A stretch of DNA of 64,000 bases, from NCBI RefSeq assembly GCF_000142905.1, contig NW_013657627.1, positions 233,565 through 297,564 on the forward strand, given 5' to 3'. The stretch comes from Thecamonas trahens ATCC 50062 (Eukaryota > Protista > Apusomonadida). Below, one piece after another: positions 1-64,000 of the stretch. Both the position numbers and the translations under genes were made by a program. The notes below the pieces were generated by a model. The model was not told the origin of the DNA, made no database searches, and saw only the letters and a list, made by a program, of their open reading frames with translations. Within the stretch, counting starts at the first letter, position 1. The number at the start of each line of letters is the position of its first letter.

Positions 1-999
1 AAGCGGCCGCGTCAGCAGCGCCACTCGCAGCCGCGCTGCCCGTCCGGCAACCATCACAAGTGCATACAGCGGGCCGAGAAGCAGCGCGTACACCCCGATG
101 GCGTTCACGATCAGGCTCACCACCTCGCCGGCGTCTGCCTTGGCCGAAAACGACTGCGACAGCTCAACCAGCGAGTACACCAGCGCCATGATCGACGGCA
201 GGAAGAAGATGACCGAGACCACTGCGTACCGCGCCGACAGCGCGTCGGCCACAGACGCTAAATCCGCCAGCATCGGCAGCAACTCGACACTCTGCCCTCC
301 TCCTGCCCGTCCACCCTCGCCGCCGCCGCCGCCCTCGCTTTCAGCCGGCGCCACCACACCAGAAGCCACCACATCCACAGCGTGAGCCACAAGCAGCGCA
401 ACAACAATCAAATGCCCCACCACCATGCACATGCCGGCCACAATCGTGGCAGAGACCACGCCCTCGACAACTAGCCCGAGCCACCAGCGCTCGAACAGCG
501 AAGCGCCAAATCCGACAAAGAGCAAGCCGACGATGGCCGTCACAGCAAACACACACCGCCAGATCCTCGCCTCACTCGCCACAAACCGTGCCACCGCCTG
601 ATCGTCGTCTCGCAGCGCGATGGTCACCACCTCTGACCAGCTCTTGGCCACCGATCCGGCGAGCTTGACCGGCGAGGCAAAGGCCCACACGCCAGCGAGG
701 TAGAGGACGACCCAGAGGAGCATCGCCAGCGCTCCCGTCACCGCCATTTCCCGCGAATACATCCTAGGCGCCACTTGTCCATCATCGACACCGCTGGCCA
801 TCACGCCGTAGAAGACTGCAGCGCAGATGCCGATCCCTGCGCTTGTCGCCACACGTATCGTCGCTCCGCCGTCGAGCGCCCATCCGAGTCCCCACAGCTG
901 GACCGCTGTCGCGTATGGCCGGACATACCGCGGCCGCCTCTCGCCCACCAGCGCATCCGTCTCCTGCCGCACCTCGGTCTCGCCTTCGCTTCCTGCCAT
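1..999 (-). CDS. Multipass membrane protein, 3'-truncated at window edge; candidate gustatory-receptor-like (7TM ion channel superfamily)
   Basis: Hand translation gives an open frame from ATG at 999 to the window edge; it is missing from the ORF track because the stop lies outside. Sequence: MAGSEGETEVRQ...RPYATAVQLWGLGW...ALAMLLWVVLYLAGVWAF...IWRCVFAVTAIVGLLFVGFG...LADLASVADALSARYAVVSVIFFLPSIMALVYSLV...IVNAIGVYALLLGPLYALVMVAGRAARLRVALL. At least 6 hydrophobic helices. The family call is inference. Confidence 0.75.
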   Translation of the reverse strand, partial: MAGSEGETEVRQETDALVGERRPRYVRPYATAVQLWGLGWALDGGATIRVATSAGIGICAAVFYGVMASGVDDGQVAPRMYSREMAVTGALAMLLWVVLYLAGVWAFASPVKLAGSVAKSWSEVVTIALRDDDQAVARFVASEARIWRCVFAVTAIVGLLFVGFGASLFERWWLGLVVEGVVSATIVAGMCMVVGHLIVVALLVAHAVDVVASGVVAPAESEGGGGGEGGRAGGGQSVELLPMLADLASVADALSARYAVVSVIFFLPSIMALVYSLVELSQSFSAKADAGEVVSLIVNAIGVYALLLGPLYALVMVAGRAARLRVALLTRPL

Positions 1000-1348
1000 G
1001 CGAGACGTGTGAGCCTGCCGCAACTCTGGTACCTTCAGCCTGCTTTGTCCACGCCAAGACAACTTTATCTCGGTGTATGATTCGGTGTCCAACCATAAAA
1101 AGGATACAATTTGCCCCCTCCCCCCTCCCTTCCCCACTCTTGTCCCCCCCCCCCCCCCCTCCGTCCCCACTATAGACCAGTAACTGCCCTCTACCCATCC
1201 ATCATCGCTCCCAACGTCCATTCAGCCCCGCTTCTACCCATGCTTGTTCTTGCCGCACCCGACCCGGTACAAATAGACCAAAATTTCCCCAATGTTCGAC
1301 CTTCCCACGCGCGCTTTCCTCCCGCCACTCGCTAGCATCGAACCTTCC

Positions 1349-3004
1349 ATGACCACCCCCCGCACCCCTCCCCCACTCCACCTCACGCCACCCATACGCC
1401 ACCCCACCCATACACCACACACAGTGGAGATGGAGGGACTTGCATCCCGGGCAGGGTTGAAACGGGTCAACTCTGTAGGCAACTCACTTGGCTGTAGCCC
1501 CCCACGAGGGAGTGCTGGTGCGGCGGTGGTGGAGGCGGGCAAGACAGCAAGCTTAGCAACGTCCATTACCCTGGCCCCCCCCACCCCCACCACCACCCCC
1601 ACTACCAGCACTACCAGCACAAGCACCAGCACCACTTCCAACAACACCGCACGGAGTGGTACAGTCTCAGGTCTAGGTGTACCCACAAATGAGATGGAGT
1701 CGGCAACAAGTGCAGATGGTCGCCGCCCTGCTGCTACCACGACAACCGCCACCACCACGGCCACCACCGCCACGGCCACCACCGCCACCGACAGTGCTGC
1801 TGCTGCTGGTGGAAGTGGTGCTGCTGCTGGTCATGGCAAACTTGGCGCCTATTCTCAACTACCATCATCATCGACATCGCATCCAGTCTCGCCGTCCTCA
1901 CTCTCGGCTCCGGTCAGGGCTCGGGGTATGAGTCTGTCTCGCAAGGCTGTGTCGGCAAGTACTATGGGAGGCGGTGCTGATGACGGGAAGCAGGCCAAGG
2001 TCGGGGCTGGGGTCGGGGCTGGGGCCGGGGCCGATGCTGGTGCTGGTGCTGGTGCTGGGTTGGCCGGCCAGGATGGTCAGAGGAGTTGGACCCAGCGTTG
2101 GTCGCCTGGGCCCACAGATCGGCTCGGCATGGCAGTCGGAGGTGCCAGCTTGTCGCGCTCTCCCGGGGAGTGGCTCCGCTCGCCGTTGGCGTTCTCGCTG
2201 CCGGCATCGACGCGGATGGCCGGTGAGCCAGACGAGTTGAGAATCCGACTGCCACACTCGTCGGTCGGCCTGCCACAGACGCTGGCCATGCAACACTTTA
2301 GCGCTGACAAGGCTCAGGTTGCAGGCGGCGACGGCGCGCTCGGCCAGCTCTCGGCGCGGATCGACGCTTTTCTTGCTCGCACCTTTCTGGCAGACATTGA
2401 CGACTGCGAGTGCGGCGTGCTCACGGGGTACCGCTACGGCGGCGCAGGAAGTGGGAGTACAGGCTACGACTACGGCTACACGCCCGAGGCTGACGGCCTG
2501 CCGCGCCGCTGGTGGGGCTGCGGCCGCGGCGAGATCGAGTCTGACGCCGACGGCCACGACATGGCAGCCGGTAGCGGAGCGTCCGCAAGCGGCTGGATGG
2601 CTGTCGCGCTCATCATGCTCCTCACCGTCTACGCCGGCGTCCTGGTCTGGGACGCGCTCGCCACAGCCTCGGTCTCGAACGCCTTTGTGCTGGCCTTTGT
2701 GGCGCTCGGCGCCTACGGCGCCTACGGCCAGCGGCTCTGGCCTCTCCTCGCCTTTCTCGCTGTCCACATCGGGCGGACGGTGGCGCTCATCCTTTACGTC
2801 GCCACCTCGCTCGTTCCCGCCATCCTCTCGGACTCGCCGCCTGTCGACTCGCCCGTGACCCACACCGATGGTGCGCCGTGCTTCCTCTGTCTCGGCCTCT
2901 ACGCCCTTCTTGTTGTCGGCCACGCCCTCGTCGCCTTTCTCGCCTTCCGCCTCGTCATTGTCGTCAAGCGGCTCATCGTCAACCGCAAACAATGCTTTGC
3001 GTAG
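1349..3004 (+). CDS. Hypothetical protein: low-complexity S/T/G/A N-terminus and about 4 C-terminal TM helices
   Basis: ORF 1292..3004 with typical codon bias in its 3' half. Hydrophobic segments WMAVALIMLLTVYAGVLVW, AFVLAFVALGAYGAY, LWPLLAFLAVHIG..., FLCLGLYALLVVGHALVAFLAFRLVIVV. Start codon uncertain. Confidence 0.65.
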   Translation: MTTPRTPPPLHLTPPIRHPTHTPHTVEMEGLASRAGLKRVNSVGNSLGCSPPRGSAGAAVVEAGKTASLATSITLAPPTPTTTPTTSTTSTSTSTTSNNTARSGTVSGLGVPTNEMESATSADGRRPAATTTTATTTATTATATTATDSAAAAGGSGAAAGHGKLGAYSQLPSSSTSHPVSPSSLSAPVRARGMSLSRKAVSASTMGGGADDGKQAKVGAGVGAGAGADAGAGAGAGLAGQDGQRSWTQRWSPGPTDRLGMAVGGASLSRSPGEWLRSPLAFSLPASTRMAGEPDELRIRLPHSSVGLPQTLAMQHFSADKAQVAGGDGALGQLSARIDAFLARTFLADIDDCECGVLTGYRYGGAGSGSTGYDYGYTPEADGLPRRWWGCGRGEIESDADGHDMAAGSGASASGWMAVALIMLLTVYAGVLVWDALATASVSNAFVLAFVALGAYGAYGQRLWPLLAFLAVHIGRTVALILYVATSLVPAILSDSPPVDSPVTHTDGAPCFLCLGLYALLVVGHALVAFLAFRLVIVVKRLIVNRKQCFA

Positions 3005-3864
3005 CTTACATGTCTGATTATTATTGAACAATACCCCCCAACGCAGTCCCTCCCTCCCCCCCCCCCCCCCCCTACCTCCCTCCCTCCCCCTCACCGGCCA
3101 ACCGGCCGCCACCTTCCGACCACCACCACCGCTGCCGCTCGCCACACCACCAACCCACGCCGAACCGTTCTCACGTGTAACACCTCTCCTCAACCTGCAC
3201 CGTCCCGTTTCTCTGGGTGCTGCACGAGTACGTACCACACCCCCTCCGTCCCCCCCCTCCCCCCCTCCCCCCCTCCCCCCCTCTTTCATTTTTTCTTCCC
3301 CCCGCCCCCTTCCCCCCCTCCACGTCCTGGTCTGTCTGTGCCAGCGGGCGTTGCGGAAATGAAAGTCATCGAATATTGTCACGAACGTATCAATTGTTTT
3401 CAATGGGGCAAAGGAAGAGGGCAAAGAGTGATGGCAGCAGCAGGTCAATCGTGTTGATCATTGGCTTTCTCAATGTTACCAAACAATAATGTTCATGAGA
3501 GTCTATGGAGCTTGGGGGGGGATGGGGGAGAAGGGAAGGGAAGGGAAGGGAAGGGATGGGAGGGAAGACGGCGTGGCGCCTACTTTTGGCACTTTTTTGT
3601 TCCACACACTCGCCCGCACTCCCACACCCCTACCACACACTCACACTCTTTAATCACTATACAAATGCTACTATGACCTCGGTCGTGTCCTCGCCTACAC
3701 GCTCGTATGCGTTTTGCCTGTTTCACCCAATGCTACCCCTCTCACACCCTCGCCGCTCATCACCTCCATTTCGTACCACTCTCGGCCCGTCGCTCGTCGC
3801 TCGTCGCTCGCCGCTCGTCGCTCGTCGCTCGTCGCGCGCCCCGCCTCTCTCAACAGGGCTGGGC

Positions 3865-6800
3865 ATGATGAACAACGGACGCCAGTCTCGCTCCAAGTGG
3901 GCCGTGTACCTCGCGGTCCCACTGCTGGTGGCTACGGTTGTGGCGATGGTGGCGCTCTCGCACACCCGCTCATCGCTTCGTGTGGAGCCGGCATCGGCAG
4001 ACGAGGCCAAGACACAGACTGCTGCGCCCGTCTCGCTCTCCCACGCCACCGCCGAGCTGCGCAGCTGGATGGAGGCGCATGCTCGTGGCGAGGCGTCGGA
4101 GGCCGACGGCGTGGCGCTCGCGGCGCAGCGCGCGGCTCTGCTTGCCGATGCGGCGCTGTCGGACCCGGCGGCTGTCGCCAGCCATGCTCTGTACCCGGCC
4201 GCGCTGGCAGGCCTTCCGCCTGCCGTTGCGGCCCATGCCGAGACGTGGGTGACCGGCGAGGCCACCATCGAGATGCTTTGCCCTTTCCCCAAGCCGGTCG
4301 ACCTCACCGCGGAAAAGGCGACCTACGTGCAGGAAGTCGCTGCTGACCCGACAAACTTGCGGTCGTTTGACCGGCTCGACGAGCGTGCCCAGGCCCAGTT
4401 TGAGGCTCGCGAGTCGAAGCGGCTGGTCAAACTTGGCGCGCGAAAGACTGCGGCGCGCGCCGTCGCCACCAGCGACGACCACGATCATGACCACGACCAC
4501 GACCACGACCACGATGACCACGATCACGAGTACGACTACGTTGTGGTGTACAAGACTGGAACACATGCGACCACCAAGTTCCAGGCCTCGGTCTATGGCG
4601 TGCGCGACCAGCGGGCGGCGCGCGAGGCGGTTCCTGTCACGGGCGTGCTCGTCGGCTCGCGGCTGGCGGTGCTCGAGTCGCCGATGGTGACGATGTCTGC
4701 GGCTGACGGCCAAGTGCTACTGGAAAGCCACGGGCGAGCGCTCGAGGCGGCGACGCCTGCCGCAGCGGCGGGCAGCGCGAGCCACGTCGGCGTGCACGGC
4801 TCGCGGCTGGTCCACTTTGCCAACGAGGCCGAGGCTGTGGCTGCGGCCGAGTCTGCGCATGCGGCCAACGAGGCCGAGTTTGAGGCCAAGTTTACCTCGT
4901 ACACGCCGACGGGCGACATCCGGACCATCGTCTTTCTGGTGCAGTTCTCGGACGAGGCTGCACCGGCGACGACCGAGACCAACTACGCGCAGACCATGAC
5001 AACGGTCAACACGTACTGGAACATCAACTCGTATGGACTCTCGCAGTACACGCCGATCGAGTACGAGATCATCACGCTCTCCAACTCGAAGAGCTCGTAC
5101 TCGTCGGGAGGCTCGACGTGCCCGATCGACTTTGGCAAGTCGTCGCTCCTCGACGACGATGTGTGGGCGGCTTCGAGCAACCTCGAAGGCGACTACCAGC
5201 GGTACCTCATTCTCTTCACTGAGTTTACTGCTTGTCCGTGGGCCGGCCTCGGCTCGATCGCTGCGTCAGGCACGTGGATCAACGGCCTGTTTGACGCCAC
5301 GGCGCACTGGCACATTGCCGCGCACGAGCTTGGCCACAACTATGCGTTCCGGCACGCCAACGCGTGGTACGGCGGCGGCACGTCGCCGGTCGGCTCGAGC
5401 GGACAGACGCTGCCGTACGGCGACGACTTTGACATTATGGGTGCCGTCACCATCGACACTGACCGCTCCTCGTTCCATGTGAATACTCACAAGAAGCATG
5501 GTGTCGGATGGATCTCCGACTCGGACCGCCAGACGGCCTCGGCCTCGGGTCAGTACCGCATTTTCTCGCACGACGCCATCGACTCGAACTCAGGCGTCCG
5601 CGCTGTCCGCATCCGTCGCGGCTCGGGCTCGTCGACCTGGTACTGGCTCGAGTACCGCCAGAACATTGCCTACGCACCGGCGACGCCGTACTTTTCCAAC
5701 GGCATCAACGTCCACTGGGCGTACGAGCTCTCGTCGTTTGAGACCGAGACCGACCTCCTTGATCTCACCCCGGCGTTCATGACCGAGAACCTGTACGACG
5801 ACCTGCTCGTCAACTCGCCGCTGCAGATCGGGCGGACGTTCTCGGACCCGGACGAGCAGATCCACTTTACGCCCATCGGCACGTCGTCGCTCGGCGGGCG
5901 CGGCTACATTGACGTCTTTGTCAGCTTTGAGGCCGCCAACTCGGCGCCAGTCATCAACTCGGTAACCGCGTCGTGCACCCAGCCCGAGGTCGAGGAGGCC
6001 GTCCTGCTGGTGGTCGACGTGACCGACCCTGACGGTGACTTGCTCGCTTACTCGTGGGACTTTGGCGACGGCTCGCTCTCGTCGGTCAACTCGATTGCGG
6101 TCTCGCACGGGTGGGCCACGGCCGGCGCCAAGGAGGTTACCGTCACTGTCTCGGACATGCGCGGCTCGGTGACAACCGCCTCGGTCTCGCCTCAAGTTGT
6201 CGTTGCCGCCACCGGCCAGGGCGTCTGCCCCCCGTGTCCCAACGCGTGCAACGGGCACGGAATCTGCTCCGGCGGAGTCTGCGCCTGCTCGCCGGGCTAC
6301 ACCGGTGCCGACTGCTCGCAGGCCATCGGAGTCACACAGCTGGTTCCCAACTTTGGGCCCATCGGCGGCGGCAACGTCGTCACCGTCCACGGCTTTGGCT
6401 TTAACGGCACCTCGTTTATCTGCAACTTTAAGGGCATCGGCCTGCGGCCGGCGAACCGAGTCGACGAGACAACGGTGACCTGCACGGCGCCACCGGCGCT
6501 GTCCAAGTCGACTGTCGAGCTCGAGGTCTCGCCCAACTCGGGCTTGCACTACACTGGCTCGCGGATCGGCTACACCTTTGGCGGCGGCTCGTGCCCGAAC
6601 AACTGCACCCAGCAAGGCTCGTGCGACATCGGCCCGGGCGTGTGTACCTGCTACGCCGGCTTCACCGGCCTTGACTGCTCGACGGCCATCTCGGCGAGCA
6701 CGCTTGTGCCGGCTGACCAGGGCCCCAAGTCGGGCGGCCTGCCGGTGACGGTCACCGTCTCGCCGGCGTCGGGCGTTTTTGACGCCACCGGCGCCACGCC

Positions 6801-8539
6801 CATGTGCCGCTTCGGCCTGACCAAGCCTGTTCCGGCCACCATGGTCGGCCCACAGCTGACGTGCACCACCCCGCCATATGGCGCCGGCGGCGTCACCGTC
6901 CCGCTCCAGGTCTCGCCCAACGGAGTCGACTTTACCAACTCGAGCCTCACCTTTACCTACCGCACCGCGGTGGATCTGGTGGAGAACGTGGCGTCGACGC
7001 CCAAGTCGATTGTCTCGGGTGAGTACGCCTTTTACCGCTACTGGCTCGGCGATGTCACCGGGCTCACGGTCGATGTGACTCTTGCGGCGTCGACCGGCGC
7101 GCCGGAACTCTTTGCCCGCTCTAACATCGTGCCCATCAAGGGCGTTGTCGGCTCATTCTCCCTCGCGGCGCCCGGTACGCTCACCCTCGGCGCAACCGAC
7201 CTCACGGCCGGCTTCCTCTACATCTCCGTCCTCACCACCGGCGCAGCGTCGGACTTTACGGTCACACTCGCCATCACTGGAACCCACACAGTGGCGGTCA
7301 ACGCCGGCAACCCGTTGCGCGCGCTCGCATCGGCCGGAACGATCAACTACTACGCGGTGAGCCACGACGGGACGACGAACGCGGTGGTGGTCACCGCCGA
7401 CGTCATCGGAACCGGCACCCCGCCGACCCTGTACCTCTCCGGCACCGAGACGGCGCCGACTGCCACGACGGCGTCGTCGTCGGGCACCACCGTGGTCATC
7501 CAGGCTTGTGAGCCTGCAGGTACATACTACGTCGGCGTGGAGGGCGACGGCGTGTCGTACGGACTCGAGGCCCGGACCGAGGCGCCCCCGTCCCGGGCAC
7601 GCTCCCCGGCGAGCTGCCGGGCAAGATCATCTCTGCGCTCCGCGAAGAGTCGTCGGTCAATGTCACCTTTGCGCTCGCGGGCTCTGCCAATGACTACGAC
7701 TTTGACCTCCGGTACGATGTGTTCTTCCGGCGCAACCAGGCCGATGTGGCGTTTGAGACGCCGTGCGACGTCAAGGTGAGCGGGACGGTGTTCCGGCAGA
7801 ACCTGGCCTATGGTGCGTTCTCGGACCCGCTGCTCCAGGTCTACCCGCTCGACGCGTCCACCAACTATCAGGTCGCCGTCATCGTCAAGTCGACGACGGG
7901 CGTCGAGGCCATGTACCTCCCTGCGCTGCAGAAGACCAAGCCGCCGCCGATCCCCAAAGCCCTGCTCTACGGACTCATGGCCGGTTCGGTCGGCATGGCC
8001 CTCATCGGCGGCTGCGTCGTCGGCTTCTTCAAGCTCCGCAAGCGCAAGCGCAAGAAGCGTAAGCACCGCAGCCACGCCCGCCGTCGGCGCAAGACCCGCC
8101 GCGGCCGCTCACACGCAGGCGGTGCCGCTCCGGGCGTCGCCGCCGCCGCTGGCGCAGGCCTCCCAGCGCGATCGCCGTTGGGAAGCGCGGCCCCCGCCAC
8201 GCTGAGGCCCGCCAGGACCGCTCCAAGCCGGCCCGCCGCACGGCCGCCTCGGGCGGCGGCTCTCGGGCCACCGGCGGCGTCGCAGGCCCGCCACCCGGCA
8301 CGGCCGGCGCACGCTCAGGCGCACGCTCCGGCCGCACCCGGCCCACCACCGCGCCGTCGCGCCAGCGCCAGCGCGCCATCGCCCGCGGCGACTTTGTGCC
8401 GCAGTACGAGAACGAGCTTGGCTTCCGCAAGGGCCAGAAGCTCTACATCCTGCAGAGGATGGATGCCGGCTGGTACAAGGCTGAGCTCGGCGGCAAGGTT
8501 GGCCTTGTCCCGGCCTCGTACGTCAAGCTTGTGCAGTAG
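3865..8539 (+). CDS. Membrane-anchored zinc metalloprotease (M11/M6-like) with PKD, EGF-like and IPT/TIG domains, a TM helix and a C-terminal SH3; two apparent -1 frameshifts
   Basis: N-terminal hydrophobic segment; HELGHNYAFRHAN zinc motif with downstream YGDDFDIMG Met-turn; PKD (DPDGDLLAYSWDFGDG); EGF (CPNACNGHGICSGGVCACSPGYTGADCS, and a second); IPT (PNFGPIGGGNVVTVHGFGF). The frame shifts at about 7585 (CCCCC) into the 7719 frame, giving TM LLYGLMAGSVGMALIGGCVVGFF plus KLRKRKRKKRK. It shifts again (8063-8360) into RAIARGDFVPQYENELGFRKGQKLYILQRMDAGWYKAELGGKVGLVPASYVKLVQ*, a canonical SH3 with TAG at 8537-8539. Confidence 0.8.
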
Positions 8540-8616
8540 TCACCGCACACAATGAACATATCGCTTTGCTTTAGCTCTTCCACACTCGTCTCTCTAGCTC
8601 CTTCGCCTGGCGCACC

Positions 8617-9969
8617 ATGACCGCCGTCGCCGGTGGCGCTCCTCGGTCTCTCGCGGCTATCTTTGCACACGCGCAATCGGGCGATGTGGCCAAGCTCTCT
8701 GCCGCACTCGACGACCTGGGCAGCGAACTCGGCGACGACTTCGGGCCCGGCGCATTGCCAGCTGCGCTCGACACGCTTGGCAGCGACGGACAAGGCGCTC
8801 TCCATCTGGCAGCGGCCTCGGATCAACCGGCAGCAGTCCAAGCACTCCTTGCTGCCGGCGCATCGATGACAGCTCGCAACGGATCGGGCAACAACCTCGC
8901 TGGTATCGCCGCCTCCCGCGGGTGCATGGATGTCCTCCGTTGGCTCGCCGATCTCGTCTCTGCCGGCGGCGACGACAACAACCTTGCCGCGACTGTCGTC
9001 ACCGCCACCAACAAGTGGAATGAGACGCCGACAATGCTTGCTGTTGCAGCCGGTGAGCTTCCTGCTCTCCGGCTCCTCCTCACCCTCGCTCCCGTCGCCG
9101 CTACCCTCACCACCACCCGCGATGCCTGGAACCGCTCCGCCATCGACATTGCCCGTGACCAGGGCGTGCCGGCCGTTGTCCAGGTCATCGACGCCCACCT
9201 CGGCTCGACCTCTGGCTCGGTTCCGGAAGCCGGCTTTGCTGCCACGACACAGGACGGTGTCGGTGGAAGCACAGGGCCGTTGCCAGGCTCGCCTCTACCG
9301 CACTCGCTTCCGCCTTCGCCTCCGCCTCCGCCTCCGCCTCCGCCTCCGCTTCCGCCTCCGCCGCCGTCTTCCTCGTCGTCAACCAAATCGTCTCCTGCGG
9401 GCATCGGGTTGGCGCGTTTGGGGAAAGCGGTGGCTGGGGCGATTGGTAGCGGGACGATCAAGCTGCGCAAGGTGGAGGGCGGGCCAAGTGTGCGGTCGAT
9501 GTTTGCAGAGGAGAGCAGAGGGGCAAGGGTGGTGACGACGGCAAAGTCGCGCGGGCCACCGTACACCCGGGTCCTCTCCAAGCTCATCGAGGCACCAGGC
9601 GATTTTGCGGTGGTGGAGGAGCTACTGGCGGCCGGTGATGTGGATCCTGCAGGGCTGGACATGTTTGGTCTACCAGCGCTGCACAAGGTGGCGGCGTGGA
9701 GCAAGCCGGGCCTGGTGCAGCTGGTTGCGAGCGTACTGAGCGACGACGAGCTGGTGGCGACGGCTGGCGACTCGGGCTTTACGGCGCTGCACATGGCGGT
9801 GGAGATGGGCGCGGTGGGCGGGGCTACTGCGGTACTGGCAGTTGCAGAGGCGCGCAAGGTCCGCGCGCGGCTGGTGGCGACGAGAGACGGGGCCGGGCGG
9901 ACGGCAGGCGAGCTTGCGTGCGAGCTGGCAACGATGCCCTGCGAAGTGACCGACGAGCTGGCAACATAG
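8617..9969 (+). CDS. Ankyrin-repeat protein with central poly-proline and WH2-like motif
   Basis: Ankyrin motifs GQGALHLAAA, WNETPTMLAVAAG, FGLPALHKVAA, GFTALHMAVEMG; a PPPP tract; AVAGAIGSGTIKLRKVE. Confidence 0.85.
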   Translation: MTAVAGGAPRSLAAIFAHAQSGDVAKLSAALDDLGSELGDDFGPGALPAALDTLGSDGQGALHLAAASDQPAAVQALLAAGASMTARNGSGNNLAGIAASRGCMDVLRWLADLVSAGGDDNNLAATVVTATNKWNETPTMLAVAAGELPALRLLLTLAPVAATLTTTRDAWNRSAIDIARDQGVPAVVQVIDAHLGSTSGSVPEAGFAATTQDGVGGSTGPLPGSPLPHSLPPSPPPPPPPPPPLPPPPPSSSSSTKSSPAGIGLARLGKAVAGAIGSGTIKLRKVEGGPSVRSMFAEESRGARVVTTAKSRGPPYTRVLSKLIEAPGDFAVVEELLAAGDVDPAGLDMFGLPALHKVAAWSKPGLVQLVASVLSDDELVATAGDSGFTALHMAVEMGAVGGATAVLAVAEARKVRARLVATRDGAGRTAGELACELATMPCEVTDELAT

Positions 9970-9993
9970 AGCCTCGGATTACAGCGGAGCATT

Positions 9994-12900
9994 TCAGGAG
10001 AGCGCCTCAAAGTAGGCAAAGTTCTCCAGCATGTTCTCGAGCAGCGAAGAGAGCTCCGGGAAGAGGGTGACAAATACGGAGAAGAAGGGCTGGACGACAA
10101 ACTTGATAAAGTTGACCTCGAGCGGCGCAAGCATTGAGGTCTCGCGGTCAAAGATAGGGGTGACGGGCAGGCCGATGTCGCGCTCGCGGTCGCCTTGGGC
10201 GAGGAACTCTGCAAAGACCATATCTGCCCAGTCCTTGAAGATGGCGAGCGGGCGCGTGGGGTTTGAGATGTCTGCGGCGTGGAGGATGACGCCGGCGAGG
10301 AGCTTGCGGTCCGACTCGGAGGTGGGGTCGAGCTCGCGGGTCTGGACGACGACCTGGAACTGGCCCATAATTTCAAAGTGCGAGGCCATGTCTGTGACGA
10401 GGATGGCGTGAACAGCGATGGCGCGGAAGGACGCAGTCTGATCTGCCGAGAGGACCGAGGTGATGTCGCAGGCCGGCGAGGAGAGGACGCGGAAGAGGAG
10501 CGCTGCGTGATGGTTCTCAAGGACCGAGTTGTCGTTGTAGAGGCGAGCGAGCGGGGCCTGGACGGCGACCAGAAAGTCGTTGTTGAGGCCGGGGTGGTTG
10601 ACATCGTGCGCCACAGCGGCGCAGAGGAGGGCGAGCGAGTCGAGCGGGGTGAGGAGGTCCGCCGCGCCCGAGTGGGTGATGTAGTAGTAGACGGACTGGG
10701 TGACGTCGGCGGCGTGGACAAAGTTATGATACGGGTTCGGCGACTTGTAGAGGTGCGAGACAGCGACGACAAAGTTGTAGACGAGCTCTTCGGAGAGGCC
10801 AAATGCGGCCATGACGCCAGCGGCATCAAACATCGCGACGAGACAGACGATGAGGTCGGGCTTGGAGAGCGAGGTGGCGGCAAACGAGAGCGTGTCGATG
10901 TGGTGGCGGGCTTGGGAGAGGGTGAGCGAAGCGTGCTTGGTAGCGTCGGCGACGAGGGCGGCGACGCACGAGGTGATGGCGTCGACCCAGACAAAGGCGC
11001 CCCACGCGGTGGCCTCAACACCCGATGACGGCTCGTAGGCGAGAGTACCGGCGACAGGCGGGGCGTCGGGCGGGATCGAGGACGTCGAGCCTCCAGCGTC
11101 ACGGAGCGGCGAGTCCTCAAGATGGCCGACGAGACCGGCGGCCTGCGAGCACGGCGACTTGGAGCGGTCGCGGTCGGACGAGTTGTCGAGCGAGGCGACC
11201 GAGGAGATGGAGCGGCGGAGGGCGTGCGACTTGCCGCGCGGGCGGCGGGTGAAGGTGTCGAGGATCCACTCCGAGTGGGAAGACATGCGACGAAGGCGCC
11301 CGGGCGGGGCCGGCGGGACCTGCGACGGACCGGTCGACGGTGAGGTCGGTGACATGTTGCGGCCGTAGCGCGGAAGAGGGGCGGCGAGCGAGGCGCGGCG
11401 CTTCTGGCCGCGGGCCATGGCGGCGGCGCGGTGGATGGTCATGGTGTCGTCGGAGGAGACAAGCGGGAGCGGCGGTGGCGGCGAGCGCGAGACCGAGATG
11501 GACTGGTGCGAGGTTGGCGGCGAGGACGAGGCAAACTCCTCCCCGGACGAGCCGCGGGCGCCGCCGCCCGGAGTGGGCGAGGTGGTGATCCGCGGCTGAA
11601 AGAGGTCGCCCGAAGCAAGTTGCGAGATGACACTCTGCAGCTCGTAGCGGACAAAGTCGGCCTTGTGGGGGTTGCCGAGGTCAAGCCTGGTGAGCTCCTG
11701 AAGGCGCGAGACGAGCGAGAGGAGCGGCGTCTCAACGAGGGCGAGCTTTGTCCGCATGTCGTCCATGTGCGACTCGAGGTGGGTGTGCTTCTTCCGCTCG
11801 GCCTCGATGAGCGAGAGCTTCCAGCGGAGAGTGACCTTGCGCATGGCATCGATGGCCGAGTGCTGGTGACCGGCACGGCCGCGGGCGAGGCCCATGCGGT
11901 GGAGATGGGCCGGGAGCGAGCTCTTCCGGCTGGGCTGAAGCATGGTGGGCGGGGCGAGGCCGCGGACGCGGTGGGCAAGCGCGGCGGGCACAAACGGTTT
12001 GACGAGGTAGTCGACAACGCCATCGGCCATAAACGCCGCGATAATCTCGACAGAGTTACGCGGAAAGATGGCAAAGACACGCGGAATGTGGCCCATCTTC
12101 TGCTTGACAAGGGTGCGGAGCCAAGAGTGAGCAACTTGGACGCCACCAACCTCAATGTCAAGGACAATGAGGTCGACGTGCGCCGAGTCGAGGACAATGA
12201 GCGCGTCCTCGGGGTCGGGCGCCTCGTACACGTCGGAAAAGTTAAAGTGACGCAAGATGTCGGCGGCTGAGATGGCCGACGAGGTGGGCGGCGCAACAGG
12301 AATGCCGTTGTGCAGCGCAATGTCGGTCCCGCCGTCGATGTGGCACTGGACGGTGCCCCACTCATCCGAGGCTGACGGGGCCAGGTCGGAGGAGGCAGTT
12401 GAGTCAGACGAGTCGGACGAGGACGAGTCGGACGAGGACGAGGGAGAGTGGGCAGCCGACGCGGTGGCATTGGTGTCGTCCGAAATAGACGAGAGCGACG
12501 AGAGCGTCGATGCTGGCGCGCCGTGCTGGACCGGCGGAGCAAGGTGAGCGGCCGACGAGGCGGCGGCGATGGCGTGCGGGGCTGGGGCGGCGCTAGGGCC
12601 AGACTCGACCGAGCCGGTGGCCGAGAGTTCGAGCGAGGTCCGCGGCGACGTGGGGCTCCGCGGCGAGCTCTCGCCAGACGAGGTGAACGAGGGAATGTCA
12701 AGATTGTGGTGGTCCATCTCTCCGAGGCCGCTTGGGTTGGCGATCTCGGTGGCGGAGCGACGCATGGGGCGAAGAACTGGCGAGACGGAGCGTGACGGGT
12801 TTGGCGCCGGCTCGGGCGCGCCCTTGGCCGACTTTGCACGCTTGCCGCGGACACGGTGCTTGCGCCGGCCGGAGCGGAGAAGAGGTGAGCTAGCCTTAGT

Positions 12901-13683
12901 TGTTGCCTTGGCAGTTGCCTTGGATCGCGAGCGCGGCGTCAGGTCCATGTTCATCGACTCGGCGAGCTTGCCGAGCGTGTCTGCAGCAAAGGCAACTATG
13001 AGAATGTCCTTGACAAAAGCCGACCGCTCGGGTGCAACCATACTCTTTGTGGCGGGGAGATCTGGGACGCGATCGGTGCCAGTGGCATCGCCCGCAGCCG
13101 AGTCATCGGTCGCACCGCTGGCAGCCTTCCGCCACTTAGCCATTAGCCTGTTGCCTGGTGAGTCGACGCGGTTGCCTACACGGGCCAGACTCGCCATGTC
13201 CCGAGTGGCTGCATGCAGCGGGGCAGAGATGACCTCTGTCCGCCCGGGCATGTCCTCGATGTTTGTATCCGAGAGCGAGCGAGTTATGGCATGTGGCGGG
13301 AGACCAGCCAGAGAGCGACCATCACCAGAGTTACCCTCAGGAGAAGGAGGGACAAGCCTAGGTATGAGCGGTGAGGGCGGCATGTCTACCATCTGTTCCT
13401 CCGCCGCCGACAAAGACGATGATGACGATGACGATGACGATGACGAGGAAGAAGACGATGACGAGTAAGAACGCCGAGCGCCACCACCACCAACAGCAGC
13501 AGCGCCACCACCACCACCACCACCACCACCAGCAGCCATCCTCGCACTACTTGGAGATACCGACGACATGAGTGATGCTGTTGTGTTGGCTGTCTTGTCA
13601 TGGCTCATTTTCATGCCATTGTGGCTTTCTGTCTCTCCGCAGCTGGACGACAGCGCGTCGTCCGAGTCCCACGACTGCGACAT
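9994..13683 (-). CDS. Class I cyclic-nucleotide phosphodiesterase with response-regulator receiver-like domain (RegA/PDE8-like layout)
   Basis: PDEase_I motifs NPYHNFVHAADV, HDVNHPGLNN, LYNDNSVLENHH, TDMASH, HAADISN, EFLAQGDRER. REC-like segment EAPDPEDALIVL...VDLIVLDI...GVVDYLVKPF. Confidence 0.92.
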   Translation of the reverse strand: MSQSWDSDDALSSSCGETESHNGMKMSHDKTANTTASLMSSVSPSSARMAAGGGGGGGGGAAAVGGGGARRSYSSSSSSSSSSSSSSSSSLSAAEEQMVDMPPSPLIPRLVPPSPEGNSGDGRSLAGLPPHAITRSLSDTNIEDMPGRTEVISAPLHAATRDMASLARVGNRVDSPGNRLMAKWRKAASGATDDSAAGDATGTDRVPDLPATKSMVAPERSAFVKDILIVAFAADTLGKLAESMNMDLTPRSRSKATAKATTKASSPLLRSGRRKHRVRGKRAKSAKGAPEPAPNPSRSVSPVLRPMRRSATEIANPSGLGEMDHHNLDIPSFTSSGESSPRSPTSPRTSLELSATGSVESGPSAAPAPHAIAAASSAAHLAPPVQHGAPASTLSSLSSISDDTNATASAAHSPSSSSDSSSSDSSDSTASSDLAPSASDEWGTVQCHIDGGTDIALHNGIPVAPPTSSAISAADILRHFNFSDVYEAPDPEDALIVLDSAHVDLIVLDIEVGGVQVAHSWLRTLVKQKMGHIPRVFAIFPRNSVEIIAAFMADGVVDYLVKPFVPAALAHRVRGLAPPTMLQPSRKSSLPAHLHRMGLARGRAGHQHSAIDAMRKVTLRWKLSLIEAERKKHTHLESHMDDMRTKLALVETPLLSLVSRLQELTRLDLGNPHKADFVRYELQSVISQLASGDLFQPRITTSPTPGGGARGSSGEEFASSSPPTSHQSISVSRSPPPPLPLVSSDDTMTIHRAAAMARGQKRRASLAAPLPRYGRNMSPTSPSTGPSQVPPAPPGRLRRMSSHSEWILDTFTRRPRGKSHALRRSISSVASLDNSSDRDRSKSPCSQAAGLVGHLEDSPLRDAGGSTSSIPPDAPPVAGTLAYEPSSGVEATAWGAFVWVDAITSCVAALVADATKHASLTLSQARHHIDTLSFAATSLSKPDLIVCLVAMFDAAGVMAAFGLSEELVYNFVVAVSHLYKSPNPYHNFVHAADVTQSVYYYITHSGAADLLTPLDSLALLCAAVAHDVNHPGLNNDFLVAVQAPLARLYNDNSVLENHHAALLFRVLSSPACDITSVLSADQTASFRAIAVHAILVTDMASHFEIMGQFQVVVQTRELDPTSESDRKLLAGVILHAADISNPTRPLAIFKDWADMVFAEFLAQGDRERDIGLPVTPIFDRETSMLAPLEVNFIKFVVQPFFSVFVTLFPELSSLLENMLENFAYFEALS

Positions 13684-13715
13684 GGAAAGGGGGGGGGTGA
13701 GGGTGGGAGGGGTGG

Positions 13716-13753
<38 letters not shown>

Positions 13754-13904
13754 TATTGGGGGTGGAGTGTGTATGTGTATGTGTGTGGGTGTGGGTGTGG
13801 GTGTGGGTGTGGGTGTGGTAGTGGCAGTGGCAGTGGTGGGCGTTTGCGGAGCGGGAGTGTCGTAGTCTGGTTGTTCTGATCATTGGCTACCAGCTAGCAA
13901 AGGC

Positions 13905-14120
13905 CATCATCTACCGCAGTCGTTGGTCATCATCTACCGCAGTCGATGGTCATCGTCTACCGCAGTCGTTGGTCATCATCTACCGCAGTCGTTGGTCATC
14001 ATCTACCACAGTCGTTGGTCATCATCTACCGCAGTCCATGGTCGATGGTCATCATCTACCACAGTCGTTGGTCATCATCTACCACAGTCGTTCGTCATCA
14101 TCTGCCGCAGTCGTTGGTCA
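13905..14120. repeat. Minisatellite: about 9 copies of 23-bp CATCATCTACCGCAGTCGTTGGT
   Basis: Near-identical tandem units with no unique spacers, between the divergent PDE and Tweety-like genes. Confidence 0.95.
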
Positions 14121-14432
14121 TTGGTGCTGACCGAATGTTTTTTGCTGCACTTTGTTCTGTTGTGTGTAAAGGGCGGGTATCAGCCGGATGTGTTTGGTGT
14201 GTGTGTGTGGGGGGGGTGGGGGGTGGTGTAGTAATTTTTTTTATATGTCTGGTGGTTGACGAAAATGGAACGAACCAAATGGTGCGAAGGGTGAGTCAAT
14301 TGAGCGGTAAATGGAGTTACGGAACAGCGTGGGTTCGGACCACGGCGGGACGAGGAAGGTGGGGGCGGGGGAGGAGAGCACACTTGTCGCCGAATAGGAA
14401 CAGGTGTAGACGGCTTGTTTGTACCTTGCAAG

Positions 14433-16205
14433 ATGCATGTGTCATATGTGTTCATGGCCTTGGTCTGCTACGGCGCCATTCTCGGCCTCGTCACCATGCA
14501 GTCGGCAGCCACGCCGTCGTCGGTCGGCCACTCCTCGCCGGTCTCCCTCGCGTCAACCGATGGGACTACCCGGGCTGATCTGAGATCAGAGCTGGCGATG
14601 GCAAGAGAGGAGGGTGCGCTGGCAAAGCGTCCCATCCGGACTCTCCTGAGGAGAACCGCAACAGGTACCAAGATCTCCAATAGGTATGTGATCAGGGTGA
14701 ACGAGGAGGAGGGAGGGAAGGAGAGGGGGGAGAGGGCAAGGTCCGGGGGGTACTTACCGAGGGCATGGCTGGTCGGGGACAGGTTCTGTGCGCTGAACGA
14801 GCAGAATGAGTGCGATTGGGAGAACTACGCATCGTTCCTGCTGGCGGTGGTGGTGCCGATGATTGTGCTGGCGTGTCTGATGTGCGTGTGTGGCCCGCTG
14901 CTGGCTTGCTTCCGCATGTGCGGGTGCATGGGCGGGCGGCATCCGCGGCCGGGCCTCTGCTGTGGCAAGGGCAATGTGGACAAGCTGTATTCCAAGTCGA
15001 CCATTCATGCGGTCAAGGGGCTCGCCCTGGTTGCCGTTGTGGTCTGCTTCATCTGTCTCGTGTGCGCGTACGTGGGCAACGCTCGGACGAGCGAGGGCGT
15101 CAACGGCGTGGTCGACGCACTCATCAAGGCCGGCGACTCGCTGGTGGCGCAAGTGCGGGCGATTGGGACGTCGCTTGAGGCGCTTCCATACACGCGCGAC
15201 GTGGCAGCGTCGATTAGCGAGGCAGCTAACTCGGCCAACTCGTTTGTCAACGACGTGCGGTCGGCCAAGAAGGACATCAACGCGTACGAGGTCATCCGGG
15301 CGGTGGCGGCCAACATCTCGCTCCTTGTCCCGTTCCTCATGCTCCTCACCTCGGTCTCACTCGGTATCCTCAACAAGCGCGGCTGCTGCATCCACATTGT
15401 ATTTGGCACGCTCATCACGCTCTCGCTTTCCTTTGTCTGGCTCTCAACCGGCATCCATTCACTGCTGGCCATTGTATTTGATGACGCTTGCGACGAGTTT
15501 GCCACCTTTATCGATGGCTCGAACCCTGACAACATCCTCGACACGCTCGTTGGCTGCTCGTCAAGCTCGGGCATCGCGTCGGGCTTCCAGGGCCTCGCCG
15601 ACGACGCACGCTCTGGGCTCGACCAGTCGGTCTCGGCGTCGTGCTCGCGGCTCGAGCCGGCGTGCGCCGTCACGGCCTCGCCGCGGCTCAACGGGTGTCC
15701 CAGCGTGTGCAACGCGACGACGCTGCCGAGCTACCGCCAGGCCACCTGGACTCCGTCGCCCAACACAGGCGGACAGCCGCTTACACTTGACGCCTGCCGC
15801 ACAGAGTGCACCCAGGGATCAGACGAGCAGTCAACCTCGGTTGCAGCTTTCACCGAGATTGGCGACGTGATCGAGTACAACCGCATCCTCTCCGAGGAGA
15901 TCATTCCGCTGCTCAACTGCGACTTTCTCACCACCCTCGTTCGCGACCTCTTTGCCTCGTTCTGCACCAAGCTCACGTCGGGCCTCAAGATGGTCGCCCA
16001 ATCACAGATCGCCATGGCCACTTTTCTCATGATCGGCATCTTCCTCCTCTGGCTCGGCCAGAAGCGCTTCCTTCCTGTCTCGGAATCGGCCGAAGAGGCC
16101 GGCCCGCCCAAGAAGGTCGACGAGTACGGCGCCGCCCCCCCACCAGCGTACCACGATGACGACATGGGTGTGTATCCTGGCGACAAGGAGCTGGACCAGT
16201 ATTGA
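14433..16205 (+). CDS. Tweety/prominin-family multipass membrane protein; probable in-frame intron 14684..14782
   Basis: AYVGNARTSEGVNGVVDAL resembles the Tweety motif GFYGNSETSDGV. TM3/TM4 are followed by WLSTGIHSLLAIVFDDAC, then a Cys-rich ectodomain, TM5 and a cytoplasmic PPAY motif. A 99-nt G-rich GTATGT...GGACAG segment reads as an intron. Confidence 0.75.
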   Translation: MHVSYVFMALVCYGAILGLVTMQSAATPSSVGHSSPVSLASTDGTTRADLRSELAMAREEGALAKRPIRTLLRRTATGTKISNRYVIRVNEEEGGKERGERARSGGYLPRAWLVGDRFCALNEQNECDWENYASFLLAVVVPMIVLACLMCVCGPLLACFRMCGCMGGRHPRPGLCCGKGNVDKLYSKSTIHAVKGLALVAVVVCFICLVCAYVGNARTSEGVNGVVDALIKAGDSLVAQVRAIGTSLEALPYTRDVAASISEAANSANSFVNDVRSAKKDINAYEVIRAVAANISLLVPFLMLLTSVSLGILNKRGCCIHIVFGTLITLSLSFVWLSTGIHSLLAIVFDDACDEFATFIDGSNPDNILDTLVGCSSSSGIASGFQGLADDARSGLDQSVSASCSRLEPACAVTASPRLNGCPSVCNATTLPSYRQATWTPSPNTGGQPLTLDACRTECTQGSDEQSTSVAAFTEIGDVIEYNRILSEEIIPLLNCDFLTTLVRDLFASFCTKLTSGLKMVAQSQIAMATFLMIGIFLLWLGQKRFLPVSESAEEAGPPKKVDEYGAAPPPAYHDDDMGVYPGDKELDQY

Positions 16206-16387
16206 TTACATCATAACATTCACTGCACAAACAAAGCTCATCTGGCAGAGATGCCCGCGGCCGAGCAAGGAGCCGGAGCCGAGCCAACTATGACCGACCG
16301 AGGCCGGTAACCGAATCACACTTGTCGTGCATGCCCAAAGGACCGTCTACTCCTCGCACCCGTCCCAACGCATACCTGCTGAACCGC

Positions 16388-18292
16388 ATGCGTGTAGTCG
16401 GTATGTGTGTCCCCCGCCCGTCTTTGTCATCCCCCCCCCCCCCCCTCTGTTCCCCCCAAGTGCGACCTCCTCTGGCGCAGGTACTCACGCAGTGGAACAA
16501 TGGATGGTGGGCATGGGTGATCTGCGGCCGATGTACGACCTGTGGCTGGTGTGTTATCTGTGGCTGGTGTGCGACCTGTTGCTGGTGTGCGACCTGTGGC
16601 TGGTGCGCGGCTGATCCGTGTGCGACCTGTTGCTGGTGTGCGACCTGTGGCTGGTGCGCGGCTGATCCGTGTGCGACCTGTGGCTGATGTGCGGGTGATC
16701 CGTGTGCAACCTGTGGCTGGTGTGCGACCTGTGGCTGGTGCGCGACCTTTCGCTGGTGTGCGGATGATCCGTGTGCGACCTGTGGCTGATGTGTGGGTGA
16801 TCTGTGTGCGACCTGTGGCGGGTACGCAGTCACCACCGAGACCGGCGACATCGCCACCATCGAGGTGAGCGCCTCAGAGACCATCGAGTCGCTCAAGGCC
16901 CTCGCCGCTATCCAGCTTTCCATCCCACTGCTCGAGCTAACATGCATGTTCAACGGCCGTCCGTTGTCGGATTCCTCCACCCTCGCTGATGCCGGCATTG
17001 CTGACAACGATGTTGTTCTGATGCAGCGGTCGCCTGCGTCGTCGGCCACACCGGCTCCACCCGCTGCCGCTGGTCAGATGTTCTCTGCTGACCAGATGGC
17101 CAACATGCTGGCATCGTTTGGCGGCGGCGGCGCCCCACCGCCTGCTCCCGCTCCCGCCGCTCCCGCCGCCGTCGCGGGCCCGGGCGCCTCCCCGGCGACA
17201 AGCGACCCAGCCGCCGCCCGCCGCGATCAAATGGCTGCTGCCATGCGCTCATTCTTCCAGAACAACCCGTCAGCGCCGCCGCCGTCGAGCGGCTCGGCCA
17301 TGGCGCTCGGCGCCACCACAGCGCCTCCACCGCTCCCAGACGACGGCCAAGTCCGCATCCAGGTCGAGGGCCAGTACTACACTGCCACCGAGTTTATCGA
17401 GTATGTCAAGGCCTCGCCGGACTTTCTCATGCGTCTTTCGTCGTCCAACCCGCAGCTCGCCCAGCTTGTCCTCGAGAACCAAGTCGACGAGGTAGAGCGC
17501 TTTATCCGCTCCTCGCAGGCCGCCGCTAAGAAAATCCGCGACCTCGAGGCCCGCATTGCCGCCAATCCGTTTGATGTCGAGGCCCAGCGCGAGCTTGAAG
17601 AGCAGATCCGCCAGCGCAATGTCGAAAACAACCTTGCTCAGGCCATGGAGCACAATCCAGAGGCCTTTGGCTCCGTCTACCTCCTCCGCATCAACTGCGA
17701 GGTCAACGGCGTACCGGTCCAGGCACTTGTCGATTCGGGTGCCCAGTCGACCATCATGTCCGAGGCCTGCGCCGAGCGCTGCGGCATCATGCGGCTCATT
17801 GACACTCGGTTCGCAGGCACCGCTGTTGGCGTCGGCTCGGCGCCCATCGCCGGGCGCGTTCACGCCGCGCCCATTACCATTGCCGGCAAGCACCTTACCT
17901 CCTCGTTCACCGTCCTCAAGTCGGACGGCGTCGACTTCCTACTCGGCCTCGACAACCTCCGCCGCCACGAGTGCTGCATCGACCTCCGTGCCGACGTCCT
18001 CCGCATCGGCGACGCCGAAGTGCCCTTCCTTTCCGAGGCCGACATCCACGCTCTCCGCAAGGACGCGCCTAATCCGGCCATCGACTCGGGCCGCGCAGCC
18101 ATGGACACCACCACCACCACCACCACAACCTCGACCTCGTCCGCAACTGCCAGCGGGAGCGTCGAGATCTCTGACGATGCCATTGCAAGGGTCATGGCGC
18201 TCGGCTTTACTCGCGAGCAGGCCGTCGCGGCCTTGCAACAGACCGGCGGCGACGAGGCTTTTGCCGCTAATCTCCTCTTTGCTTCGCAGTAA
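16388..18292 (+). CDS. DDI1: DNA damage-inducible protein 1 (UBL-HDD-retroviral-like aspartic protease-UBA); exon 1 16388..16400, intron 16401..16829
   Basis: Splicing GTATGT...CGCAG gives MRVVVTTETGDIATIEVS (UBL). Also NPFDVEAQRELEEQIRQRNVENN, AMEHNPEAFGSVYLL, catalytic ALVDSGAQSTIMS, FLLGLDNLRRHECCIDL, and UBA MALGFTREQAVAALQQTGGDEAFAANLL. Confidence 0.96.
16510..16820. repeat. Intronic compound minisatellite (18-bp GTGCGACCTGTGGCTGGT interleaved with about 15-bp GTGCGCGGCTGATCC)
   Basis: Visible tandem units inside the DDI1 intron. Confidence 0.9.
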
Positions 18293-18305
18293 GCGGGCCG
18301 ACCGG

Positions 18306-19900
18306 CTACACACCGGAACCACCGTCCGCCGCCATGTCAGCATTCTCATCCTCGTCCGAGTAGTACGAGTACGAGTAAAAGTCAAACGACGGGCTGCCGA
18401 CTACCGCTACCCCGGCCGTGGTCGCAATCCGCGCCGGTGTCGACGACGCCGCCGCCGCATCGTCGTCGACGTCCGAGTACGACCAGTATGAGTAGTACTC
18501 GTACTCGCTGTCATTGCCGCCCGACATCACCGCAGGGCGACCCGGAGGCAGCGGCAGCACGCTCTTCTCTGGCGAAGGCGAGAGGGTGATCGAGCCCGTT
18601 GTCGAGACGGAAAACACACCAGACGACGAGCTATCACTTCCATCGTCGTGGTCGTGGTTGACCAGCGCAGGATCCGATGCTGGCGCCGGAGCAGCCTTGG
18701 GCCGTGCTGGCAGCGGTGGCAGCGGCGCCGCCCGCTTGGGCAGTGGCGCCGCCCGCTTAGGCAGTGGCTCGGACTGCGGCGTGGTTGCAGTTGTGATCGG
18801 TGGCGTCTCTGACACGGGCGTCTGCACTGGCGCTGGCACTGGCGCTGGCACTGGCGCTGGCGCGAGCTCCGGCGCTGGCGCGGGTCTCGGGTCTGGCTTG
18901 GGTGCCGGGCGTTGTGGGAGTGGCTTGGGCGCTGGACGGTGCGGCAACGGCCTGGGTTGTACGGCCTTGGGCTGCGGAGCGGCTGCGACTGGCCGCGGCG
19001 GGAGCACCGGTCGCTCGGGCGACGCCGGCTCGGGCGATGCCGGCTCGGGCGATGCCGGCTCGGGTGGGGCGGCCGCGGGCGACGTCGGCTCGGGTGGGGC
19101 GGGCTCGGGCAACGGGAAGGTGGGTGGCGCCGGCTTGGGTGGTGCAGGAAGCGGCTTGTCCGGAATGCTGACATGAGCAGCAGTCTTGGCCGCGGGTGAA
19201 AGGCCGCGCTTGGAGCGCTTGCGGACCCGGACTCGTGTGCGGGTGCGAGTGCGCTTGGCCGCGACACTAAGCTCATGCGCCGAGTCGGGAACAGGGAAGA
19301 GGTCATCAAAGTGAACGATGAACAGTTCAACGGCCTTGTTGGCCTGGCCCATGGTAGCCACCGAGGCCAGCGGATCATCGGCATCGCCCAGTCCGCGCAG
19401 CAGGTTTGGCGCAAAGACAAGGGCCAGGTTTGCGGCGCCCATTGAGTTTGCGGCTTCGTGGCTGGCGACCTGGCGAAGAAAGGCGATGAGGGCGCGGAGG
19501 ATGACCATCCGTCTCGGCGACAGTCGCTCGAGTACAGAACCGAGTGCAGCAATGGGCTCATCCGCACGGACACTCGCCACCACATCATCATAGAGACGAG
19601 CAGGGATGAGCGGATCCGGTAGCTCTCTGAAGAACATCTTGAGGAGGGCAGCAGCGGTATGCTCATCAATGTTGGCAATGTCCGCGGTTCCATTCGAGGT
19701 ATCCAGCTCTGTCTTTGTGGCCTTGATGGCCGAAGCCGAAGCTGAGAGTCTGAACAGACCCTTTGTCTCCAGCGCCCCATCCCGACTCTGAAGTAGCGCA
19801 ATGAGCTTGCGTGGTACCCGAGGCAGCCACATCGGGTGCTCCTCCTCCTCCCACTTTGTGATCGACTCGCTTGTCATGCCCCGACCACTGCCACCAGGAC

Positions 19901-19932
<32 letters not shown>

Positions 19933-20117
19933 AGTCCATTGTCACCAGTATCAGCTCTGTCTCCCACTGACTTGCTCTTGCTCCTCTTGCCAGACGTGGT
20001 GGTAGCCGGCTGACTCTCTGCGAGGTAGAGCTCATGCAGAGGTCGGCCGAACACAGACAGCGCACGTGCTGCATCAGCCTTCTTCCGCTTGCGTCGTTTG
20101 CGGAATGACTTGATCAT
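18306..20117 (-). CDS. RhoGAP-domain protein with Pro-rich tail and Tyr/Ser/acidic C-terminus
   Basis: KGLFRLSAS (arginine finger), HTAAALLKMFFRELPDPLIP, NSMGAANLALVFAPNLL. An extra 5' exon is possible. Confidence 0.92.
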
Positions 20118-20367
20118 CGGTGACGGGGTGCCTGCCTATGGCTATGGTTACGGCTATGGAGGGGGGCGGGGCGGGGGGGGGGGGGGAGGGGTGGGAGAGA
20201 GGTGTTCGCAGGAACGGGGCACGTTGGCCTGACACGTGGGAGATCGGTGGGTGCGGGGGGTTATTGATGGGGGTATGATTAATGTTGTTGTTGTTGGGGG
20301 GTTGTTGATGGGGGTATGATCAATGCTGTTGTTGTTGTTGTTGTTGGGGGGATCGACGCGGTCAAAG

Positions 20368-21747
20368 CTACGCGAGCGGGACAGACGAATCGGGCGTAGT
20401 GCTCGAAGGCGAACCGCGGCGGCGGCGGATAATGACAAGGGCGACAACGGCGATGATGGCGATACCGGCGATGGCAGCACCGGCAACAGGGGCAACCTTG
20501 GCGAGGCTGCCGCTGTCGGAATTGGAGCTCGGACTCCCACCCTGCGCCCCGGCGGTAGCGGCGGGCGACGGTGAGGGTGGAGGAGCAGTGGCCACGGGGG
20601 GAGGCGGCGGTGGCGGCGGCGATGGCGGCGGCGATGGCGGCTGCGGTGGTGACGGCGGCGGCGATGGCGGCGGCGGGAGCGGGGCCTCAGCCATGGCTAC
20701 ACCATACTCGATGGTGTTGAAGTCGGACGAGACGTTCTGCCCTGCGATGAAGAGAACTATCTTGTCACCGTTGATGATGGCGTTGCCGGCGCGAAGCTCG
20801 CATGCGGACCAGAGAAAGTCGGACCGGCGATAGATGGGCGCGGCTGCGGGCGTAAAGGTGGCTGCGGGCGATGCGGCGTGAGCATAGCTGACTGCGGCCT
20901 GTGTCGTCTCCTGCGACGAGCAGCCGGCGACTTGGCCGGCCTTGTACACGTCGTGGAAGAGATACACGAGGCCGTTGATGATGGCCGGCGCCGGGGTGGA
21001 AAACCCAATGTAGCCGTCGCCGCGGGTCCAGATGGTTGCGTCCTGGTTCAGGACAACCTTGTGCCCTGTAAAGTGCGTGCCGTTGGTCGAGGTCGCCAAG
21101 GCGATGTCGTACTGGGTGTTCATCGGCGCTGGCGACGGGAATCCCACGACCGAAGTGAAGAAGACAAGCAGCTCGCCGTTGGACTCGACCACCCCGGGCT
21201 CTGCCACCACAAACGAACCAATGCCAGCCGAGTTGCGAGTGATGACTGGTGAGGCATCCTTGATCCACGGCCCTGCCGGCGACGCGCTCACAGCGTGGCC
21301 GATGGACCACGTCGTCACGTCGAGTGCATCCTCTTGAGCAGTGTAATACATGTGGTACTTGCCATCGCCGGAGAAGTACGCCACGCTGGGCGTCTCCGCA
21401 GCAGCCTCGTCATACGAGCCCGTACCACCGACTTCGATCACAGGCGCACCGCCGTTCTCGATGGTCCAGCTCGCGCCGTCATCGGTTGACGTCAGATAGT
21501 ACGGCTCGACAGGCTTGCCAAAGACAGGCGTCTTTGGATGGCTCGCCCACATGTGCCACGTCCCATCACTCGTCTTCAGCACACTCGGATCGTTCCAGGC
21601 TACATTGGTCGACTGCGTAAAGCCAAACCGCTGCACGTTGGCCCAACCACTCAGCTCAGCTATTGCTTCCACGCGCTCATGCTGCAGCACGAAAGCAGCT
21701 GCAATAACGACGCCAACGGCAAACGCCACCCATGAGGAGTGAGACAT
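20368..21747 (-). CDS. Surface-anchored five-bladed beta-propeller glycoside hydrolase-like protein (GH43/GH32-like) with Pro-rich stalk and C-terminal TM
   Basis: Signal/anchor MSHSSWVAFAVGVVIAAAFVL; blade motifs NDPSVLK..DGTWHMW, AETPSVAY..DGKYHMYYTA, SIGHAVSASPAGPWIK, AEPGVV; SPPP stalk; TM AAIAGIAIIAVVALVII followed by RRRR. Confidence 0.75.
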   Translation of the reverse strand: MSHSSWVAFAVGVVIAAAFVLQHERVEAIAELSGWANVQRFGFTQSTNVAWNDPSVLKTSDGTWHMWASHPKTPVFGKPVEPYYLTSTDDGASWTIENGGAPVIEVGGTGSYDEAAAETPSVAYFSGDGKYHMYYTAQEDALDVTTWSIGHAVSASPAGPWIKDASPVITRNSAGIGSFVVAEPGVVESNGELLVFFTSVVGFPSPAPMNTQYDIALATSTNGTHFTGHKVVLNQDATIWTRGDGYIGFSTPAPAIINGLVYLFHDVYKAGQVAGCSSQETTQAAVSYAHAASPAATFTPAAAPIYRRSDFLWSACELRAGNAIINGDKIVLFIAGQNVSSDFNTIEYGVAMAEAPLPPPPSPPPSPPQPPSPPPSPPPPPPPPVATAPPPSPSPAATAGAQGGSPSSNSDSGSLAKVAPVAGAAIAGIAIIAVVALVIIRRRRGSPSSTTPDSSVPLA

Positions 21748-22625
21748 GATGTATGAAAAGTGCTCGAGAGAAGTGGATGCCGTTGGGTGGCCGTTGTGTG
21801 GCCTGTGGAGCAATTGAGCTAGCGAGCGAGGCTGTGCGTGAATTGTGGTAAAAAGGTAATGAAAGAGTACTCATGCGCGAAGAAAAATATACATCGACTT
21901 GCCCTTGCCTGTGCACTCTGCGGGGGGTACAGCGGGGGGAATGAGTTTGGATATCGGTACTGGTATCGGGGCTCTTGCGTGCGAGGGCTATGTGCTACAG
22001 ATTGATGGCGGGGAGGATCATCCAATGCACTTGTGGCTACTGGCAGACGACCGCATCAGTCTTCCCTGCACCAGCTGGCATGCTGCCGCCAGCCTTGGGC
22101 CAACCGTTGTTGGTAGCCGTGCGTGATTGAATGGATCCAGGAGTGGGCGATATTGTCAGAACGCATGTGCAGCTACGCCATGGCGTTGGTTTGGGTGAGA
22201 CGGGGGTGGCTGGTTGGCCAGTGTACCAAAGCGCATGGCTCTCCGCCCGGACTCCCTCTCATCACGCTCATTGCTCACTTGCATCCTCATCCTCGACCGT
22301 CACCCAGCTGCCACCATTCCCACTTGATCATGCCGGTGGTATCGGCCATCAAACCGTGGTTATCTCTTGTCTTGTCTCGTCCTCATGCCCTGATACCTAG
22401 CCATGGCCTGATGGCGGACACGACTCACCCGCCGCTCTGCCTGCACACCATCAACACCATCCATGGCCACCTCCTTACGCCATCACCCTCCAACCATCAC
22501 TCCCACCACCATGACATCATCACCACTGATGATCAATGCTTACCACCACCTGTCGGGCCTTCCACCAACTGCGGACAGACGATCATGTCAGAGAAGCCAC
22601 TCATTGACAGTGGCGAACAACGAAC

Positions 22626-22699
<74 letters not shown>

Positions 22700-22701
22700 A
22701 T

Positions 22702-22750
<49 letters not shown>
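22626..22750. repeat. (GAT)n microsatellite, about 40 units
   Basis: Direct reading; one ATT interruption. Confidence 0.98.
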
Positions 22751-22751
<1 letters not shown>

Positions 22752-23410
22752 ATGGGCTCAAATACGGTCACAATCATGATCGATCACACCAAGGCTGGGC
22801 AGACGCACGCCCACTCCTCGCCCGCTCGAGTCAAGCAAGGGTTGACCACACGCCACACGCCCGAGGTATGTTCTCCCCCCTTCCCCCTTCTGCGACTATT
22901 CAGTGTAGCTGTCTCCATAGCTACCCCCTCCCGCCCTCTTCCCCATGGCCAGCCACATGCGGCATGGCGGCGACCGCGACATGGTGGTGGCAACAGCGGC
23001 GAATTTTGGTTCTTTCGGGAGGCGACATGCCCACCATGTCGCACACCTGCCACATGCTCCACCGCACGGGCTACATGAAATACAGGTGTACAAAGTAGAT
23101 AGGGAGGCGGGGTTAGGAATCGTTGTTACCCATACAAAAATGCATGCACTTACTCTGCTCACTCCCCTCGTTATCCCGGTCTGTGTCCCCCCCCCCCCCC
23201 CCCCCCTCGCCCCTCCCGCCACCCCCCGCCGCCCCGCCTGACGCTCTCTCACCCAACCCGCCCGCCCACCCGCCCGCCCACCCACCTGCCTGTCTTCCTG
23301 CCTGCCGCACCTCCTTTCCCGCGCATGTCCGCGTGTAACACCTGTACATCTTCTTGTGACACTGCGACGTTTGACAATTCGATGCCGTCCATCGATGCCG
23401 ACATGCTCAG

Positions 23411-24825
23411 ATGTCATCGTCTGACCGCCTCTGTCCGGTCTGCTCATCTTACGTCCCGTCGGACGTCTCGATGGAGGTTCATGTCAACTCGTGCCTCGAC
23501 TCGTCATCACGCCGCCAGAGTGCGCCGCCGGCCGCCGCCACAGTGCCAAAGACGGCTGCTCCGGTCACTGCCGCGCGCACCCGTACCACGGTTCGCGGGA
23601 CCAAGCTCGCCAAGCCGGCGACGTATGGCGGCAAGAAGAAGCTGACAACGCGTGAGAAGAAGGCTCGCGAAAAGTTTGTCAAGAGCTTTGCCCGCGAGAC
23701 AGGTAATCGCACCTGCTTTGACTGCTCCGCGCCGAACCCCATCTACCTCGTCTTCCCCTTTGCCGTCTTTGTCTGCACCAACTGCTCCTCGCTCCATCGC
23801 CAGCTCCAGCACCGGGTCAAGGGCGTCTCCATGTCCACCTTTTCCGACACCGAGATCGACCAGCTCCATGCCGGCGGTAACGACATGGCCCGTGCCACCT
23901 ACCTTGCCAACTACACCCAGAGCCTGCCCGACTCCAAGACCCCGCCTGCCCGTGTCAAGGCCTTTATCACAGAGGTCTTTGACCGCAAGCGCTTCTACGC
24001 TCCGCCGCCCGCAGATGACGAGCTCGAGCGCGCAGAGGCCGAGGCTCGCGCCCAGGCCGAGGCCCAGGCCCGCGCTCAAGCTGAGGCTCAGGCCCGCGCC
24101 CAGGCTCAGGCTCAGGCTCAGGCCCAGGCTCAGGCCGATGCTCAGGCCCAGGCCCAGGCCCAGGCTCAGGCTCAGGCCCAGGCTCAGGCCCAGGCCCAGG
24201 CCCAGACTGCCGCCCCTGCCGCCGCCGCTCCGGCTGCCGCTCCTGCTCCCGCTCCCGCTCCCGCGTCATCGTCGTCGTGGATGGACGCTTTCTCCGCGCC
24301 TGCCGAGCCCGCACCCGAGCAAAAGCCGACCAAGTCGTCGACGTCAGACATCATGGCGCTCTTTGCGGCCTCGCCACCGGCTACCGCCGCAGCCCCTGCA
24401 GGCTTCGGCGGCGCGCCGTTTGGTGCCCCTGCTGCCTCTGCCGGGTTTGCCGCCTTTGGCGCGCCGGCCGCTGCACCGGCCGCTGCTCCGACCGCAGGTG
24501 GCCAGATGGCCTCACTCGCCTCGGCCTTCTCTGGCATGTCCACCGGAGCTGCGGCGCCGGCACCGCAGGCGGCTCACGGCTTTGCAGGCTTTGGCGCCGC
24601 GCCAGCTCCCGCTCCCGCCCCGGCGCCCACGCCCGCGCCGGCGCCCGCTGCCCAAGCCATGCCCGCCATCCCGCCGCTCCAGCCGCAGCAGCTCCGGCAA
24701 ATGATGCTCTCTATGGCCCAGGCCAACGGCCTCGACCCCACCCGCATGACGCAACAGCAGGTCCAGATGCTCCAGCAGATGGTTGTCCAGCAGTACCAGC
24801 TGGCGATGAGCCAGCAGATGCTCAT

Positions 24826-24863
<38 letters not shown>

Positions 24864-25153
24864 GCTTTGGCGGCGCCGCCGGCTTTGGCGCTGGTGGCTT
24901 TGGTGGTCAGCAGCAGCAGCAGCAGCAGCAGCAGCATCAGCAGCAGCAGGGCTTCGGCGGCACCGCCGGCTTTGGTGCTGCCGGCTTTGGTGGTCAGCAA
25001 CAGCAGCAGGCCGCCGAGCCGCCAGTTCCCACTGGCCCGCCGCCGCCGGATCCGTTCGACGGCCTCGTCTCTTTCGACGCGCCGTCCAAGCCCGCCCCGC
25101 CACCGACGTCAGCCCCGTCGACAAACCCGTTCTTTGAGGTAAACCTTTACTGA
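23411..25153 (+). CDS. AGFG/NIG-type ArfGAP with N-terminal UBZ-type zinc finger, AQ and polyQ repeats, FG, DPF and NPF motifs
   Basis: CFDC-x16-CTNCSSLHR (catalytic Arg), [14 protein letters not shown]; N-terminal CPVC...HVNSCL; C-terminal DPFDGL and NPFF. Confidence 0.92.
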
Positions 25154-25167
25154 GCCGCCGCTTCGCC

Positions 25168-28100
25168 TCAGAGGAGTCCGTCGACAACAGCCTCGAGACC
25201 AGCGTTGGCTGCCAGCGCTGTCTGCAGCGCCTCGCGTGCCTGCTGGCCCTGCCCGTCGCCGAGCAGCACCGCACCTTTGAACAGAGCCACCAGCGGCGAC
25301 TTCTTCTCGCGCTTGACCGCCTCCTTCAGCGGCCCGCGGGCCGCATCTAGGTCGCCGGCCTGCAGATGGACCAGGACCGCGCGGAGGAGCGGGACAACTC
25401 GCCCGGCGCCAGCCTGCGCAAACCGCATGGCCTGTCGGAACGCCTTTTCCGCCGCGGCAGGCGCGCCCATCACCCCGTACACTGTGCCCAGCGCCTCCCA
25501 TGCTCGCATGTGTTGCGGATCGACACGCAGCGCAGCAAGCAGCGACTCGCGTGCCGCCGCGACATCGCCCAGCATCAGCCGGGCCCGGCCGAGCAGCACC
25601 ATCGCTGGCGCAGCCTGAGGGCTCTCCTGCCCATACACACCCAGTGCCACCGACGCCGCGTTCACGCCCTCTTGCAGCAGGCCCGGAATGCACGAGTCGG
25701 TCGCAACGTACTCGGTGAGGAGGTGCGACGCCAGCGCCATCGAGGTCAGCGCCAGCGGCTGCTGCGAGCCGCGACTCTGGCTTGCCAGCTGACACGCGCG
25801 GTCGAGCGTTGCACGCACCCGCCCGGGCGCTAGCGGCTCGCCACAGCCAGCGACCGCGCGTGCACGCAGCGCTGTCGCTAGCACCAGCCATGCGTGCCAC
25901 GACTCGGGATCGAGCCGCACCATCCGCGTCGCTAGCGAGTACGCTTCGTTAAGCGCGGCACGGAGCGCGGTGACATCGCCGTAGCGCACGCCAGCTGTGG
26001 GCGAGAGCCCGCGGTGCAGCCGCGCCGTCGCCGCAAGCGACAGCTGCTCGAGTGCCTGGCTCCGGCTCGCCGGCAACTTGGCTGCCGTCGCCGTCGCCAC
26101 CGCCACCACCCGCACCGCCCGCCCGGCCTGCCCAAGCTCGGTATGCATCCACAGCTTGGCGAGCGCGTTCCAGCTCCCGGCATTGCTCGGGTCTACGTGG
26201 AGAGCGTACTGCACAAACCGCGACGCGGCCCGGGCGTCGCCGGCCGCCGCCGCAATGTTCGCCATCAGAACATAGCCAGCAGGCTCGAGGCTTTGGCCGG
26301 TCCCACGCAGTCGCGCCGCCATGGCCTGCGCCTTTTCGTACGCCCCGGTGCACGCCAGGATCTCTGCGAGCGTCGCCGCTGCCAGCACGTGTTGGGGAGA
26401 GCTACTGAGGACGAGCTCGAGGTACTGCGTTGCCACTGGCACGTTGTCGAGCGCAAAGGCAACCTTTGCAAGTTCCACGGCAACGTCCGCTTGCTCCTCG
26501 GGCCGCCCGCCAGCATACGCCGCCTGATACGCCGCAATCGCCTCTTGGTGCCGTCCGGCGTGGTAGAGAGCGAGGCCGCGGAGCCGCAGCGGCCAGACCG
26601 ACACCGACGTGTAGCCCGGAACAGCCGTCCCGGCGTCGAGTGCGTCAAGCAGCGCCAACGCCTCCATCGGCGCGCCGGCCGCCACTGCTGCCCGCGCTGC
26701 GTTGAGGACGAGGCCACCGCCAACTTCGGGAGCAACATTGCGTGCCTGGGCCACGGCCGCCATGTAGTGCGGGAGCGCGAGGCCCGGCTCGTTGCGCAAC
26801 TCGCGCTGCCGGCCCACCAGCGCGTGGCTCGCCGCGCAGTTGGGTGCGACCTTGAGGTACTGGCTTCCTGCAGCGAGAACCGATGCTGCGTAGGCCGGGT
26901 ACGGCTCGAGAGTGTGCGCGTAAAAGCCCGCCTCGCGCGGGCGGACGCCGGCCAGTGCTGCCGCCTGCAGCGCCTTGTGGACTTCGGTAACCGAGGAGCA
27001 CTCGATGCCGGCGGCGGCACGAAGCGTCCACGGAAGCGACGACTCGGGATCAGCGACCTGAACCGCCGCGAGCTGACGGACGACACCTTGGGCGTCGACC
27101 ATGCCGGCGGCGTAGTTGAGGGCACCAACAACCGCCAAGTTGGACGCCACACTCACGTCCGGCACCCGACCAGCCTTGGCTGTCGCCTCTGCGAGTGCTG
27201 ACTGCGCTGCGAGCGTGTCGGTCGCAGCGAGCAGGACGCCGCGAGCCGCAGGAACTGTATACGCACTCGGCTCAAGCACAGCTGCGGCGGCCAACGGCTC
27301 CTCCACACCGCTCGCCACGGCGAGGTCATGCCAGAGCATCCCGGTGCCTGGCGCGGCGCGTAGCGCAGTGGCATACGCACGCGAGGCGCGGCGCAGCTGG
27401 GCTGCAGCTGTGGTCGCGTCAGAGGTCTTGACAATGCGCGCAAGACCCAGCGCCGCATCTCCAAGTAGCTTGCGCGGGAGGACCAAGGTGGGAACGAGGA
27501 CAGCGGCGGTGCGGGCAAGGTCAGCAGCCTTGGTCAGGGCGGCCGACGCTGCCGCAAACTGTGGCGCAAACGGCGAGGCCGTGTACCGGCGGGCGGCAGT
27601 GATGAGGAACGAGGCGTAGCCGAGGAGGCCCGGCGCAAAGTCGGGTGCGTCGCGGAGGAGCGAGGCAAAGACAGTCTCGGCCTGCGCGCGCATGTCGAGG
27701 ATGGCACAAAGTGAGGCTTCGATGAACCGGGCAAGGTCGGATCCGAGGCCCGGGCTCTCGCGGAGGTGGCTCACCACCTTGAGTGCGGCCGCGTACTTGC
27801 CGGATCGCCAGTAGGCAAAGGCGAGGGTCTCCCAGAGCTGTGCGTCGTCAGGGTCGATTCGCAGCGCGCGCTGGAGATGCGGCATAGCAGCAAGGAGGAG
27901 GCCCTCTTCCTCGGCGGGGGTGTAGCCGGTAGCTGCCGGTGGGTGCGTGAGCTGTGCCAAAAGGTCGAGGCCGACGAGTCGGTGCGCCCACTTGGGGTCA
28001 TGCCGCTGGGCGAGGGTGTGGTGGGCGAGGTCGATGACGGCGCGCATGTCGTCGGCGGCGAGGAGGATGGCAGCAAGCGCCGACGCGGCATCGGCGTGGT

Positions 28101-30072
28101 CTGGCTCGAGCGCGAGCGCCTTCTTGAAGCATCGCATGGCCTTGTCGGGGTTGGACGGCGCGTAGAACCGCCCAAGGTGGTGAAAAGCGTCGGCTGAGCT
28201 GGCGTCCAGTCGTGCTGCCTTGAGCAGCGCAGTCTGTGCGTACGGCGCCTCGGTGGCAAAATCACCGCCGCGCTCGAGGTACACGATGCCTAGCCGCAGC
28301 TGCGCCGATGCGCGGCCGGGCTCAGCAGCCACGCTCGCGGCGAGCGCGTCAGAGGCTGCCGGGAGCTCACCGAGCTGGTAGTGGGACCAGCCGAGCGCCT
28401 CGAGCTCAGCCGGGCTCGGCTCGGCAATCTGTGCCAGCAGTGGGGCGGCGTCGGCAAAGTGGCCGAGAGTGTAGTGGGCCGAGGCAAGGAGTGCGAGCGC
28501 CTCGGGATGGGGCCCAGCCGCGAGCGCCGCCGTAAGCGGAGCAATGGCTGCCGCCGGCCGTGGACGAGGCCCATTGATCAGCTCGCGCGCCTGCGAGAGC
28601 TGCAGCGTGGCAAGCAGTTGCGCGGCCGGCGACCCATACGCGGCAGCAAGACGCTCGGCAGCCGTTGCCGCAGACTTGTACAGCGACGCTGCGAGGCTAG
28701 CCGACGAGACCGGCAGCCGTGACGCCACCGCAATGTACGCGTGCGGAATGCCGAGGTTGGTCAGCGCCCGGGCGAGTGGCTTGGGCAGCTCGGCAGTGTC
28801 AGCAAGCGCAGTGCAATCGTCAAGAGACGACGCAACACGGGCAGCATCGGACGCGTCGGCAGCGAGAGCAGTGGCGATACAATCGAGCGCGGCGGTGAGA
28901 TCGGTGGCGTCGACAGCCTGACCGGCCGGCGGGCGAGTCGCCCACTCGTTGACGAGCGCAAGAACGTCAGCGGCGGTGAGGGACGACGCATCGATGGCAC
29001 CGAGCTGGGCGGTGAGCCGCGGGACAACCCGGCGAGCAGCGGCAGCGAGCCGCGGGAGTGGGAGCGCATCGGGTGCGGCAAGCTCAATGGCAGTGACGGC
29101 GAGCGCCTGGACAAGCTCCCACTCGGACGGGGCCAGGAGGGCGGCCGGTAACACGAGAGCGTGGTTGGCAGCGAGGAAAGCAACCAGGTTCTCGAGAACG
29201 CATGGAAGCTGTGTGGGGAGGACGGTGGCAAGAGCGGCAACCTTCTTGCGGGCCTTGGCGGCGGCGGCGCGGCGCTTGGAGGCCATGCCGACGACCATCA
29301 TCGACTTCTTCTTGGTGCCTGACGACGAGGCCGCAACAGCGGCCTCAAGCATGTCGTCGAGGCCTCCCAGGGCGTGCAGAGCCGAGACTAGCGCAAATAG
29401 CGGAGGTGCAAAGGCTGGAAGGGTACCTCCGTCGACCATCGCAGCCTTGTCGGCGTCATCAACGTCAGCCCAGGTAGCGAGTGCGGCCTCCCACTGCCGC
29501 CGCAGTGCAAGCGAGACAGCAGCCCATGCCGGGTACTTTGCTGGCGGAGAGTCTGGCAGCAGCGGCAGCAGAGCATCGATGACCGGATGGAGGCCATCAA
29601 AGTTAGAGGTGAGCGTATAGAGCTCAAAGAGGCCCTGCCAAGCCTGAGGCAGATCCATTTGAGCGCGTGTAGCCCTTGTATAGTACTCGACAGCCGCCGC
29701 CATCCGGGGCGATGACGAGCCAGTGGTCGAGGGCGAGGGCGAGTCGGTGGTCGAGGACGAGCCGGTGGGGGCGTCTGTCGTCGAGTCGGCGTTCGGCATG
29801 AGGACGGTATCTGCCGTGGCAAACATATTTTTGTCATTGCTGGTGGCGGCGGCGGAGGCGGCAGAGGCGGTGGCGGCGGTGGTCGTCGTCGTCGTCGTTG
29901 TCAGCTCGCCGTCTTCCTCGGCAAGTCGCACAGTGGCCATGCCCGCAAAGACCAGAGCATGGTAGTTGGTCGGTTCGTGGGAAAGCACCTCTTCAGCTGC
30001 AGAGAGCGCACTTGGGTAGTCCTGCTGCGCAAGGGCCTTCTTGGCTGCCTTGAGCTGCTTCTTTGTCGACAT
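25168..30072 (-). CDS. SKI3: Superkiller complex TPR subunit SKI3/TTC37
   Basis: MSTKKQLKAAKKALAQQDYPSALSAAEEVLSHEPTNYHALVFAG matches the TTC37 N-terminus. Also QAWQGL, LLKAARLD..SADAFHHLGRFY, KAMRCFKKALALEP, LQRALRIDPDDAQLWETLAFAY.RSGKY; about 1630 aa of TPR. Confidence 0.88.
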   Translation of the reverse strand: MSTKKQLKAAKKALAQQDYPSALSAAEEVLSHEPTNYHALVFAGMATVRLAEEDGELTTTTTTTTAATASAASAAATSNDKNMFATADTVLMPNADSTTDAPTGSSSTTDSPSPSTTGSSSPRMAAAVEYYTRATRAQMDLPQAWQGLFELYTLTSNFDGLHPVIDALLPLLPDSPPAKYPAWAAVSLALRRQWEAALATWADVDDADKAAMVDGGTLPAFAPPLFALVSALHALGGLDDMLEAAVAASSSGTKKKSMMVVGMASKRRAAAAKARKKVAALATVLPTQLPCVLENLVAFLAANHALVLPAALLAPSEWELVQALAVTAIELAAPDALPLPRLAAAARRVVPRLTAQLGAIDASSLTAADVLALVNEWATRPPAGQAVDATDLTAALDCIATALAADASDAARVASSLDDCTALADTAELPKPLARALTNLGIPHAYIAVASRLPVSSASLAASLYKSAATAAERLAAAYGSPAAQLLATLQLSQARELINGPRPRPAAAIAPLTAALAAGPHPEALALLASAHYTLGHFADAAPLLAQIAEPSPAELEALGWSHYQLGELPAASDALAASVAAEPGRASAQLRLGIVYLERGGDFATEAPYAQTALLKAARLDASSADAFHHLGRFYAPSNPDKAMRCFKKALALEPDHADAASALAAILLAADDMRAVIDLAHHTLAQRHDPKWAHRLVGLDLLAQLTHPPAATGYTPAEEEGLLLAAMPHLQRALRIDPDDAQLWETLAFAYWRSGKYAAALKVVSHLRESPGLGSDLARFIEASLCAILDMRAQAETVFASLLRDAPDFAPGLLGYASFLITAARRYTASPFAPQFAAASAALTKAADLARTAAVLVPTLVLPRKLLGDAALGLARIVKTSDATTAAAQLRRASRAYATALRAAPGTGMLWHDLAVASGVEEPLAAAAVLEPSAYTVPAARGVLLAATDTLAAQSALAEATAKAGRVPDVSVASNLAVVGALNYAAGMVDAQGVVRQLAAVQVADPESSLPWTLRAAAGIECSSVTEVHKALQAAALAGVRPREAGFYAHTLEPYPAYAASVLAAGSQYLKVAPNCAASHALVGRQRELRNEPGLALPHYMAAVAQARNVAPEVGGGLVLNAARAAVAAGAPMEALALLDALDAGTAVPGYTSVSVWPLRLRGLALYHAGRHQEAIAAYQAAYAGGRPEEQADVAVELAKVAFALDNVPVATQYLELVLSSSPQHVLAAATLAEILACTGAYEKAQAMAARLRGTGQSLEPAGYVLMANIAAAAGDARAASRFVQYALHVDPSNAGSWNALAKLWMHTELGQAGRAVRVVAVATATAAKLPASRSQALEQLSLAATARLHRGLSPTAGVRYGDVTALRAALNEAYSLATRMVRLDPESWHAWLVLATALRARAVAGCGEPLAPGRVRATLDRACQLASQSRGSQQPLALTSMALASHLLTEYVATDSCIPGLLQEGVNAASVALGVYGQESPQAAPAMVLLGRARLMLGDVAAARESLLAALRVDPQHMRAWEALGTVYGVMGAPAAAEKAFRQAMRFAQAGAGRVVPLLRAVLVHLQAGDLDAARGPLKEAVKREKKSPLVALFKGAVLLGDGQGQQAREALQTALAANAGLEAVVDGLL

Positions 30073-30408
30073 ACCCCGCGCGGTGGAGGAAGGTGGGGGT
30101 GGGGGGGTGGGGTGGGGTGGGGTGGAGAGGTGGTGGACGTGATCGTGATCATGATCGTGATCGTCGTCGTGATCACACGCCACCGTCGGCAGGTCGTTGG
30201 CGGGCAGGCTCGGGATGGACATCGACGGAGAATCGTCAGGTTTGGCACACCGAAGAAGGCTTTACTCTCTACTACATCGGAACCGATGAGATCAAGAACA
30301 TCGTGCCCGAGTGCTACATCGCCGTCATTACCCCCCTCCCCCCCTTCCCCCCCACCCGCGAACGGTGCATCCGCTTACGGCGTACAGCACCTCACTCGAC
30401 GACCAACC

Positions 30409-30924
30409 ATGGACTGGAGCACGGCGGAAGAGCGAATGGCAGCCGCACGTGCTGGTGGTGGCGGGGCAGAGGAGCAGCTGTTTGCGGTGGGGCTGGGCAT
30501 GTTGGCGGTGGCTGGCGGAACGAAGAGGTCGAGTGGCCGAAAAAGGTCGCGAAGTGACGACTCTGTTGCAGACCGGGACGGGGACAGGGATGGGGGTGGG
30601 GGTGGGGATGGGGATGGCGGTAACCCACATGTGGATGAGTATCCATGGGAGTGTTTTGATCCACGTCGTGTGGAAGAGATCGATGACTCGGTGTTAGGGA
30701 AGGGGCTGGCGCTGGCCGTCCCCTCGCCGGAGGTGGCTGCATCGGGCCTTGCGCTCGAGTCGGTCTCGGTCATCATCAACAAGAATGGCAGTGGCCTTGG
30801 TCACGTCGTCCCCAATCCCATGGCAACCGCTCAGCCGCTGGTCATCGAACGTGAATGGTCCAGAAACGACTTGTTTCCGCCCATCGATGTTGTGTTTGAT
30901 GCCCATGCCGCTGCCACGCCTTAG
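30409..30924 (+). CDS. Hypothetical protein (about 171 aa), divergent from SKI3
   Basis: ATG preceded by CAACC after a C-rich tract; plausible globular C-terminus (EYPWECFDPRRVEEIDDSVLG...EWSRNDLFPPIDVVF); no recognisable family. Confidence 0.45.
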   Translation: MDWSTAEERMAAARAGGGGAEEQLFAVGLGMLAVAGGTKRSSGRKRSRSDDSVADRDGDRDGGGGGDGDGGNPHVDEYPWECFDPRRVEEIDDSVLGKGLALAVPSPEVAASGLALESVSVIINKNGSGLGHVVPNPMATAQPLVIEREWSRNDLFPPIDVVFDAHAAATP

Positions 30925-31794
30925 CCCACCCACAACCTCAGCCCACATCGCCTGCCGCGAGACCTTGTTGCGGCACAACTATGACCCTCATGCATCTGAC
31001 GCTGACTCGGACAGGGAAGGGGGGGGGGGGGGGGGGTTAGCTGACCGAGCCGCTGCCTCATCACCGCAGCTAGGCCCGACGTGTAGACGCTCTCTGCAGC
31101 GTGACCTGACCGAGAATGGCCAACTGATGGCCTGCGCCATGTGACCGACACCGCCCAACATCAAACACAACCGAGTCCAGCTCCAGCTCGGGCACTCTTC
31201 CGCATCACAAAGGGGAGCAAGCTTGCAATCACCCCCATAGCTCGTACATCATCGCCATGGTTCTGGCAACGATTGTTTGCTCAGGGATGGATAACGATGA
31301 CAAGCATTGCCAACCAATTTGAGCTGCCGTGCTCGAACAGTCAGCCACATCGGTGGGCGGCAGCCAAGCACAAGCCACCCTCCCCACCCCCTTCGACCCC
31401 ACACCACATCACTCCTCTCCTCTCCCCCCCCATCCCTTCCCTCCAGAAGAACACATTGTTACTTTCTGTTTGGGTTGTGGTGGTTACTAGCTCTGTGACG
31501 GTCTCTACGTGAGAGCTACGAGTTGGTGGGAAGCGTCTTTGTTGCGCGAACGCGTTGCGAACAAGCGAACGCAACGAGCGAAGAAGCAACAATTGAAGGG
31601 AACGAAGGGAGCGAACGAACAAACGAACGAACGAACGATTGAGCTGACGGCAGACCATCCCGACGCAACGCATACGTACACGTGGCCAACGCTGACCGAG
31701 TGTTACTGGCGCATCACGAGTACCGATGGTCATGATGGTGTCTGAAAGCGAAGACTGTGTGACCTCTCGTATGGCTCTCGGAAAAGATGTGAAG

Positions 31795-34700
31795 ATGCGC
31801 AAAGTGGTGCTGGCGGTGGTCATGCTCGCCTTGATCTGTGGTGAGTGGTTGCTGGTGGCTGGTGATGGAACCGACATTCTGGGCGTCCAGCAGGCGCTCC
31901 GCTCCGAGACAATCATGTTCATCGATGTGGCTGATTTTAACTCTGAAGAGATCCGGTGGTTTGGTCGCGACTCGCTGTCGATCTTCCGACCGTCCGACTC
32001 GCAGCTCGTGGCGACACTCACGTCGGGCGCTACTCCGGCGTCGTACACACCGACAGAGAACGGGGCGTATCGGCTACAGCTTAACGCAGATCAAGTCGCG
32101 GGCGATGTGTGGGACGTGACCATCCACAACACGCTTCTGGTCATGGATGTTGGCGGGCGTCTCTGGTCGCGTCAGTGGTTCTTTGCGGCAGCGTCGTTTG
32201 CTGAGACCGACGCGACCGACGTCTCGATGTGGGCGGTCTTCCTCACCTCGCTTGGCAACAAGCTAGTGGAGACTCGGTTTGAGGGCCTCGCCGGGTTTGT
32301 GTACGAGCTTGGGGCGACGTCGAACGGCATTGCCACAAACACGCCGGCGTACAAGTCGTCGCCGCAGGCTGGGCATGCGATCACGCCCGAGATCCCACTC
32401 TACCTCAGGCCGCCGAACCACATCCCGCTGGCAGACACGCAACCGACGATCGAGTTTGATGACGTGCTGTACGTGACGGTCGGGTGCGGCGCGTTCACGA
32501 CCGAGTGCACGACGCTTGTCAGCGGGCAAGTCAACCCGCGGTTCCGTTTCTTCACCGACGCAGCGGGTGGCGCGTATCGGATTGTGTGCGATACCAACAG
32601 CGACGGTGTATTCAACATTGTCGACGGCTCGGACACGGTGCTGAGTGGCACGACGGTGGCTGGGGCTAACGAGGTGACGTGGGACGGGACCGACTCGTCG
32701 GGAGCATCCGTGTCGAACGGGTACTACTTGTGTGAGGTGTGGGTCTTTCTCGCGGAAATCCACTTTCCTATGGTTGACGTGGAGACCATTTACCCGGGCA
32801 TGCGTATGTTCTCGTACTTTGAAGGAGTTCCGAGGCCACAAATCATGTACTGGAACGACGATGATGTGATCAACCCACCGGCGACGCCTGTCAACATGCC
32901 GAACGGCCAGCCCGGAGACACCGATTCGGGATGTTGCGGGTTCAACTCGACGTACGACGCGACGGCGGTGGCCAATGTCAATGCTAGGGCATGGGGCAAT
33001 TTTGCGTCTGGGAGCAAGGGCGACCAGGCGATCATCAACACGTTTTCGTTTGTGGAGCGATCGATATCTGTTCCACTCAACGTCTCTGTAGGTGTGTCGG
33101 ACTCGTGCCCGCCTGCAGCAGTGTATGTGCTCAACGAGGAGGTGATGGAGGGCGATACCGGGACGGTGTCGGTGATGGTCTCGCTTGTGCTCACGTCTGT
33201 GGTGTCAGCACCGGTCGACATCGACTATGCCACGGTTGATGGCTCTGCGTCGGCGGGCAGCGACTACGTGGCAGCAGCCGGGACGGTGACGCTCGTGCCA
33301 AACACATACTGCTACTCGATCAGTGTGGACGTGAATACGGACAACGTGCTCGAGGTCGACGAGCAATTTTTCATTGACATTTCCTACAATGGTGGTGGGC
33401 CGTCGCCGGTCGAGTTCCGTCAGTCACGGGCGGTTGTCACCATTCGCAACGACGACTCGAACTGCGGGGCCACGGCGCCTGTGCCCGTCGAGTGGCCAGG
33501 CCTCCTGCTCGAGGTCTACGACGACGTGACCGGAACCGAGGTCTCGGATCTTACATCGTCGAACGCTTATCTGACGCACTCGCCCGGGTGTGTGGATCCC
33601 GAGCTCAACACGCTCGAGGCCAACCCTGCGTCGGGCGCCTGCGCAGCGACACTCGTCTCGTCGCTGAACTACGGGGTGGAGGCATCGGGCTGGCTGCGGG
33701 TGGGGCAGACCGACACGTACACGTTTGTAGTGGCGGGTGACAACTCTGTCGAGCTGTGGCTCGGGCCGGACGAGGCGTCGCTGGCGCGGGTTGCATTCAA
33801 CATCCTGCCCAACGCCGACGAGAACTCGTACAATGACGCACCGCCGCAGACAAGCAGCCCGATGGCGCTTGCCGCCAACGAGCTGCTCTTTATCCGGGTG
33901 CTATTTAAGGAGGGCGATGAAGAGAACCCTTCGGATGACTTTTTCTCTGTGGCTTGGTACGGGACAACCGTCTCGACCAATGTGGCAGTTGTTGGCAACG
34001 GCGGCTTCTACTCGGAGATGCTCTTCCACAACAACACGATCGACGTTGAGTTTGAGAGCGACGACACGTGCTGTACGTCGAGGATTGTGGAGACCGAGGT
34101 CCGCGCAGTGCGAACGGAGGCTGACCCTTGCTCTGGCCAGCTCTTTGGCAACGTGACGAACATGATTGACCTCTCACCGCGAGCCGTGAGCGTGAACGTG
34201 GACTTTGAACCCGACGAAGTGCACGAGCTCGAGTATGTGCGCGACGACCTGTTTGCCGACATTGGAGCTGTAGATGTGACTGGACAGGTGTTTGCTGGGC
34301 GTGTGCGGCACCCGCTGACGACCAAGTCGCGGATTGCATCCGGCAACGACAACGCATTTGAGCGTGCGGGAGACGGAAGGGTGTGGAACTCGTGGGGGAC
34401 GCTCCCGATCGGGACGTGGACGCTGGCGACCACGTTCGACAGCATCGGCGTCCCGCAAGGCGCAACAATCACGCGGGCGTACATCGAGGTGGAGGGTGAC
34501 AACGGGGGCGGACAAGACACGGGTACCGGGGTGGATGTTCCAATCTGGGGCCATGCCGTCGACAGTGGCAGCTCGATTCCGGAGACTGACTTTTACATTA
34601 CGAGTCTCCCGCAAACGAGTGCGACCGTGACGTGGACCGAAGTGCCAGAGTTTGTGACGAACGCGCGGTATCAGAGTGTGGACATTGCGCCGATTGTGCA

Positions 34701-37700
34701 AGAGCTTGTCTCGCGGAGCGGATGGCGCGGCGGTAACTCTATGACGATTGTGTTTGGGCTCTCGACTGGGACGTCCAACATCCGACTGGTTGAGTCTGTG
34801 AACGGAGACGCGTCTGCAGCGCCGACGCTTGTGATCGAATACCACACGGGGTTCGGCACATCTGCGAACACGGGCGCGGTGTACCTTGGTGACTACTCGG
34901 ACACAGCGGTGGGGACGGTCAACTCGCTCTCTGGTGGCTTCCGGCTCAACTTTGTGCTTGCAGCCGCCGGCAGCTACACGTTCTCTGTGCGGCACTCTGT
35001 GGTGGCGAACCGGCTCGATGCCGGCAGCGAGCGTGTCAGCGCACTGCTCCGGGTCAACAACGTGTACTTTGGAAACGGCGTTGGCACGGAAGGAGTGCAG
35101 GTGCTCGAAGAGTTGACGGCGTCTGGAGTGTCCACGCCGACGACGTCGAGCTTTACGCTCTCGCTCCCAGCCGGGGCGAGCGAGATTGTGTTTGGTGGGT
35201 ATCTCTCGCGGCGAAGCGGGGTGCGCGACTACGCAGCTGTGTTCTTTGATGATATGGTGCTGAGTACGACCGATTTTGTCAGCTCGTGCTCAACGGCCAA
35301 TCTTGAGTACAGCTACGAGTGGTGGGCACCATCATGCTCACTTACCGCGCCGTGCTCCACGACGCAGCTCTCTTCTGGCCTGTGTGATCCGGAGATCCGG
35401 CTGTTTGCGCAGAACGAGGTCTGCTGTCTCGAAGTCAACGTGGCTCTACCCAAGGAGATTCCCCCTCTCAGCTTTAACGTCAGTGATGTGGCCGCGAGCG
35501 AGCCGAGCTCGGGCTTTGTCGACTATATCGTGGCGCTCTCGCTTGGATTCGACGCCGAGATCGAAATCGTGGCCGTGCTCGAGACAGTCAATGGGACAGC
35601 TCTGTCTGGATTTGACTTTGCGCTTGTGACCCCAACTGTGGTGTTCCCCGTGGGGACCGAGACGGCCAATGCAGTTGTGCGTGTTTATCAGGATGGCGTG
35701 TACGAGGGTCACGCAGAGTCAGCGCCACCCGAGACGTTTGTCGTCCGGGTGGCGAGCATAACGGATGGGGTGACAGTTGCGGGTGTGACTCTCACAACCG
35801 TGAGCATTACCGATACCACACCACCACCAGCACCTCCGCCGCCGCCGAGCCCGCCCCCACCGAGTCCACCACCGCCGCCGAGTCCGCCGCCGCCGAGTCC
35901 TCCTCCGCCTAGTCCTCCTCCTCCGCCGCCTAGCCCCCCACCGCCGCCGCCGAGTCCTCCTCCTCCGAGTCCTCCGCCGCCGCCGAGTCCTCCTCCCCCG
36001 AGTCTGCCTNNNNNNNNNNNNNNNNNNNNNNNNNNNNNNNNNNNNNNNNNNNNNNNNNNNNNNNNNNNNNNNNNNNNNNNNNNNNNNNNNNNNNNNNNNN
36101 NNNNNNNNNACCGCCGCCACCGAGTCTGCCTCCTCCGAGCCCCCCACCGCCGCCACCGAGTCTGCCTCCTCCGAGTCCTCCTCCGCCGCCGCCGAGTCCG
36201 CCTCCGCCGCCGAGTCCGCCTCCTCCGAGTCCGCCTCCGCCACCGCCGAGCCCGCCTCCTCCGAGTCCGGCTCCGCCGCCACCGAGTCCGCCTCCTCCGA
36301 GTCCGCCTCCGCCGCCACCGAGTCCGCCTCCTCCGAGTCCGCCTCCGCCTCCGCCGAGTCCGCCTCCTCCGAGCCCGCCTCCGCCGCCACCGAGCCCTCC
36401 TCCTCCGAGCCCGCCTCCGCCGCCACCGAGCCCTCCTCCTCCGAGTCCGCCTCCACCGCCGCCGAGTCCTCCTCCTCCGAGTCCGCCTCCACCACCACCG
36501 CCGCCGAGCCCGCCTCCTCCGAGTCCGCCGCCTCCGCCGCCGAGCCCTCCTCCACCAAGTCCGCTACCACCGCCACCAAGCCCGCCGCTGCCGCCCCCGA
36601 GTCCACCACCGCTATCCCCACCGGTGGTTGTTATGGCCTCGGCCGCTGTCATGGCTTCCGAGCCGACGTCGGGCTCGGCGCTCGTTCCGGTTACCATCTT
36701 CCTCTCGGCCCCGTCGCCATCTGCCATATCTGTCACCCTCACAACCTCGGTTCCGCCAGGCTCTCTGGCTACAAGCAATGTTGATTTTGACCTCGTCTCG
36801 TCGCCCATCGTTATCCCGGCCGGTGCCACCTCGGTTGTCTTCAACGCCGTCGTCCACGCTGATGCCTGGTACGACGGTGGCGAGACGTTTGCCGTCACGA
36901 TCACCAGCATCGCTGGCTCGGCCGTCATCGGTCCCGTGGCCGCTACCGTGGTCACCATTGACGACTCGGGCCCGCCGCCCACCCTGCAAGCTCGTGCCCC
37001 TGCGGCGTCGCCCACCTCTGCCTTGGTCCTTACTACCGCTGAAGGCGATCGTGGCAATACGACGCTTATTGGCTTCGAGCTGGTAGTCTCACGCCCATCG
37101 GAGCACGCGACACCCATCATCATTACTTCACGCGATGTCGCCTTCCCGGCCACGCGCGACGTCGACTTTCGCCTGTTGGACGCTGCCTCGGGTGCCGGTC
37201 TCTCGTCCATCCCGCCCGCCGCCGTCTCCCACAACGTCACCGTGGCGGTCATCGGCGACTTGGACTACGAGACAGACGAACTTGTCGCCATCAGCTTTGC
37301 GACCCTCCCGCTGCCTGCGCCTCCGTCGCTCAACGTCACACTCACCATCATCAATGATGACACCCGCCCGGTCTTGTCGTGGGCTGCCCGTGAGGTCGCG
37401 GTCGCTGAGGGGTCTGATCCGGCCAGCCTGCGCGGCTCCGTCGCCAATCTCACACTTGTCCTCTCGGCGCCCTCGTACGAGCATGTAAGCGTCGGCGTCG
37501 GCGTCGTCCTCGGTCGTGACGGCGACCCCGCCGTCGCCTCTGTTTCCGACATCTTCGGCCTGGCCATCAGTCCACTCGGCACGCCTCTCCTCACCCATGC
37601 CTTCTCCTTTTATCCGGGTACCACCCAGGTTGCCGTCCAGCTCTTTGTGGTCGGCGACGTCGAGGTCGAGGACGATGAAGTCGTCAGCATCGAGATTCGC

Positions 37701-39519
37701 CCGGCCTCGATAACCAACGCTCTGCTCGACGACGACGCCCGCTGGTGCGCCGTCACCATCGTCAACGACGATGAAGACTCTCAGCTCTCCGTTGACGGCA
37801 TCCAGCGCCGCGTCGGTAACTGGTGGTGGATCTTTGTCCTCGCCATGATCCTGCTCGCCCTCTGCTGCTGCTGCTGTCTTTTCTTCCTCTGCTGCCTCCG
37901 AGAGGCTGTTGATGACGAAGTCTTTATCGTTGACGCCAAGCGCTCGTCGACCTCCGAGTCCTCTTCCGCGTCCTCGACTTCTTCTGCGCTAGACTCGTCT
38001 ACCGCGCCTTCGTCCGAAAGTGGCGGTACTGCTATGCCAGCAGCGCTCCCGCCGCTGCCCATCGCGCCGCTCCCACAGCTTTCGACCCTCCCGGCTTCGT
38101 TTGCCGAACAAATCAAGCTGCCGACGCCTGCCGTGATGCAGGGCAAGCAGACTGTAGTCAGTGGCCCAAGCGCCGAAGAGCCATCCCGCCGCCCCCGTCG
38201 TCTGGGCGCACCTCGCGCTTGTCGTCAGCCTCGTCACGAAAGGCTTCGCTCCGCCTGCCCTCCCTCCCAGGCATGCCGCCGCTGCCAGACAGTGTCACCG
38301 CGCTCGACCCAGCACCCAGCACGATAACCGCCAAGCTGATTGCTCAGGCCAAGACGCGCAACCAGCTGCCGCCCATCCCTGGCCTGTCCGCTGTTGACAC
38401 GCCGCACGACGTCTCGGTCGTCTCGACCTCGGCCTTTGAGGCCGACGCAGGAGCCCCATCGGCGTCGTCGTCGGTGATTGGCTCGGTCTCATTCGGTTCC
38501 GAGGCGGACATGCGGTCGGCCGCCGCCCTGCGCGCCGCTAACCTCTCGCTCGACTCGCTGCTCTCTGGCGACGCCGACGACGCCGATGGCAGTAGCTCGA
38601 TCTCCATCTCGTCGCCAGACTCGCCAGCTTCCCCCGGTCGGCCTTGCCTGACGCCGCAGGCTTCTCGTCGGCCTCGTCGGCGCCGTCATTGGCGGCGTCT
38701 TCCTCGTCCGCATCTGCCCGCCGTTCACCCGGCCGCCGCCGCTCCATCGGCCGTCGCAACAGCATCACACAGCGCTCGACGCGCACTGGCCGCTCGATAG
38801 ACCTTGGGCCTAAGCGGAGCAAGGCGTCGGTCGCTGGCCGCAAGGCGCTGCCGCCCATGCCGCCTGCGCCCGCAGCGTCGCAAACCACCATCCTCGACGC
38901 CACCCACAACGCCACCGTAGTCGAGACCGAATCGAACTCGAGTGGAGAGTCTTCGTCGCTCAAGGACAGTGCTTCCGACGACGACCTCGCTCTGCCGTCG
39001 TGCTCTGACTCGGACGGCCCCGCGCCGGTCAAGTCGGGCGTCGACGTGACGCTCGAGTCGTTGTCCAAGCTGCTCGACTCACCGTCGTCGGAGATCCTCA
39101 GTCGCTCGCCTGCCCGCTCGCCCATGCATCGCGAGGTGCTCCGGGCACGGGCATCACGGCTTGCGGCTGGGCTTTCGCTGCCGAGTCCTAAGGGCGGCAC
39201 CAAGCCGAAGCCAATTCTCCCGCCCATGCCCTCGCTGCCCGGAAGCGCCCAGTCCTCACCAGTGCTTGCCCTCGAGGCCACACTTGCCAGTGGCAACGAT
39301 GGTGGCGAAGCCTCTGATGCCGGCGCCCCGTCGTTGCCCGACTCGCCGAGCCGACGTCGCGGCGGCAACAGACTCGCGGCCTCGGGCTCGACCGAGGTCA
39401 CCCAGCTCGGGCTCGGGATCTCCGGCCCTCGCCGCGGCCGTCCCTCGCTTACCATGCCGCCCCTGGCAGGCGCCGGCGGCTCTTCGCCGATCCTGCCGTC
39501 AACGGACAACAGACAGTAG
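31795..39519 (+). CDS. Giant type I surface protein: bacterial-type N-terminal domain, Calx-beta repeats, PA14, extensin-like SPPPP stalk, TM, Cys string, long Ser/Pro tail; spans an assembly gap and two -1 frameshifts
   Basis: Signal MRKVVLAVVMLALICG; FlgD-Ig-like NEVTWDGTDSSG; Calx-beta (VDIDYATVDGSASAGSDY...DNVLEVDEQFFI...VTIRNDD, repeated); PA14 (NYGVEASGWL...YTFVVAGDNSVELWL); TM WWWIFVLAMILLALCCCCCLFFLCC. ORFs 31726, 36624, 38219 and 38644 join across the N gap and by single-C insertions at about 38166 and 38633. Confidence 0.8.
35821..36615 (+). repeat. Coding Ser-Pro(3-6) tandem repeat containing a 100-N assembly gap (36010..36109)
   Basis: CCGAGTCCGCCTCCT-type units on both sides of the gap. 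Confidence 0.95.
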
Positions 39520-39546
39520 CTGACGTTTATTTGTGTAGCCGAAGCA

Positions 39547-40904
39547 TCAGCGGACAACGTCAAAGGTGGCAACCAGGCCAAAGTGGTCCGAGCAAAAGAT
39601 GGGCTTGCTGGCAGCGTCGTAGCCGAACGGCTTCATGCCGATGCGAACCATGTCGATGAGGACAATCGATGGTCGCGGGCTAGCAGTCGGCTTGGCCCTG
39701 CGCGAGGGGCGGAAGAGCACACGATCGTAGCGGGTCTTAAAGTCACGGATAAAGGCACAGGTGGCATACGGGTTGATGGCAGCGTCCATGGTGGCGCCCG
39801 CGGCGTGGGCACGACCGAGCTCAGTCCATGCATCAGCCCACGCCCACCCGTTCCCGGTCGGCAGCGGAAGGCCCTCGCGCTTGCGCAGGTTGAGATCGCC
39901 GACAAGAATGGCTGCGTCGGCACCAGACTTGGGCGGCGAGAGGAGCTTGAGGCATGCTCCGAGCTGCGCCACCCGTGTCGTTGCAGCTTGCGAGCCAGAC
40001 TCGAGGTGCGAGGTGGCAAAGGCGAGCCGGAGCGGGCCGCCGCAACCTGGCGCCTCGATCTCCACCGACGCCACCACCACGTCGCGCGCCATGCACGAGT
40101 TGGCAAAACCGATGCGCTGGACCTGGAGCGGGGCGATGCGGAGAGCAACGAGGGTAAAGTAAGGCACATCCGCCGGCTGCTCTGTCACGTTGTAGTCGAC
40201 TGCCCACGGAAGCGCGAGCAGAAGCTCGCGCGAGGTCGGCGTCACCTCCTGCAGCGCCACCAGTGTTGGCTTCCGCGCCTGGATCTCCCTCCCGATCGCC
40301 ACCATCCGCCGCGCCATCTCGATAGGCTCGAACCACACGTTCCACGTCAGTACCGTGAACCGTCCGCCCACCTCGTCCTCGCCCTCTGCATCACTCTCGT
40401 CCACAGGCGTGCCGTCCAGCCGCCGCTGCCTTTTCAGCGCTCTCTCCTCTGCCACCTCTCCGCTTGCCAATCCGCCAGCCAATCCGCTCCTCTTGCTCGC
40501 CCGTCTTTCCGCAGCCGCAGCAGCCGCAGCGGCCGCCGTCATCCCGCCTTGTGCACCCTGTCCGACCAGCGATCCATCCGCTCGCCGCTTGACGCCACCC
40601 CCAGCAACAGCCACAGAGCTCGAGGCATGCCGAGCCGGAGACGAGGTGGCTGTGGACGATGGAGTGATATCTCTGGTAGATGCTCCGGCGTTGTTCTCGG
40701 CGTTGCTTCCTAGATTGGACTCGGTATCGGAATCGCCCGTCAGATCAATGGCGCCAATGCTCGTCGCGCGGCCCGGCTTTGTCGCAGCAGGTGACCGTGC
40801 CGGCGAGCTGGCAGGAGGTGGCTCGCCGCAGACAGCCGCATGAGTTTGTATGAGGGATGGTGGGTAAGGTTCGCCGCAGAGCGGGCAGTCGATGTTTCGG
40901 ACAT
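39547..40904 (-). CDS. TDP2: Tyrosyl-DNA phosphodiesterase 2-like EEP nuclease with N-terminal UBZ zinc finger and SIM-like motif
   Basis: LTWNVWF, RMVAIG, ALQEVT, SCMARDV, ATSHLES, GDLNLR, DAW, RYDRVLF, SDHFGL; CPLC...HAAVC; AIDLT. The likely ATG at 40904 needs one extra A (MSENIDCPLC). Confidence 0.85.
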
Positions 40905-41140
40905 GAGATGGGTGAGGTTGCCTCTCCGCAGACGCCCACACATTTTTCTAGAAGGCTGATTTAAGGTTTCCCCCAACTCCGGCCAGGAAAAGCCTTTAGC
41001 CATAAGATGCTCAGCCCCTTACGGGGGGAGGGGGGGGGGGGGGGGGGGTCGCGTCACTGGCTGCGAGTCGCAGTCGGTCAGTCAACCGGAGAGTCGGCCG
41101 GTCGGATGGGTTTAGTTTGAGGATGGACGAGTGTGAGCGG

Positions 41141-44100
41141 CTAGGTTGAGGAGCCGGCGGCAGCGAGATCGTGCTGGTAGCGGAGGAGGGCAGCTTCCTC
41201 ACGGACGGTGGTGAGCCAAAAGTCTTTTTCGGCGGCCGAGTCTGCACGCATGATGTAGGTCCTGGTCGGGGTGATGATCTGGAAGGCAAAGTCGAACTTG
41301 CGGTGCTCAAATGAGCCGTTGGCGTAGGCGTCGACTAGAGGAATGCGGCCCTTGGCAAGATTGATGAACTCGCGGGAGCCTGGGCGGGCGGTGGGCGGCT
41401 TGACAAAGTAGTAGAGGAAGCCGCCCGAGAGGAGCATGAACCGCTTCTTCCAGTTCCGCCGCTTCCCACCCTTCTTCCACACAAAGCCGCCGGCCTTGGA
41501 GACGGCGACTACGGGCTTGGGTGGAAGGAGGTTGCGCTCCGAGGCAAAAGCCGCGAGAAGGACTGCGACGGTCTGCGGAGTGGGCTCGATCCCGGTCGAG
41601 TGCAGGGAAAGGTCGATGGGCTCATTGTGGAAAGCAAAGCGCCACGGTTTGGCGAGCATGGTGAGCTCGACCTTGGAGAGGACGGCGACGAGTTGGAAGG
41701 TGTGCTCGCCGCGGACGACGGTGACCTTGCCGAACGAGTTGCGGGCGATGGCACCGTTGCGCTCGCAGGACGAGTACTGCTTGATGAGGTCGGGACCCTT
41801 GTGGTCGGTCGACTCGAAGATGTGCGCCTGGAGCGACGAGACTTCACCAAAGGTGAGCGACGGGGCCGTGATGCCCTCGGCCGGCACATCGAGCGGAGCG
41901 ACGTAGGCGACGAGCATGACGTGTGCAACCCGGACGTTAAGGGCGTCGAGCTTGAGGTGGAGGACCTGCGGGCAGATGGTTTCGTTGTCGTCGCCTGTGA
42001 CAAGCGCGAGGCCGTCGTCGAGCTCGCTGGCTGCGCCGAGGCCGACGACATCGATGACCTTGTGCTGGGCGTCGAGGCCAACGGCGGCGAGAACAAGCTG
42101 CGCTGCCGACGCGGCCAACCGGCTCCCGTCAGCGAGGTCCCACGAAAGGCCGACGCAGTGCGGACGGAGGTGTGAGATCTCAACCGGCTCGTTGGTGAGC
42201 ATGGCGGTGGTAGCGCGACGGCGGCGCGAAGGGCCGGCAGAAGACGATCGGTGCAGGTACGGCGCGTCTGACGGGGGCGACTCAAAGAGCAAGCTCATCG
42301 AGCCGTCGTCAGTGGTGAAGCCGAGTGGGCCAGCCGATGCTGTCGACGCTGTCGAGGCTGTCGAGGCCGTCCGCGAACGTGATTCAGGCACAGAGCCCGA
42401 GTTTGAGCCGTCCAGCTGAGCCTGGCGGGCGCGAACCGGTCCGGTGGCGTTGATGGCGCGGAGGAAGGAGACCGGAAGCTGGGCGAGAACGTCATCGCTG
42501 TCGTCGTCATCGACGGCGAGCGGGACGATCGAGGCCACAAGCGCGTCGTCGAGCGAGAGAATCAAATGTTCGGTGACGTCACCGGCAACTATGACCTGGA
42601 CAAGGTAGCGGCCAGGCCGAGCCGACGTGACGCGGACAAAAAACTGGCCGTCGGGGTCGGCTTCGACCACGGCGGTGGCCGAGGCTGAGAGACCTACAGG
42701 CGGTGTTTCCTGCGTCAGGCGGACCGAGACAAGGTGAGGTGAGGGGTCAGCGGCATCGTCGGCAAAGGTGATGCCAATTGAGACTTCAGCGAGGTCGAGC
42801 TCGGCCGAGGGCGGCTGTTCGAGCAGTTGCGACAAGGTCCCCTTACGAGTCGGGCGCTCGGCCGGAAGCGAAAGCGTCGCGGGCGACGTGGCAGGCTCGG
42901 CCTCAGGCAGCTCGGTGCTATCGAGGGTGAGCGAGTCGTACGGCAAGAGAGCTGTGCCGTCTGCAGTCTGGCGAAGGAGCGCCTCCTCGGTGTCTTCGCA
43001 TTGAGAGTCAAAGAGGGACGAGCGGCGCGATGAGACGAAGCGCGGCGAGTCGAGCGTTGAGAGCGGCTTGTCGGAGAAGAACTCGAGGTAGTTGGACGGA
43101 ACGTAGCCAACTTGGCCGTCGCGCTCGGCCACAAACCAGCCAGGTGATGGTGTCTCGAGGATGAGCAGTGTGTCGCCGGCTGCAAACGGCAGCTCGTCGT
43201 CGTCCTCGCCCTCAAAGGCGAAGAGGGTACGGGCAAAGGCACCGGCACGCAGCTCGCCGGCAACGATAGAGAGGCGCGACGAGCGGCGGGACGACGGTGA
43301 CTGCGACTCGGCCGAGGCGAGGTCGGCGAGCGAGTCAGGCAGGTCGACAATGAGCGTCTTGCGTGCCTCCTCGCGCGCCGGATTCTTGTTGCCGCGGTTG
43401 AGCAGGCGCTGGGCAACAGGGATTGGGGCGCGGGCAGCAGCCGGGGTGGGCGCTGGAACAGCCTCGCGCATCGGGTCCGATGGCAGGCTCGCCGAGTACA
43501 CGCCCGAGTCCGAGTCCGAATCAGAATATGAGTCGGAATAGTTTCGGTAGGCATTGGCAACGTTGCTGATGGGGATCGCACTCGCGTCGGAAGCAGCCTC
43601 AGTAGCTGCGTCCTGTGCGGGGTCCTCGGATTGGGTGGCGGTGGGTGGAGGTGGGTTGGATGCCTCGTGCTCGGATGCTGTAGCTGTTGCTGCTGCTGCG
43701 CTGTGCTCAGCCGCCTCGGTCACTTCAACCGTCTCGGCCGCCTCACGCTCAACTGCTGCTGTGGCCTCGGCTGCCTCAGCTGCCTGACGCTCGGCGGCTT
43801 CGGCTGCTTCGCGCTCGGCTGCCTCAGCTGCCTCACGCTCAACTGCTGCTGCGGCCTCGACTGCCTCGCGTTCGGCTGCCTCAGCTGCCTCACGCTCGGC
43901 GGATTCAGCTGCCTGACGCTCGGCGGCTTCGGCTGCCTCACGCTCGGCTGCCTCAGCTGCCTCACGCTCAACTGCTGCTGCGGCTTCGGCTGCCTCAGCT
44001 GCCTCACGCTCGGCGGCCTCGGCTGCCTCAGCTGTCTCACGCTCGGCGGCTTCGGCTGCCTCAGCTGCCTCACGCTCGGCGGATTCAGCTGCCTCACGCT

Positions 44101-45137
44101 CGGCGGCTTCGGCTGCCTCACGCTCGGCTGCCTTGGCTGCCTCACGCTCGGCTGCCTCAGCTGCCTCACGCTCGACTGCTGCTGCGGCCTCGGCTGCCTT
44201 GGCTGCCTCACGCTCGGCGGCTTCGGCTGCCTCACGCTCGGCTGCCTCAGCTGCCTCGCGCTCAACTGCTGCTGCGGCCTCGGCTGCCTCAGCTGCCTCA
44301 CGCTCGGCGGCTTCGGCTGCCTCAGCTGCCTCACGCTCGGCGGATTCAGCTGCCTCACGCTCGGCGGATTCAGCTGCCTCACGCTCGGCGGATTCAGCTG
44401 CCTCACGCTCGGCCTCCTTGGCTGCCTCACGCTCGGCATGCACCGCCGCAACGCGCTCGGAAAAGTCCTTGTAGAACTGCGCAACGTAGGTGAAAAGCGA
44501 GGGAATGTCCGGCTCGCGCGAAGAGAGCAGCTCTGCCGCGATGAGCGGCTCAACCCCGAGCGCATCATGCGCAAGGTCGAGCGCAGCACGGTTCAGCTCA
44601 ATCCCCGGCTCGTGGCACGATGCGTTAAAGGCTTCGATCCGCGTCTGCGCCTCACCGCCCGCCACAGGCGCCAGGGCACGAATGAGCTGCACAAGCAGTT
44701 CGCCAGAGCTAAAGCCCAACAGAGACGCCGTCTCGTCGCCAGTGACTATCCGGATCCATCGTGTGAGCTCGGCCTGCGCCTTACCGCGCCACGACTTGCC
44801 AACCGAGTACGACTGAATAAGGTTCCAGATGAGACCAAGAATGACGACCTTGCGCCCTGAACAGAGCGAGTTTGGATCGATGGAGCCCAAGGCGACGCCG
44901 TCGGCCTGAAACACGGCCAGAGCCACGCCAATGTTATCGATTTTCTGCGCCATCAGCTTCGGCGTCTTCTTCACCGATCTCGGCGGGGACCAACCCGTCA
45001 ACGCCGAGGCCAATTCGACCAAAACCGATGCAAACTCTGAATACAAGTCATTGACCTCGACCTGATGCCCGTCCCGCTGCAGCACCACATTGACCCAGGC
45101 TCCGAACGTCTGTCCCGCGCAGTATGCCCGCCACACA

Positions 45138-45201
<64 letters not shown>

Positions 45202-45498
45202 TACACGCATATATATATATAAGTCAGTCACCCAACCCCCCAGGCCCCCAAGCTCTCTGCCGCCCTTTGTCCCGGTCACCTCGCTCGCAACTGCTCCGTT
45301 GCCATACCAAAAACGGACCACCATGCGTGACCACCTACCGCATCACCACCACCATCATCATCATCATCATCACATCCCCACACACACACCACCACCACCG
45401 CCACACCGCTACCACCGCCATGTACATACCTGTCTTTGGGCTTCGACCCAGGTCTCGTCATGGATATACACCTCGCCTTCGCTCTCGCCGTCCGACAT
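41141..45498 (-). CDS. Tandem CH (actinin-type) + AAERE helical repeat + SH3 + TerD-like + PH protein; exon 1 45430..45498, intron 45110..45429
   Basis: Splicing GTATGT...GGACAG gives ETWVEAQRQTFGAWVNVVL (CH1). Also VILGLIWNLIQSY, EPDIPSLFTYVAQFY (CH2); SH3 ARTLFAFEGEDDDELPFAAGD...GWFVAERDGQVGYVPSNYL; PH GFVWKKGGKRRNWKKRFMLL...EKDFWLTTV. Confidence 0.88.
43720..44440 (-). repeat. Coding tandem repeat encoding (AAEREAAE)n
   Basis: Repeated GCTGCCTCACGCTCG units; in frame in the CH-SH3-PH gene. Confidence 0.95.
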
Positions 45499-46449
45499 GT
45501 TGGCCTCTCAGGCGAGTGAGGTGTCGCTGGCCTCGTCGTCTCGGCTCGGCACCCACCGGCCTCCGGAGCGATCCATCCGCTGCATGGGCCCATCGCGTCT
45601 CGGACATGACATGCCTTAGATCACAAGCGCAATGTATGATCGGACGTGTTGGCTCCGATCAGGGGATGAGCGCGGACAGCACGTTCGTGCAGCTGCTGAC
45701 AGCCAGATCCGTCCGTCCCGGGGAGCTCGGGGCGGCTGGATCGGAGTGAGCTGGTTGATCTGAGCCGATACTAACGATAGAATGCTCAGCATCCAGATCA
45801 TTCTGGCTGGCCGTATCCCATCCTGAGCTTAAGCACACATGCAATCGCGGTCTTAAAGAACTGCATGTGAGGTCATGATGTGCACTATTTTACGAGTGGC
45901 TGATCAATGCTCTTCTGGCTCACACAAAGCATATCCGACTGCAACTCTCGTTGTGACCATTCTACACACAGTCGCACATCACTAACCCCTACAATGCGAC
46001 GGCTACCATGCCAACATCAAGTGCTCTCAACTGAAGCTCATCATCTTAGCCCGCACACCGCAAAGGCCGAAAATACAACCGGCCGCTGCGCGCAACTCGA
46101 TCCTTCTCATCTCATGCGAGCACGCATGAGGCTCCGATCTCGGCTACCCTTGCTTCTTGTCCCCTTCCACCCCCTCCCTCCCCCCCCCACTACCAGTACC
46201 AACACTGTAGAATGAGCTATTTTGTAACATGATCGATCGATGCCATCTCCTTTCGTCTCGCGTGAGCCATCGTCGCCATGGAACGATCCTTCAAAGTTTG
46301 GACAGGCGACGAGTGGCGGTCGGCGGGGGGCGTCGCATACGCGCCAGGTTGGCTGACCGGCCGGCTGACAGTCGGCGACCGTGGTGGCGGCGGCAAAGTA
46401 CTTCTCGCCCTGGCACCGACCTTGTTGAGACGGTTGTGTAGAGCAAAGG

Positions 46450-47562
46450 ATGATCATCTACGCAGTGGTTGCCCGCGGGGCGACCATCCTCGCTGACCAC
46501 GCCACGGCGTCCGGCAACTTTACCACCATTGCCCCTATGATTCTGGAGAAGGTGAACCCGTCGCACAACGAGAAGCGCTCGTATGCCTACAACGAGTATG
46601 TCTTCCACTACATGGTCGAGGACGGCCTCATCTTCATGGCCATGACCGACAAGGGTACGGTTTCCTTCCCGCTTCCTCCACCCTGTTGCTTTGGCACATG
46701 TCCCTCGCCATCCCCCCCTCCCCCCCCAATCCGTCAGCCTTGTCGCGCCCGCGCCGAGCCCTTGTTCCGTCTCGTCCCCCCGCCACCTCCCGCTCGCCGC
46801 ACCACCCAGCCCTTCCCACCTCGCGTGTTCCGACATCCGCTTGCCACAGCCACATGCATGGCAGGAGACTACGGGTGTGTGCGGTGCTGTGCGGGTGGGG
46901 CAGGTGGTCTGGCAGCCTGGCTGTGGCCGTGATCGCGGTCGTGATCACGACGGTGATCACGACGGTGATCATGACCGCCCACCGGAAAAGGCCGTAGATG
47001 CGAGGACGTGGACGAGCGGGAGAGTGATGGGCATGGCGAGAGACTCACAGCGGGATTGGTTACTGATGGATGTATGGATGGTCGGGAATGGGTGCGGACA
47101 GATACCAAGAAGCGGATTCCGTTTGCGTTTCTGGCAGACGTCTCGCAGAACTTCCACGCTGAGATCCCCAACCCGCGGCAGTGGCAGACGGCGCAGGCGT
47201 ACGAGCTTAATGATCGGTTTGGACGGCGGCTTGCGGAGCGGACCGACTTCTTCTCGAACAACCCCAGCGCGGACAAGATCGGACACTTGCAGGCCCAGAT
47301 CGAGGACGTCAAGGGGGTGATGGTGGAGAACATCGAAAAGGTGCTCGAGCGCGGCGAGCGAATCGAGGTCCTTGTCGATCGGACTGATCAGCTCAACTCG
47401 CAGGCACAAGTCTTCCAGAAGCGGTCGACACAGCTCAAGCGCGCCATGTGGTGGCAGAACATGAAGATGCAGCTCCTTCTCGGCTTTGTCTGCATCCTCA
47501 TCATCTTCATTATCATCTGGGCCGCCTGCGGCATCTCCTTCCAGCGGTGCAAGAAGAAGTAG
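46450..47562 (+). CDS. VAMP7: Longin R-SNARE VAMP7; intron 46655..47101
   Basis: MIIYAVVARGATILA...GNF...YVFHY (longin). Splicing GTACGG...GGACAG gives TDKDTKKRIPFAFL. R-SNARE VKGVMVENIEKVLERGERIEVLVDRT; C-terminal TM. Confidence 0.96.
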
Positions 47563-47764
47563 ACATCACGCCCCCCCCCCCCCCCCCCCCCCCCGCCCCC
47601 TCCACCGGCCACTGCACCAGCAGCTGCACAATACACACACCATACCCCACCCACCCCCTTTCTGCCCACCCAATCCCATGTTGACATCACACTCGCACGC
47701 ACCTGCCTTTCTATTGCTTCGACGGCCACTCGTCCTCCCCCCCCCCTCACCTCCCGGACAAGCC

Positions 47765-48772
47765 ATGGAGAAACTCGCTGGACGGTGCCAGGTGCTGCAG
47801 ACTGCTGTGACGGGCCAAGTACGACTGTCCATCTCATCGGTGGCTGGAGTCTCGACCTCTGTCGTCCTTCACTCATCCAAGCTCGTCTTTGACATGGGCT
47901 CGTTCGACTCGTTGCTCCCGGCGGCTGCCATCTTGGGCGCTTCTGTGGTTCTCTGCAGTCATGGGCATCTTGATCATTCGTCTGGAGTCATTCAGCATGC
48001 GTCGCGCCGGTCACTGATGAACAGATCAAGCACGTCGACGTATGTGGTACCGGCTGGTCCGGCCGAGAACGCCATGCAGGCGTACTTTGAGTCGGCAGAG
48101 CTGCTCACCGACTCGCCTCTGGGCGCCACTGTTGTTGGCGCTGTTGTTGGCGAGAGCTTTGATCCGCATGCTCTCGCTGGTCTTGCCTCGCGTCGACTGC
48201 GTGTCACACCTTTGGAGGCCATCCATCGAGTGGATGCCGTTGGCTATCTCGTTGCTGAGGAGCGATCGGCGCTCAAGGCCGAGTACAAGGCGGCCATTGC
48301 TGACGGGAGCATGGCGACAGCAGATGTGGGCAGGCTCAAGCGCGAGGGCATAGAGGTGACCGAAGCCAGCATTGCCAAGATCTTTGCCTACTCGGGCGAC
48401 ACGACGATCGACTTTCTCACCAACGAGGCCAATCTGGCTGCGCTTGACGGCGTCTCGGTGCTGGCGCTCGAGTGCACGTACGTGGGGACGTCGCCCAACA
48501 CGACGCCGGCCAAGGCGCGTGAGCGCGGCCACGTGCACTTTGATCACATCGTTCAGGCCTACGCCGATGGAAATCGCGTGCTCCACTCGCTCGATGCCCT
48601 TGTTCTCCTCCACTTTTCCGCCGCGCACTCAGCCGCGCAGATTGTGGAAGACATCGCCACTACCGCACCACCCGGCCTCCTCGACAAGCTCTGGCTCGCA
48701 CTCCATCCGTCACACGGCTCGCTTCCAGACGCAGTTGCGACTCCCGAGACACCAGCCGGAGCTAGCAGCTAG
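47765..48772 (+). CDS. Short-form tRNase Z (TM-type-like metallo-beta-lactamase)
   Basis: SVAGVST, FDMG, SHGHLDHSSG (HxHxDH), HRVDAVGY, LKAEY...LKREGIEVT arm, AYSGDT, LECT, RGHVH, LLHFS. Confidence 0.85.
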   Translation: MEKLAGRCQVLQTAVTGQVRLSISSVAGVSTSVVLHSSKLVFDMGSFDSLLPAAAILGASVVLCSHGHLDHSSGVIQHASRRSLMNRSSTSTYVVPAGPAENAMQAYFESAELLTDSPLGATVVGAVVGESFDPHALAGLASRRLRVTPLEAIHRVDAVGYLVAEERSALKAEYKAAIADGSMATADVGRLKREGIEVTEASIAKIFAYSGDTTIDFLTNEANLAALDGVSVLALECTYVGTSPNTTPAKARERGHVHFDHIVQAYADGNRVLHSLDALVLLHFSAAHSAAQIVEDIATTAPPGLLDKLWLALHPSHGSLPDAVATPETPAGASS

Positions 48773-49241
48773 CGGCGCCACACTCGTTGACCACCTTCGA
48801 TCGCTCTGTCGCTGTTAGCCGCCGATCGATCCGATGAGCGTGCCCAAGCAGATTGAGATCGACACAAGCACATCTGATCTCTCCCTCCCCCCCATTACCA
48901 TGCAGCTGTCTGCAGATGCCATCCAGCCCATGTCAGCAGTTATTGCGGTCGCTGTAGTCGTTGTGGTCGGTGGTGTCGCTGTTGATAGCCAATGGATCCG
49001 AGCTTCCATTGCGAGCGGACGGAAGGCCCACAGGCGACCGCAAGAGCAGAGGGAGGAGCAGGCACCTGGACTGGGACCGTCACCGTCAACAGGCGCAGAC
49101 ATAGACATAGACAGAAGACACTCGACGTGAGTAAAACGCAAGAGACCTACTTCCACCCCCATCTACAAGCATACCTAGAGGGAGAGAGCGTGTCTGTGTC
49201 CGTGTCTCTGTGGCTGCGTCTCGGGTCTCTCTGTCTCGGCC

Positions 49242-51252
49242 ATGTCTGACTTCGTCTCGCTTCCCGAGGAAGCACTGGTACGGGTGGTGGCTCACCTGGA
49301 TGTGGCCTCGGTGGTGGCTCTCTCTGCCACATGCTCACATGTATGTTGTAAAAGGGGGATGATTGGGATGGGGATGGGCAGGGTGGTGATAGAGGGTCTT
49401 ACTGTGTGGGCTGATGGTTGTGCTGGTTGTGCTGGTTGTGCTGGTTGTGCTGGTTTTGCTGGTTGTGCTGTTTGTGCTGGTTGTGCTGGTTGTGCTGGTT
49501 GTGGTGGTTGTGGTGGTTGTGGTGGTTGTGCTGATCGACCTGCTCGTGCTGCTCATACTGATGCTGGTTGTACTGATCGACCTGCTCGTGCTGCTCATAC
49601 TGATGCTGGTTGTACTGATCGACCTGCTCGTGCTGCTCATACTCGTGCTGGTTGTACTGATCGACCTGCTCATGCTGCTCATACTCGTGCTGGTTGTACT
49701 GATCGACCTGCTCATGCTGCTCATACTCGTGCTGGTTGTACTGATCGACCTGCTCGTGCTGCTCATACTCGTGCTGATCGTGCCGATCGTCCTGATGCTG
49801 CTGGCCGTCACAGCTGCGCCGCGTGGCAACCAACGATAAGGTCTGGCGCGAGCTGGCGCGCAACCAGTATACGCTGGCGACAAGCGAGATGGCGGCAATC
49901 GATGGGTTTCTGAACCGCTGCGAGCCGTTGCATGGCTGGCGGGCTCTGGCGATGGGCTGGATGGACACAGACGCACGCCTCGCCAAGTCCACTCACGGAC
50001 TCTGGTCGCGCCGGTGCCAGGTCGAGGGCGGCTGGGACTACAACGAGTACACCGAATCGGAGGCCGGATTTGTTCTCCGGCTTGAGCCGGGCACCCTGTC
50101 TTTGTTGTCGAGCATTTTGAGCCTCCCAAGGACATGTTTCTTGTTGTTGCGCCGCTGAAGACGTACACGGGCCAACCGCAGAGCCAAATAGGGCTCATCT
50201 CTGCGCACGCGCTTCCTCCTGCCATCGCTCTGCGCCGAGTCGACTACCTGCGGGCGTTGATGCCATCGGCCCACACCGCTTCTTCGGCCAACTCTTCCAA
50301 TGATGAGATGGAGACGCTGCAGATGCTGCTGACGAGCCTGCTGGCGCTCGCCCTGCTTGCGGGGTTTACTCTCGGCACGGCGTCCAAGCTCCTGCTCGGC
50401 GCCACCTTTCCGTCGTGGCTCCTCCTCTCGTGCCTGCTACAGGGTCTGCTCCTGCTTGGCGGGTACGCGGCGATCACGCGCCTTGCACGCTTTGTCGCCT
50501 CGCCAACCGCAGCTGTGTTTGGGCGCTCGACCGGCGATGAGGCGCTCGTCCAGCTGGTAGTGGTCTGCTGGCTGGTGGCAGCAATGCTGACGGTCTTTGG
50601 CGTGGCGCTGCGGCTGGACGCGCCGCCGTCGCCTGCTGTCGCGTGGTCGACTGTGCTCCGCCCGCTGTCATGGGCGCACACGATGACCGCCCTCGCCCCG
50701 GTCATCCGACTTGTCCTCCACGAGAGCGACACCGCCGTCCTCTCGCCAGCGCGCCTGGCCTGGCTCTATCTTGGTGCCCCACTCACGCTCCATCTCCCGC
50801 TCTATGTCTTTCTCTCCGGCCTTGCCACCAACCTCGACGCATCGACGCGGTCTTGTCTCTCTGTGGCGGCACCGCTGCTGGCCATCGAGTGCGGCGCGGG
50901 CTGCCTGCTTCTGCTTCACGCACTCTACGGGCGCGGGACGACTCTTGTCAAGTTTACCGCCTATCTTGTCGACCGCGGTGCCGTCCTCCGCGGCCTGCCT
51001 GACGTTCACGCCGAGCGGCGGGGAGCAGTGACTCGCATCGCCACCGGCTTGGCCTGCCTCATCCTCGGGCAACTGGTCTTTTGCCACGCCATCGACGGCA
51101 CGCCTCCGCTCCCAGCATTTATGGCGGCCTGGATCCCGTCGCCACACATGCTCATTATTGCCGGCCTCGCTCTCGCCCTCGCCGCCCTCACCCGCACACT
51201 CTCCTCGCTCTGCTCTACCATCTCTGCCCTCTCCACCATGATCCACCCATAA
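49242..51252 (+). CDS. F-box protein with degenerate SH3-like segment and multipass membrane C-terminus; intron 49341..49813, -1 frameshift at about 50092
   Basis: Splicing GTATGT...CACAG gives an intact F-box LPEEALVRVVAHLDVASVVALSATCSHLRRVATNDKVWRELA. One added C joins it to the 50134..51252 frame, which has about 8 hydrophobic helices. Confidence 0.72.
49415..49800. repeat. Intronic repeats: 9-bp (TGCTGGTTG)n then about 6 copies of a 42-bp unit
   Basis: Unit CTGATCGACCTGCTCGTGCTGCTCATACTGATGCTGGTTGTA, within the F-box gene intron. Confidence 0.92.
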
Positions 51253-51524
51253 CCGAAGCCCAACTCAACGTCGCGCCACCGGCGCCATAGCTCCGTGTCA
51301 CCCAAAGCCGAAAGCCGTCGCTGTCAACACACCAAAGTCACCCGGCTAGCCACTGACCCGCCCCGCCCCCACCACCACGGCCACCCCCAGTCACCCACGC
51401 ACCCCACCCCCCCCACCCCACCCCCCACCCCATTCCACCCCCTCCCCCCCACCCTCCCCCTTACCACCCCCACCACCCCCGCCCCGCCCCTCCCCTCCCC
51501 TCCCCCCGCACAACCCCGCAGGTC

Positions 51525-52121
51525 ATGGCCGGGCGACGGCTGCCCAACGCGCCCACGTTTCTTGAGCACGGACGGTACCGGTTCCTCATTACGGACGCGC
51601 CGCTGGAGAGCAACCTCTCACTGTACCTGGACGAGTTCACCAAGTACTCTGTGAGCCATATGGTCCGTGTCTGTGAGCCGTCATACTCGTCCGAGCCTGT
51701 CCTTGCCCGCGGCATTGAGTTTCATGATTGGGCTTTTACCGACGGCGAAGCTCCGCCAAGTCACATTGTCGATGAATGGCTGGCTCTGGTTGCCGCTACC
51801 TTTGGCTCAGACTCGTCATCGTCGTCGTCCACCGCTGCTGGTTCCGGCGCCGGCTCTTCATCTGCTGCTGCTCCTTCTTCTTCTTCTGCTACTGCTATGT
51901 CCTCCTCCGCTAAGCCGGCCATCGCCATCCACTGCGTGGCGGGCCTCGGTCGCGCTCCTGTCATGGTCGCCATCGCCCTCATCGAGTCGGGCATGGACTG
52001 GGTCGAAGCCGTCGAGATCATCCGCGAGAATCGTCGTGGCGCCCTCAACAGGACCCAGCTATCATACCTCGAGCACTACACCCCGCGCTCGCGCTCGGGC
52101 TGCTCGTGCACCATCCTCTAG
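51525..52121 (+). CDS. PTP4A: PRL-family prenylated phosphatase (PTP4A)
   Basis: RFLITDAP, VRVCEPSY, DWAFTDGEAPP, HCVAGLGRAPVMVA, IRENRRGALN..QL, CaaX CTIL. Confidence 0.95.
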   Translation: MAGRRLPNAPTFLEHGRYRFLITDAPLESNLSLYLDEFTKYSVSHMVRVCEPSYSSEPVLARGIEFHDWAFTDGEAPPSHIVDEWLALVAATFGSDSSSSSSTAAGSGAGSSSAAAPSSSSATAMSSSAKPAIAIHCVAGLGRAPVMVAIALIESGMDWVEAVEIIRENRRGALNRTQLSYLEHYTPRSRSGCSCTIL

Positions 52122-52187
52122 CCACACACCCTCCCCACCTCACCCCGCCCGATAAAGCCCAACCTCTCTCTGCCTCGACTTTGTTCA

Positions 52188-55100
52188 TTAAACACAGTCT
52201 GCAAGGACCTCGACCTCGCCTGCAAGCGCCGCCATCTCGTGGTAGTTGGCGATGTTGCCAAAGGCCTGCATGGCGACGGCGATGTCGTCGCGCGAGACGG
52301 CGAGCTTGAACTCGCCCGAGCACTCGCAGTACCGGCGGAGGTTGGAGAGCTTGACCTGGCGGCACTTGTTGCAGACCAGGTCCTGCAGCTGAAAGGCGGT
52401 GATCTTGGCGTGGAGCTCGTCGATGAGCCGTGCCTCGATGGCGGCCTTGTCGGCGGCGTGGCCGCAGATGGCGCAGCCCCAGTCGCCCTTGGTCACCCGC
52501 GGATCGCGGGCGAGGTCGACCGACCGCGACGCGTTGCAGTACGAGCAGATGACGTTCTGCAAGATGTACGTCAGGCATGGGTTGCGGAACTCGGCTGACG
52601 ACGCAAACTCGGGCACGCCGAGGATGCGGAGGAGCGATCGCTTGAGTTTGTCGACCTGGCTCTCGAGCGCCTTGTCGAGGTAGAAGACCTGCGTGACGTA
52701 CTTGACAAACTCGAGGCCTGGCGAGTCGAGCGGAAGGTGCGAGCCTGCCAGGCGCGGAAAGTCGGCCTTGTGGTACTGCCGCGACTCGGTGACAGCGGTG
52801 AAAAGCTGCTGCGCGTAGTGGTCGCCGATGAGCGCCCGCGCGTAGTCCTGCAGCGTCTCGGCGCCGTAGAACGCGCCTGCCGCCGGCGCGCCAGCCTCGG
52901 GCCCGCCCACGGCCTCGAGCCGCTTAGTCGCCTTGAACTCGTACATCTTGTAGATGTACTCGGAGACGACAAAGACAAACTGCTCCTCAAGCGGCTTGGG
53001 CAGATAAAGCGACATGTCCCAGTTGGAGATGACCTGCTGGGCTTGTGAGGTGGCGCGGAGCGCAGCGCGGGTGATGGCCCGCGCCTCCTCGGGCGAGCGC
53101 GCCGCCTCGGCCTTGTCAAACTCGGCCGCCAGCTCATCGACCACGTGCGGCTTGACCCGGATGCCGCCGTAGTTGGCCGGGTCGACAAACATGAGCTCGG
53201 CCCAGTACGCCGAGATGTGGACGCCCAGAAAGTGGAAGAGCGGCGTCTCGCCCACAGCCTTGAGCACGTACGCAATGTACGCCTCGGCGTTCTCCAGCTG
53301 GGTCTTTGACGTGGCGAGAATGATTTTCTCAAACGAGCCGTACACAATGTGCGCGCCGAGCGAGCGGAGCTTGGCCAGAAGCTGGAGGAAGACCTTCTTC
53401 ATCATCATGTGGACCAGCGAGTGCAGTTGCGGATCGTAGAGCTTCGACTTGGGGTCCTGCAGCCAGCGGTAAAAGTGCATCTGGAGCGCGTCCGCGCTGG
53501 TGTTCCGCCCGTGGCCCACGTCCACCGACCACTGGTGGACAAGAGCCTTGATGATTTGCAGCGCCGGTGCGGCGGCGAGTTCGTCTGACCCACCGCCGGC
53601 CGCCTCGTTGAGCACCGCCGGCCCGGCCAGCCCGCCCTCGATGAGCGCTTCCATCGACGTCGCCGGGCCTGACGCCGTCGCGCCAGACTTGGCCAGCACC
53701 GGCCCGCCGCCCACGCTCGCCTCCAGCGAGCCCTCGAGAGCAGAGAGGTACGTCGACTGGAGGATGGTGTTGATGGCGAGCGAAGAGAGCTCCAGCTCCA
53801 CACACACCGTGTGGTACGCGCCGGCCGAGACAAACTCCGGGTTGACCACTGGCGCGGCGACAGCGGCAAAGTCGTCGGCCTCGGACCCGCCGAGATCTGG
53901 AAGCGCCGAGAGCGAGGTCCACGCCACAAAGTTGTTTTCGGCGAGGAGCCGTGCGACGGCAATGTCGGTGATGCCGAGCGCGTAGTCCTCTTCGAGGCTA
54001 CCAATCGGCACTCGCGCGTACCGGGCAAGCGGCAGCTGGTTGCCCCACCACTCGTGCATGACAAAGTACCGGGCGAGGCCGCGCTCCACTGCCGCGGCCT
54101 GCCACCCAAGCGGCTCGTACTGCGAGTCGGCGACGTTGGCCGGGACGGTGAGGACAGGCACGGCGGCGAGGGTCGGGATCTCGCGCTGGAGGGTGGCCTT
54201 GTCTGCCGGCGAGCAGATCGAGACCACGGCGTTGCCATCGTAGTAGCCGACGAGCTCGTTGACCTCGCGGTAGCCGCGCGCGAGCCGCTTGACCAGTGTG
54301 ACAGCAACTGTGTAGCGTGCAGCGGCAGCGTCGGCGGCAGCCTCGACCTCGGCCATTGACTGCCAGCCGCCAGCGGCAGCGACGGCCGGCGGCGGCGGCT
54401 CCGTGCCTGCCAGCAGGCGCGCCTTGAGGACGCTTGCGAGGACGGCGCGGACCTTGACGCCCGAGCGCGAGATGTCGCTGCCAGTGAGCCGGCGGACTGG
54501 ATCGGCCGCCGACGGATCGACGAGGACCAGGTCGAGCTTGGAGCCAAAGGCCGGAAAAACGACAAAGACGGCGCGGGCGCGTGTAGCGTTCCGCTCGAGC
54601 GCAGTCGCCGAGTGGTAGATCATGAGGTGGGCCGCCGAGCCGAGCGAGCTTGTGCCCTCGGCGCCCGGCAGGTACGGGGCGGCCGATGGGGCGAGCGGGC
54701 GCAGGTCAGCGAGGTCGTATACGTGCTCCGAGACAGCGTGGAAGCGGGCGGAGCGGGCGATCTCAAAAACGCAACCGAGCGAAGAGACAGCCCGAAAGTA
54801 GAGCGGAGTCTGGTTCTCGTACACGCCCTCGACGTCTGGGTGGGCAAAGAACGAGGCGAGCTCCTTTGCGTGTGACCGGTAGATGGTCTCGGCCATAGAG
54901 AACTGGTACAGGTGCATGGGCTTCTTGGAGCGTGGCAGAGCCTTGGTGACGAGCACGCCTGAGGGGTTGGCGTCGGCCACGCGCGAGTTGACGAAAAAGG
55001 TGCGGGCGACGCGGATGTGGAGCGAGCGGACGGCACCGCGGACAAGGGCCCAGACCCGAAAGACGCCTGGGCCGTGTGAGTGCGATGCGTCGTCGATGCA

Positions 55101-58100
55101 GAGGACCTCCCAGTGCGACGGGCCGCGGGCCTGCGGGCGCGGCGCAGCGCGCATGTTGGCGGCCGACCCGGCATCCGAGACCGTGTCCTGCGTCAGCTGG
55201 AGGCGCATGGGTAGCGCTGATGAGCGCTGCGACGACATGCGGCGGGCGCGCTTGCGGGCCTCGCGTGCCTTGCGCATGGCCGCCCACTTTGCGCGCTGAC
55301 CGGCGTACCACTCATCAAACTGCGACGGCTGGGCGAGGACCGAGGGGAGGGCGCCGCGCGCTCCCGGCTGGCGACCGTCGAGGGCGGCAGCGGCGGCGGT
55401 GCGCTTGCGCGAGAGCGTGGTGACCCGCGGCCGGCCGGCGAGTGCGGCCGAGGTCTCCGGGTCGTCGACAATGGCCTCCATGTCGACGAGGCCAGCAGCG
55501 GTTGACTTGAGCGGATCCTCGGGCGCGGCGATGGTGGCACCGGCGGCGATGGCGGTGGCAAACATGTTCTTGACCGAGGCCTGCTTGAGCGGGTCGCGGG
55601 CGTCGGCGATGCGCTTGGCGAGCCACGACGGGTGCGGCACGCGCGGGACCGGGTTATCGATACCCTGCAGGGCAGCTGGAATAGTGACAATTTTCTGGAT
55701 AGAGGCACCGAGGCGAGTGATGTAGTACTCCCAGTCGAGGAGGTCGCGGAGGTCAAAGTTGGTCATGCCCGGATCCTTGCACCAGGTTCGGACCCAGTGA
55801 GTCATGACATCGGGCTCAGCCGAGAAGATGGCAATGGGCAGGGCGCGCTCCGAGACCGGCGCGCCGATAGGCTTCTCGGAAATGATGTACTTGCAGCAGA
55901 GGCCGGCGTCCTTGACCATTTGGTCGCCGAGGAAAGCGGCGAGGCGGCGGGCGGTGGTGATCGAGGTCGAGCGCTGGTCGCCATAGTCAGCGAGCTTGCG
56001 CGACATGGAGCGCGACTCGCAAATGAGCGAGACAAGCTCGTGGTCGGGCATGTGAGCGCCCTTGGTGAAGAGGACGTTGAGCCACTTATTGGCAATGAGG
56101 CCGACGGCGGCGTAGCACTCTTCGCGGGTCTTGCCCTCGAGGAAGGCACCAAAGACCTGTGTCTGGAAGATCTTGACAATCTTGAGCTCACCGCGGCGCT
56201 TGAGCTCAAAACCCTTGAGCTCGCACATGACGCCGTCGTCGTCAAAGACGGCATACCGCTTCTTGAGCTTCTTGTCCTTCTCAGTCGAGGCCGGGAGAAT
56301 CATGGCCTTGTACGGGCCGTCGACCTCAAACTCGATCGAGTTCTCGGCGTGAGTGGCATAGATCTTCGAGTCTGCGTCGACAAGGTCCTGGTACTGCGGG
56401 TTGGTAAAGTTGTCCTTGACGCCCTTGTTGAGGACAGCGCACGGGTAGTTGACCGAGAGCTTGGCGCCAGTCGAGGTGGTAAACTCAAAGTCTTCCGGGA
56501 ACGACGACGGCAGGCAGCACCAAATGCCATCGGTGTCGAGCTCGAGCGGGATGCCGACGCGCTCAACGAGAACGCGGGCGCCCTTGATGATCTTGGCACC
56601 AGTGTCGGTCACGATGCCGGCCATCTCCATCGAGTACCAGCGAGCGCCGCGGCGCATGACATAGCCGTAGAACGAGTTGAGGATGCACTTGTGGGCGAGC
56701 TGGAGGGAGTCGTACAGAATGACCATTTTCTTGGTCTCCTGCAGGACGTCGAGGCCCTCGCCCGAGGACTCCTGCTTGGCGAGCTTCTTCTTCCACGTCT
56801 TGAGCAGGCCCTTGTAGGTGTAGCGGCGGTCGCGGAAGGCGCGAACGGTGTCGACGTAGAACGGGTTCTCGCGCTGGCACACGATGGCCTCGCGCTCCTC
56901 CTCCGTCTTGACCGAGCCCTTGTTGTAGACCTTGCGGCAGTACTCGGCAAGGCGGGCCTTTGTCAGCTCGGCCTGCTTGGAAGCCGGCAGGTCGTCAAAC
57001 CAGACTTTGGTCGGCCCGCCGGGCGCGTCGTCGTCGACGACGCGCTCCGAGGCGAGCTGGTTGCGGACGTACTCATAGTCGGAGCGGGTGTTGGGCAGGT
57101 ACGTCCCGCGCCAGGTCCACGGCATGCGGCGCTGGCAGTTGTTCCCGCGACGATTAAAGTCGCACTTGGCGCACTCAGCCTCGGACATGATGGCAGTGGG
57201 CTGGAGGCGGTTGGTGAGAATGATGTTCGGGTACATGGCCGAGACGTCGAGATGGTAGATGCACGGCAGCTCGTTCCGCTTGGGCGCGGCCTGGAGAGCC
57301 TCGAGTTTGGCGACGATGGCCGCGCGGACCTCCTCGTAGTTGGTGACCGAGTCGAGCGGGACGCCGTGCTCGACCTGGAGCGCAAACTCGAGGGTGGCGT
57401 CGACGTCGTCGATGAGCTCGGCAAAGGCCGAGCCGTCCAGGTCAAAGTCCTCGGGCAGGTCAGAGCGGAAGACGCCAGAGCGGAGGGCCTCGACGTGGCC
57501 GCCGATGTAGGTCTCGGCCTCGAGCAGGTGGGCCTTGTACATCTTGGAGAGGGCGGACTTTTGCTTGTCGGGAAAGACGACGTTGACCTTGTACGCCTCG
57601 ACCATGAGGAGCGACTCACAGAGCGTGCCCGAGCCCTTGCGGAGAACGTCGTCGGGGATGAGCGGGATAATCATGCAGAGCGAGTAGATGAACGGGTGGA
57701 CGTACTTGAGGTAGAGGTAGTAGGTAGCGACGGCGTCGGAGACCGAGTACGAGGCAAGTTCCTGCGGACGCTCGGCGGCAAACGGGGTCATGTCCTCGGG
57801 ATCGAGTTCGAGCGGGTCATAGCCGAGCTTCTTCTTGGTCACAGCCTTGAGGCCGTGCGAGCCGACAGGCAGGTACGAGTCGCGCTTGACCCAGTAAAAG
57901 GCGTCCATGTGTGTGGCGAAGCGGCAGCGATACTCGCCCGAGCCCTGGCGGGTGGCGACGCCGATCTCATCGTACATAGAGATGCCATGGGCTGTGGCGC
58001 GGGTGTCGATGTAAGGCCAGTCGAAAAAGTCGCCGTTGTAGGTGACGTACAGGGTGGGCTTGACACGCTGGATGTGCTCAAAGAACTTGACCAGCAGCGC

Positions 58101-59435
58101 CTTTTCGTCGGCCTCGTTAAAGACAACAAAGTGGCCCTCGTAGTCGGGCTTGGGGGTGTACTCAAAGTCATCAATGTCGGCGGCGACGATCTCGCGGTTA
58201 GTAATGAGAAAGCCCTGGCCGTCGAGCATGTATGAGATCATCATAATCTGGTCGCCGGCATGCGCATCGGGAAACTTGAGCGGCTGCTTGGCAGTCTCAA
58301 TGTCAAAGGCGAGGATGCGGGTGTCCGGCCGCTCGAGAAGCTCGGGCTCGGGGCGGAGCGAGGCGAGGCCGCCGGAGAACGAGACGGTGAACCAGTTGGC
58401 GCAGCGGATGTCGGCGTCGATAGAGCAGCGGACGTAGTACGGCACGTCGTACTCACGGATGTCGACGAGGAGCTCCTCGACGTCGGCAAGCGACTCGGAG
58501 GCGTTGATTGACTCGTCGGCGCCGGCGACGGTGCCAAAGGCCGAGTAGGCGGTATAGTTGGACGACGACGGGGCGTCAAAGTCGAGCGAGGCGCTGGCGC
58601 GGTCCTTGTTGCGGCGGACAATGGCCTGAATGGAGCGGCGGACGGCGAGGAGGTCGTCAATGTTGCGGAAGGTGAGCTTGAGGTAAACGCGGAGGAGGCC
58701 GGTGACGTGGTTGTCTAGGTCGAGATCGACCTTGGGCGTGGGAATGATCTGCGAGATGTTCTCAAACTTGCGCTTGAGGAAAGTTTCCACGCCGACAAGG
58801 GCATCCTCGTCGGCAACAGCCAGATAAAAGTACGGCTCGTAGGCGACCGAGGCCTTGAACGTGGCGCCATCGCCCTGCAGAAAGTAGTAGTCGATGGCAG
58901 CGAGCGTGTTCCCGGTCTCCTGCTCCTCGATGGTTGTCGGGTGCATGTTGAGGAGCCAACCGAGCCGGTCAGGTCCCTCGGAGACGCGCGAGTAGCCAAA
59001 CTTGATGTCGAGGGCCTCGATCTTGGCAGCGCGCTCGGCGCGGGCCTCGGCTTTGGCCTCGGGTGAGAGGTACTTGCTACCCGAATTGTTACCCGAGCCG
59101 AAGCGCGAGCGAGACGACTCGGACCGCGTGCTCCGCATGTAGCCCTCGGGCATAGCAGAAGCACCCGACGGACCGGATGCACCTGCGGCGGTAAAGTCCG
59201 AAAAGGCCGTCGTCGATGTCTCGTCCATGGAGGCCAGCGAGGACGAGTCGTCAAAGCGGGAGCGGAAGGAGGAGTGACCAGAGCGACCAGAGCGACCAGC
59301 ACCACCCTGACCGTTTGCCGCAGCACGAGCATCCCGCTCTGCTGCTGCTACCTCAAACTGCCTCCGGGAGCCTCGTCCCCGTCCGCGGCGTGAGCCATGA
59401 CCACGGCTGTTGCGCTTGCCGCTGCCAAAGGTCAT
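52188..59435 (-). CDS. POLE: DNA polymerase epsilon catalytic subunit (intronless, 2415 aa)
   Basis: GWLLNM; ExoI AFDIET, ExoII YNGDFFDWP, ExoIII YSVSDAVAT; Pol YHLDVSAMYPNII, QLAHKCILNSFYGY, LELDTDG; CysX and C-terminal CysA/CysB motifs. Confidence 0.99.
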   Translation of the reverse strand: MTFGSGKRNSRGHGSRRGRGRGSRRQFEVAAAERDARAAANGQGGAGRSGRSGHSSFRSRFDDSSSLASMDETSTTAFSDFTAAGASGPSGASAMPEGYMRSTRSESSRSRFGSGNNSGSKYLSPEAKAEARAERAAKIEALDIKFGYSRVSEGPDRLGWLLNMHPTTIEEQETGNTLAAIDYYFLQGDGATFKASVAYEPYFYLAVADEDALVGVETFLKRKFENISQIIPTPKVDLDLDNHVTGLLRVYLKLTFRNIDDLLAVRRSIQAIVRRNKDRASASLDFDAPSSSNYTAYSAFGTVAGADESINASESLADVEELLVDIREYDVPYYVRCSIDADIRCANWFTVSFSGGLASLRPEPELLERPDTRILAFDIETAKQPLKFPDAHAGDQIMMISYMLDGQGFLITNREIVAADIDDFEYTPKPDYEGHFVVFNEADEKALLVKFFEHIQRVKPTLYVTYNGDFFDWPYIDTRATAHGISMYDEIGVATRQGSGEYRCRFATHMDAFYWVKRDSYLPVGSHGLKAVTKKKLGYDPLELDPEDMTPFAAERPQELASYSVSDAVATYYLYLKYVHPFIYSLCMIIPLIPDDVLRKGSGTLCESLLMVEAYKVNVVFPDKQKSALSKMYKAHLLEAETYIGGHVEALRSGVFRSDLPEDFDLDGSAFAELIDDVDATLEFALQVEHGVPLDSVTNYEEVRAAIVAKLEALQAAPKRNELPCIYHLDVSAMYPNIILTNRLQPTAIMSEAECAKCDFNRRGNNCQRRMPWTWRGTYLPNTRSDYEYVRNQLASERVVDDDAPGGPTKVWFDDLPASKQAELTKARLAEYCRKVYNKGSVKTEEEREAIVCQRENPFYVDTVRAFRDRRYTYKGLLKTWKKKLAKQESSGEGLDVLQETKKMVILYDSLQLAHKCILNSFYGYVMRRGARWYSMEMAGIVTDTGAKIIKGARVLVERVGIPLELDTDGIWCCLPSSFPEDFEFTTSTGAKLSVNYPCAVLNKGVKDNFTNPQYQDLVDADSKIYATHAENSIEFEVDGPYKAMILPASTEKDKKLKKRYAVFDDDGVMCELKGFELKRRGELKIVKIFQTQVFGAFLEGKTREECYAAVGLIANKWLNVLFTKGAHMPDHELVSLICESRSMSRKLADYGDQRSTSITTARRLAAFLGDQMVKDAGLCCKYIISEKPIGAPVSERALPIAIFSAEPDVMTHWVRTWCKDPGMTNFDLRDLLDWEYYITRLGASIQKIVTIPAALQGIDNPVPRVPHPSWLAKRIADARDPLKQASVKNMFATAIAAGATIAAPEDPLKSTAAGLVDMEAIVDDPETSAALAGRPRVTTLSRKRTAAAAALDGRQPGARGALPSVLAQPSQFDEWYAGQRAKWAAMRKAREARKRARRMSSQRSSALPMRLQLTQDTVSDAGSAANMRAAPRPQARGPSHWEVLCIDDASHSHGPGVFRVWALVRGAVRSLHIRVARTFFVNSRVADANPSGVLVTKALPRSKKPMHLYQFSMAETIYRSHAKELASFFAHPDVEGVYENQTPLYFRAVSSLGCVFEIARSARFHAVSEHVYDLADLRPLAPSAAPYLPGAEGTSSLGSAAHLMIYHSATALERNATRARAVFVVFPAFGSKLDLVLVDPSAADPVRRLTGSDISRSGVKVRAVLASVLKARLLAGTEPPPPAVAAAGGWQSMAEVEAAADAAAARYTVAVTLVKRLARGYREVNELVGYYDGNAVVSICSPADKATLQREIPTLAAVPVLTVPANVADSQYEPLGWQAAAVERGLARYFVMHEWWGNQLPLARYARVPIGSLEEDYALGITDIAVARLLAENNFVAWTSLSALPDLGGSEADDFAAVAAPVVNPEFVSAGAYHTVCVELELSSLAINTILQSTYLSALEGSLEASVGGGPVLAKSGATASGPATSMEALIEGGLAGPAVLNEAAGGGSDELAAAPALQIIKALVHQWSVDVGHGRNTSADALQMHFYRWLQDPKSKLYDPQLHSLVHMMMKKVFLQLLAKLRSLGAHIVYGSFEKIILATSKTQLENAEAYIAYVLKAVGETPLFHFLGVHISAYWAELMFVDPANYGGIRVKPHVVDELAAEFDKAEAARSPEEARAITRAALRATSQAQQVISNWDMSLYLPKPLEEQFVFVVSEYIYKMYEFKATKRLEAVGGPEAGAPAAGAFYGAETLQDYARALIGDHYAQQLFTAVTESRQYHKADFPRLAGSHLPLDSPGLEFVKYVTQVFYLDKALESQVDKLKRSLLRILGVPEFASSAEFRNPCLTYILQNVICSYCNASRSVDLARDPRVTKGDWGCAICGHAADKAAIEARLIDELHAKITAFQLQDLVCNKCRQVKLSNLRRYCECSGEFKLAVSRDDIAVAMQAFGNIANYHEMAALAGEVEVLADCV

Positions 59436-59770
59436 GCTGTGTGTAGGATTCTACAGGGGGAGGGAGGGGGGGTGAGGGGGGGACGGGGAATGTGGGATGC
59501 GAGGGAAGCGAGGGCGAAGGAGGTGCGTACGTGTATATATATGTGTGTGTGTGTGCGGGTGGTGGTGGCGGTTGTGTGTGTGGTTGTGTGTGGAGTGGAG
59601 TGGTGAGGACGCGGAGTGTGTGTGTGGCTGGTGGTGGTGGGAGGGGGGGTGGGGCATTCGTTGGTTGGGTAGAAACACAAAGTTTGTGGAGGGGAGCGAG
59701 GGGATCGCGGTGGTTATGTGGGCGATTGGAGCGATAGGGGGGTTGGACAATTGAGCTGGTAAGCGGTGGG

Positions 59771-61744
59771 TTAGCGGGTGGGGACCCAGTCCTTGGGTGC
59801 GGTCATGTCGACACGCTCGCCGACAAAGCGCGGGTGGCGCGGGACGCCGCCGTCGGTGAGTTCGGTGAAGCGGTAGGTGATGATGGCGCCGATGGGAGGC
59901 GGCGCGGCGCGGACAGCGTCGGAGAGGCCCGATCCGACGGAGAATTCGGTGCCGTTGGCCATGCGACAGCGGAGTGAGCCGACAAGGCCCGGAACGCCGG
60001 CATGGCGGGCAGCTGAGCTCATGAGCTTGGTGTGGGCAACGACGATGGCCTCGGCGTCGTGGAACGACTTGAGCTTGCGCAGCGTTTGTGACCGGCCACG
60101 AACATAGCGCGAGCCAGCCTGGCGGAGCATGACGCCCTCGCCACCCATTGCCTCGATACGCTCCAGCTCGTCGGTGAGGTGCAGCGGCGAGGTGCAGGCG
60201 ATGTGGTCGACGATGCGGGCAAAGCGCGGCTGCGCAGCGGTGTACCAGGCCTGGACCTTGGCAAACCGTGTCTCGAACGGTGGATCGCGACCAGAGCCGA
60301 GGACAGGAGGCGCGTCAAAGACGCAATACGTGAGCGTCGCCCAGCGCGAGGCGTCAGAACTCCGCACCGCGCCGACAGCGGTCTGAAACGCGCCGTGGGC
60401 GAGAAAGAGCTCGCCGTCGAGAGGAAGATCCGGCCCGGGCAGGCCGGCAGTAAACTCGGGAGGGGCATTGAATTGATTGCCAAGCCGCGAGTAGAACGCC
60501 GAGCCGTCCCAGTATGCACGGACACCATCAAGCTTCTCGGAGAGCCACCAGCCAGTCGGATCGTCACCACGCTCGAGCTCCCATTTGCGCGGAAGGAGGA
60601 GGGCACATGCTGCGGCACAGGCTGGCTGCGAGGCCGGCGGCAGGGGACGGGCGGGGCCGGCGGCAACACCAGCAGCTGGCAGGGGCGGCGGAGGCGCTGC
60701 GCCCTCAGCGGCGCACAGTGCAGCCATAAACTCTGGCTCGAGCACAACAGCCACGCCCAAGTTCTGCGCCTTGGTCAACTTGGAGCCCGGCTTGTCGCCA
60801 GCAACCAGATAGTGTGTTCGTGACGAGACTGAGCCCATGGGAAGCGCACCGATGGCAACCAGGCGGGCCGAGATGGCCTTGCGGGTGCCGGCAGTGAGCG
60901 CGCCGGTCAGCACAATGTGCTTGCCGACGAGCGGAAGAAGAGCCGCGCCGCCCGATGGGTCGTCGTCGTTGGAGTGGGCGAAAGCAGCAGGCGCCGCAGT
61001 GTGGGCTTGCATGGCAGAAGTGAGCGAGATGGGCGAGGGAGTGGCGAGCGAGGACTCGACCACCGCGGGCGGCTTCGGCTTGCCGCAGGCATCGCGATAA
61101 GGGTGAGAGAACGCAGCAAAGTGGGCTGGGTTCTTACGGTAGCAGTCCACACCGTATTTGCACGCCGGCAGCGGTGCACTCGAGCTGGCGGCACCATCGT
61201 CGAGCTCATCTCCAGAGCTGTTCTCGGCGTCGTTGTCGAGCTCCTCCGACGCCGACTGTGAGTGGTCGGAAAAGTAGTTGAGAGAGGCATCCAGCGACGG
61301 GACAGATGCCGCGGCAGGCAAGTCTGAGCTCTGGGCGACGGCAGTGCCAGCCAGAGTCTTTGATCGCTTGGTCGGCGGAGCGTCAGCGAGGAGCGCGGGA
61401 GATCTCGGGCGGGAGGCCGGCGAGGCGGATGGAGCGACGACAACAAGCTTAAAGTCGAGACCCGAGACTGGTGGCGGAAGCAGCGAAATGAGGTCGCCGT
61501 CGTAGGCCAGGAGCGAGTTGTGGAAGAGCGAGGCTCCGCGGACTACGGCCGGCGATGCGCCATGGTGCTCGAGAGCAAGAGCGCCGGTGTCCGAGTCAAA
61601 GACGGCGACGAGGTGCTGGCGGGAGACACGTCGGTCGGAGACCATAGGAAGGGCGCGCTGGTTGCGGCCCAGAACAATGCGGTCGCCAGGTGGAAGCGGT
61701 ATCACCGCATTGGTGGATGTGTGAACAAGGCAAGCACTCGCCAT
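59771..61744 (-). CDS. FHA-PBZ-BRCT-fused minimal ATP-dependent DNA ligase
   Basis: FHA IVLGRN...SDRRVSRQH; PBZ CKYGVDCYRKNPAHFAAFSH; BRCT GKHIVLTGAL...GSVSSRTHYLVAGDKPGSKLTKAQNLGV; ligase SEKLDGVRAYWDG, LDGELF, YCVFDAP, GGEGVMLR, KLKSFHDAEA; OB domain FSVGSGLSD...PRHPRF. Start taken at MASACLVH. Confidence 0.93.
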   Translation of the reverse strand: MASACLVHTSTNAVIPLPPGDRIVLGRNQRALPMVSDRRVSRQHLVAVFDSDTGALALEHHGASPAVVRGASLFHNSLLAYDGDLISLLPPPVSGLDFKLVVVAPSASPASRPRSPALLADAPPTKRSKTLAGTAVAQSSDLPAAASVPSLDASLNYFSDHSQSASEELDNDAENSSGDELDDGAASSSAPLPACKYGVDCYRKNPAHFAAFSHPYRDACGKPKPPAVVESSLATPSPISLTSAMQAHTAAPAAFAHSNDDDPSGGAALLPLVGKHIVLTGALTAGTRKAISARLVAIGALPMGSVSSRTHYLVAGDKPGSKLTKAQNLGVAVVLEPEFMAALCAAEGAAPPPPLPAAGVAAGPARPLPPASQPACAAACALLLPRKWELERGDDPTGWWLSEKLDGVRAYWDGSAFYSRLGNQFNAPPEFTAGLPGPDLPLDGELFLAHGAFQTAVGAVRSSDASRWATLTYCVFDAPPVLGSGRDPPFETRFAKVQAWYTAAQPRFARIVDHIACTSPLHLTDELERIEAMGGEGVMLRQAGSRYVRGRSQTLRKLKSFHDAEAIVVAHTKLMSSAARHAGVPGLVGSLRCRMANGTEFSVGSGLSDAVRAAPPPIGAIITYRFTELTDGGVPRHPRFVGERVDMTAPKDWVPTR

Positions 61745-62116
61745 GGCCGGCGAGAGTGAGGAGGTAGGCAATGGAAGCCTTCCAGTGGAAGGAGCTGGCT
61801 GAGAGCGGGTCGGTGTTTCGGCGGTCACGTAGTACGCGTTCACGGGGACAAATGCAAATAGGCGTTGGCTCGCTGGGAGTGTTGACGCTTCCGCCAGTGC
61901 TGCCTGGCCGATGACGATAGCAGCGACGTTGATTACCACCATCCGTCCATATCAGTGGTCGTTGTGGCGCTCGACCCTTCCCTCGCGGTTGCCTGGCGCG
62001 GAACTCCGTCTTACCTGCCTTGTTCAACTTTCCATTTAGCACACACATGTAGTCTATGGAAGGCGCTCAGAAGCGTCAGAGGCCCCTGGGGGGTGAGCTG
62101 GAGCGTGGAGGGGAGA

Positions 62117-62351
62117 AGGAGGAGGAGGAAGAGGAAGCGGTGTGCGCGATGAGGTGGTGGTGGGCATGGCCAAGGCAGGGGGTGGGGGTTGTGGCTGGGA
62201 TGGGGGTGATGGTCGTGCAGTAGTGGGTGAAGGTGGTGGTTGATGGTGATCGGACGTAATGCGTATGGTAGGGGGAATGAGGGGGGTCGTGACGTGGTTG
62301 GTGGGGCGGGCGGAAGGATGGTAGGTATGGAGAATGGGCTTGAGGATTGAT
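62117..62351. repeat. Dispersed repeat copy 1 (about 235 bp); diverged copy at about 63750..63988
   Basis: Colinear shared blocks GGAGGAAGAGGAAGC, GTGCGCGATG, GCATGGCCA, GTGGCTGGGATG, GTGCAGTAG, CGTAATG.GTATGGTAGGGGG, GGGTCGTGACG, GTATGGAGA.TGGGCTTGAG.ATTGATG. Confidence 0.85.
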
Positions 62352-62433
62352 GTGGGTGGGTAGGATTAGGATGATGGGTGAGTGTGGAGGGTGGGAAATG
62401 AGGGTGGAGGGGCTTGGGCGGCGCATATGAACG

Positions 62434-62533
62434 NNNNNNNNNNNNNNNNNNNNNNNNNNNNNNNNNNNNNNNNNNNNNNNNNNNNNNNNNNNNNNNNNNN
62501 NNNNNNNNNNNNNNNNNNNNNNNNNNNNNNNNN
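62434..62533. other. Assembly gap flanked by an identical ~80-bp sequence (about 62344..62423 and 62534..62613)
   Basis: 100 Ns; GGATTGATGTGGGTGGGTAGG...GGGCTTGGGCGGCG is present on both sides. Confidence 0.95.
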
Positions 62534-63749
62534 GGATTGATGTGGGTGGGTAGGATTAGGATGATGGGTGAGTGTGGAGGGTGGGAAATGAGGGTGGAGG
62601 GGCTTGGGCGGCGAAGGAGAGGAGGGCGGACGGATTGGATTGAGATGGACGTCGATGGGGACGAGGACTTGGGATTGAAAGAGAAGGCAGACCACTGCAC
62701 TCTAGCCCACCACTGCATTGCCTATCGTTTGCACTTGCCCTTTCTTGTTCTTCCTTGTCCTGGCCAGCCCGGTGGTCTCGTCTTCTGGCTCGGTGATCGG
62801 CGGCAGCAGCGGCGGGCGATGGGGAGACCGGCGGGGGCTGTGATGGGCAAGGCCGGTGGATGGAGGGGAGGATTGGGTTGGAAAACAGACTGGTAGTCAT
62901 TGCCATCGCTGTGGCTATCTCTATGCATTGTCTCCAATGCCCTGTCAATGGCTAGCTTGCTCTTGGTGGTGCCGGAGGTGGTCGGTGGGCGACGGGCGGC
63001 GGTCGGCGGTGAGCATCAGGCGGTCGGCAGCGATGCTGTTGACGGGTTGGCGTCGGCTGATGTGAATATCGGCGGGCAGGAAGTGGGTGGCTATGTTTGC
63101 AGAGGTAGTGAGTATGTGTGGTGTGGGTGTGGTGGTTGTGGGTGAAGATGGTGGGGAGTGGGGGTCGGAGATGGGCCCGCGGCAGGGGGTGAGCAGCATC
63201 GAAGGGACACAGGGCCAGCAAGTTGGGCCTGAGCCGGCAGAACTCCGATTCTGGAATACTGCAGCTGTGGATTGGAGACTGTGCATGGAGGTAGTGTGTG
63301 AATGTAGTAGGGAAGTAATGAAATTAGATTGGGTATAGCTGATAATGAGGTTGGTGGGGGTTGTGTGCGGGGTGGGGCGGTCGAGGACGTGCTCAACCGC
63401 CTAGGCAAAACAAGCCGACGCGGAAATGAACCGATGAAGATGGGTGTCGATGACGACGGTACTAATACTGGTGCTAGTGCATGGCGAGTGAAAACCTTGG
63501 GTGTAGTCGTGGGTTGTGTAGCTGGTCGTGGGTGGGAGCTAGGTGGTGATGAAGGTGGGCTGTTCGGGCGAGCGGGCGGCGGCTGGCGGCTGGTGGTCGG
63601 CAAGGCAGGCGCAGCTGAGGGGGCTGGGTCGGGGCTGGATGGCTTGAGATTGCTGTTGGTTGGTGGACAGGCAGTATGGAATGTGATGGTTGACGTATGC
63701 CGGTGTCGGAGTCGGGGATGAGAATGGAGGTGAGGTAGAGCGAGGAGAG

Positions 63750-63988
63750 GAGGAGGAGGAGGAGGAAGAGGAAGCCGAGTGCGCGATGGGATGGTGGTGT
63801 GCATGGCCATGGCATGTGGGTGGGGATGTGGCTGGGATGATAGTGATTGTGGTGCAGTAGGGGGTGGGGGTGATGGTTGGTGGTGATGGGGCGTAATGAG
63901 TATGGTAGGGGGGATGAGGGGGTCGTGACGCGGGTGGCGGGACGGGCGGAATGGTGGTGGGTATGGAGATTGGGCTTGAGCATTGATG
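63750..63988. repeat. Dispersed repeat copy 2
   Basis: Same blocks and same orientation as 62117..62351. Confidence 0.85.
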
Positions 63989-64000
63989 AAGGTGAGTATG

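What the first reader, a model, noticed from the sequence alone, without database searches (positions are those of the whole stretch)
59771..61744. Chimeric repair ligase: APLF-like FHA + PBZ + LigA/RFC1-type BRCT fused to a minimal bacterial-type ATP-dependent ligase
Seen: one uninterrupted ORF carries an FHA with the GR...SR.H signature, an acidic patch, a complete PBZ finger, a BRCT, and a ligase of about 270 aa with KxDGxR and motifs III-VI. It has no Lig1/3/4-type DNA-binding domain. Known: FHA+PBZ is the APLF layout. PNKP/APTX/APLF FHA domains bind phosphorylated XRCC1/XRCC4, and PBZ binds poly(ADP-ribose). The GSVS..T.YLVAG...GSKL.KA..LGV BRCT is typical of NAD-dependent LigA and RFC1. 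SEKLDGVRAYWDG ligases are typical of small bacterial LigE-like enzymes; related zinc-finger-fused ligases exist in some fungi. Inference: a horizontally derived ligase was wired into PARP-dependent break repair as a single-chain sensor, scaffold-binder and ligase, possibly replacing or supplementing LIG3. I do not recognise this four-part architecture as characterised.
Basis: partly seen in the sequence, partly recalled or inferred. Interest (0 to 1): 0.9.

Follow-up and report, generated by a model that had tools for sequence, protein, structure and literature searches.

The report
FHA-PBZ-BRCT-tagged LigE-type repair ligase
This protist gene really encodes one protein that joins an APLF-like damage-signal-reading head (FHA plus a poly(ADP-ribose)-binding zinc finger) and a bacterial-type BRCT to a small bacterial-type DNA ligase. 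It belongs to an already described, eukaryote-wide "Lig E / Lig K" family, and only the FHA-bearing layout was not found in the papers searched.

Summary
One uninterrupted minus-strand ORF (59771-61744, 657 aa) carries five parts:
- an FHA of the PNKP/APTX/APLF class;
- one complete PBZ;
- a LigA/RFC1-type BRCT;
- a Lig E-type nucleotidyltransferase with motifs I, III, IV and V intact;
- an OB_2 domain with motif VI, and no Lig1/3/4 DNA-binding domain.

- **Not a one-off chimera.** The ligase sits in a eukaryote-wide clade of Lig E/"Lig K" ligases with N-terminal PBZ, BRCT and SWIM modules (choanoflagellates, oomycetes, Amoebozoa, Euglenozoa, chytrids, some animals).
- **FHA recurs.** FHA-bearing versions occur in Luapelamoeba, Euglena longa, Diplonema, Planoprotostelium and in an uncultured organism known only from public-run contigs.
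- **The BRCT probably came with the ligase.** Bacterial relatives are BRCT-SWIM-LigE-WGR in the same order.
- **LIG3 is not replaced.** The genome also has orthologues of LIG1, LIG3, LIG4, XRCC4, Ku, PNKP and PARP1.

PBZ-tagged Lig E is already characterised (bdelloid AvLigE, Nicolas 2023, which names the Thecamonas trahens Lig E as PBZ-bearing). I found no paper describing the FHA head on this ligase.

The most likely function is a nuclear accessory nick and break sealer, recruited by PAR and by a phosphorylated scaffold. The FHA partner was not identified.

Earlier scan notes flagged two sibling fusions in this genome on other DNA (PolX and a kinase), not this gene.

The parts
59771..61744 (-). 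Coding sequence, 657 aa plus stop, with no interruption.
   Evidence: ORF list and sequence. The start at 61744 is supported by homologues that begin at the FHA. No joints were seen in the laid contigs.
61430..61744 (-). FHA domain of the PNKP/APTX/APLF class (aa 1-105), with the putative phosphothreonine-binding residues R27, S41 and R42, and H44.
61364..61375 (-). Basic patch KRSK (aa 124-127) in a disordered linker. It is a possible nuclear localisation signal, and homologues have similar patches at the same place.
   Evidence: The nuclear-localisation role is inference only.
61178..61279 (-). Acidic, serine-rich stretch (aa 156-189) with 10 D/E and no K/R.
   Evidence: The model is disordered here.
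61100..61168 (-). PBZ zinc finger (aa 193-215), C-x5-C-x6-H-x5-H, with Y197, Y202 and R203.
   Evidence: Pfam 2e-11. It is 67% identical to an APLF PBZ. Motif found.
60719..60934 (-). BRCT domain of the LigA/RFC1 type (aa 271-342).
   Evidence: NCBIfam LigA model 7e-18. PDB hits are LigA then RFC1 only. It is 56% identical to the BRCT of the bacterial BRCT-SWIM-LigE-WGR protein P0007.
60602..60718 (-). Pro/Ala-rich disordered linker (aa 343-381). It takes the place of the SWIM-like zinc finger that most relatives carry.
   Evidence: Alignment A2; pLDDT about 30; composition.
60065..60601 (-). Lig E-type nucleotidyltransferase domain (aa 382-560) with motif I K404-LDGVR, motif III DGEL, motif IV EGVMLR and motif V LRKLK.
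59795..60064 (-). OB_2-type OB fold (aa 561-650) with motif VI (PRHPRF).
   Evidence: Pfam 4e-22. The fold fits 6gdr.
61745..61942 (-). In-frame open stretch upstream of the supported start (66 codons from an ATG at 61942). It is probably 5' untranslated sequence.
   Evidence: No homologue has an extension before the FHA. Not settled by RNA.

Best explanation
This is an intact gene of a GC-rich, intron-poor protist. Earlier scan notes name the organism Thecamonas trahens; I did not verify that here.

The gene encodes a nuclear accessory DNA-repair ligase of the eukaryotic Lig E / 'Lig K' family.

**Catalytic end.** The C-terminal 270 aa are a complete minimal ATP-dependent ligase. The enzyme would adenylate K404, transfer AMP to the 5' phosphate at a break, and seal it. 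Like bacterial Lig E, it needs no Lig1/3/4-type DNA-binding domain.

**Targeting modules.** Three modules on flexible linkers are proposed to bring the ligase to damage:
- The PBZ finger binds poly(ADP-ribose) made by the genome's PARPs at breaks.
- The PNKP/APTX/APLF-class FHA docks on a phosphothreonine motif of a repair scaffold. By analogy this would be an XRCC4- or XRCC1-like protein, but the partner is unidentified.
- The LigA/RFC1-type BRCT was probably inherited with the ligase from a bacterial BRCT-SWIM-LigE-WGR ancestor. It most likely helps to hold 5'-phosphorylated DNA ends.

The enzyme works beside LIG1, LIG3 and LIG4, not instead of them.

**Shown here:** the domain identities, the intact motifs, the recurrence of the architecture in other eukaryotes, and the bacterial relatives.

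**Inferred:** PAR binding, phosphopeptide binding, DNA-end binding by the BRCT, nuclear location and the repair role.
For: - **Domains and motifs:**
- **Same or near-same layout elsewhere:**
  - P0003 (contigs of public runs, 6 cluster members) is FHA-PBZ-BRCT-Lig.
  - Luapelamoeba hula is FHA-PBZ-PBZ-BRCT-SWIM-Lig.
  - Euglena longa and Diplonema japonicum are FHA-PBZ-PBZ-SWIM-Lig.
  - The last three come from transcriptome ORFs; Luapelamoeba and Euglena are marked 'complete'.
- **Eukaryote clade:** a split with SH-aLRT 94 separates this clade from the bacterial WGR types. Its named members are Salpingoeca, Phytophthora, Pythium, Mastigamoeba, Pelomyxa, Gigantopelta, Ptychodera and chytrids.
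- **Bacterial relatives:** BRCT-SWIM-LigE-WGR proteins sit on contigs with dense genes on both strands.
- **Repair context in this genome:** about 20 PARP catalytic-domain hits including a PARP1-like gene, plus XRCC4, Ku70/80, PNKP, LIG1, LIG3 and LIG4.
- **Sibling fusions in this genome:** zf-PARP+PBZ+PolX and FHA_2+PBZ+kinase.
- **Precedent:** PBZ-tagged AvLigE is nuclear, radiation-induced, and raises damage tolerance in human cells (PMC10665377).
- **RNA libraries:** near-identical short metatranscriptome contigs lie on the FHA, the ligase core and the 3' end. One (60581-60731) runs from the last residues of the BRCT across the linker into the ligase. No joints were seen.
Against: - No experiment exists on this protein or on any member of the N-terminal-module clade.
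- The FHA partner is unknown. No XRCC1 N-terminal domain was detected. No [S/D/E]-T-[D/E]-[D/E] motif is present in the XRCC4, LIG3, LIG4, LIG1, Ku, PNKP or PARP1 open frames; the only hit was one in PolX.
- The FHA has Ser where its relatives have the Asn of 'G-x-N-P', so its peptide binding may differ.
- There is one PBZ, not a tandem pair. Per PMC6264785, a single APLF PBZ binds PAR far more weakly than the tandem.
- The RNA evidence comes only from short contigs in environmental libraries that may contain DNA.
- The transcript start is not mapped.
Confidence: 0.72

Rival explanations
1. A ligase taken recently from bacteria was wired, in this lineage, into PARP-dependent repair by separately grafting FHA, PBZ and a LigA/RFC1 BRCT. 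It stands in for LIG3.
For: The ligase core and the BRCT are both of bacterial type. XRCC1_N was not detected.
Against: - A LIG3 orthologue is present.
- The ligase groups with many eukaryotic homologues, not directly with bacteria.
- BRCT-LigE is already fused in bacteria.
- The same FHA-PBZ-BRCT-Lig layout occurs in another organism (P0003), and with a SWIM module in Luapelamoeba.
Confidence: 0.06
2. The same enzyme, but the BRCT acts as a protein or PAR-binding scaffold module (as in XRCC1, LIG3 or LIG4) rather than as a DNA 5'-phosphate-end binder.
For: BRCT domains of several repair proteins bind phosphoproteins or PAR (PMC3759693). The protein has other protein-docking modules.
Against: Sequence hits in the PDB are restricted to LigA and RFC1 BRCTs. 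By established knowledge (not tested here), that class aids DNA binding or binds 5'-phosphorylated DNA. The module is inherited from bacteria, which lack those scaffold proteins.
Confidence: 0.15
3. An organellar (mitochondrial) ligase, like the kinetoplastid 'Lig K' enzymes that gave the family one of its names. It might use the upstream in-frame ATG at 61942.
For: The family name comes from mitochondrial ligases of kinetoplastids (PMC6264785). A 66-codon in-frame open extension lies upstream.
Against: - By analogy with APLF, PNKP and other characterised proteins, PBZ and the PNKP/APTX/APLF-class FHA serve nuclear damage signalling.
- Homologues start at the FHA with no presequence.
- A conserved basic patch in the linker looks like a nuclear signal.
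- A second, divergent ligase of this type in the genome (L002) is a freer candidate for an organellar role.
Confidence: 0.04
4. An artefact: two or more neighbouring genes, or an assembly chimera, read through as one ORF.
For: In GC-rich DNA, long open frames arise easily (many spurious ORFs). The public gene model P0001 starts later, at M34.
Against: - All five domains are in one frame, with homologues that are collinear over the full length.
- Independent contigs and transcriptome ORFs of other species carry the same order.
- A contig from an RNA library runs from the end of the BRCT into the ligase without a break.
Confidence: 0.03

Closest known systems
AvLigE / MvLigE: PBZ-tagged Lig E of bdelloid rotifers and Mortierella (Nicolas et al. 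2023, PMC10665377). Called 'Ligase K' in Hecox-Lea & Mark Welch 2018 (PMC6264785).
   Same: The same NT + OB_2 minimal ligase core of bacterial ancestry, fused to PBZ. It is proposed, and for AvLigE shown, to be a nuclear, damage-induced repair ligase. The 2023 paper names the Thecamonas trahens Lig E as PBZ-bearing.
   Different: In AvLigE and MvLigE the PBZ lies C-terminal to the ligase, in Pro/Ser/Thr repeats. Proteins with a C-terminal PBZ form a separate clade in my trees; I did not confirm that AvLigE itself sits in it. Neither paper mentions an FHA in the ligase context, and the 2023 paper mentions no BRCT.
Bacterial cytoplasmic NT-OB_2-WGR ligases of Planctomycetes and Myxococcota, including the BRCT-SWIM-LigE-WGR forms (cluster noted by Williamson & Leiros 2020, PMC7470946).
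   Same: About 50% identity over the ligase core. The BRCT is 56% identical and sits in the same order, N-terminal to the ligase.
   Different: The bacterial forms have a SWIM-like zinc finger and a C-terminal WGR domain, and lack FHA and PBZ. The window protein has lost the SWIM module and has no WGR.
Classical periplasmic Lig E (Psychromonas 4d05, Alteromonas 6gdr, Neisseria 8u6x).
   Same: The fold and all catalytic motifs. The model fits 6gdr at target TM 0.87 and rmsd 2.0 A. The NCBIfam Lig E-type model scores 256 bits.
   Different: These are stand-alone enzymes of about 260-280 aa, described in the literature as periplasmic with a signal peptide. Here the ligase is the C-terminal third of a multidomain eukaryotic protein.
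APLF (aprataxin- and PNK-like factor).
   Same: An N-terminal FHA of the same class at the same position, followed by a disordered linker and a PBZ with the ADP-ribose-contacting Tyr, Tyr and Arg.
   Different: APLF has tandem PBZs, a Ku-binding motif and a C-terminal acidic histone-binding tail, and no enzyme domain. Here there is one PBZ, no Trp-containing Ku-binding motif in the linker, and a ligase attached.
DNA ligase III (with XRCC1).
   Same: A ligase coupled to break and PAR signalling that also carries a BRCT. The analogy is functional.
   Different: LIG3 has zf-PARP, a DNA-binding domain and a C-terminal BRCT of another type. The genome has its own LIG3 orthologue elsewhere.

Membership tests
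Lig E / NT-OB_2 ATP-dependent DNA ligases (PF01068 + PF14743; NCBIfam PRK09125) | Nucleotidyltransferase domain with motif I KxDGxR and motifs III, IV and V. | tested here: met
   K404-LDGVR, DGEL, EGVMLR and LRKLK are present. These columns are invariant in A2. Pfam hit.
Lig E / NT-OB_2 ATP-dependent DNA ligases (PF01068 + PF14743; NCBIfam PRK09125) | OB_2-type OB domain with motif VI. | tested here: met
   PF14743 at 4e-22. PRHPRF is present.
Lig E / NT-OB_2 ATP-dependent DNA ligases (PF01068 + PF14743; NCBIfam PRK09125) | No Lig1/3/4-type DNA-binding domain (PF04675). | tested here: met
   There is no PF04675 hit in this protein, although the same model finds three other ligases in the genome.
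Lig E / NT-OB_2 ATP-dependent DNA ligases (PF01068 + PF14743; NCBIfam PRK09125) | Score over the curated family cut-off, and a fold like solved Lig E structures. | tested here: met
   256 bits against a cut-off of 200. PDB sequence hits are 8u6x, 4d05 and 6gdr at 1e-47 to 1e-37. Foldseek gives 6gdr a target TM of 0.87.
Lig E in the strict bacterial sense (periplasmic minimal ligase) | A stand-alone enzyme of about 260-280 aa with an N-terminal signal peptide. | tested here: not met
   The ligase starts at residue 382 of a 657-aa protein whose N-terminus is an FHA.
Eukaryotic N-terminal-module Lig E/Lig K clade (PBZ/BRCT/SWIM-LigE) | The ligase core groups with the eukaryotic homologues that carry N-terminal modules. 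| tested here: met
   FastTree clade support 94. IQ-TREE split SH-aLRT 94. Resolution inside the clade is poor.
Eukaryotic N-terminal-module Lig E/Lig K clade (PBZ/BRCT/SWIM-LigE) | A SWIM-like zinc finger directly before the ligase. | tested here: not met
   It is absent from the window protein, P0002 and P0003, where a Pro/Ala linker takes its place.
APLF | N-terminal FHA of the PNKP/APTX/APLF class with the Arg/Ser/Arg phosphothreonine pocket. | tested here: met
   Phosphopeptide binding itself is not testable here.
APLF | Tandem PBZ fingers. | tested here: not met
   Only one PBZ is present.
APLF | A Ku-binding motif (basic residues followed by P-x-W) between FHA and PBZ. | tested here: not met
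   There is no Trp in residues 106-192 (sequence printed).
APLF | A C-terminal acidic histone-chaperone tail and no catalytic domain. | tested here: not met
   The C-terminus is a ligase. The acidic stretch lies before the PBZ.
DNA ligase III | zf-PARP finger, DNA-binding domain (PF04675) and DNA_ligase_A_C-type OB. | tested here: not met
   None of these are in this protein. The true orthologue is at G000:C1 (L010).
NAD-dependent ligase LigA | NAD-type adenylation domain, HhH and zinc finger before the BRCT. | tested here: not met
   Only the BRCT portion (last 70 positions) of the LigA models matches.

The most novel reading that the evidence does not exclude
Lig E-family ligases with an APLF-type FHA+PBZ head form an old, pan-eukaryotic but unrecognised 'fourth' nuclear ligase route. 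In it one polypeptide reads PAR, docks on a CK2-type phosphorylated scaffold (XRCC4- or XRCC1-like, or a new partner) and seals the break. In organisms such as this one, where I found no stand-alone APLF, the FHA+PBZ head would be a mobile cassette that couples enzymes (ligase, kinase) directly to damage signalling. APLF would be the enzyme-less version of the same cassette.
Probability: 0.3. Interest if true: 0.65.

Novelty: new variant of a known kind. Interest (0 to 1): 0.45.

Why it matters
Eukaryotic Lig E is the only case so far where a horizontally acquired ligase has been shown to raise DNA-damage tolerance (AvLigE).

This gene shows that the family is wider and more modular than the published PBZ-only picture. 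In several eukaryotic supergroups the ligase carries the full APLF-type head (FHA plus PBZ) and a BRCT of bacterial LigA type.

The fusion works as a 'Rosetta stone'. It predicts that Lig E is recruited through the same phospho-scaffold and PAR signals as PNKP, APTX and APLF. That prediction can be tested with a phosphopeptide array and a PAR-binding assay.

It also gives a compact, DNA-binding-domain-free, self-targeting ligase that could be of practical interest.

It does not overturn any view of repair. The organism keeps LIG1, LIG3 and LIG4.

Tried and rejected
- **RNA evidence.** Only environmental metatranscriptome runs held the stretch, at a word share of 0.07-0.11. Laying four of them on 2,701 letters gave short contigs of at least 99% identity on the FHA, the linker, the ligase core and the 3' end. 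None spans the whole gene, and such libraries can hold DNA. Transcript continuity in this organism is therefore supported only weakly.
- **FHA partner.** I looked for an S/D/E-T-D/E-D/E motif in the open frames of XRCC4, LIG3, LIG4, LIG1, Ku70/80, PNKP and PARP1. None was found; PolX has one. XRCC1_N gave no hit in the genome, which does not prove absence. I did not run complex prediction, because there was no candidate partner and phosphorylation cannot be modelled.
- **N-terminal search.** A word-based search with residues 1-225 returned only PBZ-driven hits (APLFs and a snail PARP-PBZ protein), not the FHA relatives. These were recovered instead with local HMMs.
- **Local FHA calls.** The C-terminal calls are not confirmed by Pfam. 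P0256 has independent support of 31.5 bits. I treat P0156 and P0205 as unverified. Pfam also misses the N-terminal FHA calls on P0133 and P0187; P0133 scores 76 bits in the leave-out test, while P0187 has no independent support.
- **Closest relative.** P0002 looked like a bare BRCT-ligase. Its contigs show an in-frame PBZ upstream of the called start, so the gene call is truncated. Whether it has an FHA could not be seen.
- **Tree resolution.** Resolution inside the eukaryotic clade is poor (36 of 68 inner branches are open). I make no claim on the number or direction of transfers, on whether the FHA was gained once, or on a root.
- **Organism name.** It rests on earlier scan notes. The named-organism collections available here do not cover eukaryotes, so I could not check it.
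- **Literature.** No paper held PBZ, FHA, 'ATP-dependent DNA ligase' and 'fused' together. The library does not hold most subscription journals, so this is not proof of novelty.
Full report
**1. What is in the sequence**

The feature lies on the minus strand. One open frame runs from 61942 to 59771. All residue numbers below use this 657-aa numbering.

Homologues begin directly with the same N-terminal domain, so 61744 is the best-supported start. The public gene model P0001 starts at M34, which cuts into the FHA.

The gene lies 335 bases upstream of the start of an intronless 2415-aa DNA polymerase epsilon catalytic subunit on the same strand. The window is 60-70% G+C. This is a compact, GC-rich, intron-poor eukaryote. 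Earlier scan notes call it Thecamonas trahens; I could not verify the name.

**2. Domains**

- **Pfam** finds OB_2 (4e-22), PBZ (2e-11), BRCT (7e-7) and the ATP-ligase adenylation domain (2.6e-6). FHA_2 scores only E 0.034.
- **NCBIfam** places residues 382-646 in the Lig E-type model PRK09125, at 256 bits against a cut-off of 200. It places the BRCT in the last 70 positions of the LigA models, at 7e-18.
- **FHA.** This was the weak point, so I tested it four ways.
  1. All eight weak PDB sequence hits of the first 115 aa are FHA domains, and five are PNKP.
  2. BLAST against a bird APLF aligns residues 15-50 with APLF residues 15-48 (E 3e-5). It also aligns the PBZ with both APLF PBZs.
  3. 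An HMM built from the N-termini of three other ligase fusions, leaving the window out, scores the window at 29.4 bits and APLF at 35.5 bits.
  4. An AlphaFold model from an 11-sequence alignment is an all-beta domain. Block pLDDT is 80-91 over most of residues 1-105. Its best fold matches are the FHA domains of APTX, PNKP (bound to an XRCC4 phosphopeptide) and APLF (bound to XRCC4), with target TM 0.69-0.75.
  - G26, R27 and S41 are invariant across ligase fusions, APLFs and a kinase fusion; R42 is nearly so.
  - The window protein has Ser where relatives have the Asn of G-x-N-P.
- **PBZ.** It is complete, with C195, C201, H208 and H214, and with the Tyr, Tyr and Arg that contact ADP-ribose in APLF.
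- **BRCT.** In the PDB it hits only LigA BRCTs and then RFC1.
- **Ligase.** All motifs are present. They are invariant in the alignment with bacterial relatives. The model superposes on DNA-bound Alteromonas Lig E (6gdr) at rmsd 2.0 A. There is no Lig1/3/4 DNA-binding domain.

**3. Relatives and origin**

The closest full-length relatives are eukaryotic.

| Layout | Where found |
|---|---|
| FHA-PBZ-BRCT-Lig | P0003 (an uninterrupted ORF on a contig of a public run; 6 cluster members) |
| FHA-PBZ-PBZ-BRCT-SWIM-Lig | Luapelamoeba hula |
| FHA-PBZ-PBZ-SWIM-Lig | Euglena longa, Diplonema japonicum |
| FHA-SWIM-Lig (FHA from my local HMM only) | Planoprotostelium |
| PBZ / BRCT / SWIM combinations | Salpingoeca, Mastigamoeba, Pelomyxa, Phytophthora, Pythium, chytrids, a glomeromycete, a snail, a hemichordate |

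Several of these are transcriptome ORFs, so in relatives the fused layout exists on single mRNAs.

The nearest bacterial relatives are about 50% identical in the core. They are SWIM-LigE-WGR proteins of Planctomycetes and Myxococcota. A subset is BRCT-SWIM-LigE-WGR, with a BRCT 56% identical to the window's. One of these sits on a 56-kb contig with dense genes on both strands.

In trees of the ligase core, the window protein falls in a clade that consists of the N-terminal-module eukaryotic proteins. Support is 94 in both FastTree and IQ-TREE. This clade is separate from the bacterial WGR forms and from a second clade with C-terminal PBZ, the layout described for AvLigE. Resolution inside the clade is poor.

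The simplest reading has four steps:
1. A cytoplasmic bacterial BRCT-SWIM-LigE entered eukaryotes long ago.
2. PBZ and FHA were added in eukaryotes.
3. The modules were shuffled.
4. The window protein's small subgroup lost the SWIM finger.

**4. Genome context**

The genome encodes the following:
- LIG1.
- A LIG4 orthologue.
- A clear LIG3 orthologue, with human LIG3 at 8e-146.
- XRCC4, Ku70/80 and a PNKP phosphatase.
- About 20 PARP catalytic-domain hits, including a PARP1-like gene.

No XRCC1 N-terminal domain was found.

FHA_2 and PBZ together occur only in this ligase and in a kinase fusion. PBZ also occurs on a PolX enzyme that carries zf-PARP. I found no stand-alone APLF.

So the ligase supplements LIG3 rather than replacing it. 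Direct fusion of damage-signal readers to enzymes is a habit of this genome, as is known for Dictyostelium (PMC8529158).

**5. Literature**

- Hecox-Lea & Mark Welch 2018 describe this family as 'Ligase K', generally with PBZ domains N-terminal to the core. They draw the Salpingoeca rosetta protein, which my local HMM census calls PBZ-PBZ-BRCT-SWIM-Lig; Pfam did not report its BRCT (PMC6264785).
- Nicolas et al. 2023 characterise AvLigE and name the Thecamonas trahens Lig E as PBZ-bearing (PMC10665377).
- Williamson & Leiros 2020 note the link between bacterial NT-OB_2-WGR ligases and eukaryotic ones (PMC7470946).
- None mentions an FHA on these ligases, and no paper combined the terms.

**6. 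Mechanism**

Shown: the protein has a complete minimal ligase, an intact PBZ, an FHA with the phosphothreonine pocket residues, a LigA/RFC1-type BRCT, disordered linkers and a conserved basic patch.

Inferred: PARP activity at a break makes PAR, and the PBZ binds it. The FHA binds a phosphorylated scaffold. The BRCT helps to hold the 5'-phosphate end. The Lig E core seals the break.

The FHA partner is open.

**7. RNA**

Only short, near-identical contigs from marine and subsurface metatranscriptomes were found. They lie on the FHA, the linker, the ligase core and the 3' end. One runs from the end of the BRCT across the linker into the ligase. No joints were seen. This is weak support.

The stretch laid was 2,701 letters. 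No spliced model was needed.

**8. Verdict**

This is a real, intact gene and an FHA-bearing variant of a known family. Its 'unique chimera replacing LIG3' story is not. Interest is moderate.

Noticed in passing
L007:961-2793 (+) = G000:C8, about 269385-271217: A 611-aa open frame joins zf-PARP (4e-16), PBZ (3e-9) and a complete family-X polymerase (pol beta/lambda palm, thumb, fingers). This is a gap-filling polymerase carrying its own nick sensor and PAR reader. An earlier scan note (s1-746507) flags the same gene.
   Followed up: partly
L021:37-1740 (-) = G000:C82: A 568-aa open frame has FHA_2 (4e-7), a PBZ (5e-5) and a protein kinase domain. Its FHA and PBZ align with those of the ligase. 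The same APLF-like head therefore sits on two different enzymes in this genome. An earlier scan note (s1-742080) flags it.
   Followed up: partly
L002:238-1716 (+) = G000:C60, about 17973-19451: A second, very divergent ligase of the NT + OB_2 type (493 aa), with an unassigned 190-aa N-terminal part. It forms a very long branch in the tree. It is a candidate organellar 'Lig K'-like enzyme.
   Followed up: partly
L010:3777-7130 (+) = G000:C1: The LIG3 orthologue's open frame (1117 aa) has a 530-aa C-terminal extension with no Pfam hit and no zf-PARP within the frame. An upstream exon was not looked for.
   Followed up: no
L020:1315-2640 (+) = G000:C16; L022:1261-3165 (+) = G000:C9: Two further FHA_2-class proteins. 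One has a VWA_4 domain; the other has no other recognised domain in the part fetched. The PNKP phosphatase gene (G000:C5) gave no FHA_2 hit.
   Followed up: no
P0205 (861 aa; contig of a public run): A relative with BRCT - Lig E - WWE. WWE is another PAR-binding domain, so the family has recruited at least two kinds of PAR reader in eukaryotes (PBZ and WWE), besides the WGR domain of the bacterial forms.
   Followed up: no
L029:200-440, L030:79-231, L031 (marine metagenome contigs of P0002): The gene call of the closest relative starts too late. An intact PBZ lies in frame upstream of the called ATG, and in L029 the frame is open for 83 codons without an ATG. This suggests an intron or a missing exon.
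   Followed up: partly
window 52188-59435 (-) and 59436-59770: An intronless 2415-aa DNA polymerase epsilon catalytic subunit lies directly downstream on the same strand. The 335-base spacer is rich in CA/TA simple repeats, which also attracted unrelated reads.
   Followed up: no
window from 62434 to beyond 62500: A run of N (an assembly gap) lies about 700 bases upstream of the gene's start. The window ends at the contig end.
   Followed up: no
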